Source of the DNA: Anaeramoeba ignava BMAN
Taxonomy: Eukaryota > Protista > Anaeramoebae
NCBI GenBank assembly: GCA_028826165.1
Contig: JAPDFW010000114.1
Coordinates: forward strand, 806,001-870,000
Direction of reading: 5' to 3'
Length of the DNA stretch: 64,000 nt
Made by a program: the position numbers and the translations under genes. Shown here in pieces: positions 1 through 64,000 of the stretch. Within the stretch, counting starts at the first letter, position 1. Each line of letters begins with the position of its first letter. Below the pieces are notes generated by a model that was not told the DNA's origin, made no database searches, and saw only the letters and a program-made list of their open reading frames with translations.

Positions 1-3000
1 GTTGAGTATCAGTTTCTCTTAAATCAACAGAAGATTGAGTATCTGAAGTAGATTCAACATCAAAACGAGAAGAAGAAACCATATTTCTTGTTTGAGAAAG
101 CATTCGTTTGATTTGTCTTCTTGCTTTAGCTTGCTGAGTTGTTCTTATTTCGTCTGCTTTTATTCTGGCTTCTTCAACAATAGTAATAAATACATTGAGG
201 AATGTGTACATGAAAATACACACAAATATATATTCATAAACTCTTGAAATAAACGCCATTGAATTGCTATGTCTAAATGATCTGTTGAATGAATCTCGTA
301 TGACATCTCCATTCATAACTGCAAATAAAGTTACTGCTGATTGGTCTATTGTCGAGAAAACAAGTGAATAACTTCCATAAAAAATTGTTGCCATAACTTA
401 TTTTGTTTTTGTTTTTAATTAATAAAAAAAAAGTGGAACAAAAATTAAAAGAATTTTTTCTTTTTACAAGTAAATCCAAAAAACATTGGAAGTGTTCCTA
501 AAATGCATCGAATTACATCAGGAAGTGCTTCTTTAAGTGTTGTAATCAAAATATAAAATCTTTCATGCCATTGGAAATAACTTATAATAATAATAATAAT
601 AAAGAAATTTTTTTTTTTTAAAAATAAATTTTTCAATTTAAATTTAAATTTTGATAAGAAATTTTTACTAAGTTAAAATATAACATGCCAAAAAGCAAGT
701 AAATCCCATAAAAATATCTTCAATATAAATTCCATTTTTTTTTCCATAAATTTTTGCATTAATAAAGAAATTTTCAGAAACAACATTTAGAATGCAAGAA
801 ACAAGTGTTGCTATGTGCCAATAATCAATAAATTCTGAACGAAGTTTTGAACGGGCTTTTGGATGAACAGGATTTGAGTTTTGGTCTGTATTATCTGTTA
901 ATTCGATGATTTGAGTCGGAGCAATTTTTTTAAATTGCTTTATAAAATTTATTTAATAAGGATTTTGATTAATTTTTATAAATTATTTAATAAGAATTTT
1001 GATTAATTTTTATTATAAATTTATTTAATAAGAATTTTGATTAATTTTTATTAAATTATTTAATAAGAATTTTGATTAATTTTTATTAAATTTATTTAAT
1101 AAAAATTTTGATTAATTTTTATTATAAATTTATTTAATAAGAATTTTGATTAATTTTTATAAATTTATTTAATAAGAAATTTTGATTTATTTTTATTAAA
1201 TTATTTAATAAGAATTTTGATTAATTTTTATTAAATTATTTAATAAGAATTTTGATTAATTTTATGAAATTATTTAATAAGAATTTTGATTAATTTTATT
1301 AAAGATTTATTTAATAAGAATTTTGATTAATTTTATTAAAGATTTATTTAATAAGAATTTGGATTAATTAATTTTTGAATTGATAAATTTTGGACAAACT
1401 CTATAAAGTGAATATTCGTAAAGAAGAGTACGAATTGTTAATGCAAATAACCAAATAGATGCTATAATAATTATAAATGCATAAATAACTGAAATTCCTC
1501 CCAAAATATCTTTTATTTTTGCTATTTTTTTTTAAAAAAAAAAACAAAATTTAATATTCAAATTAAAATATCGAATCAAAATTTTCAAATTTTCAAATTT
1601 ACGTTCATATTCATCTGAACATAATTCTGTTTGTGTTTGAATATAAGAATTAATAACGCCTGATCTAACTTCATAATCAAAAGTGTTCTAGATGAAAATA
1701 AATGGATTATTTTAAAAAACCAAATGTTTTTTCTTCTTTTTAAAATGTAAAAATTTTTTGATATAAATTACAATAACACTCCAAATAATACAAAATGGAG
1801 GATCAGAAGGATAAATTGTTTTGAATGATATTTTAATATTAGATGTTTTATATTGAGCCATAATTTCATGTATTTCTGTGATTGATTTGTTTTGAAAAGG
1901 TCCAAGAAGTGAATCTGGACAAAGTGGGAAAGATTCTGGAAATTTATAATAATATTGATAATCATAAAATGTTTTCTTTTTCTTTTTGCATTAAAATATT
2001 TTATTCAAATTTACCTGTTATTGTTTCTGAGTTATATCTGCCTCCCATTGAAATGTTATCAAATTTTGTATTTTTAAAAAGGGTTGTTTTCATAATTGGG
2101 CATTCTATTGTTCCATCTGAATCATAAAAGTATCTATTTTAAATATTTGATTTAAATATTTTGAATATTGATTTAAATATTTTATTTGAATATTTTATTT
2201 GAATATTTGATTTGAATATTTGATTTAAATAATTGAATATTTGGTTTAAATATTTGATTTGAATATTTGATTTAAATAATTGATTTAAATAATTGATTTA
2301 AATAATTGATTTAAATATTTGATTTAAATATTTGATTTAAATAATTGATTTAAATATTTGATTTAAATATTTGATTTAAATATTTTATTTGAATATTTGA
2401 TTTAAATAATTGATTTAAATAATTGATTTAAATATTGTTTTAAATAATTGATTTAAATAATTGATTTAAATAATTGATTTAAATAATTGATTTAAATAAT
2501 TGATTTAAATATTTTATTTGAATATTTGATTTAAATATTTGATTTAAATAATTGATTTGAATATTTGATTTAAATATTTGATTTAAATATTTTATTTGAA
2601 TAATTGATTTAAATAATTGAATATTTGATTTAAATATTTGATTTAAATAAATGAATAATTGAATATTTGATTTAAATATTTGATTTGAATATTTTATTTA
2701 AATATTTGATTTAAATATTTGATTTGAATATTTTATTTAAATATTTGATTTAAATATTTGATTTGAATATTTGATTTGAATATTTTATTTAAATATTAAT
2801 TTTAATATTAATTTTAAATCTTTTGAATACTCATAGTATCCCAAAGCATTCCCAGAGAAATTATAATAAGTTGTAGAAGTTAATTTAATGGCTTGAAGAA
2901 AATCATCAATATTATAAATATCTGTGCGAATAAGACCAGTCATAGATTCTTTATAAAGAGAAGGATCTGAAATAAAAGCATGAATAAAAGTGTTTTGATT

Positions 3001-3279
3001 ATCTTGATAATAACGAGAAGTATATCTTGAAGCTAAAACAATCTAAAAAATATCACATTTTGTTCATTTTGACACTTTTTTTTCATTTTTGATTGTGTTT
3101 TTTTTTTATTTTTTTAGTTTTTTTTTTACTTGAGCAGATAATAAAACTGCTAAAAGTATATGTAATATAAATCTCATTGGTATTCTTCTATATTTCCAAA
3201 ATTTCTTCCATGGACTTAATGAAAAATATTTTTCACGTGGAACTTTATGATGCAAACATCCACAATATTTAGTACTCAT
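1..3279 (-). CDS. Mucolipin/TRPML-family cation channel (multi-exon; 3' end runs off the window)
   Basis: Manual translation of minus-strand exons. N-terminus MSTKYCGCLHHKVPREKYFSLSPWKKFWKYRRIPMRFILHILLAVLLSAQ (ATG at 3279). Pore and S6 region FSTIDQSAVTLFAVMNGDVIRDSF...SRVYEYIFVCIFMYTFLNVFITIVEE matches the mucolipin LF..NGD pore motif. GT-AG introns separate the exons. Confidence 0.85.
940..1370. repeat. Intronic ~39-bp tandem repeat (tttaataagaattttgattaatttttattaaatta) in the TRPML gene
   Basis: About 11 visible copies inside an intron. Confidence 0.9.
2140..2800. repeat. Intronic 13-bp tandem repeat (tttaaatatttga / tttaaataattga)
   Basis: Directly visible array inside a TRPML intron. 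Confidence 0.9.
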
Positions 3280-3313
3280 TCGAAAAAAAAATGTAAAAAA
3301 AAAATGAAAACTT

Positions 3314-5340
3314 ACGAATGAAAATTAAATTATTTTAATTTATAATTTTATTATAAATATTAATTAATTTATATTTAAAATAAATTTACAAATAAAATAT
3401 TAATTAAATATAATTAATAAAATTGATAAAATATTTAAATAAATTATTGATTAATTAAATATTAAGAAAATTAAATTATTTTAATTTATAATTTAATTAT
3501 AAATAATAATTAATTTATATTTAAAATAAATTTCCAAATAAAATATTAATTAAATATAATTAAAAAAATTGATAAAATATTAGAATAAAATATTGATTAA
3601 TTAAATATTAATAAAATTAAATTATTTTAATTTATAATTTAATTATAAATAATAATTAATTTATATTTAAAATAAATTTCCAAATAAAATATTGATTAAA
3701 TATAATTAAAAATATTAATAAAATATTAGAATAAATTATTGATTAATTAAATATTAATAAAATTAAATTATTTTAATTATAATTTAATTATAGATATTAA
3801 TAAATTTATATTTAAAATAAATTTCCAAATTAAATATTAATTAAATATAATTAAAAATATTGATAAAATATTTAAATAAAATATTGATTAATTAAATATT
3901 AATAAAATTGAATTATTTTAATTTATAATTTAATTATAGATATTAATTAATTTATATTTAAAATAAATTTACAAATTAAATATTAATTAATTATAATTAA
4001 AAATATTGATAAAATATTTAAATAAATTATTGATTAATTAAATATTAAGAAAATTAAATTATTTTAATTTATAATTTAATTATAGATATTAATAAATTTA
4101 TATTTAAAATAAATTTACAAATTAAATATTAATTAAATATAATTAAAAATATTAATAAATTATTTAAATAAAATATTGATTAATTAAATATTAAGAAAAT
4201 TAAATTATTTTAATTTATAATTTAATTATAGATATTAATTAATTTATATTTAAAATAAATTTACAAATTAAATATTAATTAAATATAATTAAAAATATTG
4301 ATAAAATATTTAAATAAAATATTGATTAATTAAATATTAAGAAAATTAAATTATTTTAATTTATAATTTAATTATAGATATTAATTAATTTATATTTAAA
4401 ATAAATTTACAAATTAAATATTAATTAAATATAATTAAAAAATTGATAAAATATTAAAAAAAAAAAATTAAAAATTAAATATTAATAAAATTAAATTACG
4501 AATGAAAATTTATAATTTAATTATAGATATTAATTAATTTATATTTAAAATAAATTTCCAAATTAAATATTAATTAAATATAATTAAAAAAATTGATAAA
4601 ATATTGAAATAAAATATTGATTAATTAAATATTAAGAAAAATTAAATTATTTTAATTTATAATTTTATTATAAATATTAATAAATTTATATTTAAAATAA
4701 ATTTACAAATTAAATATTAATTAAATATAATTAAAAAATATTAATAAAATATTTAAATAAATTATTGATTAATTAAATATTAATAAAAATTAAATTATTT
4801 TAATTTATAATTTAATTATAGATATTAATTAATTTATATTTAAAATAAATTTACAAATAAAATATTAATTAAATATAATTAAAAATATTGATAAAATATT
4901 GAAATAAATTATTGATTAATTAAATATTAAGAAAATTAAATTATTTTAATTTATAATTTTATTATAAATATTAATTAATTTATATTTAAAATAAATTTAC
5001 AAATAAAATATTAATTAAATATAATTAAAAATATTGATAAAATATTGAAATAAAATATTGATTAATTAAATATTAAGAAAATTAAATTATTTTAATTTAT
5101 AATTTTATTATAAAAATTAATAAATTTATATTTAAAATAATTTTACAAATTAAATATTAATTAAATATAATTAAAAATATTGATAAAATGTTGAAATAAA
5201 TTATTGATTAATTAAATATTAAGAAAATTAAATTATTTTAACTTATAATTTAATTATAAATATTAATTAATTTATATTTAAAATAAATTTACAAATTAAA
5301 TATTAATTAAATATAATTAAAAATATTGATAAAATATTGA
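3314..5340. repeat. Intergenic ~146-bp AT-rich minisatellite, about 14 copies
   Basis: The unit beginning aaaattaaattattttaatttataattt recurs at ~3321, ~3467, ~3613 and onward. The motif acgaatgaaaatt occurs at ~3314 and ~4498, hinting at a higher-order duplication. Confidence 0.9.
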
Positions 5341-6137
5341 GTTGGATCTAAAATTTTTTAATTCATTTTTAAAAAAGGGTTAAAAGTGGAGATTTTTTTT
5401 TGAGGTGGATTTATTGATATTAAATTTTTTTATTTAGATTTTAATTTAAAATTGTATTTAGATAAGAATGTTTGATCACAATTAAAAAATTTAATTAAAC
5501 AAAATAACAAGCAAAAAAAAAAACGGGAAATTTGATCAAATTTTAAAAAATAAAACAAAGGCTTAATTAATTTAGTAAAATAAGTAAAATAATTAAAAGA
5601 AAATTTAATAAGAAGTTTAAATAAAAAAATGTCTTTTAATAAGAGAATTTTGTCAATTAAAAAAATTTTTTTATTGATCAAAAAACAAAAAAAATAAAAA
5701 AAAAGCAAAAAATGAAAATAAAAGAAATCTAATTTAATTAAGAATGAAAAGAGATGATGAAAGAAAATGAAAGAAAATGGAAAATGGAAGAAAAAAAACA
5801 ATTAATTGCTTTAAATAATCCTTGTTGTCATTTTAAATGAAAAGGAAAAGAAAATTTAGTTAATCTTATAAATTTTTTAAAAAGAGACAATTAAAAACAT
5901 GACAAAGCATTACTAACAATTATTATTTATTTTCTTATTTATTTTATTTTTAATTTTATTTATTTAAAAAAAAAAAATTAAAAAAAAATTTTTCAAAAAA
6001 ACTAAAATCATTTTTTTCTTTTTTATATTTTTTTTACTCAATTTTTTTTGAGTTAATTTTTTTTTTTACCTAATCTTCTTTTAAATTTTTTTTAATAAAA
6101 CAAATTCAACAAATTTTCCAAAAAACAAAACAAGAAA

Positions 6138-8343
6138 ATGAAACTTATAGTAGCAGTTTGTGCGATGGCAAAAAAATCCAAATCCAAACCAATGCAAAAA
6201 ATATTGAAACAACTTAAAAAAAACGGAGATTATGAGATAATAGTTTTCAGTGAAGAAATGATACTGAAGAAACCAATTGAAGAGTGGCCAAAATGTGATG
6301 CTTTAATGACTTTTTTCTCTGGTGATTTTCCTTTAGAAAAAGGTTAGTTTCTTTTTACTTTTCCAAAAACACTTGCCTTTTAAATTATTATTATTATTAT
6401 TATTTTAATTATTTATAAAAAAGGTTTTTTGTGTTTTTGTTTTTTTTTTTAAATTATCTTTGCTAATAATTCTTTCTTTTTATTTTTATTTTATTTATTC
6501 TTTTATTCCAAATTTGCTTCTTTTCTTTTGTTTTGTTTAATTTTTTTTTTCCTTTTTTTTTTAAATTTCCCCTTTTTTTTTTCTCCTTTTTTTTTTTGTT
6601 TTTTTTTTTTTAATTATGGAAATGACTTTCTGTTACTAAATTTTTGTTACTAATTGCAATTCTCACTTATTATTCAATTAATTTGTTGGTGATTCTTGAT
6701 TGATTGTTGATTTGAAACGAAAATGTTAAAAATGATGTGGTGGTTGATTTATTTTGAATTTTGACTTTGATTTTGATTTTGAACTTTGATTTTGATTTTG
6801 AACTTTGATTCTGATTTTGACTTTGAACTTTGATTTTGATTTTGATTTTGAACTTTGACTTTGATTTTGAACTTTGATTTTGATTTTGAACTTTGAACTT
6901 TGATTTTGGTTCTGAACTTTGATTTTGAACTTTGAACTTTGAACTTTGATTTTGAATTTTGAACTTTGATTTTGAACTTTGAACTTTGATTCTGAACTTT
7001 GATTCTGTTTTTGATTTTGACTTTGATTCTGTTTTTGGACTTTGATTCTGATTTTGATTTTGACTTTGATTTTGATTTTGATTCTGATTCTGTTTTTGGA
7101 TTTTGATTTGGATTTTGATTTGGATTTTGATTCGATTTTCTTTATGTATCTATTTATCTATCTTTTATTGATTCACCTGTAATTTGATTCAATTTTGATT
7201 ATTTTCAAATTTAAAATTTAATCACTTTTATACTTTTATTCCAAAAATGCTGCAAAAAATTTTATTATTTTAATGATTATATCAATTTAAAATGAATATT
7301 TCAACTTGTTTCTTGGTTTTTGAATTTATTAAAAAAAAAACTCAACTCAAATCAAATCAAAAAAATTCAAACCAATAAATACAAAAAAAAAAAACCAAAA
7401 AAAAAAAATCAACCAAAAAAAAAATCAACATTTTTCTCACAAACAAAACAAAATAATTTTTTTCAAATAATTTTTTTTGGTAATAATTATAATTTCAAAA
7501 AAAAAAAATAATTTTGATTTATTATTAAAACAAACAGTTCAGCAATATATTCAATTAACAAGTTGTTGGAGTGTAAATGATATGAATTTTCAAAACGTAC
7601 TATTTGATCGGATGTCAATTTATTCAAGATTAACAAAAATAGGAGTAAAAACACCAAAATATTTAGTAATCAACACAAAAGATTCAAAAGAATTAATTGA
7701 GAAGGAAAATTACATTGAATACAAAGATAAACGGATTTACAAGCCATTTGTAGAGAAGCCAGTCAGTTCTGAAGATCACAACATATGGATATATCATTCA
7801 AAAGAACAAGGAGGAGGATCAACTAAACTTTTCCGAAAAAGTGAACGATCCGCTAATTGTGAACGATCTTCAGAACGATCCAAAAATTCGCAGATCAGAA
7901 AAAACGGAACTTATCTTTATGAAGAATTTATTAATCCAGAAAATTTATTTGATATCAAAGTTTATGCTGTTGGTGAAAATTATGCTTATGCTGAAAAAAG
8001 AAGAGTTCCTTTTGCTCAAGAATTTCTTGATGTCAACACAAAAAATCAACATCGGCAAAAAGTTGAATTAACAGATTTGGAACGTGAATATGCTCGCAAA
8101 ATTGTTCAGACTTTCCACCAAAATGTTTGCGGTTTTGATATCCTTAGAGACCATAAAGGTCGCTCTTATGTGATCGACATCAACGGTTGGTCTCTTGTTA
8201 ATTCTTCTATTTCTGATGAATATTTTCAAAAATGTGGTCAAATTTTAAATGATTTGTTTATTCAGAATTGTTCCAAAATTGAAAATCAAAACAAAAAATC
8301 AAAAAAACGAAAAATCCCTTTTGAACAAAATATTTATGTTTAA
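6138..8343 (+). CDS. PPIP5K/Vip1-like inositol pyrophosphate kinase, kinase (ATP-grasp) domain only; exons 6138-6342 and 7538-8343
   Basis: VCAMAKKSKSKPM, PIEEWPKCDALMTFFSGDFPLEK, KPFVEKPVSSEDHNIWIY, DIKVYAVG and FHQNVCGFDILR..GRSYVIDINGWS are hallmark Vip1 kinase motifs. GT-AG intron 6343-7537 joins the exons in frame. Confidence 0.9.
6755..7135. repeat. Intronic (gatttt/gaacttt)n simple repeat
   Basis: Visible array within the PPIP5K intron. Confidence 0.85.
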
Positions 8344-8664
8344 ATCAATTGGGTTTTTGTTATTTTTCTTTTGGTTTTGGTTTTGATTTTCTTTTCTCTT
8401 TTTTTATCTTTTTTTCTTCTTCAATTTCCTTTTTTTTTTTCTTCAATTTCCTTTTTTTCTATTTCAATTTCAATTTTAATTTGTTCAAAAAAGAATTTTA
8501 TTGAAAAATTTCTTTTTTTTTTTCAAATAAGTTTTTTTTTAACGAACATTTTAAATAAAAAAACATTTTTTAAAAAATATAAAACTTTTTTCTTCTTTTT
8601 TTTTTCATTTTTTTCATTTATTTTCTTATTTAAAAAAAAAATATTATATATTATATTATATTTA

Positions 8665-10405
8665 ATGTCTCATAGAAGAAGAAATCAAATTTCTAAAAGA
8701 GTTCATGAAAATGCAAGAACAACAACTCAAAGACCTATTAATTTAAAAATTAATAAAAATCAAAAAATTAAAAATAACGAAACAAAAAAAGAATCAAATA
8801 AAAAGAAAAGAAAATCAAATGAAAAATCAAATGAAAAATCAAATAAAAAATCAAATAAAAAATCAAATAAAAAAGAAACAATAAATGAAGTAAAACCAAT
8901 TTAAAAAAAAAATTAAATAATTTCTTAATCAAAAATTCAAATCAATTCAAATCAAAATAAATTAAAAAGGAAGTAAATCAAAACTTAATGGATTTAGAAA
9001 AGGAAAAAAGAAAAGAAAAAAGAAAAACCACAAAAAGACCAATAAATTTAACTTTTCATCATAAAAAAAAAGATTTAAATACAGATCCTTCAGAATTAAT
9101 GTTAAATCAACAATTAAAAATTCAAGATGAAAAAGATTTTCAAATTGATATTGAAAATCAAAATGAAAATCTAAATCTAAATCAAAATGAAAATCTAAAT
9201 CTAAATCTAAATCAAAATGAAAATCTAAATCTAAATCAAAATGAAAATCTAAATGATTTTAATCTTTATTCAGATGATAATTTTATTATTGAAAATGATA
9301 ATCAAAGTGATAGTGATTATCAAATTGAAAATGATAATATTTTCAAAGATTCGAATCAATTTATAAATGAATCAAAAGAAATTCAAATTGAAAAAAGACG
9401 GTATGAAATTTATAATAAAATAAATATAAATATTTAAAATATAAATATAAATATAAATATTTAAAATATAAATATAAATATAAATATTTAAAATATAAAT
9501 ATAAATATAAATATTTAAAATATAAATATAAATATAAATATTTAAAATATAAATATAAATATTTAAAATATAAATATATAAATATAAATATAAATATTTA
9601 AAATATAAATATAAATATATAAATCTAAAAATATAAATATAAATATAAATATTTAAAATATAAATATAAATATAAATATAAATATTTAAAATATTAATAT
9701 AAATTTGATTCGAATTTTTAGACGAACAACAAAAAGAAAAATTCAAGTTTTTCATAGAGAACCAATTCAAGAAAATCAATATGAAGATGAATTACTTCAA
9801 ACATCATCACAAGATGAACCACCAGATACAATAAATTCTGAAATGAAAATTTCAAGAGAAGAAGAGAAAAAATTTCCGATTTTGACAGCTATAATTTCAC
9901 AAAAATTTCCAAAAAGAAAAATTAAAAGACAAATTAATGAAGTTGATGTTATAATGAAATTTATTGATGATTGTAAAGAAGAAATTATGTCTCAAATTGA
10001 AGATAAAGAAGATAATGAAGATTTAATTGATCTTTATAAAATTCAAGTTGATTTATTTCTTTCTCATATTTTTAGTGAATTCGCAATTTATGTTAGTGTT
10101 TTTTTTTTTAAAATTAAAATTAATAAAATATTTAAATTAAAATATTTAAATTAATATAGAGAAAAGTTCGCACAAATCAATGGAAATATCAACAATTAAC
10201 AAACAAAATTCAAAAAGAAAGTGGATTAATAAGAAATTCTATTGTTGAACTTCGAGAAAAAATTCAAAAAATTGATGAAAATTTAAATAACATGAAAGAA
10301 AAATCAAATAAAATTGAAGAAACCATTTCAACAAAACAAAAAACAACAAATTATCTTCAACAATTCGAAAAATTATTACAAAAAGCAAAAGAAGGAAAAA
10401 AATAA
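8665..10405 (+). CDS. Hypothetical multi-exon protein with low-complexity N-terminus and C-terminal coiled coil
   Basis: ATG at 8665 (MSHRRRNQISK). Exons overlap ORFs 8988-9437 and 9705-10154. The last exon RKVRTNQWKYQQLTNKIQKE...LLQKAKEGKK* ends at 10405. GT-AG boundaries are visible. Confidence 0.6.
9420..9700. repeat. Intronic (aaatat)n-based repeat
   Basis: Visible array between exons. Confidence 0.85.
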
Positions 10406-10861
10406 TCTTATTTGAAATTTATTTGTTTTTGTTGAAGAAAGTTGTATTTTTGTTTAATAAATAATAATAATAACAAAATTTATAAATTCAAAAAGAAATT
10501 TCTTTAATTTATCTTTTATTTATTTATTATTTAATTCAGAACAAAATTTAAATTAAAATTTGAATTAAAATTTTAAATAAAAATTTAAATATTAAAGGAG
10601 AAATCTTAAAAGTTTAATTTTTTTTTTTCTCCTTTTTTTTTTCTTTTAAAAAAAATGAACAAAAGAAAATACAAAAAAGCAAAAATAACAAATCATTTTT
10701 TTTCAATTTTTTATTTTCATTTTTTTTTCTTTTATTATTTTTTTTTTCTCTTTTTTATTTTTGTGTTATTCTTCAGTTTGAATTGATCTACTTTTTATTG
10801 ATTTTTATTCTTTATTCTTCATTTATTTTTTTTTAAAAAGCAAAAAAAACAACAAAAAAAA

Positions 10862-13800
10862 ATGCAACAAATAAGACCAACTTCACAAGTAATGCTTTCC
10901 ATTTCATGTAACAACTTGATATCACTTGATAGAATTGGGTATTTTAAATGCAAAAAAAAGAAAAAAAAGAAAACAAAAGAAAGATGAATATTTGGCATTT
11001 TCAATTTTTTATTAATTTTTTTTCTTTTTTTCTTTTTCTTTTTCTTTTTCTTTTAAATAGACAAAGCGATCCAATGGCTGTTCTTTATAGTTTAGACCCT
11101 CAAACACATAATGAAACTGAAATAGGGAGAACTGAATCTTATAAAAGTATTTATTATTTTTATTTATTATTTTTTAACTTTTTTTTTTTCAATTATTTAT
11201 AAAAAAGAAAAAGAATCAAAAAGAATCAATTTTTTGATCTTTTTTTTTTTTAATTATTTATAATGAGAACGAAATAAATTAAGAATTAAATTAAATGAAG
11301 AATTCCATTTAAAATTAAAATTCATTTATAAAATTAAAATTCATTTATAAAATTAAAATTTAAATTAAAAATTTATAAATTTAAAATTAAAAATAAAATT
11401 AAAATTAAAATTTAAATTAAAATTAAAATTAAAATTAAAATTTAAATTAAAAATAAAATTAAAATTAAAATTAAAATTTAAATTAAAATTAAAATTAAAA
11501 TTTAAATTAAAATTAAAATTTAAATTTAAAATTAAAATTAAAATTAAAATTAAAATTAAAATTAAAATTAAAATTTAAAATTAAAATTTCTTAAATTTAA
11601 AACTAAAAATTAAATTTAAAACTAAAATTAAAATTAAAATTAAAATTAAAATTAAAATTAAAATTCATTTATAAAAATTAAAATTAAAATTAAAATTAAA
11701 ATTAAATTAAAATTAAAATTCAAAATTAAAATTCAAAAAATTAAAATTAAAAAAATTAAAATTAAAATTAAAATTAAAATTAAAATTAAAATTAAAATTA
11801 AAATTAAAAATTAAAATTAAAATTAAAATTAAAATTAAAATAAAATTTAAATTAAAATTAAAATTAAAATTAAAATTAAAATTAAAATTAAAATTAAAAT
11901 TAAAATTAAAATTAAAATTAAAATTAAAATTAAAATTAAAATTAAAATTAAAATTAAAATTAAAATTAAAATTAAAATTAAAATTAAAATTAAAATCAAA
12001 ATTAAAATTTAAAATTAAATTTAAAACTAGATGAAAAAAACCCGAAATTTACAAAAACATTTACAATTGATTACTCTTTTGAAAAGACACAACTTTTCAA
12101 AGTGAAAATTTATGATATTGATTCAAAATCTGACAACCTTAAAAAACAAGATTACATTGGACAAATATTCTTCAATTTAGGAGAATTACTTGGATCACCA
12201 GGAATGTTTATAACAAAATCATTAGAACATCCACAAAAAACAGCAAGAAGAAATGGGACTTGCACAATAACAGCAGAAGAAGTACAACAAAGCAATATCA
12301 TTGTACACATGCGAATTTCTGGAATCAAATTAGACAAGAAAGATCTATTTGGCAAAAGTGATCCTTATCTTGTTTTTTATCGACAACAAGTTGATGGAAA
12401 TTCTTGGATTAAAAGTCATGAAACTGAAGTTATTAAAAATACTCTTAATCCAAAATGGAAAACTTTTAGTATTCCCGCAAATAATCTTTGTGGAACTGAT
12501 GTTAATCGCCCAATTCGCATTGAATGTTATGACTGGAATAGAAGTGGAAAGCCTGATTTGATTGGAATTGTTGAGACAAGTGTTGCTGCTTTGGAAAAAT
12601 TGAATCCAAAAACTCTTGAATTAAAAGATCCAAGCAAACTAAATAAGAAGAAATACACAAATAGCGGCACTATTCGTTTTGATGACTTCAGAATTGAAAA
12701 AAATCCTAGTTTCTTGGACTTTATTTATGGAGGTTGCCAGATCTCTTTGGTTGTTGCTGTTGATTTTACTGCTTCAAATGGAAATTATAGTCAGCAAGAT
12801 TCTTTGCATTTTCATAATCCTTATCATGTTAATGATTATCAAAAAGCTATTTCAACTTGTGGTGCTATTTTAGCAAATTATGATACAAATGGGCAATTTC
12901 CTGCTTTTGGATTTGGTTGATATTTCAATTTAATTTAATAATTTAATATTTTAATATTTTAATAATTTAATAATTTAATAATTTAATATTTTAATAATTT
13001 AATATTTTAATAATTTAATAATTTAATATTTTAATAATTTAATAATTTAATAATTTAATAATTTAATAATTTAATATTTTATTAATTTAATAATTTAATT
13101 AATTTATTATTTAATAATTTAATATTTTAATAATTTAATATTTTAATATTTTAATATTTTAATATTTTAATAATTTAATAATTTAATATTTTATTAATTT
13201 AATAATTTAATAATTTAATATTTTTATTATTTTAATTTTTAATTAATTTAATAATTTATTATTTAAATAATTTAATAATTTAATAATTTAATAATTTAAT
13301 AATTTAATATTTTAATAATTTAATAATTTAATAATTTAATAATTTAATAATCTAATATTTTTAATAATTTAATAATTTAATAATTTAATAATTTAATATT
13401 TTAATAATTTAAATAATTTAATAATTTAATAATTTAATAATTTAATATTTTATTAATTTATTTTTTTAATATTTTAATATTTTTAATAATTTTAATATTT
13501 TAATAATTTAATATTTTATTAATTTAATAATTTAATTTAATAATTTAATAATTTAATAAATTAAATAATTTAATAATTTAATAATTTAATATTTTAATAA
13601 TTTAATATTTAAAATAATTTAATATTTTAATAATTTTAATAATCTAATATTTTAATATTTTAATATTTTAATATTTTAATAATTTAATATTTTAATATTT
13701 AAATAATTTAATAATTTAATAATTTAATATTTTAATAATTTAATAATTTAATATTTTAATAATTTAATAATTTAATTTAATAATTTAATATTTTAATAAT

Positions 13801-14859
13801 TTAATAATTTAATAATTTAATATTTTAATAATTTAATAATTTAATAATTTAATATTTTATTAATTTAATAATTTTAATAATTTAATAATTTATTAATTAA
13901 ATAATTTAATATTTAACAGGCGCTAAAGTTGGTGGAGCAGTTTCACATTGTTTTCCATTAAACGGAAATCCTCAAAATCCTATGGTTTATGGTGTTCAAG
14001 GAATTTTACAAGCTTATCATAATGTGTTTACATGGCCTGGATTTACTTTGTAAAATTAAAATTAAAAATTAAAATTAAAAATTAAAATTTAAAATTAATT
14101 CTATATCTTCAATAGATGGGGTCCAACAAATTTCGCTCCTATTATTAATTCTGTTGCAGCAATTGCTCGTCAATATACACAAATTCCAAATATGCAGAAA
14201 TATTTTGTTCTTCTTTTCTTAACAGATGGTGAAATTACAGATTTTGAAGAAACAAAAAGAGCAATTGTTAATGCAGCTGATCTTCCAATTTCAATTGTTA
14301 TTGTTGGAGTAAATAATAAATAACAAAAAACAAAAGAGAAATTAAAATGAAAAAAATATTCCGATTTGAAATTTATTCTTATCAAAAATTTTCTTCAATT
14401 TTTTCCGTTTTTTTTTTTTTTTTGATTTGTTAAGGTTGGAACAGGAGAATTTGCTCAAATGGAAGTTCTAGATGGTGATGAAAAAAGGATTTCTTTTCAA
14501 GGACGTGAAGCTGTTAGAGATATTGTTCAGTTCGTACCATTTAGAAAATTCTTAAATCGAGATATTGCTGCACTTGCACAAGAAACACTTGCAGAAGTAA
14601 TTAAAAATTTCAATTTAAAATTCAAATTAAAAAATTCAATTAAAAATTTAATTAAAAATTTTTTTCCGATTTTTGACATTTTTTTTATTTAAATTTATTT
14701 TAGATTCCAACTCAATTATTAAGTTATTTCAAATCTAAGAATATTCAACCAAATCCTGGTTATTCACCTCAACAAAGACAACAAATGATTGTTCAACAAC
14801 AACAACAAGTCGTTCAACAACAAGAAAAACAAGAAGGAAATCAAAATCAACAAAAATAA
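10862..14859 (+). CDS. Copine (C2-C2-vWA), multi-exon
   Basis: [107 protein letters not shown]. Confidence 0.93.
11310..12025. repeat. Intronic (aaaatt)n microsatellite in copine
   Basis: Visible array ending at acceptor ...aaactag. Confidence 0.9.
12930..13915. repeat. Intronic 9-bp (ttaataatt/ttaatattt)n repeat in copine
   Basis: Visible array ending at acceptor ...ttaacag. Confidence 0.9.
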
Positions 14860-15130
14860 TTTTTTTTTATTCTTTTCTCTTTTCTTTTTTCTTTTTACTT
14901 TTTACTTTTTACTTTCTTTTTTTTGATCGAAAAATTTTTGATTTTTCATTTTTTTCTTTTTACTTTTTTTTCTTTCTTCTTAATTAATTTTCTTTAAAAA
15001 AAAACAACAACTCCATTTATCAAAAAACAAAAATTAATTATTCAAATTTTTAATTATTCAATTTATTATTCAAATCTTTTTTTTCTCAAATTAAAATAAA
15101 AAAAAATATTTTTTTTTGTTTGGTTAATTA

Positions 15131-18100
15131 ATGAATAAGAATAAACAATTAGTTTTACAAAATTTAACTTATAATAATTTAAAAGAACATTTAATAAAAG
15201 AATCATTATCAAAAACAGAAACAGAATCAGAAATAGAACCAGATTCAGACTCAGAATTATCATTAACATCTGAATCAGAATCAGAATCAGAATCTGAATC
15301 TGAATCTGAATCAATTAAAAAAAAAATAAACAAATTACAAAGTGAAAAAACTATTGATATTCAATCAATTATGCAAACTGAAAAATTTTTAATATTTGGG
15401 TTGGAAGTTGGAAAGAATTTTTATATTTCATTTTGGAGATTTATTTGGTAAAAAAAAAACTATTTAAAATTTCTTTATTGAGTTTTTTTATTCATTATTT
15501 TGGTTGGATTTATCAGGTTTTTAGTTGTTGGTTGTTTTGGTGCTTCTTTTGAATTTTGGATTCCTGATTGGTATGTGGATATTATTAATATGAGTAATGT
15601 TTTGAAAAATGCACTTGGTTCTTTTATTATTTCTGCAACAGCATCAATTGCTCAAATTAAATTTCAATATACCCAAACTTATTTAATGTAAATTTACAAC
15701 CAAATTCATCTATTAAATATATAATTAAATTTATAATTAAATTTATAATTAAATTTATAATTAAATTTATAATTATATTTATAATTAAATTTATAATTAA
15801 ATTTATAATTAAATTTATAATTAAATTTATAATTAAATTTATAATTATATTTATAATTAAATTTATAATTAAATTTATAATTATATTTATAATTAAATTT
15901 ATAATTAAATTTATAATTAAATTTATAATTAAATTTATAATTAAATTTATAATTAAATTTATAATTATATTTATAATTAAATTTATAATTAAATTTATAA
16001 TTAAATTTTATAATTAAATTAATAATTAAATTTATAATTAAATATATAATTAAATTTATAATTAAATATATAATTAAATTTATAATTAAATATATAATTA
16101 AATATATAATTAAATTTATAATTAAATATATAATTAAATTTATAATTAAATTTATAATTAAATTTATAATTAAATTTATAATAAAATTTATAATAAAATT
16201 TATAATAAAATTTATAATTAAATTTATAATTAAATTTATAATTAAATTTATAATTAAATTTATAATTAAATTTATAATAAAATTTATAATTAAATTTATA
16301 ATTAAATTTATAATTAAATATATAATTAAATTTATAATTAAATATATAATTAAATTAATAATTATATTTATAATTATATTTATAATTAAATTTATAATAA
16401 AATTTGTAATTAAATTTATAATAAAATTTATAATTAAATTTATAATTAAATTTATAATAAAATTTATAATAAAATTTATAATAAAATATATAATAAAATT
16501 TATAATTAAATTTATAATTATATTTATAATTATATTTGTAATGAAATTTATAATTATATTTGTAATGATATGTTAATCTTTTGATAACGAGTGAATAACA
16601 TTTTTATTTTTTTTGAAAATTTTTTTAAATTTTTTTTTTTTCGAGCTGTAAGCGAGAAAAAAAAATTAAGTTTTTTTCCGGCGAAGTCGGGAAAAAACCA
16701 TTTTAAAAAAAGGAAAAAAAAAAATAAAAAATGGAATTCGGAGTTGAAAAGGTTAACTTTTTTGTCCTTCTGCAAAAAAAAATTTGAAAAAAAGAATTGA
16801 AAAAAAGAATTGAAAAAAAGAATTGAAAAAAAGAATTGAAAAAAGAATTGAAAAAAAGAATTGAAAAAAGAATTGAAAAAGAAAAATCGAAAATTGGAAC
16901 CAGAAGAAATCAAAATGATCCATATGTCATTCATTTTCGATTTGGGCAACCCTTCTTATTGTGCCCGATTTCTCCGCATCTGGAGCATCTGTAAACTCTT
17001 CTTTTCAAGGGTTGAATTTGATCAATCATCTCATTCTCTTCTTCGACGTGATCGGGTTCAGTTTCATCAATAATCAGATTTTCAGAATCTTGCTGGTTAT
17101 TCTCCTTTTCTTCAATGGAATTATCGATTGTCTCTTGCACCAACTTCTGTTTCATGAATGAATCAGTCACTTCTTCCTTTATGGATAAACTTGAAAATAA
17201 TTTATCCAAATCATGGTTCTGGAAATTGAAAACCCGATCAATATGACAATTAGAAAATTGGAAAATAAACCCATCTTGTGCCGTTTTCAACCTATTGATT
17301 TGGGATTCAACCATGTCTGCCTCTTTTGGTTTTTGGTTTGTATTGGTCGAATTCTCGAACAAATTTTTCCTGAATTCAGTGCTTTCTTCCCGATAAACTT
17401 GCACACTTTTGGAACTTTTATGCCCAGTAATCTGCATTATTTGTTCATCTTTCATATTCAGATCTGATAAGCGAGTGATACAGGTTGCACGCAATGAATG
17501 AAGTGTGATATGCTTATTAATATTCGCCTTAATACAAAACTCTTTAAGGAGAGAGGTCATTTTTCCATATCCCATTGGACCATTAATGAATTCAGACTGA
17601 GCACGCACTTTATGGTTGATTCCTAAAAAGAATCTTGAGCAAGTGAATTCTTTTCTCCGTTTCAAGTATTGATCTATATCCTCGATCGCTTCGCGATCGA
17701 GGATATATGTTTTAAAAGCTTTTTGATCTCTTCGTATGCCTCTTTGGAGTGTTTTTCGCTTATAGAGAATGAGTTCATAAAAGAATTTTCCTTTATCTTC
17801 CTTCTTACAAAACTGGTTCATCAATAAAGTGTGATATTCTCCTCCTCTCAATCCACAAAACTTTCCTATCTGTAAGATACAAGCCATGAGGATACCTTGT
17901 GGGGTTGAACGATCACAAGCTGATAATAACTTGATTATCTCTTCTTCCGTTAAGGATTCTGTGTGCTTTACTTCAGATTTCCCATTTTGATCCAGATCTT
18001 TCATAACATGATCAAGCACTTTTTGAAACTGAAGAAAGTTTTTGTCGTGTAGTATATCCGGTGGACTTGGTTGGGTTGATTGTTGAAGGATCCATCTTCT

Positions 18101-20712
18101 CCATCCGCAGGTAATATAGTAGATGGTCGAGCTGGTATAACTTTTTTCTTTCTCGGATTTGAGTTGCGGTAACAGATTGCATAAATGAAAATTGAGTTCC
18201 TTTGTGTCTAACTCCCAAATATTTTCAGTAATTCCCATTTCTCTTGCATACTTGATCCAAATATTTTTGGCGAATTGTGTGGCCTTTCTTGTTGATTTCG
18301 GGGTTGAGGATTGAGCTAGTAAATCAATTTCTTCTGGTGTTGAAAGTGAATATCTTTGTTCCATAAAGAAAAAAATAAAGAGATCAAACTGTTTTTTTTT
18401 TCTTATAGATTTAAAATCGGACTTTTAGACAATTGGACAAATTATTTTAAAAAAAAATGTCCGATAAAAAAAGATTTTAAAAAATTATCCTTCGGAGAGG
18501 AATAATTTTGTTATTTCTTTGGAAAATATTTTTATTGATTTTTGATTGATGAATAATTAGAAGTTATTTCTTTGAAAATTATTTTTTTGCAAGGGGACAA
18601 TTATATTTATAATAAAATTTATAATAAAATTTATAATTATATTTATAATTAAATTTATAATTAAATTTATAATTAAATTTATAATCAATTATGAATTAAA
18701 TTTATAATTAATTTTATAATTAAATTTATAATTAAATTTATAATTAAATTTATAATTATATTTATAATTAAATTTATAATTAAATTTATAATTAAATTTA
18801 TAATTAAATTTATAATTATATTTATAATTAAATTTATAATTATATTTATAATTAAATTTATAATAAAATTTATAATTATATTTATAATTAAATTTATAAT
18901 TAAATTTATAATTAAATTTATAATCAATTATAATTAAATTTATAATTAAATTTATAATCAATTATAATTAAATTTATAATTAAATTTATAATTAAATTTA
19001 TAATGAAATTTATAATTAAATTTATAATTAAATTTATAGTTAAATTTATAATTAAATTTATAGTTAAATTTATAATTAAATTTATAGTTAAATTTATAAT
19101 TAAATTTATAATTAAATTTATAGTTAAATTTATAATTAAATTTATAATTAAATTTATAATTAAATTTATAATTATATTTATAAATAAATTCATCTATTAA
19201 ATATATAATTAAATTTATAATAAAATTTGTAATTAAATTTATAATAATATTGAATTATTTAAAAGGTATGATGCTATTACGGGTGCATTTTGTAGTGTTA
19301 TTACTACATTTGGTAATATTATAGAAGATACAGAAAAAATGATGTATTTCGAACGTTGGTATCTCAGTCCAATATTCTTATTTGGAAATTTAATTTTAAG
19401 TATACTCTTTAATTGGCTTGGAAGAGTTTTTGCAAACAGAATAAAAAAAGGAGTTAAATATTCCAACACTTTGATTCATTTAGATCAAGAAGATCAAAGA
19501 ATGATTTATGAACTTGATAAAAATTTATTTCGAGATCAACAAAAAAAAGCAGCGAAACAAGATAATTTCAATTTAAATACAGTTGATAATTTTGATTTTT
19601 CATCACAAGAATTTGTTTTATCAACAGAAGAAGAGCAAGAAATAAATCAAAATATGAATGAAAATATGAATGAAAATATTAATGAAAATATAAATCAAAA
19701 TATGAATGAAAATATTAATCAAAATATTAATGAAAATATTAATCAAAATATTAATGAAAATATTAATGAAAATATTAATGAAAATATTAATCAAAATATT
19801 AATGAAAATATTAATGAAAATATTAATCAAAATATTAATGAAAATATTAATGAAAATATTAATCAAAATATTAATGAAAATATTAATGAAAATATTAATG
19901 AAAATATTAATGAAAATCTTAATGAAAATGATTTTGATATTCAAGATGATAATCCAAATACAAATTCAAACCAAAATTTCAGTTTAATCAAAAAATCCGA
20001 AATTGAACTAAAATCAACATCAAATCAAAAAAATTGGAAAAACAAATCAATAAGATTTATTGAAGAAGATTCAACAAAAAAAAATCTTCCAATATATATC
20101 AAAAGTTTAGCAGGAAAAACATCACTAAGAGAACTTTCAAGTTATATCGACACACAATTCACGAAAAGAAGAAGACACAGTTCAGTTTATTTAACAGAAA
20201 GACACAAAATAATTTTAGCGATGATGATTTTTTTCACAATAATCACATTTATTTGCGCAAATTTCCCACTTTATTATCCAAATCCCGAAATCAAGACACC
20301 AGATTTACTGTTTTATTTTTGCATAATAACTCATATTTGTAATGTAACTGGAGCATTTGCAGGAAGTTTACTTTCCAAATCGCAAAACAAAAAATACGCG
20401 GTTCAATGGGGAACATTTCGGGCAAATATGGTTTCTTGCATTTTAATTGCAACTGCACATAATATTTATATGTTCCGTTTCTATTTTTCAAGCTCTCAAA
20501 AATTTGTCTTATTTTTGGAGTCTTTTATTTCCGATTTTTGTGGATCGGAATCTTCTTGGGCTGGATTAATTGATGAAACAGTCAATCTTTATGTTGCTGA
20601 TATTTCAAAAAAATTTTGTGCTAGGAATTTACTTTATAATTTGTTTGTTTGCTTCATTTTTTATTTAATTCTCATTTATTTTGTTAGAATGATGGTTTTT
20701 TTTACTTGGTAA
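15131..20712 (+). CDS. FEX/Fluc (CrcB)-like two-domain membrane protein, putative fluoride exporter; exons 15131-15447, 15517-15687, 19266-20712
   Basis: Exons splice in frame (tg|g = W; at|g = M). Domain 1 has GCFGAS, NALGSFII and TGAFCSVITTFGN. Domain 2 has WGTFRANMVSCILI and DFCGSESSW. These resemble Fluc motifs GT..vN..Gs and GFCG.LTTFS. An (NENI/NQNI)n linker lies between the domains. Confidence 0.65.
15715..16571. repeat. 12-bp satellite (ataattaaattt)n, left flank of the YR element, in FEX-like intron 2
   Basis: Directly visible array. Confidence 0.95.
16572..16785 (+). other. Structured non-coding end of the element: Y-shaped fold plus ICR-like segment at 16743-16785
   Basis: Manual pairing: 16572-16582 with 16747-16757; 16592-16614 with 16717-16740; hairpins 16633-16665 and 16670-16698; 16762-16780 with the opposite terminus 18582-18600. 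Confidence 0.75.
16786..16880. repeat. (aaaaaagaattg)n tandem repeat downstream of the recombinase ORF
   Basis: About 7 copies visible. Confidence 0.85.
16931..18364 (-). CDS. Tyrosine recombinase (Crypton/DUF3504-like) with C-terminal CCHC zinc knuckle, 477 aa
   Basis: Catalytic set intact: R (FCGLRGGE), K (KRKT), HxxR (TLHSLRAT), H (ITGHKS), Y (VQVYRE). The C-terminal CSRCGEIGHNKKGC fits CX2CX4HX4C. Confidence 0.92.
   Translation of the reverse strand: MEQRYSLSTPEEIDLLAQSSTPKSTRKATQFAKNIWIKYAREMGITENIWELDTKELNFHLCNLLPQLKSEKEKSYTSSTIYYITCGWRRWILQQSTQPSPPDILHDKNFLQFQKVLDHVMKDLDQNGKSEVKHTESLTEEEIIKLLSACDRSTPQGILMACILQIGKFCGLRGGEYHTLLMNQFCKKEDKGKFFYELILYKRKTLQRGIRRDQKAFKTYILDREAIEDIDQYLKRRKEFTCSRFFLGINHKVRAQSEFINGPMGYGKMTSLLKEFCIKANINKHITLHSLRATCITRLSDLNMKDEQIMQITGHKSSKSVQVYREESTEFRKNLFENSTNTNQKPKEADMVESQINRLKTAQDGFIFQFSNCHIDRVFNFQNHDLDKLFSSLSIKEEVTDSFMKQKLVQETIDNSIEEKENNQQDSENLIIDETEPDHVEEENEMIDQIQPLKRRVYRCSRCGEIGHNKKGCPNRK
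18599..19240. repeat. 12-bp satellite (ataattaaattt)n, right flank of the YR element
   Basis: Directly visible array. Confidence 0.95.
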
Positions 20713-20890
20713 TTAATCTCGTTGAAACATTTTTATTTCCTTTTTTTTTATTTCATTCATATTTTCTTTTAGAGATTTTCTATTCATTTTTGAATATTTC
20801 TTCTTCTTTTCTTTTTGATAAAATAATTTTTAAATTTGGAAAAAATTTTTTCATTTTTTCATTTTTTCATTTATTTTTAATTTATTTTTA

Positions 20891-22870
20891 ATGGAAGAAA
20901 AAGAAAAAAAAGATTTTTCAACTATTTATGAAATTGTAAATAATTTAATTTCTTTTATTTTCTTTTAATTTACTTTTAAAAAAAATATAATAAGAAAAAG
21001 AGAATAAATGATTCAAATTTTCGAGATTATAAATCAAAAATAAAATCAAATGAATTTTCATTTATTATTGAACAAATTTTTCCTTTTAAAGGTGGTGAAA
21101 AAGAAGAAACAAATTTTTCTGAAATGTTGAAAAAAAACAAAAACACAATTCATCCAAATCTTTTGAAAATTTATGGATATTATAAAGATGATTATTATTT
21201 TGTAAAAACAAAATCAAATTGGAAAATTTAGAAAAAGGATTTATTTTATTTTTTAAAATGAAAATTTGGAAAAATTGGAAAATAAATTTATTAGATTTTC
21301 AAAGAAATAACTAAATGTTCTTTATATGATTTAATTGAAGTGAATTTTCATTTTTCAGAATATCATATTGCAGCTATTTGTTATTCTATATTAAATGTTT
21401 TAGATTTCCTTCATGGAAAAAATTTTATTCATTTTGATATAAAATCAGTGAATATTTTAATAACTAAAGAAGGGAAAATTAAACTTGGTAATTTTGAAAA
21501 ATGAATAATTTAACAAATAATTTAACAAATAATCAATATTTAAATGTATTATAGGTGGTTTTTATGAAGAAAAAAAGGAAAATCAACCCTTATTTGGAAG
21601 CGTAAATTTAAAAATCAAAATTAAATTCAAAATCAAAATCAAAATCAAAATTAAATTCAAATTCAAAATTCAAATTCAAAATCAAAATCAAAATCAAATT
21701 AAATTCAAAATCAAAATCAAAATCAAAATCAAAATCAAAATCAAAATCAAAATCAAAATCAAAATCAAATTAAATTCAAAATCAAAATCAAAATCAAAAT
21801 CAAAATCAATATCAAAATCAAATTAAATTCAAAATCAAAATCAAAATTAAATTCAAAATCAAATTCAAAATTCAAATTCAAAATCAAAATCAAAATCAAA
21901 ATCAAAATCAAAATCAAATTCAAAATCAAAATTAAATTCAAAATCCAAATTCAAAATTCAAATTCAAATTCAAATTAAATTCAAATTCAAATTCAAATTC
22001 AAATTCAAATTCAAATTCAAATTCAAATTCAAATTCAAATTCAAATTCAAATTCAAATTCAAATTCAAATTCAAATTCAAAATCAAATTCAAAATCAAAT
22101 TCAAAATAGCCTTATTGGATTTCACCTGAAGCAATAAAAGGGGAAGAAAAAAATGAAAAACAAGATATTTGGGCACTTGGAATAACTATTTTTGAATTAC
22201 TTGAAGGAAAACCACCTTTATCTGGTATTAATCCAATGAGAGCATTATTTACGATTGCAGAATATGATAAACCACCTTCTTTAAAAAAACCAGAATTATA
22301 TTCTCCTTTATTAATAGATTTTTTAAATAAATGTTTAAATATTGATTATAAATCTCGACCAAATGCAAAACAATTATTACAAGTAAATTCAAATTAATAA
22401 ATTTGAATCAAAATTAAAATTAAAATCAAAATTAAAATCAAAATCAAATTCAAAATTAAAAATCAAAATCAAAATCAAAATCAAAATCAAAATCAAAATC
22501 AAAATCAAAATCAAATTCAAAATCAAAATCAAAATCAAATTCAAATTCAAAAAAGCATCCATTTATCAATGATTTAGGAAAGAAATATTATAATTCTGAT
22601 ATTTTTTCAGAAATTTTAATTGAATGTAAAATAATTTTTTGAATTTCTTTTTCCAAAAATTTAAAATTAAAAAATTTAAAAATTTAAAATTTAAAAGATT
22701 CAGAATTAAAAAAATTGAAACCAAAATCATCTTCATATTCATATTCATATTCAGATTCAATTTCAAAATCAATATCAAAATCAAAATCAAAATCAATATC
22801 AAAATCAAATTCAGATTCAGATTTAGATACAGATTCAGATACAGATACATTTATTCAAAAAGATGATTAA
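20891..22870 (+). CDS. STE20-like pseudokinase, copy 1 (multi-exon)
   Basis: [78 protein letters not shown]. It lacks GxGxxG, the VAIK lysine and the DFG aspartate. Confidence 0.8.
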
Positions 22871-23256
22871 ATTTCCAAATTTTTTATTTTATTTAAATTT
22901 AAATTAAATCTAAATTAAAAAAGGGAATGAAAATGAAGATCTGAAATTCAAAATTCAAATTTAAAAATTAAAATCAAATTTAAATTCAAAATCAAATTCA
23001 AAATCAAATTCAAAATTAAAATTAAAATCAAAATCAAAATCAAAATCAAAATCAAAATCAAAATCAAAATCAAAATCAAAATCAAAATCAAAATCAAAAT
23101 CAAAATCAAAATTAAAAATCAAAATTTAAAATTAAATTAAATTAAATTAAAATCCAAATTTAAATTAAAATAAAAATTTTTGAAACAAGAAAAAAAATTG
23201 AGAAAAAAAATTTTTCATTTTTCAAAAAAACAACAAAAAACAAAAAGCAAAATTCA

Positions 23257-23871
23257 ATGAGTAAACTATTAAAAGTAGTAGCATTTAACGGAAGTCCAAG
23301 AGCAAACGGAAACACAGCATATTGTTTAAAAAGAATGCTTGACATAATTTCTGACAAAGGAATCAAAACCGAACTAGTTCAAATCGGAAACAAAAAAATA
23401 GAAGGATGTTCAGCATGTCGACAATGCAAAGACAACAAGTATTGCATCAAGAAAAAAGACATTGTGAATGAGTCGATTGATAAAATGAGAGAAAGTGATG
23501 GAATTATTTTAGGATCACCAGTGTATTTTGCCGGAATGTCAGGAAATATGAAGAACTTTGTGGATCGTGTTGGATATTGTTTCAGAAACAATTGTGATAA
23601 GGATCGCCACAATGATTTGTATAGAAAAGTTGGCTGTGGAATCAGTGTTAATGCAACTGGTGGTGCTGCTAATACTTATTCTCAAATGAACTATTTTTTT
23701 GGAATCAATGAAATGATTATCCCTTCAAGTGTTTATTGGAATTTAGTTGCTGCTTATGAACCAAAAACTGCTGAAAAAGATAAGAATGCTATGTTTACTA
23801 TCGATAGATTGGCTGAGAATATGGTTTGGGTTATGGAGGCTGTTAGAGATAAAAAGGAGAAAACCAATTAA
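23257..23871 (+). CDS. Iron-sulfur flavoprotein (Isf) / NADPH-dependent FMN reductase family
   Basis: NGSPRANGNT FMN-binding loop, CSACRQCKDNKYC Cys cluster, GSPVYF, MKNFVDR. Intronless. Confidence 0.9.
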   Translation: MSKLLKVVAFNGSPRANGNTAYCLKRMLDIISDKGIKTELVQIGNKKIEGCSACRQCKDNKYCIKKKDIVNESIDKMRESDGIILGSPVYFAGMSGNMKNFVDRVGYCFRNNCDKDRHNDLYRKVGCGISVNATGGAANTYSQMNYFFGINEMIIPSSVYWNLVAAYEPKTAEKDKNAMFTIDRLAENMVWVMEAVRDKKEKTN

Positions 23872-24297
23872 ATTCTAAATCAAATTCAAAATCAAAATTA
23901 AAATCAAAATCAAAATCAAAATCAAATTCAAATTCAAATCCAAAATCAAAATCAAAATTAAATTTAAAATAAAATTCAAAATCAAATTCAAATTCAAAAT
24001 CAAAATCAAATTCAAAATCAAAATCAAATTCAAATTAAATTCAAATTCAAATTCAAATTCAAAATCAAAATCAAAATCAAAATCAAAATCAAAATCAAAA
24101 TCAAAATTCAAATTCAAAATCAAAATCAAAATTAAAATTCAAATTCAAATTCAAAATAAAAATCAAAATCAAATTCAAATTCAAAATCAAAATCAAAATC
24201 AAAATAAAATTCAAAATTCATTTTTTCATTTTTTCATTTTTTCATTTTTTCATTTTTCTCAATTTTTTCTCAATTTAATTTATTTGAATTTATTTTA

Positions 24298-26071
<1,774 letters not shown>

Positions 26072-26196
26072 ATTTCCAAATTTTTTATTTTTTCATTTTT
26101 TCATTTTTTCATTTTTTCATTTTTCATTTTTCATTTTTTCATTTTTTCATTTTTCATTTCTTTCATTTCTTTTCCAAAAAACAAAATTTAAATTAA

Positions 26197-28894
26197 ATGG
26201 AGCCAATTCTTTATAATAATTTTGCTTGGGGGTTTTTTTTAAAAAAAAAATAAATTGATTTCAAATAAAGAAAATTGAATTAAATAAAAATAAAAAAAAA
26301 ACGAAATAGATTTAATCAGAATAAACAATTAGGAATGAAAACAAACAATACAAAACAACCGGTTCCAATACCATTAGAAATATTTGAAGATGGATATATA
26401 AAACAAATATCAGCAACAATTTATTCAACAACTTTTCTTGGTTCAAATTATGAAATAATTTTAAGTGGATCAATAGTAAATGATTGTGAAAAACAACCAA
26501 TAAAAAATGCCCCAAATTTTGAATATATATGTTCAAGTAGTGATGATTTTCTTGGAATTACAAAAGAAGGTCATGTTTATTCTTGGGGAAGAATTGGTTT
26601 GGAAAAATCAAAACAATTACAACAAAATGATAAAACTTTTTTTTATGAAATTGAATGTTTTAAACGAAAAGTTTGTGTTTGTATTGCTTGTGGTGCAAGT
26701 AATTTGTATGTTGTTCTGGAAAATGGTGATCTATATACAAAAGGTTATGATAGTTTTGAAGTTATTAAAAAGAGTAAATCAATATTTGGTTCAAATTCAT
26801 CAAAAAAGCAAAGTATCAAAATCAAAATTAAAATTAGAATCAAATTTAAATTCAAAATTAAAATCAAAATCAAAATCAAATTCAAAATCAAAATTAAAAT
26901 TAAAACCAAAATCAAATTCAAAAATCAAAATTAAAATTCAAATCAAAATCAAAATTAAAATCAAATTCAAAATTAAAATTCAAATCAAAATCAAAATTAA
27001 AATCAAAATCAAAATCAAAAATTAAAATTCAAAATTAAATTCAAATTCAAATCAAAATCAAAATTAGAATCAAATTCAAATTCAAATTCAAAATCAAATT
27101 CAAAATTAAAATCAAAATCAAAATCAAAATTAAAATCAAAATCAAAATCAAAATCAAAATTAAAATTAAAATCAAAATCAAAATCAAAATCAAAATTAAA
27201 ATTAAAATTCAAAATTAAAATTAAAATTCAAAATCAAAATCAAAATCAAAATCAAAATCAAATTAAAATTAAAATTCAAATCAAAATCAAAATTAAAATC
27301 AAAATCAAAATCAAAATCAAAATCAAAATCAAATTCAAATTCAAAACCAAAATTAAAATCAAAATCAAAATCAAAAATTAAAATCAAATTCAAAATCAAA
27401 ATCAAATTCAAAATCAAATTCAAAATTAAATTCAAAATCAAATTCAAAATCAAAATTAAAATTCAAAATTAAATTCAAATTCAAATCAAAATCAAAATTA
27501 AAATTAAAATTCAAAATCAAAATCAAAATCAAATTCAAAATCAAAATTAAAATCAAAATCAAAATTAAAATCAAAATCAAAATTTAAATCAAAATTAAAA
27601 TCAAATTCAAAATTAAAATTCAAAATCAAAATTAAAATTAAAAATCAAAATTCTTTGTGTTAATTGTTCTTTAGAAAAAAAAAATCCAAAAGAATTTCTG
27701 AAAATTTTGCAAAATGTGAAAAAAGTTTTTTCAGGAAATGATTCACATGCACTTTTTGCAATTACAAAAGATGAAAAACTTCTAGCAGGAGGAACTAATA
27801 CATATGGACAACTTGGAACAGGAGATTTTCAAGAAGCAAAAAAACCAACGGAAATCAAGAATCTTCCATTTAAAGTGAATCAAATCATAGACATTCAATG
27901 CGGATATTATCAATCACTCATGCTAAGCTCAGTTGATGGAATTGGAAAAGTATATTCAACTGGGGATCGTCTTGATAACGGACTTGGATTAAGTAAAAAT
28001 ACTTGCAAATTCACATTGATTCGTGATTTGGAAAATGAAAATATCATTTCTATTGGATGTGGAAGTAGCCATTCACTTGCTTTATCACAAAAAAATGAAC
28101 TATTTGTTTGGGGGAAAAACACTGGCTACTCAGAATTGGGATTTGATAGCAGCGAATCAATTGAAAAACCAAAAAGATTGATTATCCCAAATCTTAATAA
28201 AGAAAATATCCTTAAAGTATTTGGAGGTCCACTTAATTCGTTTTTATATTCTTATCCTCAATTTTCTCTAGTTGTCGATTTTCAATTGCTGTTTGAAAGA
28301 GAAGAATGTGTTGATTCTTCTTTTATTTTTCTTAACGGAAAAAAGGATGTTCATTCATTGATTTTCTCAATGAGAATTGGTGATCAGAAAACTCAAGCTT
28401 TAAGACAAATTTTAGAAAATACAGACAAAGAAATCGGTGAAAAAGTTCTTCAATGGGTTTATTATGGTGGATTTAATAATGAATGTGTTGATATTTTGAA
28501 ACAAATCGGTTTTACTGATCAAGAAATTCGAGAAAAATCAGGTTATTTAGGATTACAGAAAGATTTGCAAAAATTATATTTGCAACAAAATTCTAAAGAT
28601 TTTACTATCATTTCAAAAAATCAACCGATTAAAGTTCATAAAGTTGTTTTGCTCGCAAGAAGTGATTTGTTTAGAGGAATGTTTATAAATGTTAATGATT
28701 CTTCAAATCAAGTTAATGATTATACAGAAAGAGATCCAGAAACAATTAGAATTTTTATTGAATATCTTTATAATAATAAATTGAGGAAGAAATTAGATCC
28801 AAAAACTGTTGAAGAATTGATTGATATTGATGAATATTACCAATTAAATTCTCCAGATCATTTCAAGAAAGAATTAGAAAAAGAAAAGAAATGA
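26197..28894 (+). CDS. RCC1-repeat + BTB/POZ domain protein (multi-exon)
   Basis: WGFNQNKQLG, GHVYSWG, GGTNTYGQLGTG and IGCGSSHSLALS are RCC1 repeats. DFTIISKNQPIKVHKVVLLARSDLFRGMF...FIEYLY is a BTB domain. Confidence 0.88.
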
Positions 28895-29004
28895 AGTTTT
28901 TATTTTAAGAATTTTTTTTTTTAAGAATTTGGAAAAGTAAAAAAAAAAAAAAAGTGGAACAAAAAAAATGGAATTTTTCATTTATATTATTTTTTTGAAA
29001 TTTT

Positions 29005-29886
29005 TTAAAGTAAACATGTTAAATCTTCACAATAAAAATCAGGAACAATTGAACCAGATTTGACATTTTCCAAAATCATTGATTCAGAAGTTAAACCAGT
29101 TAAAACACATAAAGAACGAATACCAGAATTTTGAGCAAACAAAATATCAGTATCAAACTGGTCTCCAACGATGCAAACTCTATGAGGAAGAATATCAGGA
29201 AAACGTTTTTGAATCAATTGAAAAATAAAAGGATCAGGTTTAGCAACAATTGTAGGATAGCGGCGCGTAGTGGTTTGACAAGCAGCAATAAAAGTGCCAG
29301 GGCCAGGAATAGTTCTATCACCAACAGGATACACACGGTCAGCATTTGGCGCGATATAGAGTCTTGGGCCTTTTTTGGAAGGAAATGCGAGATATAAACA
29401 AGTTAATCCAATTTGATAGTAATTTAAATTTTGATCGGTTCCTATTATCACACATCCAATTTCATCATCCAAATCAACATCTTCAAGCGATAAATTTTGT
29501 TGCTCGACTTCCTGAGCAGTGATAAAATTGAATCCGTTTTTTTCAAGTTCTTCCGTTATTCCTTTTTGTCCCAAAACAAATATTTTGTCTTGATAATTGA
29601 TTTTTTTTAAATAATCAATAGTTGCATTTGTACTGCAATAAATATCTTCAATATCAAAATTCATTTCTTTTTTGGCTAATTTTTCTTGAATGTTGATTTG
29701 TGTTTCGGATGAATTATTTGTTGCTACTAATACTTTTTTTCCCATTTTTTGTAGTTTTTGTATTAATTCAACTGCTCCTGGATGCATTTTATTTCCTGAC
29801 CAAACAACTCCACTTAGATCAAATAAAAACATATCAAAAGAATCCAAAATTGTTTGAGAATCTTTTTTTGTTATTAATTGAGCCAT
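29005..29886 (-). CDS. HAD-superfamily IIA (NagD/PGP/pyridoxal phosphatase-like) hydrolase
   Basis: FLFDLSGVVW, ATNNS, VAKPDPFIF, IVGDQFDTDILFA, VLTG. The likely start is MAQLI at 29886. Confidence 0.88.
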   Translation of the reverse strand: MAQLITKKDSQTILDSFDMFLFDLSGVVWSGNKMHPGAVELIQKLQKMGKKVLVATNNSSETQINIQEKLAKKEMNFDIEDIYCSTNATIDYLKKINYQDKIFVLGQKGITEELEKNGFNFITAQEVEQQNLSLEDVDLDDEIGCVIIGTDQNLNYYQIGLTCLYLAFPSKKGPRLYIAPNADRVYPVGDRTIPGPGTFIAACQTTTRRYPTIVAKPDPFIFQLIQKRFPDILPHRVCIVGDQFDTDILFAQNSGIRSLCVLTGLTSESMILENVKSGSIVPDFYCEDLTCLL

Positions 29887-30098
29887 TTTTAAATTAAAAT
29901 TTAAGATAAAAAAATGAAAAAAAAATTGATTATTCAAAAAAAAAAAATCTTATTAAAAAAATTAAATTTAAAAAAATAAAAAGAAATTTAAATAAAAAAA
30001 AGAATTGAATGAATTTGGGAATGTTTTTATTGAGTTAAAAAAGGAAATGAAATTAAAATTGGAAATTGAATTTTGAATTAAAAAAAAAAAAGAAAAAA

Positions 30099-31151
30099 TT
30101 ATTTCTCTTCTGCTCGTTTGATATAAGTATTAATTAATGAAATTAAATGTTTTGGAAATGATTTAATTGGATGTTCAACCATTTCTTTTCCAAATTGTAA
30201 ATGCATATTAACTATAACTGTTGTTGTTAACTTTCTTATTAAAACATTAGTATTATGAAGTAAATTATTAAATTGTTGAAATAATAAAGTAACTTTGGAA
30301 ATCATAAATTCATTTTGAAGAAATGGAATAAGTTGTGAAAAGAATTCAAGAGAAACTGCAAGTAAAAAAGTATCTTTTTGAATTTCTTCTTTTGTTTTAT
30401 TATTAACTTCTCCAATATCTTGAAATTCATCAAAATTGATAAAATCATTCAATTCATTTCCATCTGATTTAATAAAAGGAATAATTGCTTCAACTGCTTG
30501 TTCTTGATTAAAAACAGTTGCCAAAGAGGCTAAAATTTGATTAATAATGAAATATGAATCATCTTCCAAATCAAAATTTGAACAATTTCTGAAAATTTTG
30601 TTAATCCAATCTTTAGTTGAAAATTTAAACTTATTTCTCAATATATTCTTTTCATAAATCGTTAAATTTTTAATAATGTCAGAAACTAATAGTTTGAGAT
30701 AGAAATCTTTTTCTTTTAAAATTGGCAATATACTTGTTAAAACTTTTTCAAGTTTCAAATTCCATGATTCTGTGAATTTTGAAGATGAAAGTAATAAAAT
30801 ATTATAAAGCGCTTCTTCTTTTTCATCTGAATTTCTAGTTTTATTTATAATTGCTGTTTGTTTATCAAAATATTCAGCTCTTTCTTCTTCTGTTTTCTCA
30901 ATTAACATTGCAATTAGTTTTTTTAATTGTGTTTTATGAATTTGTTCAACTTCTTGTCTTGCTATTTGTTCTTTTGATTGAGTTGTAATTGAACTGAAAA
31001 GTCGTTGTTTTGTTGTTTGAAATGTTCTTAAGATTTTGTTTTTCCGTTCTCTTCTCATTTTAATTGCTTGTGGTGAAGTATCTGGTGGTCTTTGTGGTGT
31101 AGAAATAACAACTCCTGTTTTTGTTTTAATAATATTTGGTGAATCAGCCAT
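30099..31151 (-). CDS. HEAT-repeat protein resembling the CLASP C-terminal (TOG-like) domain
   Basis: The C-terminus NVLIRKLTTTVIVNMHLQFG...LINTYIKR resembles the CLASP C-terminal motif VRK..V..LV.....G...L...YIKR. Confidence 0.55.
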   Translation of the reverse strand: MADSPNIIKTKTGVVISTPQRPPDTSPQAIKMRRERKNKILRTFQTTKQRLFSSITTQSKEQIARQEVEQIHKTQLKKLIAMLIEKTEEERAEYFDKQTAIINKTRNSDEKEEALYNILLLSSSKFTESWNLKLEKVLTSILPILKEKDFYLKLLVSDIIKNLTIYEKNILRNKFKFSTKDWINKIFRNCSNFDLEDDSYFIINQILASLATVFNQEQAVEAIIPFIKSDGNELNDFINFDEFQDIGEVNNKTKEEIQKDTFLLAVSLEFFSQLIPFLQNEFMISKVTLLFQQFNNLLHNTNVLIRKLTTTVIVNMHLQFGKEMVEHPIKSFPKHLISLINTYIKRAEEK

Positions 31152-31338
31152 TTATTATTTTTTTTTTTGCTTTTTTTTTTTTCAATTAAAAATTCGTTGT
31201 TTTTTTTTTTTTAATTAAAATGAAGAAAAAAAATGAAAAAAATAATTAAAAAAAATAATTTTTTTTTTCTCCTTTTTAATTTTCATTTTTTCTTTTTTTA
31301 AATAGAAATAAATAAAATAAGAAATAAAATAAGAAATT

Positions 31339-32174
31339 ATGAAATTTATTCTTTTATTTTTATTTATTCTTTCTTTCTTTTATTCTTTTTCTTTTCAAAA
31401 TCAAAATTTAAATTTAAATTTAAATTTAAAAAATTCAAGATTTGTTGAAGATTTTTATTCTGTTTCTTTTTTAAATGATATTAAAAATATTCCTTTTTTA
31501 AATGATTCTAATTTTAAAGTTGAAAATTTTACTTCATTTGATGGTACAATTTATGAATGTTTTATACCTGAAAAAATAGGAAAAACAAATAAAGAAACAA
31601 ATACAGAAACAAATAAAGAAACAAATAAAGAAACAAAACAAAATGAAATAACAATTCCATTTATTGATAAATGTTTTTTAGCACAATCTGTAAAAATATT
31701 TAATAAATAAATAAATATTAAATAAATAATAATTTTTGAAATTTTAAATCAAAAAAGGAAGAAAATGGATGGAGTTATGAAGTTTGTTATAAAAAAGAAG
31801 TTAGACAATTTAAACAAGTTTATGGTTTTATTGAATGGATTAATTCTTTAGGAAAATTTACAAAAGATGAATTTACTTTTAAAGATAATAAAATTCAAAT
31901 AACTCAATATTATGAATCTGGAACATTTTGTCCAGAAATTAATAAACCTCGTTCTTTAAAAGTTAATTATATATGCTTAGAAGAAGAAAATTATGAAGAA
32001 GTTTCCCAAATTTTAGATACTTTTATAATTTCAATTCAAGAAACTCAAACATGTACTTATGAAATTATTATTGCTTCAAAATTTCTTTGTGATATTAATG
32101 AAAATACTACTATTAATGAAAATCTTCCTTTTATTGAAATTCAATGTTTTAAAATTGGAAATATTTTTAATTAA
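31339..32174 (+). CDS. OS-9/ERLEC1-like ER lectin (MRH domain), two exons
   Basis: Signal peptide; YECFIP; GWSYEVCYKKEVRQF; QYYESGTFCPEINKPRSLKVNYIC; ETQTCTYEIIIASKFLC. Confidence 0.85.
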
Positions 32175-32587
32175 AAAATTAAAAAATTAAAATTAAAAAA
32201 AATAAAATTTTTTTTGTGGATTATTCCACTTTTTTTCCTTTTCTTTTCTTTTTTCAATTTATTTTTTTTCTTTCTCTTTCTTTTCAAAAAGAAAAATAAA
32301 AAATAAAACAAAGTAAAAAGAAAAGTAAAATCAAAAAAGAAACTAAAATTAATTTAAAAAAAAATTCAAATCTTTTTTGAAAGAAAAAAATAAAAAGGAA
32401 ACAATTCAAAATTTTTTGGATTGATTTGATTTTTAGAAGAAGAACATTTTTTAACTAACTAATCAAATTAAAATTAAAATTAAATTAAATTAAAATTAAA
32501 TTAAAATTAAATTTAAAATTAAAATTAAATTTAAAATTAAAGAATTTTACCTGAATTTCAATAATTTTAAATTAAATTATTATAATA

Positions 32588-33508
32588 TCAATTATATTTT
32601 AAATTATTTGGATCTAAATTTGAGAATGAATTATAAATCATTGGATTAGTAAGATAATATTGATTTGGGTAATAATAAGAAGAAGGAGGATAATAAACTT
32701 GATTAACAGGATAATATTGATTTTGATATTGATTTTGGTTTTGATATAGATATTGATATTGATATTGTTCAGTTAATTGAAAAGAAGGAATTTGTTGATT
32801 TGTTATTTGATTAACTTGTTGATATTGAGAAATTTGATTTTCATTTTCATTTTCATTTTCTTTTTCATTTTGATTTTCAATTTGATTTTCATTTTCAATT
32901 TGATTTTCTTTTTGATTTTGATTTTCATTTTCTTTTTCATTTTCTTTTTCATTTTCTTTTTCATTTTGATTTTCATTTTCATTTTCTTTTTCTTTTTCAT
33001 TTTTTTTTGTAATTCTGGATAATTCAATTAAAGTTTGAGCAACAACATTTTTTAAATGGAAAATATCTTTTACATTTTTCTTTTCAATTTGATCTACATT
33101 ATTATTTTCATTTTTATCTTCATTTTTCTTTTCAATTTTCTTTTCATTTTCCTCTTCAATTTTCTTTTCAATTTGATCTTTATTTAGATCTTCAATTTTC
33201 TTTTTAATTTCATTTACATTTAATTCATTTTTTATTGATAAAGTTTTCTTTACTTTCTTTTGTTTTTGATCTTTTTTTGGTTTTTTCAAATTTTTATTAG
33301 AATCTTTTAATTTTTCTTTTCTTTTAGTTCTAATACATTTACGAAATCTTAAATTAGTTGAAGGTCCATAAATTGCAGGTCTGTGTTTTGAATGAAGTTT
33401 ATAATAACAACCACAAGCATTACAAAGATAATCATGATTTGGAGCTGGTCCTCTTCTCCACATTGGGGTATCTGTTGTTCCACAATTTGAACATCTTCTT
33501 TCGGTCAT
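32588..33508 (-). CDS. GATA zinc-finger transcription factor
   Basis: CSNCGTTDTPMWRRGP.....LCNACG, followed by a basic region and a Q/N/Y-rich tail. Confidence 0.92.
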   Translation of the reverse strand: MTERRCSNCGTTDTPMWRRGPAPNHDYLCNACGCYYKLHSKHRPAIYGPSTNLRFRKCIRTKRKEKLKDSNKNLKKPKKDQKQKKVKKTLSIKNELNVNEIKKKIEDLNKDQIEKKIEEENEKKIEKKNEDKNENNNVDQIEKKNVKDIFHLKNVVAQTLIELSRITKKNEKEKENENENQNEKENEKENEKENENQNQKENQIENENQIENQNEKENENENENQISQYQQVNQITNQQIPSFQLTEQYQYQYLYQNQNQYQNQYYPVNQVYYPPSSYYYPNQYYLTNPMIYNSFSNLDPNNLKYN

Positions 33509-33589
33509 TTTCTTTATTATTTTTTTTTTTGATTAATTATTTTTTTTATTTGATTAATTATTTTTTTTATTTGATTAATTAATTTTTTT

Positions 33590-33905
33590 TTAAAATTATA
33601 ATTATTAAAATTAATAAATAAATAAATTATAAATTAGGATTAGATGAGAAAAGTGTATTTTTATTTGATTAATTAATTTTTTTTTGGAATGATCAATTTT
33701 ATTATTTATTAAAATTATAAATTTAAATTTAATAAATAAATAAATAAATAATAAATTAGGATTAGATGAGAAAAGTGTATTTTTATTTGATTAATTAATT
33801 TTTTTTGGAATGATCAATTTTATTATTTATTAAAATTATAAATTTAAAATTAATAAATAAATAAATTATAAATTAGGATTAGATGAGAAAAGTGTATTTT
33901 TATTT
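33590..33905. repeat. ~120-bp tandem repeat x3 directly upstream of the GATA gene
   Basis: aaattaggattagatgagaaaagtgtattttt occurs at ~33632, ~33753 and ~33870. Confidence 0.85.
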
Positions 33906-34699
33906 TTTATTTAATTGTTTAATTTTATTGTTTATATTTTTTTGATAATACAAATAATTTAATAATAATTTTATATTTAATTTAATAAAAATAAATAAAT
34001 GGTTAATCATAAAATTTACAAATTGTAAAAAAAATAAAAAAAGATTATAAAGAGAAAAAGGGATAAAATATAAAGTAAAAATAAAAAAATAAAAGTAAGT
34101 AAAAAGTGTAAAAATAAAAATTTTTGATATTTTTGAAAAAAATAAAAAAATAAATTAGAATTAAAAATACAAAAATTAAATTAATTTCCTTTTTAATTTC
34201 CTTTTATTATTTCAAAAAATATTATTAATTATTTATTATTTAAATTTAAAATAAAAAGATAAAATAAATAAAATAAAATTAAATATTAAAATTGATTTTT
34301 CTAAATTAAAAGAAAAAGAAAAAAAAATATTATGTGATCTAATTTAGTTTTTTTTTTTTTTATAAGATCTAATATTTATTTAATATTATTTTAATATTAA
34401 TTTAATATTTATTTTTTATTTAATTTTATTGTTTTAATTTGATCTTATTTATTAAAAACTAACACGTGTTTGTTTAAAATTTTTGCTTTTTTTTTTTTTC
34501 CTTTTAATTTTTAATTTGAATTCTTTTATTTTTTATTCTTTTCTAACTTAATCTCCTTTTTATTTATTTTAATTTAAAATATAATTTAAAAAACTTTTCT
34601 TTTATTTCTCTTTTAATGATCTAAGTCAAATTTTTATTTAAATTTCTTATTTAAAATTTTCTTATTTAAAATAATAAATTCCTTATTTAATTTAATTAA

Positions 34700-35975
34700 A
34701 GATCAAATTAATCAAAAATAAAATAAATTCCTTATTAATTTATTAATAAATTTAATCAAAAATAAAATAAAATAAATTTAAATTAAATTATTAATCAATT
34801 TAATCAAAATAAAATCAAATAAATTCCTTATTAAAATTATTAATCAATTTAATCAAAAATAAAATAAATTCTTATTAAATTATTAATAAATTTAATCTAA
34901 AATAAAATAAAATAAAAATTTTTAAAATAAATTATTAATAAATTTAATCAAAAATAAATTCCTTATTAAATTATTAATAAATTTAATCAAAAATAAAAAT
35001 AAAATAAATTCCCAAATTAAATTATTAATCAATTTAATCAAAAATAAAATAAATTCCCAATTTAATCATTAATAAATTTAATCAAAAATCAAATAAATTC
35101 CCTTATTAAATTATTAATAAATTTAATCAAAAATAAAATAAATTCTAAATTAAATTATTAATAAATTTAATCAAAAATAAAGTAAATTCAAATTAAATTA
35201 TTAATCAATTTAATCAAAAATAAAATAAAATCTAAATTAAATTATTAATCAAATTAATCAAAAATAAAATAAATTCCTTATTAAATTATTAATAAATTTA
35301 ATCAAAAAAAATAAAAATAAATTTCTTTATTAAATTATTAATAAATTTAATCAAAAATTAAATAAAATAAATTCCCAAATTAAATTATTAATCAATTTAA
35401 TCAAAAATTAAATAAATTCTAAATTAATTTATTAATCAATTTAATCAAAAATTAAATAAATTCCTTATTAAATTATTAATCAATTTAATCAAAAATAAAA
35501 TAAATTAAATTCCCTAATTAAATTATTAATAAATTTAATCAAAAATAAAAATAAAATAAATTCCTATTAAATTATTAATAAATTTAATCAAAAATAAAAT
35601 AAATTCCTTATTAAATTATTAATCAATTTAATCAAAAATAAAATAAATTAAATTCCCAAATTAAATTATTAATAAATTTAATCAAAAATAAATTAAAATA
35701 AATTCTAATTAAATTATTAATAAATTTAATCAAAAATAAAATAAAATAAATTAAATTATTAATCAATTTAATCAAAAATAAAATAAATAAATTCCTAATT
35801 AAATTATTAATAAATTTAATCAAAAATAAAATAAATTCCTAATTAAATTATTAATAAATTTAATCAAAAATAAAATAAATTCCAAATTAAATTATTAATA
35901 AATTTAATCAAAAATAAATTCCTTTTTAAATTATTAATAAATTTAATCAAAAATAAAATAAAATCTAAATCAAAT
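34700..35975. repeat. ~45-bp intergenic minisatellite (attaaattattaataaatttaatcaaaaataaaataaattcc)
   Basis: More than 20 visible copies. Confidence 0.9.
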
Positions 35976-36031
35976 CAAATTAAAATGTTTCTTTGTTTGT
36001 TGGCTCTTTTATTGAAAAAAAAAAAATCAAC

Positions 36032-38176
36032 TTAAAATGTTCCAAAAATTAAAAAAATTATTGAAATTATCTCAATTATTAAACTTGTTGGAAAAATTTT
36101 ATTACTTGATGATACTGGATTTGGTTTTCCAAAAATTTGAATAAATTGATTTGGATCATTTTTACTTGTTGCAAAATATCCATATCCTGTTGAATAATCA
36201 ACTCCTGAAACTAAAATATTCGTGTAATTTCCTATTGAAATATTTTCAAGAATTTCAATAGGATTTAATCCAATTTGAATAACTCTGGCTTCATAATATC
36301 CTCCTTCATTATTGTAAAAATTACTTAAGAAAAATCCATAATCTCCACTTGAATCAAGAAATGATGTTGAAAAACTTTCAATTCCACTAACTTCTTTTGA
36401 ATCAATAATTTCCATATTTGTTAATGAAACTCTAAAAATCGAACTCCAATCATTTCCTGTTCCCAATTTTTCCGGATTTGAATCTGAATAAGAAGTGTAA
36501 TGAGTTTCGTTTGTGAAATAAATGTATTGATATTTCTTATCAAGAACCATTGTTCCAGTATATTCATCCACTAAATCAACATAATCAACTTCACTAAAAC
36601 TTGATAAATCAATTTTATTAATGTAGTAATGATTATCACTTGAATTTCGAAAATGAGAATAAAGATATCCTTTTGAGGAATCAATAAACAACCTTAAAAA
36701 TGCTTTAACTTCAGGATTTGTGATATTATCAACAATTTCAAGATCAGGAAGACTAATTTTGAGAATTGAATAAATCATTTGATCAAAATCTTCAAAAGAA
36801 ACATAAAGGAAATGATTCTCTTCATCAAATGAGCTTGATACTGTGTAACTATTTGAATTATCAAGAAATTTCTTTTCTTCAATAATTGAAAAATTTGATA
36901 ATTGAACTTTGATAATTTTCAATCCTCCATGAACAAAAAAATAAGCAAATCCATTCTTAACATCAATTTCTCCACAATAAATCCTATCAGAATAATTACT
37001 AACAGCTAAGAAATCAATAATCTCAAATGATCTAAGATCAATTTTGGCAATAAATCCAAAATAAATATTGAAACCAACATATCCTATTTGATTAACTTCA
37101 TCAATCAAAATTACTTTTGGAAATTGATAATTTGGAATATGAGTTGAATTTTCTTGAGTAAATGTTGTTAAATCAACTTTGATAGCTCTTGAAGTATCAA
37201 ATCCAATAAAAGAATAGTTACTACTTGAATCCATCACCATAGTGTAAGAATATCCATTTATATGAAATTCCAATGAATCAATCCTTGTAAAATCTGTCAA
37301 ATTAATTCTCACAAGATATCCAGACCAAGCTAAGAAATAAGCTATCCCACGATCTTCATCAATTCCTGCTCCATAAATATTTATCTCATATGATTCACAA
37401 TCAATAGAAGTTACTTCTGTGAAGTTTTTCAAATCAACTTTGATAACTTTGATTGTATCAGTTCCAATTCCAGCCCCAGCTCCAACATACATAAACTCAT
37501 TTATAAAATCAATTACTCCAAATAATGGATATGATTCTCCTTCAGCTAAAGCAATAGAATCAACTTCAGTAAAATTAGATAAATCAATTTTATGAATTCT
37601 TGAACTGGTTTTATGGATTAAAACATAAAGAAATTGATTAGGAACATCAATAACAGATCCTTGTCCTCCAGTTTGTGAAAGTGATAAATTTGATTCTATT
37701 GAAAAATTCACTAAATCAAGTTTCAAAACAGAAGCTGATGAAGTTTTAGTAATGAAATAAGCTTTCTGATTAATAGTATCAATTTGAGCTGAATAAAGAC
37801 CAGAAATAGTATCTAACACAATAATATCAATTACTTCGAATGTTGTTAAATTCACTTTGATGATTTGTGAAGGATTGTTATTTGTTCCAAAATAAGCCAA
37901 TTTATTCCCAACATCAATTATTCCACAATAAACCTTAGTAACTCCTAAATCAATATAATCAACTAATTCAAGATCACTCATTCTAAATTTGAAAAGATGA
38001 GAATTGAATCCATAAAAAAAATCACAATCAACAAAATAAACAAATCCAGATTCAGAATCTATCAAAGAATTATAAGTATTTTGCATTCCATTTGGAAGTA
38101 AATCAAGTGATTTAATTGAATTAATTTCAGATTGAACAAATAAAAAAAAGAACCCCAAAAACAGAATTTTCTTCAT
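36032..38176 (-). CDS. Secreted/membrane-anchored repeat protein, probable beta-propeller surface protein, 714 aa
   Basis: N-terminal signal peptide. Repeats of ~43 aa (ID....AYF.......IIKVDL..F...D.I). Hydrophobic C-terminus preceded by SSS, consistent with a GPI signal or TM anchor. Intronless. Confidence 0.75.
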   Translation of the reverse strand: MKKILFLGFFFLFVQSEINSIKSLDLLPNGMQNTYNSLIDSESGFVYFVDCDFFYGFNSHLFKFRMSDLELVDYIDLGVTKVYCGIIDVGNKLAYFGTNNNPSQIIKVNLTTFEVIDIIVLDTISGLYSAQIDTINQKAYFITKTSSASVLKLDLVNFSIESNLSLSQTGGQGSVIDVPNQFLYVLIHKTSSRIHKIDLSNFTEVDSIALAEGESYPLFGVIDFINEFMYVGAGAGIGTDTIKVIKVDLKNFTEVTSIDCESYEINIYGAGIDEDRGIAYFLAWSGYLVRINLTDFTRIDSLEFHINGYSYTMVMDSSSNYSFIGFDTSRAIKVDLTTFTQENSTHIPNYQFPKVILIDEVNQIGYVGFNIYFGFIAKIDLRSFEIIDFLAVSNYSDRIYCGEIDVKNGFAYFFVHGGLKIIKVQLSNFSIIEEKKFLDNSNSYTVSSSFDEENHFLYVSFEDFDQMIYSILKISLPDLEIVDNITNPEVKAFLRLFIDSSKGYLYSHFRNSSDNHYYINKIDLSSFSEVDYVDLVDEYTGTMVLDKKYQYIYFTNETHYTSYSDSNPEKLGTGNDWSSIFRVSLTNMEIIDSKEVSGIESFSTSFLDSSGDYGFFLSNFYNNEGGYYEARVIQIGLNPIEILENISIGNYTNILVSGVDYSTGYGYFATSKNDPNQFIQIFGKPNPVSSSNKIFPTSLIIEIISIIFLIFGTF

Positions 38177-38314
38177 TTTCCTTTTTTTTTAAAAACAAAA
38201 ATAATCAAAAATGAATTGAGAAAAATGAATGAGAATATTTTTTTTTTTTTGATTTATTTAAAAATAGGGGATTAAAATAATTTAATTAAATTTTTATTTT
38301 AATTTTATTTTAAT

Positions 38315-41300
38315 TTAAAGTTGTTTGCAATATTGATAAGCTTCATAAATATGTTTTAAAAGAATTTTTTGTGGAAAATATTTATTAATTTGATTTCTTG
38401 TTGTTTTTGTTCCTTTATATTTACTTAGCTTTTTAATTAAAACTTTTTTCAATTTTTGATTTTCATCTTTATTATCTTTTAAATCAAGAATTAATCTTTT
38501 CCAACCTTTAAGTAAAATAATCTTATTAACTTTTGTTATAAAACTTTTCAATTTTGATTTTTGATGATTTGTAATTTTTTCATAAAATTTAATTGATTTT
38601 AATTTAAGTGGATCATTAATAACTTTATCAAGTTTATAATAAATATCTGAAACATTTTTAATTAAAACTTGAGAAGTAAAAGTACTTGAACAAGAATAAA
38701 CATAAGAAAAATCTTGAATTATATCAGATAACTTAAGAATATTTTGAGAAAATTTCATAACTTGCTCATTTATAATTTTATTTTGATCTTCTTTTGATTT
38801 GTTACTTGAATTTTGCATTGAAACAAATGATGAAATGAAAATTTCAATAAAATGAAGCATTCTTGAAAATCCTGAATTTGCTTTTAATTCTTCAGAAATT
38901 TGAATCCATTTTTGTTTTGGAATTTTTTCTTGAACAATAATTTTGTTTAATAATTTTAAACTTTTTAATATTTATTTATTTTTTGAAATGGATCAAGTGA
39001 AGGATCAAGTGAATCAGCATCAATTTTAGTTAGAGTAGATGAGAATGATGATATCTTTGATTCAAGAAATTTCTCAAATATTTCTACATTTGATAAATTA
39101 ATTTTGTTTTTTGAAATGAAGAAATAAATTTCTGAATAATCCAAATGAAAAACTGATGAAATATTTTCAATATTTTTGGAAAGATCTTCTGGAAGTGGAA
39201 AATTAAGAAGAATATCATTAAATTGAATTTCTTCTTTTTTTTCTTGGAAAATTTCATCAATAATTGTATTATTAAATCTAACAATATATTTAATAATTCC
39301 ATAAATAAAATTAATAACATCCTTTTGTTTTCCAATATCAACTTTTTCTTCTGTAATTTCTGGAAATATTACATCTGTAAATGAATTTGTAAAGAATCTT
39401 TTTGAGATTTTGTTTGATATATAATTCCAAATAACTTGGAAATCTTCAAAAGATTTTGATAAAATATCTGAATTAATATTAGGTTGAATTTTCAAACTTT
39501 GATATAAATAATGAAATCCTATTGGTTTATCTTTGTTTATGTTTAATGAAATTATTTGATTTGAGAAAAATAGAAATCCAGGAAAACTTGTGAATATTGA
39601 AAATTCTTCTTGATGATTGAGATATATTTTCACTAAAGGGAATTGAGTTTGATTTCTAAAATCGTTGAATTGATTGCTTGTATTATCAAAAGATAAATCT
39701 AATTTATTTGGCAATACTTCAAGTGGAATTAATGATTCAAGTATTTTGTTTTCTTTTTCTTTAATTTCTTTTAAGGTATTCATTATTTTAGAATGATATT
39801 CATTTTGTAAAATTGAAATTATTTTTTCAAAATTATCTCGATTTTCTTTTTGTATTTCTTTTTGTCTTTGTCTTTCTTTTCCTTTTTGTTTTTTCATAAA
39901 ATCGAAATCTAATTTTCTTTCTTCATTTTCCATTTTCAATCTATAGAAAAATAATCTAACATAATAAATTGCATATTCTTTGGAAATATTTAATTGAGTT
40001 GAAATAATTTCAAATTCTTCATCAATTCTATTTTGAATAATTTCCTTGAAATGAATCTTTTCATCATCTAAATTTATATTTTTCAATTTGTTTTCTGGAA
40101 TAAAAAGACTAACTATTGAAGAATTTGAAGTAATTAATCTTGTTAAAAGACATGAAAACAAAATAATACGACATAAACATAATGAAATTGGATTTAATTC
40201 TCGAATTGTATAAGCATGAGAAATTTGAAATTTAGTAATTTCCCCAATCATTTCTTGATGAATTGAACTTTCTATTCCTGGCCAAAATTCATTCTTATTT
40301 AAAATATTACCTAATTTTGATTTTGTTCCCTTTTTTTGAATAGAATCACTTAATAATAGAATTGAATAAAAAGGTTCCCATTTTTTCAAATAAACATATT
40401 CAAGAATTTGAATAATCATTATTTTTTGAGTTTTTGATCCAAAATTATTATCAAGAAGAAGTTGTTTTTGAAGAATTTTAAAGAGATTTTCAATTGAAGA
40501 ATTAGATTTTATCAATTTGGAAACTTCTTTATTGGGGAAATCTGTTTTATTATCAACAATAACTTGTAAATAATTTGTAATTATCTTTGAATTAATTTTA
40601 TTAATAGTTTCCAAATCTTTTTGATCTTTTTTCTCGATTGTTGATTTTGTAATTTCATTTGGTCGATCAATAAAAGAAATCAAAAATATCTTTTGTTGTA
40701 AAGTAAAATGTTTTTCATTGAATAATGTTTCATTTTTATCTGAAAATGTATCAATAAGTAATTTGTTTTGTTCCTTATTTTTTTTAAGAACTTGTAATAA
40801 ATAATTTATTCCTATTTTTTTGTAGATTTGTAGAAATGAAAAAATAATCCAACTTTTCATAATTTGTGATTGTTCAATAACAGAATATGCTTTTTCAAGG
40901 AAATTCTCTGGAAATTGTGATATAAAATGACTTATTTCAACCATTTTTTTAATATCTGAAAATTTGGATATTGCTTCTTTTGAAAAAGTAATCAGAGAAT
41001 TCACTTCTAATTCTTTTTTATTTTGATATTTGTTATTTGTTGATAAAACTTCATGATAAAAATAAAGGATATTGGGAAATAAAGATTGATGGAAGTTTGG
41101 TTTGAATTTGTTTTGAACATCTTTAAAAAGATTTGGATTTTCAAATGTGTTAAAAAGAAAAGAATTCAGTAAAATTTCTTTAATAGAAATGAATTTAAGA
41201 TCTTCAAAAACATTTCCTTCTTCTTCTTTCGATAATAATAATAATAAAAAGTCGACAAATTCAGACCAATTTGATTGATTTTCGATTGAATCTTTTCTTG

Positions 41301-44300
41301 AAATTGTGAAATAATTAATGATTATCTTCATATAATTATGCAAAAAAATATTGAATTGATTAATAAAAGTATTGTTTTTCTCTTTTAAATCTTTAATTTC
41401 TTCATTTTTTAGAGAGATAAAATGACTTTTGTTTTTCTTTATTGTACTTTTGCAAATTGGACAAGTTCTCGCTTTTTCAACATCTTTAAATAAAATATAT
41501 CGAGATTTTTTAGTACATTTAACAATTTGAGTTTGCTTATTGCTTTTTTTTGTAGATTTCTTTGTAGATTTGCCTGAACTAAAATCAATTTTCATTTCTA
41601 AAAAGATATTTTTTCTTGTTGAAAATTCTCTTAAAATTTCATAAAAGGGTTGTTTACTAATATAACTAGCATAACTTTTAAGATTTAACATGAAAAATTC
41701 AAATTTTTGATCCTTATTCATAATTTCTTCTTTGAATCTCTGAATATTTTGGAAAAAATCTTTTTTTGATTTAATTTGATTTTTATATGGAAGATAAAAA
41801 TATTCAGCTGTAAAAGAAAGAAGTTGAAGATTTATAAATTGATATATTTGTTCTGATTCAGGATAATTTTTAAGAACTTCCTTAATTGTTTCTTCTGTTT
41901 TTCTGAAGTTGATTATCCAATTTTGAAATTTATTGCTTTTTGGATCATTGATAATTTTGTTCAATTTCTTTTCAATTAAAGAAAGTAATTGAGTAATGAA
42001 TTTATCTGTGAGAGAAATAGTATCAATTTTCCTCAAATTCCAATTCTCGAATAAAACGATCATTTTACTTAAATTTCCTGAATTTTCAGAATAATAATCA
42101 TATAAATTCCTAAAAGTTATTTCTGAATCTTCTTCTTTATTTCTTTTAGAAGATATAAACTCAAAATTTTGAAGATTAGTTTCACTAAATATTTTGAATT
42201 GTGAATCTGAAAAATTCAAAAGAACTAAATCAGAAAGAAAATCATTTATCCACATTGAATAAACTTCTGGATCTTTTTGTTTTGAAAATTCTTTGAATTT
42301 CATATCAAGAAGAGGATCTTCTGAAAAAGATTTAAATAAAGATAAAATATAGAAACTGAAAGGAAATTTGCAACTTTGAATTGAAGTGCGAAGAATTGTT
42401 GGAATTGTATGAGAAGGATTGAATTTTTCACAAATGGTGATCCAAATACTTTCATAAATAGGATTTAAATAAGATTCTGTATTGTTGAATTGATCTAATT
42501 GGCGTAAAAGAACATTTGTAATTTGAGATAATTGGGAACTAATCTGTCTAAAACAAAGAGAACTTGAAGATTCAAATGTCTCACCAATAGATTTGGTTTC
42601 CTTTTCAAGATTTTCTATAGCAAGTTTCCAATGATAAAGTGTGTTTTGTGATGGTGCAGTTTCTACTAAAGTTTTTAATTTGGAATAAATTAAGTTACGA
42701 AGTTTAGGATTTTGAGAAATGGTATTAAAATGTTGAATTTGTTGATTGAAATTTGAATATGCAACAGAAATATCCATAAAAGAAGCTCTTAAAATTTGAC
42801 TAAAGAAATCCATCTTGTTATCTTGATTTGTATTTGATTTTCTGTGTCTCTTTTTTTGTTTTTTATCATCATTTTCATTAATAGGAACTAATTGTTTTGA
42901 AAGATCATTCACAATATCAATAAGTGTTCTTTTTGGATGGAAATAATAAGAAATATCAAAATTATGTGGAGGATCTAAATCATCAAGATGAAAGATTTCC
43001 CATTTGTTTTCAAAACAAATCTTGAAGTTGTTTAGTTTGTCATTTGTTGGAATATGAACCATGAATACAATAAGAGCTTTGTATTCTTTTTGATTTTCTA
43101 ATCGGAAATTTCTTTCAATAATATGTTTTGTATGTCTAAACTGTTCCATAACAAATTTCTGAGCAGCAGCTTCAATTTGGATAACAAGAGTAAATTTTGA
43201 TTTTTTGAGATGAGTATTTGAAATACTTAAGAGTTTTTGTTCAAAATCAAGTGATGTTCCAAATGATGTTAATTTGACAATATCTGAAGTATCTTTTTTG
43301 AAATATTTATCAAATCCTTTTTCAAATGGAGGTGAATATGTTAGCAAAATAACACTTTTGGGATCTTCATTATTTGGAAGACTTTTTAACCAAGAATCAA
43401 AATTAGGAGAAAATACTTCCTTAAAGTAATATTCACATAATTCCCTAACAAAAATTACATTTGTATCATCTGGATTTGAAGCTTGGAATACAAGATTTCT
43501 TAATATAATCATTGTTCTTGTTTTAGCCATTCTAAGCCAATATTTGTGAATTCCTTTCAACATATCATCAAATGAAATTCTTTTTGACTTAAATAATTGT
43601 TTTAATAGGTCCTTGTTCTAATTTAACAACTAAAGAAGGAATTGTTTCTTGGTTATAACAAAGAATTAATTTATCTTTTTTAATCTCAGAAAAACTTTCA
43701 ATTTTTTGGAAAGCATCTTCAATTATTTCTAAAATTTTCAATCCCATTTTTGTTTTGATAAAATCTTGAGCTGTTAATAATTGTTTTTCAAATCTGTTTA
43801 AAATTGCAGGTGAAAGTGTTGTGTATGCATTTGTTTTATCCATCATAACAATAATTCTTGAATCCAAACTAATAGGTGTAATTTTTCTTGTTGGACCAAA
43901 ACTTATTCTTGTAAAATATTGACCACTATACTCAGAATAATTTTGATTCAAAAGATCATAAAGAGGTTCAAAAAGTTGATCTTCTTGAACTAAAACAACT
44001 AATTTCCCCAAAGAAATTGAATTGGCTACATTTTTTAAATCTTGAGTAATTTGGAAATCATTTCGATCTTCATTGAAAAATGATCCAAAAATAAGTTGAT
44101 CATGTTCAATTTGAAATTCTTGAGCAATAAGTGGAAGAATCATAATATTATCTGTAAGTATCATTAAATGACGTGAAATTTTATTCTTTTTTAAGATGAA
44201 TTCATTTTCTGACATTTGAGTTTTTGACATTTCTGATTCAGTATTTTTTTTATTAATTCCTAAATTTTTGACAAGCAAGTTCTAATCTTGATGGTTTATT

Positions 44301-47300
44301 TTTCAATTCTTGAAATCCAAAAATTTCTGTAATTTTCTTTTCAATTTCAATCATAAATTCAGGAGAACCTCCAAAATTACGATAAACTGAATTCCAAAAA
44401 TCAGATAATTTTACTTTTTTTGAATCTTTCCAAGAAAATGCAATCATTTTAAGTAAAGAATAAAAATCACGTAAACCAAAGAAATTTCTAACAGATATTG
44501 ATTGTTCTTCTTCTATTTCTTTTTCTTTTTCTTTTTCTTTCTCTTCTTCTTGTTTTTGATTTATTTCTTCTATTTCTGGATTTATAAATCTTGATTGATT
44601 TTCAACAATAAATTGATAAAGATATGGAAGTTCTTCATCAATTTTGGTTTCTCTATCTGTTATTGAAGCAAGAATTGATTTTGTTGTTTGTTTAAGACAA
44701 TCAAAATCAGGATCATTTCTAGAAAGAAGAATACCACGATTAATTTGACTTGGATCAAGTTTCCAATTTGAAATTGCAAATACTGAAACAGGTTCTGGAT
44801 TATCTACTTCAATAGAATCATTACTAGATCGAGTAGTTTGTGTTGCACCTAAAGCATATGAATGATCACAAAGTTCTAATTCTCTATGAAGAACTTTCAA
44901 AGGTAAATCTGGACTGTGTTCTGCAAGAGCAACTTCATCAAGAATAACAACAATAAGTAAGTGTCTATTTTCTGCTGCTGTTGTTCTTGCATTTCTAAAA
45001 ACACCTTCGATTGCTTCTGCTGTTATTATTGGTGAGCATTGAATATAAAAAGGTTTAATTGCTTTTAAAGGTTCAATATCATTTTCTGATTTTTTGATAT
45101 ATTTGTTTTCCTTGTTTTCTGTATCAAGCCATTTGAATAAAATTTCTATTGAAAGTGATTTTGAAGAACCAGGTCGACCAACAATAAATAAAGGAATTTT
45201 ATTGAAAGCACAAATGTATTCAAGCAAAAGATTTTCTGCAAGTGCATCATTTTCTGCAATAAATTCAGATTTGAATTCAAAACTTTCGTTAATAGTTGCC
45301 AATAATCTTTCTCTTGCAATTTTAATTTTTTCTTCAAAATCATTTTGTGAATTGAAAAAATTTTCTAAATCGTTTGATGTTTTGAATTTCTTTGATTTTT
45401 CCAATTTCTTTGATTGACTAAAAATTGAATTGTAATATTCCAATCTTTCATTTTGAGAAAATCTGCAAGCATAACAAACAAACAAAGTCAAACATATAGC
45501 AGTCAATATTTTTTCATTAGTACTAATTCCTTCAGAAAAAAATAATTGACCAGGAGAATCTTTTAAAAGAAGCCATTGGAAAACTTTACTCACTCTTGAT
45601 CCATCTCGAAGAGAAACTGAACTATCTTTATCATGTGATTTACTTCTAACAAAATCATGAGATTTTGAAACAAGAGAAGAGAAGAATGAATGGAAATTAT
45701 CTGGAAACTTAACACCACCAAGTTTATTAATTACAGCTTTAACCATTTCACTAATATATAATTGCTCTGATTGATGAGGAAGATGACCAAAATCGAATAT
45801 ATGATCAAAGAATGAATCAGGAATTTCATGAACTCGATATACAATTTTTCTTAAATCTTCTACTTCTTGTATCTTTTCAGAATATTCAAAAGTTAATCCA
45901 GCTTGCGTTAAATTTGGATCATCTTTGCTTCTCAATCTGAATGGATTTGCAATTGCTATAAAACGTATTTGTGGTAGAATTGGTTTTCCATCAATTGTTC
46001 TTTCGAATATCAAATTTTTCAGAAATGCAATGGTTTCATTTGGAGATGTATTGAATTCATCAAAAACAATATTACAAACTTGTTTTTTGTCTTGAACAAA
46101 TTCTGTAGCTTGTATCATCATTTTACGTATATCATCTTCACTTGTTCTTCCATGAATACCATAAATCTTCGTTTCTTGGAATAAAATATTTCGAAGAATA
46201 AACTCAATTAATTTTGTTTTTCCACATCCAGTTTCTCCAAACAAAATAACAGGAAGACCATAATTTAATCTATGATGAATAGCAACACATTTTAGAAGAT
46301 TATCACATGTGAGTTTGTAATTCCAGAAACTTATATATCCAGCTCTTGCTATTTCAAATGTACTTCTACTTCTTTCAAGAGAAACCAATAAAGAAAGTGC
46401 TTCATCAAGTCCAATTTGTGTAATATCTTCAACACTATTAAGTTTGGGAACAAAACTAATATTCAAAGCTTCCAATATTTTCTGAATATCTTTATCAAAT
46501 GTATTTTGAAGTTCAATTTCATCTCTTCCAAGAAATTCAATTTTTCTAATTCCAATTTTAGAATTTATATCAGAAACTGAAGGATCTTTTCTTCTAAATA
46601 CACAAAACATTAAATCCCGTTTTTCCCAAGGTACAATTTTGCTAAATATTTTTGAATGAGATTCAATTCTTTGATTTTCACTTTCAATTAATTCTGTTGT
46701 CCAATTAACAGATCTAAATACCATTCTTAATGATGTAATTACAATGATTTTGGATAATTGATAAGAAAATCTACGACATTTATCTTCATCTCTGAATAAA
46801 GGCATGAATCCTTCTGGATAAAATTTTTCCCATTCTTTTACTTCTTCAATCATTTTACCAAGAAATACCCAAAAATTATTAAGTAAAGAGAATGTTAATC
46901 TTTCTTCTTTTCCATTTGGAACTTTGTTTTGGATTATTTTTTCGCATTTCTTATAAAATTCTTTGATTTTGTAACTTTGAGAAAAGAGCTCATCTCGATT
47001 TTGGTAATGAATATTTTGGAATTTTTGTTTCTTTAATAAGAAAAAATTTGCAATTAATTTAATGTATTTGTTTTCAATAAATTTTGGAATTTGTTCTCCA
47101 TTTTCTGGTATTTTTTCAAGATGTAAAGAAGATATTGTATTTTGGTTTGTTTCACATTTAACAACTGGAAGATATTTAAGAACTGGGAATATATCTAATC
47201 CAAAATTAGAATTTTTAAGTCTTATACTGGGAATTTCAAAGTATATTAAATCTGTTTTCTGAAGGATAAATGCTGAATTTCCTCCATAACATCTTGGATC

Positions 47301-50300
47301 TTCAATATGATCGAACATAATAAGAGACCATAGAGCCTTGGACATTTCAAGATTAATACAATGAGCAAAATCCAAATGTATAAAATTCTTAGTATTTCTT
47401 GGAATTGTTTTAAGTTGAGATATAAGATCTTCAATTTTGTTTGAACGAATTAATAATCTGAAATATAAATGTTTGGGATATTTTTCAAATGCAGTTTTTT
47501 GTATCTGATAAGTTTTTCCATTTCCAGCAATTTCAGAAACATAAACTTGGAAATTAAGTTCTTCATCTTCTCCATCATCATCTCCGTCACCATCTCCATT
47601 ATCTTCGCCATCACCGTCATCATCTCCCTCTCCATCATCATCACCATCACCATCATCATCTCCAGAATTTACATCATTTTCATTATTTTCATTATTTTCA
47701 TTATTTTCATTGTTTTCATCAATTTCATTATTTAAATCATCTTGATATTCTTCTTGCAAGTAAATATTTCTAATTGATTCTGGTGGAAGAGGTTCTAAAT
47801 CTCGAATAATCCCATTATAAACACAACTTGCTAATAATTGGAAAGAATTAATCAAGCCTGTGCATAATAGAATCATTGGATATTTTGTTTTGAAATCAAT
47901 AGATTGTATTTTGAAAATTAAATGACTTTGTTTTTTCTTTGAAAGTTCATTTGCAAAGAGAATTGCAAAACAGAAATTCTTTTCTGAATCTTTAACATAG
48001 TTGTGAAACATTTGATATCTTGAAAAGAAAATGGAAATATCATCTTCAGTAGTTTTTTGATTACAACAAAGAACATTTTCTCTTTTTGGAAATGATTTTG
48101 TATGAATAAGGAAAAAAGATGTTGTCATATCATAAATTCGATATGAATTTGGAATTTCCACAATGAATATTTTTGGATCTCCGATTGTTCCATCTCTTTG
48201 ATTAAAATATTTCCTCATTTTGGAAGTGAAAGTAAGAAAGGGTTCTTCTTCAATATTAAATTCCCCTTCTTGTTTTAAATCTTCAAATGAAAATAATTTT
48301 TCTAATACTCCAAGATTGAGTTGTTTCAAGAAATATTTAAGCACTTCTTGTTTGTTTTTCTCGTTTTGATTGAATTTATTTGAATCTTTTTCATATTTCT
48401 GAAGAAAATCTTCAAAATTTTGGATAATATTTTCAGATTTTGGAGAGAAAATATGAAGAATATTGATAATTTCTTGTTTTTTTTTGAGATTGTTTTCTTC
48501 TTCATCATCAATTTCACTATAAGTATCAGTTTCACTATCAACTTCATCATCACTTTCACTTTCAGTTTCACTTTGAATTTTTTTTTCCTTTTCCTTTTCA
48601 TTGTTGTTTTGGTTTTGGTTTTCATTATTTTGATTTTCATTTTGATTTTGGTTTATATGTTCTTCCTTTTTTAAGTTTACAAAATCTGAAATTAGTTTAA
48701 GTTGTTCAATTGAGAAGAATGAAAGAAATTTAAATTCTTTTTGTTTGAAGAAAATCTCGTTTTTATCTTTTTCCCATTGATTAAGAGCTTCAATAAATTC
48801 TTTTTTTGCTTCCTCAAATTCTTTTTTCCATTGTGTAGAATGAGAACCAAGTTTAAGTTCTTTTTGATAACCCATAGAAAATTCAAAATGGCCTGAAGAA
48901 GCAAGACGAGAAAAAGCTGAAATTGCAGCACTAATTTTAGGAAGAGTTCTTGTAAATTTGGAAAAAACTTTGTTTGTTTGATTTTGTTGTTGTTTAATTG
49001 AAAGAACTGTACTATTAAATTCAACTAAATTCCCAAGACCAAATTTTGCTATTTTCCGATTTTCACCAATAAAAGCATGAAGATAACAATCAACAGCTCC
49101 TTTATCATTAATAGTGAAGTAAAATCTTGTATCAGGATCAAATATTGCTTTTATTGTATTCATTGCTTTTTCTTGTGGACTTTCCTTTTGTGAGCTTATC
49201 AAACTTTCAATATCTTCAATTCTTGAATGAATGAAATTAAGTTGAACCTTTTTTTGTTCCTCAGTTACATCTTCCTCTGCTTTTGCAATAAAATCACAGA
49301 GTTGAGAAAGATCACTAAGATTATCTTTAAAAAAATAACTTGAAACACGTGTATGAACACGAATCAAAGAGTTTGATACTTCTGCCATCACATTATCATC
49401 AAACTTTGTTGGATCTGTATCTCTTTTTAATTGAATAAGATCAGGATATTTTTTCAAAAACTTAAACAATTTTTTATCATAATTCCCATTTAAACCAGGT
49501 ACAAGTTCAGAAAGAAAATTAAATGTATCAGGTTTTAACTTTGCTAGAGTGTTACTTATATCCTTATAAATTAGATCTGAATCCTTTAATTTCTTTTGAG
49601 CAAAATCAGAATCTTCAAGTTCTGAAAGATTTCTTAATCGATTAAAAGAATCTCTGTTTTGGAAATGGAAATTGGAACAAAATCCAATAAAATTTGGAAT
49701 TTGATCTCGAAATCGACGAATATCTATAAATTGGAAAATTTTTTGAGGATCAATTTCCTTTTCTTGGATTGGATATTGGGAATTAAGATAAGAAACCTCT
49801 TGCTTAACATAACTATTATTACAATCTTTCTTGAAAAAACGATCTAAATTGAAAAATTCAATATTTCCTTCATAAAATAATTGGAAAGTTTTAGTCCAAA
49901 ACGAGGCAACTTTCTGCAAAAGTATTTTAATAAAATCATGGAATAATCTTGGTTTCTTCTGTCTTTTTTTTGATTTTGTAAAGAGACTTTCTGTAGTGAT
50001 TAATTTATCCCAAACAAGTGTTCTAAAAATGATACTTGGTTGAATTTTTGTTATCACATTAAAAAACTTGAATTCTTCTTCTGAGATGAAAGAGATGAGT
50101 TTCAAAGAATCATAGACATTGAGCTTACCGGTGTTTATTTTGTAAGAAATTGTTTCATAAATGGATGTATCTATACTTGCTTTTATGATATCTGATTTAC
50201 AAAAGTTATGAAGAATAAGAATTTTTTTTTGAAGTTCTCTAAAAGCTGGTTTAAGATTTGAATCTGTGAATTTTGGATCAATAATTTTGAAAATTTGTGT

Positions 50301-52143
50301 GAGAAACTTTGAATTATCATGGTAAACTTTGTATTCTGGTGGGCAACATCTTTCTGATTTTATGTCTTTCTCCAAATTGTAAATGATTTTGTATAAAAAA
50401 TATGCATTTTTAGGAAAAGAACCTGATTGCGCTTTATGGATATCAAAATATCTTCTAGCAGCACGAATCCATCTAATTTCATTTCTTAAATCTGATCTTT
50501 TTTTTTTTTCCAAATTGCTAATAAAATGGAAAAATTTTTGAATTTCTGATCTTTCTGTTGATTTAAATTTTGGGAGCTTGATTAATGATTCCCAATAACT
50601 GCATTGAATATCATCAAATAAAATATTTTGGATAATTTTTCTTTCTCTGCGTTTTGTCTGGTTTGAATATCTGTAGCTTTTTTTAACCAATTCCAAGAAA
50701 TAATCATAGAAATACGATGTATGTAAACCTTCTAGTGTTTTTTTTGATGCAACTTCATCTATAAATTGTGTATGATCAATTTTTGATAGTTGATTTTGAT
50801 CCAAAATTTGTTTTTGAATATAGTTTTTAATCAATTTTTTTGTTTCCATTTTTTGTTTGCTTGTTTCATCAAGAATTCTATCCCAATACAAAAAACGGTC
50901 GGATAATGTTTTGTGTGGGAAATTATCAATATCTTTCATAAGCAATTTGACAATTTCATCATTGAAATATCCGAAGATTTTGTGCTTAAAAAGAAGAAAT
51001 AAAAAGTTCTTGCGATTAATATTACTTTGGTAGAAAATATACATCATAAAATCTGTTGTTAATATTTCTCTGTAATTTTTTTCAGTAACAATTTTCAAAA
51101 CATCCAAGAATTCTTTTTCTTTTTCCATTTCTGAAATGCATTTATACTCAGTGAGTATGTATGTAAGAATATTATCTCCATTGAGACATATTGTTAAAAA
51201 TGGGAGGCATTGATAAAGAAACTTGAATCGTGATTTTCTTTCTTTTGGATCTTGGTTGTGAATTTTTTGGAAATATAATTCAAATGAAATTCTGATTCTT
51301 TGTATTATTTCTGGAATACTGATAACTTGCAACTGATTCACGAAAGTAAACAATTTTATTCTATTTTCTGAAGAAAGAAGCTTTTCTATTAAGAAAAAAT
51401 CAAAATCAAAATAGGATAATAAAGCAAGAGAGATGATAATTTGGCTTATTTGATAATTTTTGAAATCTTGTTTTGATAATTTGAGATCAAAAGGCTTCTT
51501 GAATAAATTGATTATTATTATTATTATTTTGGAATTGATCTGCAAAAAACTCGTTGAAATAATACCAAAAAAACATAATTGATTGTAAATCAATATCTTG
51601 ATTGTTGAATTGCTTGATAAAAACAGATGTTTGATGAAATAAATAAAGAAGAATTTGCACTTGATTATTTTTATCTGAAATATTTTGGAGAATTTTTCCT
51701 TGAGAATCAAAAACATTAACGAAAAGATAAGGAAAAAACTCAGAAATAGCAGCAGGTCTAAAAGGATTAACAAAAATTGAACTTGCAAATTTTTTGATTT
51801 GATTAAAAGGAATTGCAAAAACAGAATCTTTTGTTAAAAATATATCAGTAAAATTATTTTCATTAATTTCAGTTGTCATTTTCGGTTTTATTTCTTCTGT
51901 AATTTTTTCTTTTTTTGGATTTGTAAAAAAATTAAAATAACTTTCTGGAAGTTCAATTAAAAGAAATTCTTGTGTTTTTTGTAAAGTGTTTGTTTCATAA
52001 ATCCATAAATTTTCATTTTCTTGTGATTTATTAATTGGAATAAAACTTTTTTGTTGTTGAATTGAATTTTCTTTTGCTATTCCTATTTTTAATTCTTTTG
52101 ATTTTTTTGAAGTTAAAATAAGTAAAATAATTTGAATTGACAT
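38315..52143 (-). CDS. RNF213/mysterin-like giant dynein-type AAA+ protein (~4,600 aa), split into 5 ORFs by 1-bp frameshifts
   Basis: LPVILFGETGCGKT, VFDEFNT, IPLFIVGRPGSSKSLS, VILDEVALAEHSPDLPLKVLH, ISNWKLDP, FFGLRDFYSLLK, IFGSFF.ED, LYDLLNQNY and LNRFEKQ are RNF213-family motifs. The ORFs abut in shifted frames, mostly at homopolymers. Confidence 0.88.
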
Positions 52144-52336
52144 TTAAAATGAAAGAAAAAAATGAAAAAAAAAAGGAAAAAAAAAAATTTTTTTAAAAAA
52201 AAAAATAAAAATAAAAATAAAAATAAAAAATAGTTATTCTTAAAAGAGGACTTTTTTAATTTTGATTTTTAATTTTCTTTTTAAAAAAAAAAAAAAGATT
52301 GTCTTGTTTTTGTTAAAAAAAAGAAAAGAAAATTAT

Positions 52337-55018
52337 TTATAAATCTTCTTTCTCTTTTTTCTCTTTTTGTTTTTCTTCTTGTTTTTCTTCTTGTTTTTCT
52401 TCTTCTTGTTTTTCTTGTTTTGCTTTCAAATAGAAAGATTCAAGTAATTCTTCAGTTAAATCTTCTCCAGCATATTCAATAGGATTTTCTTTATCATTTT
52501 GTTTATAAAAGAAAATTGCTGGAATTTGGTTTAATGCAATTTCTTTTCCAAAATCATTTTTCAAAGCATTAACTGAAAAAATCAATAAATTTTCATCTTC
52601 TAATTTCTTTGCCAATTTTTCAACAGTATCAAATAATCGAGAATTATCTAAAAAAATTTTTCAAAAATTTAAAATTAAAATTAAATTAAAAAATTTAAAA
52701 TTAAAATACTGTAATCTGGAGTATAAATGATTAAAAGAATTTCTTTATCTGAAAGTGTAATCATTTCATTCCATTGTGAGAAAACAAGTTTTTTAATTAT
52801 TCCATCATTTGATTCAGGAATTGGTTCACTTTTTGATGAAGTTTCAAGTTTTCCTTCAATATAACTTTTTTTTTATAAATTAAATTTTAAATTAAATTTT
52901 GAATTGAATTTTGAATTGAATTTTGAATTAAATTTTGAATTAAATTTTAAATTGAATTTTGAATTAAATTTTGAATTAAATTTTGAATTAAATTTTAAAT
53001 TAAATTTTGAATTGAATTTTGAATTAAATTTTAAATTGAATTTTAAATTAAATTTTAAATTAAATTTTGAATTGAATTTTGAATTGAATTTTGAATTGAA
53101 ATTTTGAATTAAATTTTGAATTAAATTTTGAATTGAATTTTGAATTGAATTTTGAATTAAATTTTGAATTAAATTTTGAATTAAATTTTGAATTAAATTT
53201 TAAATTGAATTTTGAATTAAATTTTGAATTAAATTTTGAATTAAATTTTGAATTGAATTTTGAATTAAATTTTGAATTAAATTTTAAATTGAATTTTAAA
53301 TTAAATTTTGAATTAAATTTTGAATTAAATTTTGAATTAAATTTTAAATTGAATTTTAAATTAAATTTTGAATTGAATTTTGAATTGAATTTTGAATTGA
53401 ATTTTGAATTAAATTTTAAATTAAATTTTAAATTAAATTTTGAATTAAATTTTAAATTGAATTTTAAATTAAATTTTGAATTAAATTTTGAATTAAATTT
53501 TGAATTGAATTTTGAATTGAATTTTAAATTAAATTTTGGAAATATTTACTCTTTAATGAATGAATTGATTTCTTCTTCTGTAAATTCCTTTTCCATTCTA
53601 TAATAAATTGACTTTAAAAATTTAAAAAGAAAAAAATTATTTTTCATTTATAAAAATCAATTTAAAATTCTTTTTCTTATATTTTTTTTTACTCTTTGAT
53701 TAAATTCTTCAACAATCACAAGACAAGGAAAAGTAGAAGTTCCAAAAAATTCACCAAATCTTCCAAATGATGATTGTTCAGCCCAAACGAAAGTTAATTT
53801 TGAAGAATTCCAATATTTGGCAATTGATTTCAATTTATCGAGAGTTGATAAATCTGATTTGTAATCAAGAAAGAAAACAGCAAGAGGAGTTTTTCTGATA
53901 AAAAGATATTTAAAATTTTGTCTTGTTAAAGGTTCAATTATTGCAAATTGATTTTCTTGAACAAACTATTTTAAATTAATTAAATAAATTTAAAATCAAA
54001 AAAATATTATTAAATATTTAAATAAATTTGAAAATCAAAAAACTTACTTGAGTTGTGTTAATATCATTAATGCTTTCAAATGGTGTAATAATAAATTCAG
54101 AATCAACTATTCTGTAAAATATCATTGAAGGAAGTGAAGTAATTGATAAATTCTTAGCAATTTCTGAATTTAAATCTCCTGTTATTGTTCCGAACATGAC
54201 ATGTTTTAATAAATGATTTCTTGAATTTTTTTCCATAATTTCCATCACTTTTTATTTTAAATTTTTTTGCAAATTTCATGTAAATAATTTTTTTTTCCAA
54301 TTAAAAAAGAAAAAAGATGAAAAAAAAAATTCATTTTTGCTTTTACTTTCTTGGTCTGGTTCCTCTTCAAACATATAAAAAATGGAGAAAGGTAATTTTG
54401 AGCTATAATGATAAATATCATCCAAAGAAGAAATTTTCAAAACTCGAGGATATTGAATTCTAATTTTGAATTATTTTTTTTAAATGAATTATTTTTTTTA
54501 AATGAATTATTTTTTTTATTTCAATAAATACTTTGTAAAATAGGCAAGTAAATCTAACCATTCTGTTGAACCAGTATAGTCTTCAAAAAATTCACCATTC
54601 TTAAAAACTCTAATTGCTGGAAATGTTTCAATTTCATTCTGATCACAAATTGGTTTATTATCTTGACAATTTAAAACAGAAAGAACAAATTTTTCATTTT
54701 TTTCAATCATATGAGAAACTCTATCAAAATTTGGTTGTAACTTCAATAAAACAAATTAAAAAAAATAATTAAATAAAATTTTTCAATTTAAAAAAAAAAA
54801 TTTTTTTTTTGTATTTTTTTTATTTTTTTTACTTCTTTGCTTTTTTCATCCCAAGGTGAAAAAAATGCTACAACAACTACTTCTGTTTCTTTAATTATTT
54901 GTTCATAATTTTCTTCTGTTAAAATTTTTATATCTTCATTCAATCCTTCATATTCTTGTTGAAAAGTTGAAAGAATTAAAAAAATTAAAAGTGATATAAA
55001 AAGAATGTTGAATTTCAT
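52337..55018 (-). CDS. PDI-family multi-thioredoxin-fold ER protein (likely redox-inactive), multi-exon
   Basis: Signal peptide; LTEENYEQII..VVVAFFSPWDEKSKE; C..NEIETFPAIRVFKNG; PIPESNDGIIKKLV; IPAIFFY...PIEYAG; C-terminal KEDL. Confidence 0.82.
52875..53535. repeat. Intronic 12-bp (aattttgaatt[a/g])n repeat in the PDI-like gene
   Basis: Visible array. Confidence 0.9.
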
Positions 55019-55089
55019 TTTATTTTTGAAAAATGAAAAATGAAAAATGAAAAATGAAAAAATTTTAATTTTAATTTTAATTTTGAATT

Positions 55090-55410
55090 TTAATTATTAA
55101 ATTTATTAATTAATAAATCAAATAAATTTGGATTTGTTTGATTTAATTGAAAATAATCAATTCCAATTTGAATTTCATCAATTATTTCTTTTGTAATTTG
55201 AATTCCTTCTTTGATTTGATTTGAATAAATCCAATATTCAAATATTTGAAATGATTTATTACTTAATTCACTATAATCTGTAACTTTATTAGATTTATCT
55301 TCAGTTACAGATAAAAACATTCCTCGATATAATTCACTTCTCATTATTAATATTAATTTTGGAAATTTATATTGTTTTTCTTTTCTTTCAATAATAAAAT
55401 CTTTTTCATT
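55090..55410 (-). pseudogene. BTB-domain fragment
   Basis: RSELYRGMFLSV.EDKSNKVTDYS...FEYWIY matches the BTB seen at ~28600-28850. The upstream part is frameshifted. Confidence 0.65.
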
Positions 55411-56375
55411 AATTTATTTCAAAAATGGAATAAAGAATATTAAATAATTAAATTTAAAATTAATTATATTTTATATATTTATTTATTTAACATTTCTTTT
55501 ATTTTAAATTAATATAAAAAATTAAATCCCAATAATTTATTCAAAAAATAGAAGAAGAAAATTAAATATTTTTAAAATAAAGATTTTTATTTATTTATTT
55601 TTTAATAATATTTAATAATAATTTAATTTAGATTTATTTTATTTTAATTTGATTTTTAAATATTTATTTATTATATTAATTATTTTTAATTATTTATTAT
55701 TCCAATTTTAATTATAATAAAATATATTAAAAAGTGGAATAAATATTTTAATAAAAATATATAATTAATTTTAATAATATTTAATAATAATTAAATTTAA
55801 ATTTATTTTATTTTAATTTGATATAATATTTTTATTTTATTATATTAATATATTTTTTAATTATTTATTATTCCAATTTTAATTATAATAAAATATATTA
55901 AAAATAAAATTAAAAATTAAAAATTTTTAAATAAATTGAATTTAACATGATTGAATAAGATAAACTTTCTAAAAAAATAATTTACTAATTATTCTATTTT
56001 TTGATTTTGATTATAATTTATTAATATTTAAATATTAATTAATAATAAATTTTATTTGATTTTTTTTATTTTAATATTTTAATTAATGAATTTAAATTTA
56101 ATTATTATTAATTTCTATTTTCAATTTTTATTTTTATTTATTATATTAAAAATATTCAATTTTTTAAAATTTATTATTTTTTTTTTTGGATTATTTTTTA
56201 TTAATTAAATTTTTAATAAATATTTTAAATTAAAATTAAATTATTTAAAATTAAATTTGTTTCTTATTTATTATTTTAAAGAAATTAATTTGATTAAAAG
56301 TAAATTAAAATTGAATTAAATTTTGAAAAAAAAATTAAAAAAAAAAAGTTTGATTTTCTTATTATTAATTAATTT

Positions 56376-58020
56376 TTAAATGAAATAAGATTCAACTTCA
56401 TCAACAACCCATGAATTATAAGAACCAGCTAAATAACTTTTAGCTTCATTTGATTGATAAGTAATTCCATTAGGTAAATTATAACTATAACCAAAATTTG
56501 AATAACCAGGTTGTAAATTAGAAGATAATTGAAAATCATTTCCAAACCTTGGACCATAATCTGATCTAGAAAAAATTGCATATTGAGGTTGTTTATATGT
56601 AAACTTTGCAGGTATTCTATCTCCTTTATCATTTCTTAATGAAAAAATAAATGCATTTGAATCATTACTCCATTCTCCACTTTGTGAATATTTAAATCCA
56701 ACTTGAGTAAAACCTCCAAAAATAAAATTATCTTTTGTTTTGATAATAACTAATGTTTTTCCTTTCCCATCAACTGCTTTATGCCAATTTTGAGAATTAA
56801 ATCCATCTCTTTTTGCTGAAAATCCTTTTTTCATTTTAGAAAAAAAATCATTATCATTTATCCATTCTTGTAATTTCTTAACATATTCAATATCTTGAAC
56901 AATTTCTGAATCTGAAAAAATCTTTTGTAATTCCATTAATTCAAATTTGGATTTAAGTTCTTCAACTTCTTTCTTCCATTTATCTTCAATTTCCTTCTCT
57001 TTGTTTTCAATTTCTTTCTTCCATTTCTCTTCAATTTCTTTCTCTTTATCTTCAACTTCTTTCTTCCATTTCTCTTCAATTTCAATTTTCATTTGTTGAT
57101 TTTCCTTCTCTTTATTCTCAATTTCTTTCTCTTTGTTTTCAATCTCTTTTTGATTATCTTGAATAACTTTGTTTTGAATATCAACTAAAAAAGATTTAGG
57201 AAAAAAATCAAATTGTTTTAATTTATCAAAATCTTGTTTTGAAATTGAATCTTTATCAAATAATGAAAAAAAAGAATGAAATAATCTTTTCTTTTCAATT
57301 CCCTTTTCTTTTTCTTTTTCTTTTTCTTTTTCTTTTTTTCCTTTTAATCTTTCATTTCTTTTTTCAATCCAATTATTTAAAAATTGAAAAAAATCAAATT
57401 GAAAAATTTTTTTTTTTTCTTGTTTAAATTGAATAAATTTGATAATTTCTTCTTTAGTTAAATTGAATAAATTTTCATTATTCTTAATTTGGGAAAAATT
57501 TTGATTTATTAATTCAAAACATTTTATTTCAATTTCATTTGAATTTAAATTTCGATTTTGGAATAAAAATTGGAAAAATTTGAATAATTAATTGAATTTG
57601 AAATTTTTTTTTGAATAATTTTCAATAAATTTAATTTAAAATAAATTGAAATTTCCAATAATTGAATAAGATTTTCTTGATTCTCAAAAAGAAATATTTC
57701 CATAATAAATATAACTCAAAATTGATTCCATTTCTTTTTATTAAATTGATTTAAAGAAATAGAAAAGAGATTCTTGCCTTAATGACTCATTAAAAAGGAG
57801 ATCTTGAAGATAAAATTGATTTATGAACTTTAATTTCAAAAGGATTTGATTTATTCTCAACAAAAATTGAAAAATCTTTAAATGAATTTCCATTTAAAAG
57901 GTTTGAATAATTTTTAATTAAATTTTTTGTTACTTTTTTTTCTAAATTTTTCATTTCATTTTGATTTTCATTTTGATTTGCATTTTCAATTTGGTTATTA
58001 TTATTGTTATTATTATCCAT
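56376..58020 (-). pseudogene. BTB - coiled coil - TLDc gene, frameshifted in its middle part
   Basis: BTB N-terminus DFSIFVENKSNPFEIKVHKSILSSRSPF (57790-58020). Multiple frame breaks at 57200-57790. Intact TLDc SAKRDGF...KTLVIIKT..NFIFGGFT...AFIFSL...GPRFG...VDEVESYF. Confidence 0.7.
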
Positions 58021-58429
58021 TTTGGTTTTTGTTTTTTGTTTTTTGTGTTTTGTGTTTATTAAAAAAAAAGGAAAAAAATGAAAAAAAAAAATTTAAAAAA
58101 AAAATAAATAAAAAAAGTGGATTTTGAAAATAAATAAAAAATATAAAAAATAAGAATAAATTTAAATTAATAATTAATTTAATTTTCTTTTTAATTTATT
58201 ATTTTAAATTAAATTATTAATAAATTATTATTATTTTTTATTAATTTTTTTTTATTAAAAAAGAAAAAATTATTTTAATTTAATTTTTAATTTAATTTTT
58301 TTTTTTGGAATTTAAAAATTATTAATAAATTTAAATTTTAAAACAAATTTCCAAATTAATATTAATTCAATTTAATTCAAAAAAAAAGATAAAATTTTAA
58401 TTTCAAAAATCAATTTTCAAAATATTTTT

Positions 58430-58985
58430 AAATAATAAAATATTTAAATCTAAAACATTAAATTATTATTTTAAACATAAAATTAAATATTAAATTATAT
58501 TTTCAAATTAATTTATAAATTAGATATTAAATTAAACCTATTCCCATTTTTATATTTATATGTAAAATATTCAAATAATAAATTATTTAAATTTAAAGCA
58601 ATAAATTATTATTTCAATAATAAAATTAAATAATAAATTATATTTTTAAATTAATTTATAAATTAAATATTAAATTAAATCTATTTTCATTTTTATATTT
58701 TTATGTTAAATATTTTAAATAATAAAATATTTAAATCTAAAACAATAAATTATTATTTTAAACATAAAATTAATTATTAAATTATATTTTTAAATTAATT
58801 TATAAATTAAATATTAAATTAAACTTATTCTCATTTTTTATATTTTTATGTTAAATAATTAAATAATAAAATATTTAAATCTAAAACATTAAATTATCAT
58901 TTTAAACATAAAATTAAATATTAAATTATATTTTTAAATTAATTTATAAACTAAATATTAAATTAAACTTATTCTCATTTTTTAT
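58430..58985. repeat. ~144-bp tandem repeat x~4
   Basis: The unit start aaataataaaatatttaaatctaaaac recurs at ~58431, 58574, 58718 and 58861. Confidence 0.8.
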
Positions 58986-58989
58986 TGGT

Positions 58990-59310
58990 TTTGATTATTA
59001 AATTTTTTAATTAATAAATCAAATAAATTTGGATTTGTTTCATTTAATTGAAAATAATCAATTCCAATTTGAATTTCATTAATTATTTCTTTATTTGTTA
59101 TTGTAATTTGAATTTCATCTTTAATTTGATTTGAATAAATCCAATATTCAAATATTTGAAATGATTTATTACTTAATTCATTTATTAGAAGTATCTTCAG
59201 TTACAGATAAAAACATTCCTCGATATAATTCACTTCTCATTATTAATATTAATTTTGGAAATTTATATTGTTTTTCTTTTCTTTCAATAATAAAATCTTT
59301 TTCATTAATT
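58990..59310 (-). pseudogene. Second BTB-domain fragment (duplicate of 55090-55410)
   Basis: Near-identical to the 55090-55410 fragment, with indels. Confidence 0.6.
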
Positions 59311-60072
59311 TATTTCAAAAATGGAATAAAGAATATTAAATAATTAAATTTAAAATTAATTCTATTTTATATATTTTATTAATATTTATTTATTTAAAAT
59401 AATATAAAATTATTCTCAATAATTTAATAAAATTGAAAAGAAAATTGAAATATTTTAATAAATATAAATATTTAATTTTAATAATATTTAATAATAATTT
59501 AATTTAAATTTATTTTATTTTAATTTGATATAATATTTTTATTTATTATATTAATATTTTTGATTATTTATTATTCCAATTTTAATTATAATAAAATATA
59601 TTAAAAATAAAATTAAAAAATTAAAAAATTTTTAAATAAATTGAATTTAACATGATTGAATAAGATAAACTTTCTAAAAATAATTTACTAATTATTCTAT
59701 TTTTGATTTTGATTATAATTTATTAATATTTAAATATTAATTAATAATAAATTTTATTTGATTTTTATTTTAATATTTTAATTAATGAATTTAAATTTAA
59801 TTATTATTAATTTCTATTTTCAATTTTTATTTTTATTTATTATATTAAAAATATTCAATTTTTTAAAATTTATTATTTTTTTTTTGGATTATTTTTATTA
59901 ATTAAATTTTTAATAAATATTTTAAATTAAAATTAAATTATTTAAAATTAAATTTGTTTTTTATTTATTATTTTAAAGAAATTAATTTGATTAAAAGTAA
60001 ATTAAAATTGAATTAAATTTTGAAAAAAAAAATTAAAAAAAAAAGTTTGATTTTCTTATTATTAATTAGTTT

Positions 60073-63000
60073 TTAAATGAAATAAGTTTCAAGTTCATCA
60101 ACAGCCCATGATTTATAAGAACCAGCTAAATAACTTTGAGATTCATTTGATTCCCATTTCATTCCATCAGGCATATTATATTTAAATCCAAAATTCGAAT
60201 AACCACCATGTTGATAAAAATCAGAATATAAACAAAAATCTGCTTTTTTATATCCAAATCCAAAAATTGGGCCATTGTTTAAATTAGATAAAAGTGCATA
60301 GTTGTCTTCACCTTCTTGAATTGTAAATTTCTCTGGTTTTCTATTATTCTTATCATTTCTTAATGAAAAAATAAATGCATTAGGATCTGAAATATATCCT
60401 ATATTTGCATTAAATCCAACTTGAGTAAATCCTCCAAAAATAAAATTATCTTTTTGTTTTTAATAATAACTAATGTTTTTCCTTTTCCATCAACTGCTGA
60501 ATGCCAATTTTGAGAAGAAGATCCATTTTGTTTTATTGAATATCCTTTTTTCATTTTGGAAAAAAAATCATTATCATTTATCCATTCTTTTAATTTGTAA
60601 ATATATTCAATATCTTGAATAATTTCTGAATCTGAAAATTGATTTTCAATGAAATAAGTTTCAAGTTCATCAACAGCCCATGATTTATAAGAACCAGCTA
60701 AATAACTTTGAGATTCATTTGATTCCCATTTCATTCCATCAGGCATATTATACTTAAATCCAAAATTCGAATAACCACCATGTTGATAAAAATCAGAATA
60801 TAAACAAAAATCTGCTTTTTTATATCCAAATCCAAAAATTGGGCCATTGTTTAAATTAGATAAAAGTGCATATTTGTCTTCACCTTCTTGAATTGTAAAT
60901 TTCTCTGGTTTTCTATTATTCTTATCATTTCTTAATGAAAAAATAAATGCATTAGGATCTGAAATATATTCTCCATCTGGTGAATATTTAAATCCAACTT
61001 GAGTAAATCCTCCAAAAATAAAATTATCTTTTGTTTTAATAATAACTAATGTTTTTCCTTTTCCATCAACTGCTGAATGCCAATTTTGAGAAGAAGATCC
61101 ATTTTGTTTTATTGAATATCCTTTTTTCATTTTGGAAAAAAAATAATTATCATTTATCCATTCTTTTAATTTGTAAATATATTCAATATCTTGAATAATT
61201 TCTGAATCTGAAAATTGATTTTCAATGAAATAAGTTTCAAGTTCATCAACAACCCATTCATCAGGAGAACCAGCTAAATAACTCTTTGAATGATGATTGG
61301 CATTTGGACCACCGAAATCATACGAATAACCGAGATCGGATGATCCTCCACTTAATAATTCAGAAAAATATAGATCTGTTCCTGCTGGACCAAATACTCC
61401 ACCATCCCAAGGACCAAAAATTGGGCCATTGTTTAAATTCGAATATATAGCATTTTTTTCATTTCCTTTTTTAATGGGAAATTTCTCTGGTTTTCTATTA
61501 TTCTTATAATTTCTTAATGAAAAAATAAATGCATTAGGATCTGAAATATATCCTATATTTGCATTAAATCCAACTTGAGTAAATCCTCCAAAAATAAAAT
61601 TATCTTTTGTTTTAATAATAACTAATGTTTTTCCTTTTCCATCAACTGCTGAATGCCAATTTTGAGAATTAAATCCATCTTGTTTTGCTGAATATCCTTT
61701 TTTCATTTTGGAAAAAAAATAATTATCATTTATCCATTCTTTTAATTTGTAAATATATTCAATATCTTGAATAATTTCTGAATCTGAAAATTGATTTTCA
61801 ATGAAATAAGTTTCAAGTTCATCAACAGCCCATGATTTATAAGAACCAGCTAAATAACTTTGAGATTCATTTGATTCCCATTTCATTCCATCAGGCATAT
61901 TATATTTAAATCCAAAATTCGAATAACCACCATGTTGATAAAAATCAGAATATAAGCAAAAATCTGCTTTTTTATATCCAAATCCAAAAATTGGGCCATT
62001 GTTTAAATTAGATAAAAGTGCATATTTATCTTCACCTTCTTGAATTGTAAATTTCTCTGGTTTTCTATTATTCTTATCATTTCTTAATGAAAAAATAAAT
62101 GCATTAGGATCTGAAATATATCCTATATTTGCATTAAATCCAACTTGAGTAAATCCTCCAAAAATAAAATTATCTTTTGTTTTAATAATAACTAATGTTT
62201 TTCCTTTTCCATCAACTGCTGAATGCCAATTTTGAGAAGAAGATCCATTTTGTTTTATTGAATATCCTTTTTTCATTTTGGAAAAAAAATAATTATCATT
62301 TATCCATTCTTTTAATTTATAAATATATTCAATATCTTGAATAATTTCTGAATCTGAAAATTGATTTTCAATGAAATAAGTTTCAAGTTCATCAACAGCC
62401 CATGATTTATAAGAACCAGCTAAATAACTTTGAGATTCATTTGATTCCCATTTCATTCCATCAGGCATATTATACTTAAATCCAAAATTCGAATAACCAC
62501 CATGTTGATAAAAATCAGAATATAAACAAAAATCTGCTTTTTTATATCCAAATCCAAAAATTGGGCCATTGTTTAAATTAGATAAAAGTGCATATTTGTC
62601 TTCACCTTCTTGAATTGTAAATTTCTCTGGTTTTCTATTATTCTTATCATTTCTTAATGAAAAAATAAATGCATTAGGATCTGAAATATATCCTATATTT
62701 GCATTAAATCCAACTTGAGTAAATCCTCCAAAAATAAAATTATCTTTTGTTTTAATAATAACTAATGTTTTTCCTTTTCCATCAACTGCTGAATGCCAAT
62801 TTTGAGAAGAAGATCCATTTTGTTTTATTGAATATCCTTTTTTCATTTTGGAAAAAAAATAATTATCATTTATCCATTCTTTTAATTTGTAAATATATTC
62901 AATATCTTGAATAATTTCTGAATCTGAAAATTGTGGAAATAATTTTTTCATTTCTTCCTTTTTAGTTTTGATTTCTGAATTTCCTTGATTATTTATGGAA

Positions 63001-64000
63001 ATCAAATATGATTAAATTACAACTTTTGATTTGATGAAAATTCTTTTAAAGAAAAATAAATTACTTTCAAAATTCATCCGATCCAAGCATTGACTAAATT
63101 CATTCAAAGAACTTCTTTTTTTTGAATTTTCATTCCATCCTTTTTGAATTACTTCTGCTAAATATTTTGGGAAATCATTTGGAAATTCAGGTCTTTCTCC
63201 TTGAATAATTTTCATTGGAATCATAATAGTATTTTCTTTATCAAAAGGTTCTTTTTTTGAAAAAATTGCATATAAAATCATTGATAAACTGAAAATATCA
63301 CAAGAAGTATCATAAGTATTTCCTTGTTGAAAAAGTTCTGGAGCAGAATAGCGATATGAAACTATTGCTGTTGTCACTTCTATTGTGTGTTCATGAATTT
63401 TTGAAATTCCAAAATCTGTAATTTTTGGTTCGTTATTGGAGATCAAAATGTTTTCAGGTTTTAAATCGCGATGAATAATTAAATTTTTGTGAAGATATCT
63501 AATTGCTTCGATAATTCTTAAGGAAAAATTGATCTGTTCTCCATAAGTTAAATTTGGGATTTTTTGAGCTAAATTTCCTTGTTCAGCAAATTCCATAACA
63601 ATTCCAAATTGGTTAGAAAATTCTACTATTCCATAAATCCGGATAATGTTCGAGTGATTCAATGTTACAGCAAGATTCAGTTCGTTTTGAAATTGTTCTT
63701 TTTGTTTTTCATTGCTCTGGAATCTCATCTTCTTAACAACAACTTGTTTATTTCCCCATTTAGCTTTGAAAATATCAGCTGAACCACCAAAAGCAAAAGG
63801 TTCTTTTTCAATATCAAGTTCATATAAAGGAATGATTGGAGAATTTTTGATTTTTGAGTTTTTTTGAGCATCTTCAGCAGCTCTTAATAAATCACGATTT
63901 GGAATTGGCTTGAAATTATCAAAAGATGTTCTGCAAAATGGACATTTATTCATGTTTTTTAAACATTTTTCACAAATTGAATGACCTTCTTGACAAATAA
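60073..64000 (-). CDS. RING finger - TKL-type protein kinase - five tandem TLDc domains (5' end off the window)
   Basis: ICQEGHSICEKCLKNMNKCPFCR is a partial RING. Kinase motifs VVVK, HRDLKPEN, DFG and YSAPE are present. There is a probable short intron at ~62987-63064. Five TLDc units recur with 570/576-bp period (anchors 62917, 62347, 61777, 61201, 60625). A 1-bp extra T at ~60455 breaks unit 5, and the true stop is at 60073. Confidence 0.85.

Follow-up and report, generated by a model that had tools for sequence, protein, structure and literature searches.

Recombination of folded single-stranded DNA by a tyrosine recombinase is, to our knowledge, so far known only in bacteria, where a single-stranded substrate has been demonstrated for attP(+) of CTXphi with XerCD and for integron attC with IntI. 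The closest eukaryotic elements are Cryptons, DNA transposons reportedly described by Goodwin in 2003, and DIRS retrotransposons, of which DIRS-1 is said to have had its internal complementary region (ICR) described by Cappello in 1985. We know of no demonstration of how a Crypton transposes, nor of any assay of a recombinase of the QRICH1/DUF3504 lineage. Cryptons have been described as elements without any long repeat structure (PMC3212892), and in the account of Glomhopper the boundaries and repeats could not be defined (PMC13465315). Described without a terminal structure, Cryptons are therefore difficult to bound and to annotate. The ICR of DIRS-1, an exact complement of 88 nt, acts as a template and is essential after first-strand synthesis (PMC7192593), and it is exact because the ends of the element are copied from it. 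In the searchable published accounts an ICR is described for DIRS retrotransposons only and none is given for Cryptons; within that literature, the earlier claim that an ICR in a Crypton would be new holds.

The window analysed here is a stretch of 64,000 nucleotides from the genome of Anaeramoeba ignava. It contains a Crypton-type DNA transposon that is intact, has transposed recently and sits in an AT-rich satellite, which it entered via a 2–4-bp core (Table 1). A second copy at C78 is 99% identical, lies in different flanks and encodes an identical protein, which together with the intact catalytic residues points to recent activity. The left edge of the C78 copy reads ...agaatAAtgatatgttaatc and its right edge reads ...ggggacAAaattatt. 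Only AA is shared at both edges of that copy and only AAT at those of the window copy, and the element is therefore 16567–18598. The satellite gives the same answer, as Tandem Repeats Finder stops the 12-bp array at 16566 and resumes it at 18599, and removing the element with one AAT in silico leaves the satellite phase unbroken. A preliminary description of this DNA had placed the element at 16564–18606; the element is there, with edges that the C78 copy and the satellite phase correct, and every sequence it quoted was found where it had put it. Its proposed 8-bp terminal direct repeat (aatgatat/aattatat) did not survive, since both 8-mers are present but only AAT is duplicated, and GATAT is part of the element. 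In other families the counterparts of GATAT are GTAT, GTAT, TATAT and TATGT, and the core in four insertions reads AAT, AA, AATT or TTAT. The ends of the window element are not inverted copies of each other, and the element has neither long terminal repeats nor terminal inverted repeats.

Table 1. Features of the Anaeramoeba ignava element and its target, in window coordinates.
Feature	Position	Strand	Basis or remark
12-bp AT-rich satellite, left part of target	15684–16566		Tandem Repeats Finder, period 12, 73 copies; last AAT (16564–16566) is the left core
Whole element (2032 bp)	16567–18598	+ as written, hairpin module left, gene on −	C78 copy and satellite phase
Terminal GATAT	16567–16571	+	Element-borne part of the central (crossover) region; unpaired with the ICR
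Terminal hairpin module	16572–16757	+	Long imperfect stem (L and L' arms); two small side-by-side hairpins at the tip (T/Y shape)
L' half of ICR	16747–16757	+	Reverse complement of left end 16572–16582; 10 Watson–Crick pairs and 1 T.G
ICR spacer TTTTTT (6 nt)	16758–16763	+	Opposite the 8-nt junction centre (AAT+GATAT); largely unpaired
R' half of ICR	16764–16780	+	Reverse complement of right end 18582–18598; 14 Watson–Crick pairs, 2 G.T and 1 A.C
13-bp tandem repeat (AAAAAAAGAATTG, about 9 copies)	16774–16893		Tandem Repeats Finder; between ICR and gene end
Tyrosine recombinase gene (477 aa, stop TGA)	16931–18364	−	N-terminal QRICH1-type domain, catalytic domain, C-terminal tail
C-terminal CCHC zinc knuckle (C-x2-C-x4-H-x4-C, residues 460–473)	16946–16987	−	Pattern in translation
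Perfect 15-bp inverted repeat, 3-nt loop, inside coding sequence	17675–17707		Specific to the window family
Right end (R arm), partner of R'	18582–18598	+	Pairs with 16764–16780
Right core AAT (18599–18601), then 12-bp satellite resumes	18599–19245		Tandem Repeats Finder and phase

The recombinase is the only long open reading frame in the 2032 bp. In a Pfam search the protein passed the cut-offs for Phage_integrase (5e-14) and QRICH1 (1.3e-9; 38.6 bits against a cut-off of 30.8), and the DUF3504 profile gave no score on it. The catalytic residues are all present, comprising an arginine (in GLRGGE), K204, H289-x-x-R292, GHKS and the tyrosine in VQVY, and they align with those of the relatives and of XerA. 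DUF3504 is carried by the homologues P0003, P0006 and P0010, and among the best 150 homologues the closest named relatives are Glomeromycota DUF3504 proteins. Judged by its protein sequence, the recombinase belongs to the QRICH1/DUF3504 (CryptonA) lineage. No zinc-knuckle family was matched in the Pfam search of the window protein, so the CCHC knuckle is identified by pattern only. The inverted repeat within the coding sequence is absent from the other families checked; tandem repeats at the place of the window 13-bp repeat are also found in C82 and C146.

The preliminary description had claimed that one internal stretch is complementary to both ends of the element. We scanned the interior without a preferred position for the reverse complement of the left end, followed by a spacer of at most 12 nt and the reverse complement of the right end. 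The scan returned exactly the site at 16747–16780 with a score of 42.5, which was reached by none of 200 Markov-1 shuffles (mean 29.8, s.d. 3.0, maximum 42.1; z = 4.3). The claim is therefore confirmed, including by the shuffled-sequence control named with it, and the crossover spacer is largely unpaired as proposed. When folded with DNA parameters, the + strand of 16567–16782 gives −41.4 kcal/mol (z = −4.81, none of 200 shuffles as good), which is 6.6 kcal/mol better than the − strand of the same module (−34.8 kcal/mol, z = −3.62). The cis-acting part of the element is this module of about 215 nt at one end, in which the element's own terminus pairs with L' to form the base of a long T-shaped hairpin, and the spacer and R' come next.

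The same design is kept with changed sequence in a 788-bp non-autonomous relative (C141), in two sister families of the same genome (37% and 26% protein identity), in an element of Rhizophagus clarus and in an element of another eukaryote (ERZ25068685). Each of these has an inverted copy of its own junction next to a long terminal hairpin. C141 retains only the module and the other end, which fits these two being the requirements in cis. The compensatory change is clear when the right ends are compared, as ...aaggggac faces gtccttct in the window and ...cttcgaac faces gttcgaag in C141. The four R. clarus copies have a hairpin with a 75-bp stem, after which the complement of the right end follows as 7 + 12 nt around a 9-nt bubble. 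Interior scans gave z = 5.5 for the C82 family and z = 6.6 for the C146/C107 family (0/200 shuffles each) and z = 6.4 for the ERZ25068685 element; in four families none of 200 shuffles reached the ICR score. In a cross-test of six elements the ends of each matched their own interior best in all six. Left-end pairing begins 3–5 nt inside the end in the window, C141, C82, R. clarus and ERZ25068685 elements, and a spacer of 6 nt faces a junction centre of 8 nt in the window, C141 and C82. The predicted folds of seven elements are hairpins with two arms round a centre that stays unpaired, with 6 nt facing 8 nt or 0 nt facing 5 nt, and the T/Y tip of the window hairpin recurs in C141, C82 and C146. 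The ICR and the termini thus co-vary, a point raised in the preliminary description, with the architecture kept through compensatory change across families and species.

The design is not found in every element of the lineage. The ERZ26858995 family (L080, L081), which has the same recombinase lineage and boundaries from two copies, has no ICR in the interior scan (z = −0.3); the one inverted match it does have is 9 nt long and lies 26 nt from its other end. A copy at C1 (L034) gave no significant match in the interior scan because it is truncated at the ICR. The candidate L076 scored z = 15 and was left out of the count because it is a single copy with boundaries picked by the scan itself. 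An array of repeated hairpins lies downstream of the gene at L075, a locus without defined boundaries. An exact 8-mer search for the three-part signature missed true sites and was swamped by chance matches in AT-rich DNA, a boundary-free scan for a hairpin and far end was swamped by satellite palindromes in A. ignava and was usable only on G+C-richer sequences, and locus-against-locus BLAST without masking was dominated by satellite matches.

Since the same design is found in sister families, in a fungus and in another eukaryote, these transposons may recombine as folded single-stranded DNA. Our overall reading, to which we give a probability of about one half, is of a Crypton-type transposon with a module by which its two ends are splinted and recombined in that form. 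The core of 2–4 bp is too short for classical two-strand exchange over a 6–8-bp overlap. Five of six elements fold better on the strand that carries the module 5', and this preference follows the module and not the gene: the strand is antisense in the window, C141 and C82 but sense in C146 and R. clarus. On the module strand the hairpin arms contain 26 G.T and 8 A.C transition mismatches. The strand bias is modest. With all arms pooled the counts are 31 against 17 (p = 0.06, for elements that are not independent, the window and C141 being related), and the R arms alone have no bias (5 G.T against 9 A.C). In three families the spacer is not complementary to the junction centre. The folding of one strand into two arms, as put forward in the preliminary description, is consistent with the strand preference, the G.T excess in the hairpin arms and folds that beat shuffles on both strands; we infer both this folding and recombination in the single-stranded state.

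In the strand that carries the module 5', one continuous splint would hold both ends of the element as duplex arms, separated by an unpaired centre in which 6 nt face 8 nt. Both arms would be bound by the recombinase, which would cut the discontinuous strand at both ends and join them, giving a single-stranded circle in which the joined ends would read ...GGGGAC + 2–4 nt + GATATGTTAATC. In such a circle the junction and the ICR would form one long hairpin with a central bubble, like CTXphi attP(+) or integron attC. This hairpin could then be recombined into duplex AT-rich DNA through the exchange of a single pair of strands, for which an identity of 2–4 nt would be enough, and replication would finish the integration. 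The CCHC knuckle may help to handle single-stranded DNA. No circle-junction pattern is present in the assembly, and the public runs, which are available as contigs only and so are uninformative on circles, contain no junction across the ends; one contig simply continues past the element into flanking sequence of C78. No circular or single-stranded form was thus seen in either source.

The strongest alternative, which we regard as rather unlikely, is a double-stranded mechanism, in which the element is excised as a duplex circle and the ICR and junction form a long imperfect palindrome that acts as a second, inverted set of half-sites aiding synapsis, or as a cruciform. A protein that recognises one sequence in two places would explain the conservation of an inverted repeat just as well, and the published Crypton model involves double-stranded DNA (PMC3212892). 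Additional half-sites would help, since each end offers one specific half-site and the flanks are arbitrary, and the four-way base of a cruciform is a natural substrate of a tyrosine recombinase. Because the − strand of the window module also folds beyond its shuffles, as both strands of any inverted repeat must, a palindromic site or a cruciform stays among the readings. However, recombination between the junction and its inverted copy would give inversion and not excision, and the junction lacks the symmetry of a classical site because its two arms do not form an inverted repeat. The bias of the hairpin-arm mismatches to G.T on one strand, the spacer and junction centre that differ in length and sequence in every family, and the T-shaped tip conserved in three families, which a pure protein-binding repeat does not need, also count against it.

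A second alternative is DIRS-like replication through RNA, in which a transcript is copied by a reverse transcriptase (RT) acting in trans and the ICR rebuilds or joins the ends of an incomplete cDNA as in DIRS-1. We consider this improbable. In its favour, L' and then R' follow in the same order on one strand as in DIRS-1, and the A. ignava genome holds several intact RT genes. None of these genes, however, adjoins any of the 22 recombinase matches in the genome; near the relative at C61 there is only an RT fragment of 191 aa, at a distance of about 1 kb and on the opposite strand. The seven longest of the best 150 homologues, which are DUF3504/QRICH1 proteins, also have no RT. With the recombinase as the only long open reading frame, the earlier description of a tyrosine recombinase element without RT stands. 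An RT-bearing DIRS partner with the same ends, for which a search had been suggested, did not emerge, as the candidate 14-mer matches at C64, C109 and C125 are unrelated and in coding sequence, and the right-end-like 14-mers near an RT gene at C64:586665 are chance matches of the same kind. The window element itself encodes no RT, RNase H, gag or methyltransferase and has no repeat, either inverted terminal or split direct, between its two ends, with the inverted partner of the left end lying in the interior; the DIRS-type trait that it does have is an ICR matching both extremities, but an imperfect one with a spacer. The same three R:R' mismatches and the L:L' T.G persist in both copies (window and C78), unlike the exact ICR of DIRS-1, and the ends are therefore not recopied from the ICR in each cycle. 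The position of the module relative to the gene, upstream or downstream, varies among families, which misfits a single transcript-based scheme. In all four R. clarus copies the gene model is interrupted by an out-of-frame gap of 68 nt, most readily explained as an intron; its retention also speaks against passage through RNA. The related proposal of a non-autonomous DIRS unit copied in trans is thus disfavoured by the lack of linked RT, the persistent mismatches and the retained gap.

The A. ignava genome abounds in exact inverted 8-mer matches and part of the R arm is a run of T, but a chance match in AT-rich low-complexity DNA, or a functionless by-product of a past palindrome-forming rearrangement, is rejected as barely credible by the shuffles, by the cross-test and by a design kept while its sequence was replaced, across 26–38% protein identity, between fungus and amoeba and in the non-autonomous C141.

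More tentatively, and with odds somewhat against the whole of it, DUF3504/QRICH1 Cryptons of amoebae, fungi and other eukaryotes may all move as folded single-stranded DNA, with a terminal hairpin and an internal splint presenting both ends to the recombinase. They would be the first eukaryotic counterpart of integron attC and CTXphi, and DIRS elements would have taken over their ICR from a Crypton ancestor of this kind, in the service of the recombinase and not of reverse transcription. The conserved module, a terminal hairpin followed by an inverted junction copy, provides a rule for locating Crypton boundaries and a minimal substrate for the first biochemical assay of a eukaryotic transposon tyrosine recombinase. 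It also provides a direct link between Cryptons and the DIRS ICR, the role of which after cDNA synthesis has yet to be clarified. If the elements do recombine as single strands, a mode of recombination thought to be bacterial exists in eukaryotes too, and the domesticated animal genes of this lineage (ZMYM2-4, QRICH1 and KIAA1958) descend from a protein that handled structured DNA.

The window-type elements share with CryptonA/DUF3504 Cryptons a single tyrosine recombinase gene with a QRICH1/DUF3504-type N-terminal region, the lack of RT, terminal inverted repeats and long terminal repeats, and a short target-derived direct repeat at the ends. They differ in adding a terminal hairpin of 100–190 nt and an inverted junction copy, in a core of 2–4 bp where 4–6 bp has been published, and in the C-terminal CCHC knuckle recognised in the recombinase by its pattern. 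With DIRS-1 and DIRS-like elements they share a tyrosine recombinase, a 2–4-nt junction core that defines the insertion, and an internal stretch in which the complement of the left end directly adjoins that of the right end, with strand and order as in DIRS-1. In contrast to DIRS, the window element has no gag, RT, RNase H, methyltransferase or inverted terminal repeats between its ends, and its imperfect ICR has a non-matching spacer and forms a local hairpin with the near end.

The T-shaped hairpins of parvoviruses and AAV are similar by analogy only, with a terminal palindrome of 125–190 nt, two small tip palindromes and a short unpaired stretch. Parvoviruses use an HUH Rep nickase and rolling-hairpin replication and are capped by hairpins at both termini; the window element shows neither homology to them nor evidence of self-priming. 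From CTXphi attP(+) and attC the elements differ in a recombinase that is unrelated beyond the common catalytic fold and in a structure that includes the far end of the element. What they share is two inverted imperfect copies predicted to form a hairpin with duplex arms and an unpaired centre, and a need for little target identity, so that one-strand exchange followed by replication would fit a core of only 2–4 bp.

The element interrupts a satellite array in the 42.8 Mb, ~20% G+C genome of Anaeramoeba ignava, and a second copy (contig C78:181416-183460) is 99% identical, encodes an identical protein and has unrelated flanks. Agreement between the two copies begins at ...AATGATATGTTAATC and ends after ...GGGGACAA, while the 12-bp phase of the satellite is exactly restored once 16567-18598 and one AAT are removed, equivalent to a virtual empty site. 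This places the element at 16567-18598, with the target-shared core AAT (AA in C78). The preliminary description had proposed an 8-bp terminal repeat, which fails on these limits, as only the core is duplicated and GATAT is element sequence.

Positions of annotated features, in the window unless a locus is named (ICR, internal complementary region)
Feature	Position	Strand	Remarks
12-bp satellite array, two parts	15684-16566 and 18599-19245		Flanks the 2032-bp insertion
13-bp tandem repeat AAAAAAAGAATTG	16774-16893		Adjoins the ICR
Recombinase ORF, 477 aa	16931-18364	-	Only long ORF of the 2032-bp insertion
Perfect 15-bp inverted repeat, 3-nt loop	17675-17707		Within the recombinase coding sequence (protein ...LDREAIEDID...)
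C141 relative, 788 bp, no gene	L054 2049-2848 (G000:C141:13549-14348)		In a different AT-rich satellite, core AATT

The recombinase matches the Pfam families Phage_integrase (5e-14) and QRICH1 domain (1.3e-9), both passing the Pfam cut-offs, and alignment with relatives and XerA places the catalytic Arg, Lys, His-x-x-Arg, His and Tyr. The final 18 residues include a C-x2-C-x4-H-x4-C knuckle, a pattern seen in the translation only and not supported by Pfam. The 15-bp inverted repeat is found in both copies, is absent in other families and could be an additional binding or folding site. The best 150 of 1583 homologues are for the most part solo recombinases 300-600 aa long. Those with names comprise DUF3504 proteins of Glomeromycota and a KIAA1958-like protein of a scallop, and the seven longest combine DUF3504 and QRICH1 domains but lack reverse transcriptase (RT). 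No intact RT gene was found beside any recombinase relative in the A. ignava genome, the C61 relative having just a 191-aa RT fragment ~1 kb off on the opposite strand. By sequence the element belongs with Cryptons of the CryptonA/DUF3504 kind and not with DIRS elements.

To either side of the gene there are further observations. The 13-bp repeat matches many short arrays genome-wide (dozens of loci) at 75-93% identity. A contig from a second study (run X4) matches 17971-18401 and from there, a little upstream of the start codon, runs on into 31 nt of unrelated sequence; the break at 18401 may mark a variant copy, the end of a transcript or a chimera made in assembly. The neighbouring 457-aa ORF at 19339-20712, unrelated to the element, encodes a long NENINQ-type repeat from a 12-bp tandem array (19645-19929) and a hydrophobic C-terminal region.

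The interior of the element was scanned for the complement of the left end (L'), a spacer of 0-12 nt and the complement of the right end (R'), using base-composition-weighted scores. The top site is the one the preliminary description had proposed as complementary to both ends, and its claim is borne out: L' 16747-16757, spacer TTTTTT and R' 16764-16780 score 42.5 (z 4.3), and none of 200 Markov-1 shuffles, the control it had suggested, did as well. Pairing of L with L' closes the base of an imperfect hairpin of 186 nt (16572-16757) whose tip bears two small hairpins. Under DNA parameters, 16567-16782 has a predicted folding energy of -41.4 kcal/mol for the + strand (z -4.81) and -34.8 for the - strand (z -3.62), values that no shuffle matched on either strand.

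The inverted junction copy is a family feature, the main evidence being its recurrence across relatives. The non-autonomous C141 derivative retains the hairpin module and ICR together with the other end; its left terminus matches that of the window element to 84%, its right end differs (...cttcgaac), and its internal site reads ...gaaaattaac, spacer, gttcgaag... and is thus the complement of its own ends, with a score reached by 1 of 200 shuffles. Covariation of ICR and termini, which the preliminary description had suggested looking for, is therefore seen here, where the ICR matches the changed end. The layout recurs in the C82 family (z 5.5), which has 37% protein identity, unrelated ends and, in gene orientation, the core TTAT; it recurs, mirrored relative to the gene, in the C146/C107 family (z 6.6), with 26% protein identity and two copies that are 97% alike. 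A Rhizophagus clarus element, with four copies at least 99% identical and clean boundaries, starts with a hairpin of ~75 bp; 4 nt past this lies the right-end complement, giving 7 + 12 matching nt around a 9-nt bubble. In a eukaryotic element from ENA ERZ25068685 (two copies) a 125-nt hairpin is followed directly by the right-end complement (z 6.4). When the ends of six elements were cross-tested, each scored best on its own interior (34.8-50.4 on the diagonal, 20.6-31.6 off it). The design was not present in the ERZ26858995 family, so it is common in the lineage and not universal. A further candidate, locus L076, looks very strong and was discounted because it is a single copy with boundaries chosen by the scan.

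In the window, C141 and C82 elements an 8-nt junction centre, made up of the target core and GATAT or GTAT, faces a 6-nt ICR spacer that is not complementary to it. Left ends start GATAT, GTAT, GTAT, TATAT or TATGT, recalling the TATGG termini reported for CryptonS (PMC3212892).

AT-rich satellite arrays host four of the five A. ignava insertions with flanks read, the C146 copy (L068) lying elsewhere. The satellites around insertions (in the window and at L033, L034, L054 and L069) have periods of 7 to about 23 bp, which suggests either target preference or survival there. On C89 (L053 2400-5500 = G000:C89:85400-88500) two recombinase families are combined in a degenerate chimera, rearranged and tandemly duplicated with a period of ~1729 bp, in which the ICR stretch is 90-92% identical to that of the window and neighbouring DNA 74%. 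The C1 copy (L034 1247-2665), from a C82-like family, has its gene shortened to 301 aa and has lost the whole terminal hairpin, with one boundary exactly at the L' half of its own ICR; cleavage at the fold, or replication slippage there, could have produced this. A metagenomic relative (P0006) has an array of near-identical ~30-nt hairpin units after the recombinase gene (L075 2249-2440), adjoined by LTR retrotransposon fragments. One ERZ26858995-family copy is interrupted by a ~1.1-kb insertion (L080 4746-5886) with G+C-rich ends, apparently a nested transposon, and 2 kb upstream there is a gene for a MULE transposase.

Kojima and Jurka describe Cryptons as lacking TIRs or long direct repeats and having only 4-6-bp direct repeats (PMC3212892); the Glomhopper paper (2026) states the same, and found the boundaries and repeats of fungal elements not identifiable (PMC13465315). 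No Crypton with an ICR, hairpin or single-stranded DNA design is described in the literature searched, which left most subscription journals and Repbase reports out of scope. The architecture itself is real and conserved, and within that literature no account of Cryptons describes it.

While this architecture and its conservation are observed, we infer from here on: recombination as folded single-stranded DNA is plausible and unproven, with a probability of about 0.5. The strand that carries the module at its 5' end would have its near end paired within the hairpin, and its far end could pair with R'. A continuous splint would then hold both ends next to each other, as two duplex arms with an unpaired centre between them. 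The recombinase would cut the discontinuous strand at both ends and join them, yielding a single-stranded circle and a resealed donor strand. Transition mismatches in hairpin arms on the module-5' strand are 26 G.T vs 8 A.C (31:17 over all arms, p = 0.06, the elements being partly related). That strand folds better in five of six elements, by 6.6 kcal/mol in the window element (DNA parameters), and it is set by the module and not by gene direction, which argues against mRNA structure. The T-shaped tip is conserved in three families. Together these features appear to favour a single DNA strand. The modest G.T bias and the partial relatedness of the elements weigh against this, as does the fact that no circle or end-to-end junction was seen in the assembly or in the contigs of public runs.

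A palindromic site or cruciform in duplex DNA would be expected to produce a very similar sequence pattern, which also weighs against the single-strand reading; a duplex mechanism is possible and in our view somewhat less probable. RNA-mediated, DIRS-like copying is improbable. In the literature searched an ICR is described for DIRS elements only. The ICR of DIRS-1 complements both extremities exactly over 88 nt (33 + 55 nt); it is thought to template the missing ends and is essential once the first cDNA strand has been made (PMC7192593). Against such templating, both copies of the window element have identical R/R' mismatches, no intact RT gene is linked to any recombinase relative, and all four R. 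clarus copies share an out-of-frame gap of 68 nt in the gene model, for which an intron is the simplest explanation. Chance matching is very improbable beside the shuffles and the cross-test.

If the element does recombine as folded single-stranded DNA, the junction and the ICR would form one long hairpin with a central bubble in the circle. The attP(+) site of CTXphi and integron attC sites recombine through a single strand exchange with a duplex partner and require hardly any identity, which would suit the 2-4-bp core of these elements, and the proposed circle hairpin would have the same form as those sites.
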